Below are positions 1 through 10,988 of a DNA stretch of 10,988 nucleotides, in pieces. The position numbers and the translations under genes are program-made. The stretch spans positions 1 through 10,988 of the forward strand of contig NW_021827277.1 of the NCBI RefSeq assembly GCF_006345805.1, given 5' to 3'. Origin of the DNA: Octopus sinensis (taxonomy: Eukaryota). The notes under the pieces are model-generated. The model did not search any database and was not told where the DNA came from. It worked only from the letters and a program-made list of their open reading frames with translations. Position 1 is the first letter of the stretch. Each line of letters opens with the position of its first letter.

Positions 1-85
1 ATCCTTCTCTCTCTCTCTCCATCCTTCTCTCTCTCCTCTCTCTCTCCATCCTTCTCTCTCTCTCTCCATCCTTCTCTCTCTCTTC
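1..85 (+). repeat. Short minisatellite, unit atccttc(tc)n-cc, 4 copies (may continue beyond the window edge)
   Basis: atccttctct recurs at 1, 21, 48 and 68 (spacings 20, 27, 20). Confidence 0.85.
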
Positions 86-529
86 CCGTGTTTTCCTTTA
101 TTCTTCTCTCTTCCTCTATTTCCACACATTTCTCTCGACTAATCTTTCTCTCTGTCCCTCTATCTCCCTCTCTAACTCTCTCTCTGCGCTCCCCTCATTT
201 TATCTCTCTCTTTCACTCTCCCTCTCTTTCTCCCCCTATCTCTGTCTGTCTGTCTGTCAGTCTGTCTGCCTGCCACTCTGTTTATCTCTCTGTTTGTTTG
301 TGACCCTTTCTCCCTATAGTCTCTCTCCCTATATATTTCTCGTATCTCTTTCTTTCCCTCTCTCTTCCACTCTTCCTCTCTTTCGTCTCTCTCTCTCTGA
401 CTGTCTGTCTGCCCCCTCTCACTCTCACTTTCCTGTTTTCCTTTATTTCTCTCTCTTCCTCTATATCTTCACGCTGTGTTCCTTTGCTTATTTCTATCTC
501 ACACTTGTCCTCTCTCGCTCTCTCTCTCT

Positions 530-1120
530 CTTTCTGCCCCTCACAAACTTCCTCCACCATTCCCCTCTTTCCCTTTCTCTCTCAATCGCTATCATTCCAT
601 CACTGTCTCTGTCTGTCTGTCTCTCTGTCTGTCCGTCTGTTTGTCTGTCCCTTTCTCCATTTCGTCTCACTTCACATATATTCTCTCTCTCTTCCTCCTT
701 TCCTCTCTCTCTCTTTCTGTCTGTCAGTCAACCTATCTTTCCCTCTGTCTCTGTCCCTTTCTATCTAATTTCTCACTCACTATATACTTTCTCTCTCTCT
801 CTCTCTGTTTCTGCCCCTCACATACTTCCTCCACCATTCCCTCTCTCTCCCTTTCCCTCTCACTCGCTCTCGTTCAATCACTGTCTCTGTCTTCTTCTGT
901 TAGTCAGTCTGTCTGTCTGTCTGTCTCTCTCTCTGTCCATCTGTTTCTCTGTCAGTCTGTCTCTTTCTCCCTTTTGTCTCACTTCATATACATTCTCTCT
1001 CTTTCTTCTTCCCTTCCTCCTTTCTTCTCTCTCTTTCTGTTTGTTTGTCAGTCAGCCTATCTTTCCCCCTGTCTCTGTCCCTTTCTCTCTAATTCTCACA
1101 CACTATATATTTTCTCTCTT
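530..1120 (+). repeat. Old diverged tandem duplication (~280-320 bp unit, 2 copies) inside the CT tract
   Basis: ctgcccctcaca.acttcctccaccattccc occurs at 534 and 811. gtcagtca.cctatctttccc.ctgtctctgtccctttct occurs at 723 and 1047. Confidence 0.8.
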
Positions 1121-1895
1121 TCTCTCTCTCGCTCTCTCTCCCCTTCTCCCTCTCTGTCTCTTTATTTTCTCTCTCCTACTTCCACATCTCGCTCTCTGTG
1201 TTTCTTTGCTTATTTTTCTCTCACACACGTTGTCTCAATCTTTCTTACATTATCTCTCCCCCTCTCTCTCTATTACTCTCTCACCCTTAGTACTCCTACC
1301 CCTCTCTTTCTCTCTCTCGCTCTCTCTCCCCTTCTCCCTCTCTGTCTCTTTATTTTCTCTCTCCTACTTCCACATCTCGCTCTCTGTGTTTCTTTGCTTA
1401 TTTTTCTCTCACACACGTTGTCTCAATCTTTCTTACATTATCTCTCCCCCTCTCTCTCTATTACTCTCTCACCCTTAGTACTCCTACCCCTCTCTTTCTC
1501 TCTCTCGCTCTCTCTCCCCTTCTCCCTCTCTGTCTCTTTATTTTCTCTCTCCTACTTCCACATCTCGCTCTCTGTGTTTCTTTACTTATTTTTCTCACAC
1601 ACGTTGTCTCAATCTTTCTTACATTATCTCTCCCCCTCTCTCTCTATACTCTCTCATCTTCTCACCCTAGTAACTCCTACCCCTCTCTTTCTCTCTCTCG
1701 CTCTCTGCTCCCCCCTTCTCCCTCTCTGTCTCTTTTTTTCTCTCTCTCCTACTTTCCACACATCTCGCTCTCTGTTTTTCTTTGCTTATTTTTCTCTCAA
1801 CACACGTTTCTCAATCTTTCTTACATTATCTCTCCCCCTCTCTCTCTATTATCTCTTCACCCTTAGTACTCCTACCCCTCTCTTTCTCTGTCTCC
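1121..1895 (+). repeat. Tandem repeat, 188-bp unit, ~4 copies
   Basis: Unit starts (gctctct..) at 1131, 1319, 1507 and 1700. The marker agtactcctacc or a variant has its G at 1290, 1478, 1670 and 1866. Copies 1 and 2 read as identical; copies 3 and 4 carry increasing indels. Confidence 0.95.
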
Positions 1896-2077
1896 TCTCT
1901 CTCACTCCCCCTCTCTTACTCAGGCATCATAACAAAAGAACAACCACATAAATAGTCACCCTCTTACTACTTCCTCCGCGACTCATGCTGCTACTTCTGC
2001 TCCTGCTACTCCCGTAATGATAATAAAGATAAGAGTAAAATGATATTTCTCATATACAGCAACCACCACTAGTAACC

Positions 2078-2118
<41 letters not shown>
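2078..2118. repeat. (CTA)13 microsatellite
   Basis: Direct reading of a perfect cta run. Confidence 0.97.
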
Positions 2119-2119
<1 letters not shown>

Positions 2120-2188
2120 GTAAAAACTGACGAAATGCCGCTTAACATTTTGACCGGCGCGGTCAAAATGCTGCCTGCTCACTGCCTT
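2119..2188 (-). mobile_element. 5' (tRNA-related) head fragment of a SINE, truncated before the B box
   Basis: Minus strand reads aaggcagtgagcaggcag...ccggtcaaaatgttaagcggcatttcgtcagtttttacg. This resembles the head (aaggcggcgagctggcag...aaatgcttagcggcatttcgtc...tacg) of an abundant octopus SINE as I recall it; not database-verified. It is bounded by microsatellites on both sides. Confidence 0.6.
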
Positions 2189-2244
2189 AATAATAGCAAT
2201 GATGATAATAATAATAATAAGAAGAAGAAGAAGAAGAAGAAGAA
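2189..2244. repeat. Compound (TAA)5(GAA)8 microsatellite with a degenerate AAT lead-in
   Basis: (TAA)5 at 2206-2220 is directly followed by (GAA)8 at 2221-2244. Confidence 0.95.
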
Positions 2245-2526
2245 CATGCCTCCTCATTGATATGACTGTCCCAATCGACATAAACGTATCTGTCAAGACC
2301 TACCTACCAAAAACTGAGCAAATATAAAGATCTTGAAATAGAAATCACAGCAAAATGTGAAGCTGAAGACTAAAACAATACCTGTTGTCATAGGTGCCCT
2401 GGGATGATAGCAAAAGGGGCTGATAGCTACCTAACTCAGATACCAGGAAACCCAAAAATGGCAGAAGTTCAAAAGATAGTGCTCATGGGAACTGCTCATA
2501 TCCTACGCAAAATACTCTCTATGTAA
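2244..2526 (+). pseudogene. Frameshifted RLE (PD-(D/E)xK-type) endonuclease C-terminal coding remnant
   Basis: Frameshifts inferred at 2304-2307 (+4, ctac duplication), 2347-2348 (+2), ~2359 (-1) and ~2403 (-1). The last segment, 2404-2526, is uninterrupted to TAA. It is missing from the ORF track because it is fragmented. Confidence 0.85.
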
Positions 2527-2737
2527 CCTCAAGGTTTAAAACAACCATAATTTTCGGTTTAAAAAAAAAAAAAAAAAAACTTTTTTTTTTTAGACATTCA
2601 TTAGTTACAACATCCCCACCCCCCAAATATATGGCCACTAGGCATAACAACAACATGAACTTCCAACCCTGTGTCTCTTGAGGTCTCTGGGTGAGACTGG
2701 AGCCAACTTGTACAAATATAAAGCAAAAGTCAAACAT
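2244..2737 (+). mobile_element. 5'-truncated R4/Dong-clade non-LTR retrotransposon: C-terminal restriction-like endonuclease (RLE) remnant plus 3' UTR
   Basis: Repairing four frameshifts gives TCLLIDMTVPIDINVSVKTY/QKLSKYKDLEIEI/SKM(W)/KLKTKTIPVVIGAL(G)/MIAKGADSYLTQIPGNPKMAEVQKIVLMGTAHILRKILSM* (stop at 2524-2526). IDxxVP...KxxKYxDL...IPVVIGALG...GTAHILRK is the typical C-terminus of R4/Dong RLE ORFs. A ~210-nt 3' UTR ends in an AAT-like tract at 2738-2754. Confidence 0.85.
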
Positions 2738-2754
2738 AAATAATATAATATAAA

Positions 2755-3265
2755 TGACCTGATTCAGTACCAGGCAGTGGCTCTCGTGGCTTCTGATCTT
2801 AGCTGATTGGAAGTGTTATCATGTACATTGTTTTTTCTTGGTATAAAAGATGGGCTACAGCAAATATTCTGCTCAATACCACAGATTTGCTTGTCAGTTG
2901 TTTGACCGTAACCAGTTGAGCATGTCCCTTGGTGGCTGACGATATATGCATCTCTGATCACGAGCAGAAGTAGTGGGGGAGCATCATAGCCATGTGTTGA
3001 GAGGGATTCTTAGAGGTTTGGAGAATTCACCTTTGGAAACATCCTTATTCAGGGACCTTTTGAACGCAATGGGCTACTCGACCTGAAGAAAATTGCATTT
3101 GGGCCCCACCTGCAAGGTCATGTGCTGTTTATCTTGACATGAGATCACCATGTCGCACACATATGGTTGTGATGCATGCGCCTGGTGTCCCCTTATCAGG
3201 CGGGTAGTCATGATGGGTATACTGGGTTTCGTATATTTTACCCCGGTGTCACTGCAATCTCACTC
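2755..3265. mobile_element. Unclassified ~510-bp non-coding interspersed element bounded by AAT/TAA tracts
   Basis: High-complexity island, more GC-rich than its flanks, with sharp edges (aataatataaa|tgacctgattcagtacc ... ctcactc|aataatgataat) and no meaningful ORF. I recall a very similar sequence as a high-copy octopus repeat (unverified). Orientation is not determinable. Confidence 0.55.
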
Positions 3266-3280
3266 AATAATGATAATTAA

Positions 3281-3370
3281 TTTGTTTATTGGCCACAAAG
3301 GCTTACATAAAATTACATTAAAACACATACAACGATACAAAAGGTAAAAACAGGACGATACAATGGGTTT
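3281..3370 (-). mobile_element. Short orphan 3'-terminal fragment of a retroposon (AATAAA followed by an ATT-like tail on the minus strand)
   Basis: Minus strand ends ...gcctttgtggccaataaacaaattaattatcattatt. Its terminal ~30 nt align with the SINE 3' end at 3611-3645. Confidence 0.4.
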
Positions 3371-3396
3371 AATAATAATATAATAATAATTAATGA

Positions 3397-3436
<40 letters not shown>

Positions 3437-3467
3437 TGATATAATAATAATAATAATAATGATAATA

Positions 3468-3499
<32 letters not shown>

Positions 3500-3554
3500 T
3501 AATAATAATAATATTAATATGATGATATAATAAAAATAATAATAATAATATATA

Positions 3555-3604
<50 letters not shown>

Positions 3605-3610
3605 TAATAA
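3370..3610. repeat. (AAT)n microsatellite, ~240 bp, interrupted; forms the (ATT)n tail of the adjacent minus-strand SINE
   Basis: Direct reading. It is the source of the poly-I/Y/L pseudo-ORFs. Confidence 0.97.
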
Positions 3611-3752
3611 TTTGTTTCTTTATTACCCACAAGGGCTGAACATACAGGAGAAAGACAAGGGCAGACAAACGGTTTAAGTCGATTACATCGACCCCAGTGC
3701 GTAACTGGTACTTAATTTATCGACCCCGATAGGATGAAAGGCAAAGTCGACT
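3611..3752 (-). mobile_element. Body and 3' part of a SINE, head missing
   Basis: Minus strand reads gtcgactttgcctttcatcctatcggggtcgataaattaagtaccagttacgcactggggtcgatgtaatcgacttaaaccgtttgtctgccc...ttgtgggtaataaagaaacaa followed by (ATT)n. The gtcgac..gccttycatcct..cg.ggtcg.taaa...agtacc block is a central domain I recall from several metazoan SINEs. Family name not assigned. Confidence 0.75.
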
Positions 3753-3754
3753 TA

Positions 3755-3910
3755 GGACGAGGAAAATAGGACGAGACGTAGAAGAGTAGAACAGGAGGTT
3801 GATGAAGAGAGGGAGCAGAAGAAAAAGAAGAAAAAGAAGAAAGAGAAGAGAATAATAATAAGAAGAACAACAACCGCAACAACGAAAATAAAAACAATAA
3901 CAATAGCAAC
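3755..3910. repeat. Degenerate purine-rich (GAA)/(AAT)/(AAC) low-complexity tract
   Basis: Runs of gaagaaaaagaagaaa, aataataat and aacaacaac. Confidence 0.8.
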
Positions 3911-4049
3911 TAAAAACAGCAGGAATTTTGTTGATGGGGAATGTGATGTTGACGATAAAATCTTGGAGGAAAAGATGACAAAATTTAAGAGAGAATAGAA
4001 AAGGCTACAAAGAAGTGACGTCACGTCAAGAGAGGTAAAAGTTCGTTGA

Positions 4050-4498
4050 AAGGCAGTCATACACATATGCGCATGCGCATATATGTGCATACTAATATAC
4101 AAATATATTTGCATATGTGTGTGTATCTATATATCTATATATCTATATATGTATGTACATACTTATATACACATATAGAGATATTGACATTAACAGGCTC
4201 GTGCATGAGTACATACACATCTACATACATACATACGCACATAAATATAGACATACATGCATATATATATATATACATATATAATTTAAACATATCTATA
4301 AGTGTGTATGTATATATATCCACATATATACATATATATATATATGTAAATATATATATATAATATATTATATATATATGCATATATATATGTATATATG
4401 TTATATATATGTATATATATATATGTATGTATATATAATATATGCATATATATATAATATATGTAAATATATATAATACATATATATATATACATACA

Positions 4499-4531
<33 letters not shown>

Positions 4532-4534
4532 ATG

Positions 4535-4569
<35 letters not shown>

Positions 4570-4632
4570 ATATGTACGTTCGTATGTATGTATGTATTTA
4601 TGTTTGTATGTATGTATGTATATATGTATGTA
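4050..4632. repeat. Compound (AT)n/(ATAC)n/(GTAT)n/(GT)n microsatellite
   Basis: Direct reading. It is the source of the I/Y/C/V/M/H pseudo-ORFs in all frames. Confidence 0.96.
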
Positions 4633-4844
4633 TATTCCTTCACAGAGAAAGTAATCGTAGTAGAGTAGCTGCGTGTGAAAGAGAAACGAAAAGTGGATTT
4701 CGATTGATGGTTTACATCAAAATATTTTGTCAAAGCACACATCTTTAGGAACATACATACATATATACGTGTGCACTTCCGCATTGCTCACACGAACATA
4801 CCATTTCACAGAATTATATTCATAGAAGGAATACATTTGTTTGA

Positions 4845-4899
4845 TATATATATATGCAATATATAAATATGTATATCTATATATCCGTATCTACGTCTG

Positions 4900-4956
<57 letters not shown>

Positions 4957-5043
4957 ATTCCAACCTATCAATTTGTCTGTCTGCATGTCTGTTTATATAT
5001 CTGTCTATCTATCTTAGTCACTCTGACTCTCGGTCTCTCTGTT

Positions 5044-5098
<55 letters not shown>

Positions 5099-5100
5099 GT
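4845..5100. repeat. Compound (TA)n, (TCTA)14 [GATA on minus, 4900-4955] and (CT)24 [5047-5094] microsatellites
   Basis: Units counted directly from the sequence. Confidence 0.95.
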
Positions 5101-5109
5101 GTATTCATT

Positions 5110-5546
5110 CATTTATTTGTTTCAGTCATTTCACTGCAGACATGCTGGAGCAGTGACTTTAGTCTATCAAATCGACCCTAGTCTTTTTCTTTGCAATCCT
5201 AGCACTATCCTATCGTTTCTTTTGCCGGACCTCTAAGTTACATTGACGTAAACACACCAACATCGTCTGTCAAGCGATGATGGGGGTATAGACACAGAAA
5301 AACACACGCACACACACACCACACACACACACACACACACGCTCTTTCTCTCTCTCTCACACAAACACACATTGAGATACACGCACACACACACACATAT
5401 ATATATATATACAATGAGCTTCTTTTAGGTTTTGTCTACCAAATCCACTCACAAAACTTTGGACGGCCCGAGGCTTAGTAGAAGACACTTGTCCAATGTG
5501 CCACGCATTGGGACTGAACCCAGAACTCTGCTGAAGCAAGCTTCTT
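5110..5546 (-). mobile_element. tRNA-derived SINE (second family), 5'-truncated, carrying an internal (CA)/(CT)/(TA) microsatellite
   Basis: The minus strand has a B-box-like gggttcagtccc (5510-5521), then gcgtggcacattggacaagtgtcttctacta.gcctcgggccg.ccaaa...gtgagtggatttggtagac, a microsatellite at ~5300-5412, and a 3' block ending tgactgaaacaaataaat. The layout matches an octopus tRNA-SINE from recall (OK/OR-type families are described in octopus; exact family not assigned). The A box is absent. Confidence 0.72.
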
Positions 5547-5549
5547 TAT

Positions 5550-5845
5550 TTCATGAAAATTGGCCATAAAGACCAATATTGTTAGAATATGTTTGGTTTG
5601 TAAATGAGTCCGTTCCTTCATGTGTTCGATATTTGATTGGTTGAATACCCAGTTTGGTTCCTCTTTGTTCCTTTAGTTGTTTGCTCTCTCGATTGGTCCT
5701 TAATTTGGCTGGCCCTTTCGGTAGTTGGTCGATGGCTTGGTCGCTTGGTGCTCACGACGGACGGTTAGACAGTTAGCGCAGTTGGCGCATAATTTTTTGT
5801 TGGTTGGTTGTTTCATAAATTGGTTGCTTGGTCGTTTGTTTGCAG
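5550..5845. repeat. Highly degenerate (TTGG)n-like tract; resumes at ~6582-6650
   Basis: Recurrent ttgg/gttggttggttg motifs with a T/G-rich + strand. The same texture appears after the RTE tail (cagttggttggttggtcgttggg). Confidence 0.6.
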
Positions 5846-5854
5846 CTTATCAAC

Positions 5855-6113
5855 ATCAACATCACCATTATCACCGCAAGCACCATCATCACCTGTACTA
5901 CCACTACCATCACCACCACCAACAACAACAACCCTACCACTACCATCAACATCATCATCCCCAAGACGACAACCACAACCACCAACAACACCAGCACTAT
6001 CACCGCCTCCAGCACCACCTCTACCAACACCACCAATATCAACGCCACCAACGTCTCCAACACTACCATTAACACTACCGCAACCATTGTCGCGTCCTCA
6101 TACGAAATTACCA
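5855..6113 (+). repeat. Dispersed low-complexity (ACC/ATC/AAC) repeat, copy A (inverted relative to copy B)
   Basis: 6054-6113 matches the reverse complement of 10241-10300 at 56/60. 5942-5974 matches rc 10350-10383 with 1 mismatch and 1 indel. 5855-5875 matches rc 10450-10470 exactly. Confidence 0.85.
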
Positions 6114-6125
6114 TTAACACTTAGT

Positions 6126-6575
6126 TATTCAAACTTAAAAATCTTCAAAGCCACAGTCGAACCAATTCTCCTATATGCCTCGGAAACCTGGACGTTATCA
6201 AAGAAGCTTGAGAGGCAGTTGGATGGAACCTACACTCGCCTCCTTATGAGAGCTCAAAATCTCTCGTGGAAGCGTCATCCAACCAAAGTACAAATATATG
6301 GGTAACTACCACCTGTGTCATCTCTTGTGAAAGGTAGGAGAGTCCAGTTTGCTGGACATTGTTGTAAAGCTGAAAACTAGGTAATTTCTACTCTTCTCCT
6401 CTGGAAGCCATCTACTCGCGATACCAGAAGGCGCACACTCTCCTACACTGATGTAATCTCCAGGGATACAGGCATCCAGCAACAGGACCTCCGTAATGCT
6501 ATGATGGACCGTGAAGTCTGGCGTAACATGGTAAACTCCATTGCCTCGACCACGGTCGAGCAATGATGCTGATGA
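6126..6575 (+). mobile_element. 5'-truncated RTE/RTEX-type LINE 3' end (post-RT C-terminal region), pseudogenised
   Basis: One frame reads LKIFKATVEPILLYASETWTLSKKLERQLDGTYTRLLMRAQNLSWKRHPTKVQIYG*LPPVSSLVKGRRVQFAGHCCKAEN*VISTLLLWKPSTRDTRRRTLSYTDVISRDTGIQQQDLRNAMMDREVWRNMVNSIASTTVEQ*. Premature stops are at 6303-6305 and 6378-6380, and the terminal TGA is at 6564-6566. LLYxSETW, LDGTYTR, RRxxFAGHC and DRxxWR are RTE/RTEX-type motifs. Tail: tgatgctgatga. Confidence 0.88.
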
Positions 6576-7009
6576 AAGCTTGATTGTTACACGATTGGTG
6601 TTTCGTTGGTTCAATTCTTGCACCTTCAGTTGGTTGGTTGGTCGTTGGGTTAAAGAAGATCAAATGCATATTATAACAAAATGACAGAACATCTACAGAA
6701 ATCACTTGGAAGTACGAACGATGATAGTCAAGTAAATGTCAAATATATTTCAGGGATGACATAATCACAGCGAAGTTTAAACTGATACTTAAAAAAAAAT
6801 ACCAAAAAAGCAAAAAAACTAATTAACAATAGTAGCATAGCAACAAACACCAACATAGCAACAGAAACGGCAACATAAGTTGTATTTTATTTTAAGCTAA
6901 AAAATAATGAGGTATCTATTAATTCATGTGTGACTCCATTTTATGGCCAATTTATAGACAAAAGATTTCTTTGTCTTATTTTTTTTATATCTAATCATAA
7001 AATAATTAC

Positions 7010-7107
7010 ATATACGTATAACATATGTGTGTATGTACATATACATATACATATAATTATATGTATAAATATCTATTATCTTCTCTGTGTATATATATAT
7101 ATGTGTG

Positions 7108-7141
<34 letters not shown>

Positions 7142-7239
7142 CATATATCTATATATCTTATATATATACATATATATATATATATATAATCTCAATATAT
7201 ATATATATCATATGTATGTATATATATATTACATATTCA

Positions 7240-7283
<44 letters not shown>

Positions 7284-7332
7284 TAAATATATATATATAT
7301 GTGTGTGGGTGTATATATATATATATATATAT
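7010..7332. repeat. (AT)n-dominated compound microsatellite
   Basis: Direct reading; includes a perfect (TA)17 at 7244-7277. Confidence 0.96.
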
Positions 7333-7379
7333 AGTTCTTATTGTCGCAATTATCTATTGTTGTCGACATTTACCACATT

Positions 7380-7660
7380 ATCTGCGTCATCGACACCATC
7401 ACCGTGATCATCGGTATCATCATCATCATCATCATCGGCATCGTAGTTTTCATCCTTCTCCTCCTCCTCCTCCTCATCCTCATCATCATGATCATCGACA
7501 TTAACTTCGTCTCCAGCGCAACCCTATAATGACCACCACCAGCAACAGCACCACAACCACAACCACAACCACTACAACCATTACAACAACAACAATACAA
7601 TAACCACCGCCATGACACACCACCATCGCTAGGACAACCACCCACCCACCCACCTCACAT
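7380..7660. repeat. Degenerate (ATC)n, (CCT)n, (ACC/AAC)n and (ACCC)n tract
   Basis: Direct reading. It is the source of the poly-H/P/I/M pseudo-ORFs. Confidence 0.88.
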
Positions 7661-7734
7661 TCGTTTATTACCGAGGTCATTATTTTTATACATATTACTT
7701 TTCATAAAGTAGCCAGTTCTATTTCTTTATTGAT

Positions 7735-7773
<39 letters not shown>

Positions 7774-8019
7774 CACTAATAATAATAATAATAACAACAA
7801 CAACAGCAACAACACCACCACCACTACTACTATTACTACTACCACTGCTGCTGCTACTGCTGCTACAACTATTATTATTACTCTTATTATTATTATTAGT
7901 AGTCGTACTACTACTACTACTATTACTACCATTATTATTATCATTACTCTTATTATTGCTATTATTATTATTATTATCATTATTATTATCATTATTATTA
8001 TCATTATTATTATCATTAT

Positions 8020-8052
<33 letters not shown>

Positions 8053-8279
8053 CATTACTCTTATTATTGCTATTATTATTATCATTATTATTATCATTAT
8101 TATTATCATTATTACTACTACTACTACTACTACTACTACTACCATTACTCTTATTATTGCTATTATTATTATCATTATTATTATCATTATTATTATCATT
8201 ATTACTACTACTACTACTACTACTACTACTACCATTACTCTTATTATTGCTATTATAATTATTATTATTATTATTATGC

Positions 8280-8373
<94 letters not shown>
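7735..8373. repeat. Compound trinucleotide array (CTA/AAT/AAC/TTA/ATC) containing a 90-bp higher-order repeat and a terminal perfect (ATT)31
   Basis: ttactcttattatt occurs at 7878, 7944, 8055, 8145 and 8235. Perfect 90-bp periodicity runs from 8023 to 8256. (ATT)31 spans 8281-8373. Confidence 0.96.
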
Positions 8374-8714
8374 TCACTTTTATTTCGCTTCTGTTTTTTT
8401 ATTTGTTTTTTTGTTTTGTTTTTTTTGTTTCGTTTCTTAACGTAGATAATGCGGTACTTCATTCATTTTCAAACTCCATTCAAAGAGGTCATCACCAAGG
8501 AATCACCAATATACAGTAGAATGACCTTCTGAGTGAAAAAGTCAACTGATTTTTTTTTTTTATCTTCTATTCCTTCGTAACATATTTGAAAGACGTTAAA
8601 CGCTTTTATACGCCAAATACTCAAGTCCTAAGCAAATTTTAGTCAATAATATTATAAAGCGTTTTTCCAACGCAAACGTTGGCATTTAGCCTAATTTTAA
8701 GGAAATTATGTTGG

Positions 8715-8723
8715 CAGGTGAGT
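8715..8723 (+). other. Candidate 5' splice donor CAG|GTGAGT
   Basis: Exact match to the U2 donor consensus inside a ~400-bp unique island. Polypyrimidine tracts with AG lie upstream (AG at 8444-8445 and 8591-8592). There is no transcript evidence. Confidence 0.3.
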
Positions 8724-8799
8724 TCGCCTTGCTTGGCAAAAGTCATATTCCAAAATGCCTTCGTATAGATTTGGGCTAAATCTGTGCTACACAGGTTTT

Positions 8800-9151
8800 T
8801 ATATATGCGTACGTATGTGCTGATGGCTATATAGGTGTGTACGTAATGATGTCTATGTGTGCGGATTTATATGCATATATATATATGAGTATGTACATAT
8901 ATATGTATATATATGTATATACATATTTCATACTTATATATATATGTTCATATATGTATGCATATATATATATATGTGTGTGTGTATGTGGTGGTTCATG
9001 TGTGTGTGTGCGTGTGGACATGTTAAGATATTTACAGACGTGTATATATATATATATATATATAGTACACTTACATATATAAACACAAACGCGTATACAA
9101 ACATACATACGTATGCATACACACAAACGCACGCACGCATATATATATATA

Positions 9152-9203
<52 letters not shown>

Positions 9204-9218
9204 ATGTATATATATATT

Positions 9219-9256
<38 letters not shown>

Positions 9257-9848
9257 ACAAAGTGGAGTTAGTTATGGGGTATATATTATATATATATATA
9301 TATATGAATGTAAATTACATATCTATGCATATATATATATATGTAGGTATGTATATACATACTTTGTATACATGTAAATATATATATACACATACTATGT
9401 ATATATGTATATTTACATACCTATGACAATGCATGTATATAAACATAATTATACATGCATATAATGATGTGTATATATATATATATGTATATGTATATGT
9501 AAATCTATATGTATATATATATGTAAATGTATATGTATATATATTATAATATATATATATATATAATATATATAGATATATATTATATATATATTATATA
9601 TATATACCTCTGTATAATCTACTGTAAATAATGAACGTGGTCGTCAGCACATCTATGTAACATGCATGCGCATACACATGCGCACCACGTAACGAACACG
9701 CATATGTATATATATATATTATATATAATATATATATATATATATATATGCACGTGTGTGTATATATATATGTATGTAAGTATATATTTGTATATGTCTC
9801 AAATATATGTACATACTTTATGTATTTATATTTGAATGTACTAAATAT

Positions 9849-9886
<38 letters not shown>

Positions 9887-9930
9887 CGTTGTGTGTGTGT
9901 GTGTGTGTGTGTGTGGCTGTGTGTATGTAT
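8800..9930. repeat. (AT)n/(GT)n/(CA)n compound microsatellite with a short unique interruption (~9605-9660)
   Basis: Direct reading. Confidence 0.95.
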
Positions 9931-10089
9931 GTAAGTGTTGTATTCCAGCACTGCTACTCTGCATCATCTGCTGATAGGAGCGGGGAGGTGTGTCTCTTTT
10001 TTTCTTGGCTAAATCTTGACGTTCTTTCAGAAGGGGAGATTTCATGTAAATGGCGCTCCTTAACTTATTTAGTCATTAGTCCTTTGTAA

Positions 10090-10988
10090 CGGTGGTGGCG
10101 TCGGCATGGGTGACAACGGCGATGGTGGTGATAATGGTGTTGGTGGTGGTGGAAGTGATGGTGGTAGTCACAGTGGTTCGATTCTAATGGAACGGGAGCA
10201 GACGGAGCTAAATTGTAATAACGTGGGCCATGAACCCGAGTGGTAATTTCGTATGAGGACGTGACAACGGTTGCGGTAGAGTTAATGGTAGTGGTGGAGA
10301 GGGTGGTGGCGTTGCTGGCGTTTATAGTGGTGGTGGTGTTGGTGGTTGGGGTTGTTGTCTTAGGGGATGATGATGTTGATGGTGGTGACAGGGATGTTGG
10401 TGGTGGTGGTGATGTTGATGGTAGTGGTGATGGTGCTGGTGGTTTTAATGGTGATAATGGTGATGTTGATTGCGGTGATGGTGATGGTGATGATGATGGC
10501 GGTTGTATGAGTGATGATGATGATGGTTATGGCGGTGGTAGTGCTGATGTTGATGGCGGCAGTGGTGGTGTTGGTGATGGTGATGGTGCTGGCGATGGTG
10601 GTGATGATAATAGTGATCTTATTGGTGGTGGTGGTGATGGTGATGATGGTGGTGGTGGTGGTAGTGTTGATAAAGATAGTACTGGTAACCATGCTGGTAA
10701 TCATTATATTATACAATTTTGTTATCGATGGTTGTTGTTGTAACTGATTGAAACACACTGGTGATTGTGGTTGCTGTGGTGGTGGTGGTTATCGTCATGG
10801 TAACGGCAATGTTCCTAATCATTGTTGACAATGACAGTCGACGTATGTGTTGTTGTTGGCAAAGGTCTTGTTGTTGACATTGTTGTCGATTCTGTTGCAG
10901 ATCACTGCAAGATGGCGGAGGGGGCAGTGGATGGTAGCGGCGATAATAATGTTGGTGATAACGAGGATTGTGTGGTGGTGGTGGTGGT
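10090..10988. repeat. Degenerate (GGT/GAT/GTT)n low-complexity tract running off the window end
   Basis: Direct reading. It is the source of the poly-V/G/D/M pseudo-ORFs. Confidence 0.93.
10241..10470 (-). repeat. Dispersed low-complexity repeat, copy B (inverted partner of 5855-6113)
   Basis: Anchor tggtaatttcgtatgaggacgtgacaacggttgcggtagagttaatggtagtgg. The ORF track also shows it: MVISYEDVTTVAVELMVV (+, 10240) versus MVISYEDATMVAVVLMVV (-, 5773..6120). Confidence 0.85.

What the first reader, a model, noticed from the sequence alone, without database searches (positions are those of the whole stretch)
5855..10470. Cryptic dispersed element disguised as microsatellite, present as an inverted pair 4.1 kb apart
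Seen: two tracts that look like independent (ACC)/(GGT) decay are colinear homologues over ~230-260 bp. There is a 56/60 complex anchor (gtcctcatacgaaattacca), a 33-bp block with 1 mismatch and 1 indel, and a 21-bp exact block. Two of the four anchor mismatches are CpG-to-CpA type. Simple-repeat masking would hide this family. Established: intronic inverted repeats form dsRNA that is edited by ADAR and can promote back-splicing, and coleoids edit RNA heavily. Inference: if transcribed, the arms could pair around the candidate exon ending at 8717.
Basis: partly seen in the sequence, partly recalled or inferred. Interest (0 to 1): 0.7.

Follow-up and report, generated by a model that had tools for sequence, protein, structure and literature searches.

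The report
Inverted copies of a decayed microsatellite
Two ~250-bp stretches that look like separately worn-out ACC/GGT microsatellites are really diverged copies of one sequence, lying in opposite orientation 4.1 kb apart in repeat-saturated, probably octopus, non-coding DNA; this is ordinary repeat biology, and I found no evidence for a genome-wide family or a function.

Summary
Window 5855-6113 aligns colinearly with the reverse complement of 10241-10470. There are 199 matches, 27 mismatches and 37 gap columns (K2P 0.13). The score is 225, against 45±8 for triplet shuffles and 40-90 for other ACC/GGT tracts in the window. The 56/60 anchor, the 33-bp block and the 21-bp exact block are all there.

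The "dispersed family" claim could not be tested. No third copy turned up in the window, in three DNA collections or in two protein-space searches. A control showed that the metagenome DNA collection lacks a second repeat from this window that I recall as an abundant octopus SINE, so its negative says little.

Internal evidence leans slightly towards a local, two-copy inverted duplication:
- The right copy sits inside a larger GGT tract.
- The left copy is an isolated piece whose homology stops at the 5' end of a truncated RTE LINE (6128-6577).
- A 90-nt imperfect-microsatellite block elsewhere in the window is duplicated at 100% identity.

The arms are not RTE 3' ends, not TIRs and not tRNA-SINE-like, and they have no target-site duplications.

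If co-transcribed, the arms could form about 202 bp of duplex (ΔΔG -296 kcal/mol). Transcription, editing and the "exon at 8717" all lack support. Interest is low.

The parts
5855..6113 (+). Left arm: a degenerate (ACC/ATC/AAC)n-type block of 259 nt. The ACC-rich strand is the + strand. It ends in the complex anchor.
10241..10470 (-). Right arm: the same block in reverse complement (230 nt; GGT/GAT/GTT-rich on the + strand). It begins with the anchor.
6054..6113 (+). Left anchor, complex sequence, 56/60 identical to the right anchor. It contains the exact 20-mer GTCCTCATACGAAATTACCA (6094-6113).
10241..10300 (-). Right anchor.
6013..6039 (+). A 27-nt stretch present only in the left arm. It is an in-phase indel and the largest structural difference between the arms.
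   Evidence: alignment coordinates; gap list.
6128..6577 (+). A 5'-truncated RTE-clade LINE fragment covering the last ~145 codons of the ORF. It reads in one frame with two in-frame stops and ends in the family's (TGA)n tail. Its 5' end abuts the inner end of the left arm. Patchy 14/23 similarity to RTE continues back to 6099.
10471..10720 (+). Distal continuation of the right GGT/GAT tract, absent from the left copy. It has internal periods of 18-60 nt and is more arm-like than other tracts (score 88-90).
10090..10240 (+). Inner flank of the right arm: a further GGT tract (10090-10175) followed by 65 nt of unique sequence (10176-10240). The left copy has no counterpart, neither before the arm nor after the RTE.

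Best explanation
The two arms are paralogous, non-coding copies of one ~230-260-bp block of an already-degenerate (ACC)n·(GGT)n trinucleotide tract plus about 60 bp of adjoining complex sequence. They diverged by about 13% (K2P).

Most likely this is a local, DNA-level inverted duplication with only two copies. The larger right-hand tract (10090-10720) would be the source locus. The left arm would be a secondary partial copy, laid down about 4 kb away in reverse orientation by template switching or break repair in a replication-unstable, simple-repeat-saturated region. Its inner end was either created or truncated when the 5'-truncated RTE LINE at 6128-6577 integrated.

Shown: common descent, the boundaries, the RTE junction, and block duplication of imperfect microsatellite elsewhere in the window. 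Inferred: the direction (right to left), the mechanism, and the absence of function. I expect the pair to be selectively neutral. If the region is transcribed as one RNA, it would incidentally form a long imperfect duplex.
For: - Homology is far beyond chance.
- The right copy is embedded in GGT tract on both sides. Its distal tail is more arm-like than other tracts (88-90 versus 21-57) and has internal periods of 18-60 nt. The tract looks grown in place.
- The left copy is an isolated block between unique TTGG-rich DNA and an RTE.
- Left-arm homology ends within 0-15 nt of the RTE 5' truncation point, with patchy 14/23 junctional similarity. The right-type continuation is not found after the RTE 3' end.
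- The same window holds a 90-nt imperfect trinucleotide block duplicated at 100% identity (8065-8154 = 8155-8244), with a third copy at 89%. A 188-bp unit is also repeated 4.1 times. Block-wise DNA duplication of repeats is therefore active locally.
- There is no target-site duplication around either arm, no tRNA or Rfam hit and no Pfam hit.
- The conserved sharp ends face inward, the opposite of a TIR element.
- No further copy was found in any searchable resource.
Against: - Copy number in the source genome could not be measured. I found almost no DNA close to this genome in the collections: the metagenome scan for a second window repeat, which I recall as the abundant octopus SINE, gave 0 hits. 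The absence of other copies is therefore weak evidence.
- In a genome reported as about 66% repeats with many unclassified families (PMC13282606), most pairs of 250-bp homologues at about 88% identity are interspersed-repeat copies.
- Inverted duplication of only 260 bp across 4 kb, with nothing else duplicated, is not a common rearrangement.
- Coincidence of the homology end with the RTE junction is equally expected if an RTE simply inserted into one copy of a family.
- No breakpoint signature supports the proposed mechanism: no TSD and no clear microhomology beyond 2-3 nt.
Confidence: 0.45

Rival explanations
1. Dispersed family. Each arm is a separate copy of an unclassified interspersed repeat. 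Read on the GGT strand, its body ends or begins at ...TGGTAATTTCGTATGAGGAC and is followed by a fixed, degenerate trinucleotide tail. This would resemble the microsatellite-associated families made by 3' fragments of non-LTR elements or SINEs. The two copies would lie close together by chance or by insertion preference.
For: - Both copies share a sharp terminus with unrelated flanks beyond it.
- The architecture of a complex head plus a trinucleotide tail of different lengths in the two copies (about 200 versus 480 nt) recalls retroposon tails.
- The RTE family in this very window ends in (TGA)n directly at its stop codon in all seven copies examined.
- RTE elements are known to seed microsatellite families (PMC2887409).
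- Octopus genomes hold many unclassified repeats (PMC13282606).
Against: - No third copy was found, though this is weak evidence.
- There is no TSD.
- The anchor is not the 3' end of the resident RTE family (nhmmer and pairwise tests). It is not tRNA- or SINE-like.
- The tails are colinear over about 200 nt. Tails regrown at each retroposition would not be.
- The right copy lies within more GGT tract on both sides, as if native to the locus.
- A chance neighbour within 5 kb needs roughly 10^4 or more copies in a 2.8-Gb genome.
Confidence: 0.4
2. RNA-level chimera. During RTE integration the reverse transcriptase jumped from the RTE RNA (at about 6114-6128) onto a transcript of the right-hand locus. 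It copied about 260 nt, giving a single insert made of arm plus RTE (5851-6577).
For: - The arm is fused on the same strand directly to the 5'-truncated RTE, with 2-3 nt (patchily 14/23) of junctional similarity.
- Arm-to-arm divergence (K2P 0.13) is similar to the divergence of the RTE copy from its closest relative (0.125).
- The left arm sits in a non-microsatellite context.
- From general knowledge, LINE template-switch chimeras are established for L1 (U6-L1).
Against: - No significant TSD flanks 5851-6577. The 5-nt AGCTT on both sides is at chance level.
- A retro-copy landing 4 kb from its source is an unexplained coincidence.
- None of the related RTE copies carries arm-like sequence upstream.
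Confidence: 0.07
3. Functional reading. The pair lies in an intron and is co-transcribed. It forms dsRNA that ADAR hyper-edits and/or that promotes back-splicing of an exon between the arms. This is compatible with either origin above.
For: - Cofolding of the arms predicts 202 intermolecular base pairs and ΔΔG -296 kcal/mol, against -137±7 for triplet shuffles. Uninterrupted helices reach 37 bp.
- Hyper-editing of repeat-derived dsRNA is widespread in Metazoa (PMC5625713).
Against: - There is no evidence of transcription.
- No exon lies between the arms. The only CAGGTRAGT (8715) has closed frames upstream and no matching acceptor or ORF evidence, and Pfam finds nothing.
- Non-homologous ACC and GGT tracts in the window also pair at -90 to -156 kcal/mol, so the duplex potential is not specific to this pair.
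Confidence: 0.1
4. Chance convergence of two independently decaying ACC/GGT microsatellites.
For: Both arms are low-complexity, and such tracts are common in the window.
Against: The score is 225, against a maximum of 82 in 1,400 triplet shuffles and 21-90 for other tracts. A 60-nt complex anchor matches 56/60, and an exact 20-mer has zero chance expectation.
Confidence: 0.005

Closest known systems
Microsatellite-associated repeat families generated by RTE-clade LINEs (Tay et al. 2010, PMC2887409)
   Same: A conserved complex flank is joined to a simple-sequence tract, so that 'microsatellites' at different sites are homologous. RTE elements with an SSR as their 3' end are present in this window: the fragment at 6128-6577 ends in (TGA)n at the stop codon, as do six relatives.
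   Different: The arms' anchor shows no significant similarity to the RTE 3' end. The simple tract is itself colinear between copies rather than regrown. Only two copies are known.
Local small inverted duplications or templated insertions from replication template switching or break repair, including rearrangements at LINE 5' junctions (general knowledge)
   Same: There are two copies, close together and in inverted orientation. One boundary lies at a LINE 5' junction with a few nucleotides of microhomology. The region is highly slippage-prone, as the 100%-identical 90-nt block duplication shows.
   Different: 260 nt is long for a templated insertion. No diagnostic breakpoint signature survives. 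The direction of copying is inferred only.
Inverted-repeat pairs of interspersed elements as ADAR substrates and circRNA promoters (e.g. inverted Alu pairs; hyper-editing across Metazoa, PMC5625713)
   Same: This is an inverted pair a few kb apart that could form a duplex of about 200 bp.
   Different: There is no evidence of transcription, editing or an enclosed exon. The sequence is low-complexity, so pairing is promiscuous with other tracts.

Membership tests
Interspersed repeat (transposable element) family | Three or more copies at unlinked genomic sites | tested here: inconclusive
   There are two copies in the window. The anchor gave 0 hits in metagenome and viral contigs and one chance-level hit in prokaryotic genomes. 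Two protein-space searches gave 0 hits. A control showed the metagenome collection also lacks a second repeat from this window, which I recall as an abundant octopus SINE.
Interspersed repeat (transposable element) family | Target-site duplications flanking each copy | tested here: not met
   The longest flanking direct matches are 4-6 nt and are reached by 50-100% of shuffles. The copies are about 13% diverged, so old TSDs could have decayed.
Interspersed repeat (transposable element) family | Structural hallmarks (pol III boxes or tRNA head, RT/transposase remnants, terminal inverted repeats at the outer ends) | tested here: not met
   There is no tRNA. No Rfam family reaches its gathering score. 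Pfam finds nothing. Similarity to the window's SINE is at chance level. The conserved sharp ends face inward, not outward.
RTE-derived microsatellite family (Tay et al. 2010) | The conserved flank is the C-terminal RT region plus the very short SSR 3' UTR of an RTE element | tested here: not met
   An nhmmer profile of seven RTE 3' ends finds only the RTE fragment itself (E = 8e-54). The arms give only weak tail-type matches (E > 1) and the anchors none. Pairwise scores are reached by 10-45% of shuffles. The feature is met by the neighbouring RTE fragment at 6128-6577.
ADAR-substrate inverted repeat | Long intramolecular duplex potential | tested here: met
   Cofolding predicts 202 intermolecular bp and ΔΔG -296 kcal/mol, against -137±7 for shuffles.
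ADAR-substrate inverted repeat | Both arms on one transcript, with clustered A-to-G RNA/DNA differences | not testable with these tools
   No RNA data for the source organism are available.
circRNA-promoting flanking inverted repeats | An exon with acceptor and donor sites lying between the arms | tested here: inconclusive
   One donor-like CAG|GTGAGT lies at 8715. All frames upstream are closed and no ORF or domain was found.

The most novel reading that the evidence does not exclude
The arms belong to a genome-wide cephalopod family of 'frozen' trinucleotide-tract elements that routine simple-repeat masking removes before repeat annotation. Where they sit as inverted pairs in introns, they would be an unrecognised source of long dsRNA for ADAR hyper-editing.
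Probability: 0.1. Interest if true: 0.45.

Novelty: new member of a known kind. Interest (0 to 1): 0.18.

Why it matters
The main value is methodological. The pair shows that tracts a masker would call independent simple repeats can be true paralogues. In simple-repeat-rich genomes such as those of octopuses, some repeat families or local duplications may therefore be missed, and microsatellite markers can be multi-copy. If the pair is transcribed, it would be one more dsRNA-forming inverted repeat among very many. Nothing here points to a new mechanism or a specific function.

Tried and rejected
It gave one junk hit (Elysia, 38% identity over 5% of the query).
2. An anchor-only six-frame composite and the left-arm frame-0 ORF against 1.84 billion representatives both gave 0 hits.
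3. The anchor 20-mer was scanned in metagenome, viral and prokaryote-genome collections. The only hit is one Clostridiales MAG, about the one hit expected by chance.
4. Fetching the window's own contig through three window ORFs failed; none is on record.
5. About 70 kb of RTE-bearing contigs (L002-L007) has no arm or SINE match. Only L002 is close (88% nt); the others are about 70-75% identical and probably come from other taxa.
6. The idea that the anchor is the RTE 3' end was rejected.
7. The idea that the right inner flank is a SINE or tRNA-like fragment was rejected.
8. The idea that the left copy continues after the RTE was rejected.
9. TSD searches for four insertion models were all at chance level.
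10. The idea that arm plus RTE is itself a repeated unit was rejected. All RTE relatives continue upstream as RTE.
11. Rfam hits are only sub-threshold miRNA-family matches to TA/TG low complexity.
12. A literature search for the SINE core string found nothing relevant.
Full report
**Observation.** The window is AT-rich and saturated with simple repeats. Within it, 5855-6113 on the + strand aligns colinearly with the reverse complement of 10241-10470. The alignment has 199 matches, 27 mismatches and 37 gap columns in six indels of 1, 1, 2, 3, 3 and 27 nt. That is 88% identity over ungapped columns and K2P 0.13, with 12 transitions (4 of CpG type) and 15 transversions, most of them A/C.

The Smith-Waterman score is 225. 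Triplet-block shuffles of the right arm give 45±8 (maximum 82), and with the anchor removed the score is still 173 against 54±8. Other ACC/GGT-like tracts in the window score 21-57 against either arm. Only the distal tail of the right tract (10471-10720) is higher, at 88-90.

- The 56/60 anchor has mismatches at 6060, 6074, 6086 and 6092, and the last two are CpG/CpA type.
- The 33-bp block has one mismatch and one indel.
- The 21-bp exact block is 5855-5875.

The 20-mer GTCCTCATACGAAATTACCA occurs exactly twice, once per strand, with zero expected. The tracts are therefore homologous by descent. Chance convergence is excluded.

**Anatomy and surroundings.** Homology ends abruptly at the inner ends (6113 and 10241), and the flanks beyond them are unrelated.

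The left inner flank is a 5'-truncated RTE-clade LINE. From 6128 to 6567 a single frame reads KIFKATVEPILLYASETWTL...MMDREVWRNMV...VEQ* with two in-frame stops. It matches 161 database proteins, the best at 87% identity. The nucleotide identity to contig L002 is 88%. All six related loci end ...GTCGA(A/G)CAA TGA (TGA)n. The family's tail is thus a short TGA repeat starting at the stop codon, which places the 3' end of the window copy at about 6577. Clear RTE homology begins at about 6120-6128. A patchy 14/23 similarity runs back to 6099 and overlaps the last 15 nt of the anchor. I read this as junctional microhomology at most, because the right arm has the same 15 nt with no RTE beside it.

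The right inner flank is 65 nt of unique sequence (10176-10240) followed by more GGT tract (10090-10175). Nothing resembling it follows the RTE on the left.

At the outer ends, the left tract simply stops (about 5851). The right tract continues for about 250 nt with internal periods of 18-60 nt.

No target-site duplication is detectable for the left arm, the right arm, the RTE alone or arm plus RTE. There is no tRNA, no Rfam family above threshold and no Pfam domain in any ORF of the region. The ORFs through the arms are the trivially open frames of a trinucleotide tract.

I could not settle it.
- The anchor is absent from the metagenome and viral contig collections.
- It gives one hit in 596 Gb of prokaryotic genomes, where about one chance 20-mer hit is expected.
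- As a control I scanned the metagenome collection for the core of another repeat in the window (5405-5545), which I recognise from memory as the very abundant octopus SINE. It returned nothing, so that negative says little.
- A six-frame composite of the arms was swamped by low-complexity candidates.
- An anchor-only composite found nothing at E≤10.
- An exhaustive HMMER scan of 1.84 billion representative proteins with the left-arm ORF found nothing.
- The window's own contig is not retrievable.
- About 70 kb of RTE-bearing contigs held no arm-like sequence, though only one short contig is close to the window's genome.
- None of the RTE relatives carries arm-like sequence upstream, so arm plus RTE is not itself a repeated unit.

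**Weighing the origin.** Several features lean towards a local two-copy duplication with the right locus as source:
- The right arm is embedded in GGT tract on both sides, and its own distal tail is the next-best match to the arms. The tract looks grown in place.
- The left arm is an isolated block between unique DNA and an RTE.
- Left-arm homology ends at the RTE 5' junction. The left copy was probably longer, or was created when that junction was repaired.
- The window shows ongoing block-wise duplication of imperfect microsatellite. 8065-8154 and 8155-8244 are 100% identical and 7975-8064 is 89% identical. A 188-bp unit is repeated 4.1 times at 1114-1903.
- The well-conserved sharp ends face inward, which excludes a TIR transposon spanning 5855-10470.

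Other considerations favour a family:
- Octopus genomes are reported as about 66% repeats with many unclassified families (PMC13282606).
- RTE elements are known to seed microsatellite-associated families (PMC2887409).
- On the GGT strand the arms have a 'complex head plus trinucleotide tail' layout.

However, the anchor is not the 3' end of the resident RTE family. Tails regrown at each retroposition would also not be colinear over 200 nt.

I put local duplication at 0.45, a dispersed family at 0.40, and an RTE template-switch chimera at 0.07.

**Function.** If both arms lie on one RNA they could form a duplex of about 202 bp. Predicted ΔΔG is -296 kcal/mol on the + strand transcript and -276 on the - strand transcript, with helices up to 37 bp. 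Triplet shuffles give -137±7. Non-homologous ACC and GGT tracts of the window also pair at -90 to -156 kcal/mol, so duplex potential is a property of the region rather than of this pair alone.

There is no evidence of transcription. The 'exon ending at 8717' is a single CAG|GTGAGT match with closed frames upstream. Hyper-editing of repeat dsRNA is general in Metazoa (PMC5625713). Editing would therefore be unsurprising if the region is intronic and expressed, but it would not imply function.

**Comparison and novelty.** The closest known kinds are microsatellite-associated repeat families (RTE-generated in Lepidoptera, PMC2887409) and small local inverted duplications. The pair works like any inverted repeat with respect to dsRNA. 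Membership in the RTE-derived class was tested and not met. Membership in 'interspersed family' is inconclusive on copy number and not met on target-site duplications or structural hallmarks. The finding is a real but ordinary feature, a new instance of a known kind. Its practical lesson is that simple-repeat masking can hide true paralogy.

Noticed in passing
window 6128-6577 (+): A 5'-truncated RTE-clade LINE fragment covers the last ~145 codons of the ORF, with 2 in-frame stops and no frameshift. Its tail is (TGA)n starting at the stop codon, and six relatives share that tail. The closest relatives are all on ENA metagenome contigs (best 87% aa, ERZ27289496).
   Followed up: yes
window 5405-5545 (+): This is a copy of what I recognise from memory as the very abundant octopus SINE (…GGCCCGAGGCTTAGTAGAAGACACTTGTCCAATGTGCCACGCATTGGGACTGAACCC…). 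It is the main hint that the window is from an octopus. No tool confirmed it, and its core pattern has 0 hits in metagenome contigs.
   Followed up: partly
L001 7770-7824 (Clostridiales MAG JAJQCB010000158) versus window 6067-6113: The single prokaryotic hit to the anchor 20-mer lies inside a 1139-aa Ig-like surface-protein ORF. It also shares the 13-mer CTACCGCAACCAT upstream at a 9-nt (in-frame) offset, giving VVISYED..AMVAV against the arms' VISYEDATMVAV. One 20-mer hit is expected by chance, but the extra 13-mer is roughly a 1e-5 to 1e-4 coincidence. No further similarity was found. I treated it as coincidence, and it remains unexplained.
   Followed up: partly
window 5795-5837 and 6601-6646 (+): A direct similarity (about 33/46) links TTGG-rich sequence shortly upstream of the left arm with sequence shortly downstream of the RTE 3' end. 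It scores 30 against 17.6±2.4, and 0 of 300 dinucleotide shuffles reach it. This could be a remnant of a long duplication flanking arm plus RTE, or just shared (TTGG)n-type low complexity.
   Followed up: partly
window 7975-8244 (+): A 90-nt higher-order unit sits inside the TAC/TAT trinucleotide array. 8065-8154 and 8155-8244 are 100% identical and 7975-8064 is 89% identical. This is a very recent block duplication of an imperfect microsatellite.
   Followed up: yes
window 1114-1903 (+): A CT-rich tandem array has a 188-nt unit in 4.1 copies with 93% matches. The whole region 1-2000 is strongly C/T-skewed on the + strand.
   Followed up: no
window 8715-8723 (+): This is the only CAGGTRAGT donor-like site in the window. 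An ATG lies 3 codons upstream (8708). All frames are closed further upstream, so there is no support for a coding exon.
   Followed up: partly
window 10890-10988 (+): An acceptor-like tctgttgcag is followed by caagATGGCGGAG..., a Kozak-like ATG, and an open G/D/V-rich frame that runs off the window end. It may be just more GGT-type tract. I did not examine it.
   Followed up: no
window 4040-4640, 7000-7340, 8870-9880: Dozens of sub-threshold Rfam matches hit repeat-derived miRNA families (mir-297, mir-3149, mir-1277, mir-466). All lie in TA/TG low-complexity DNA and all are far below gathering scores. They are artefacts of composition.
   Followed up: yes
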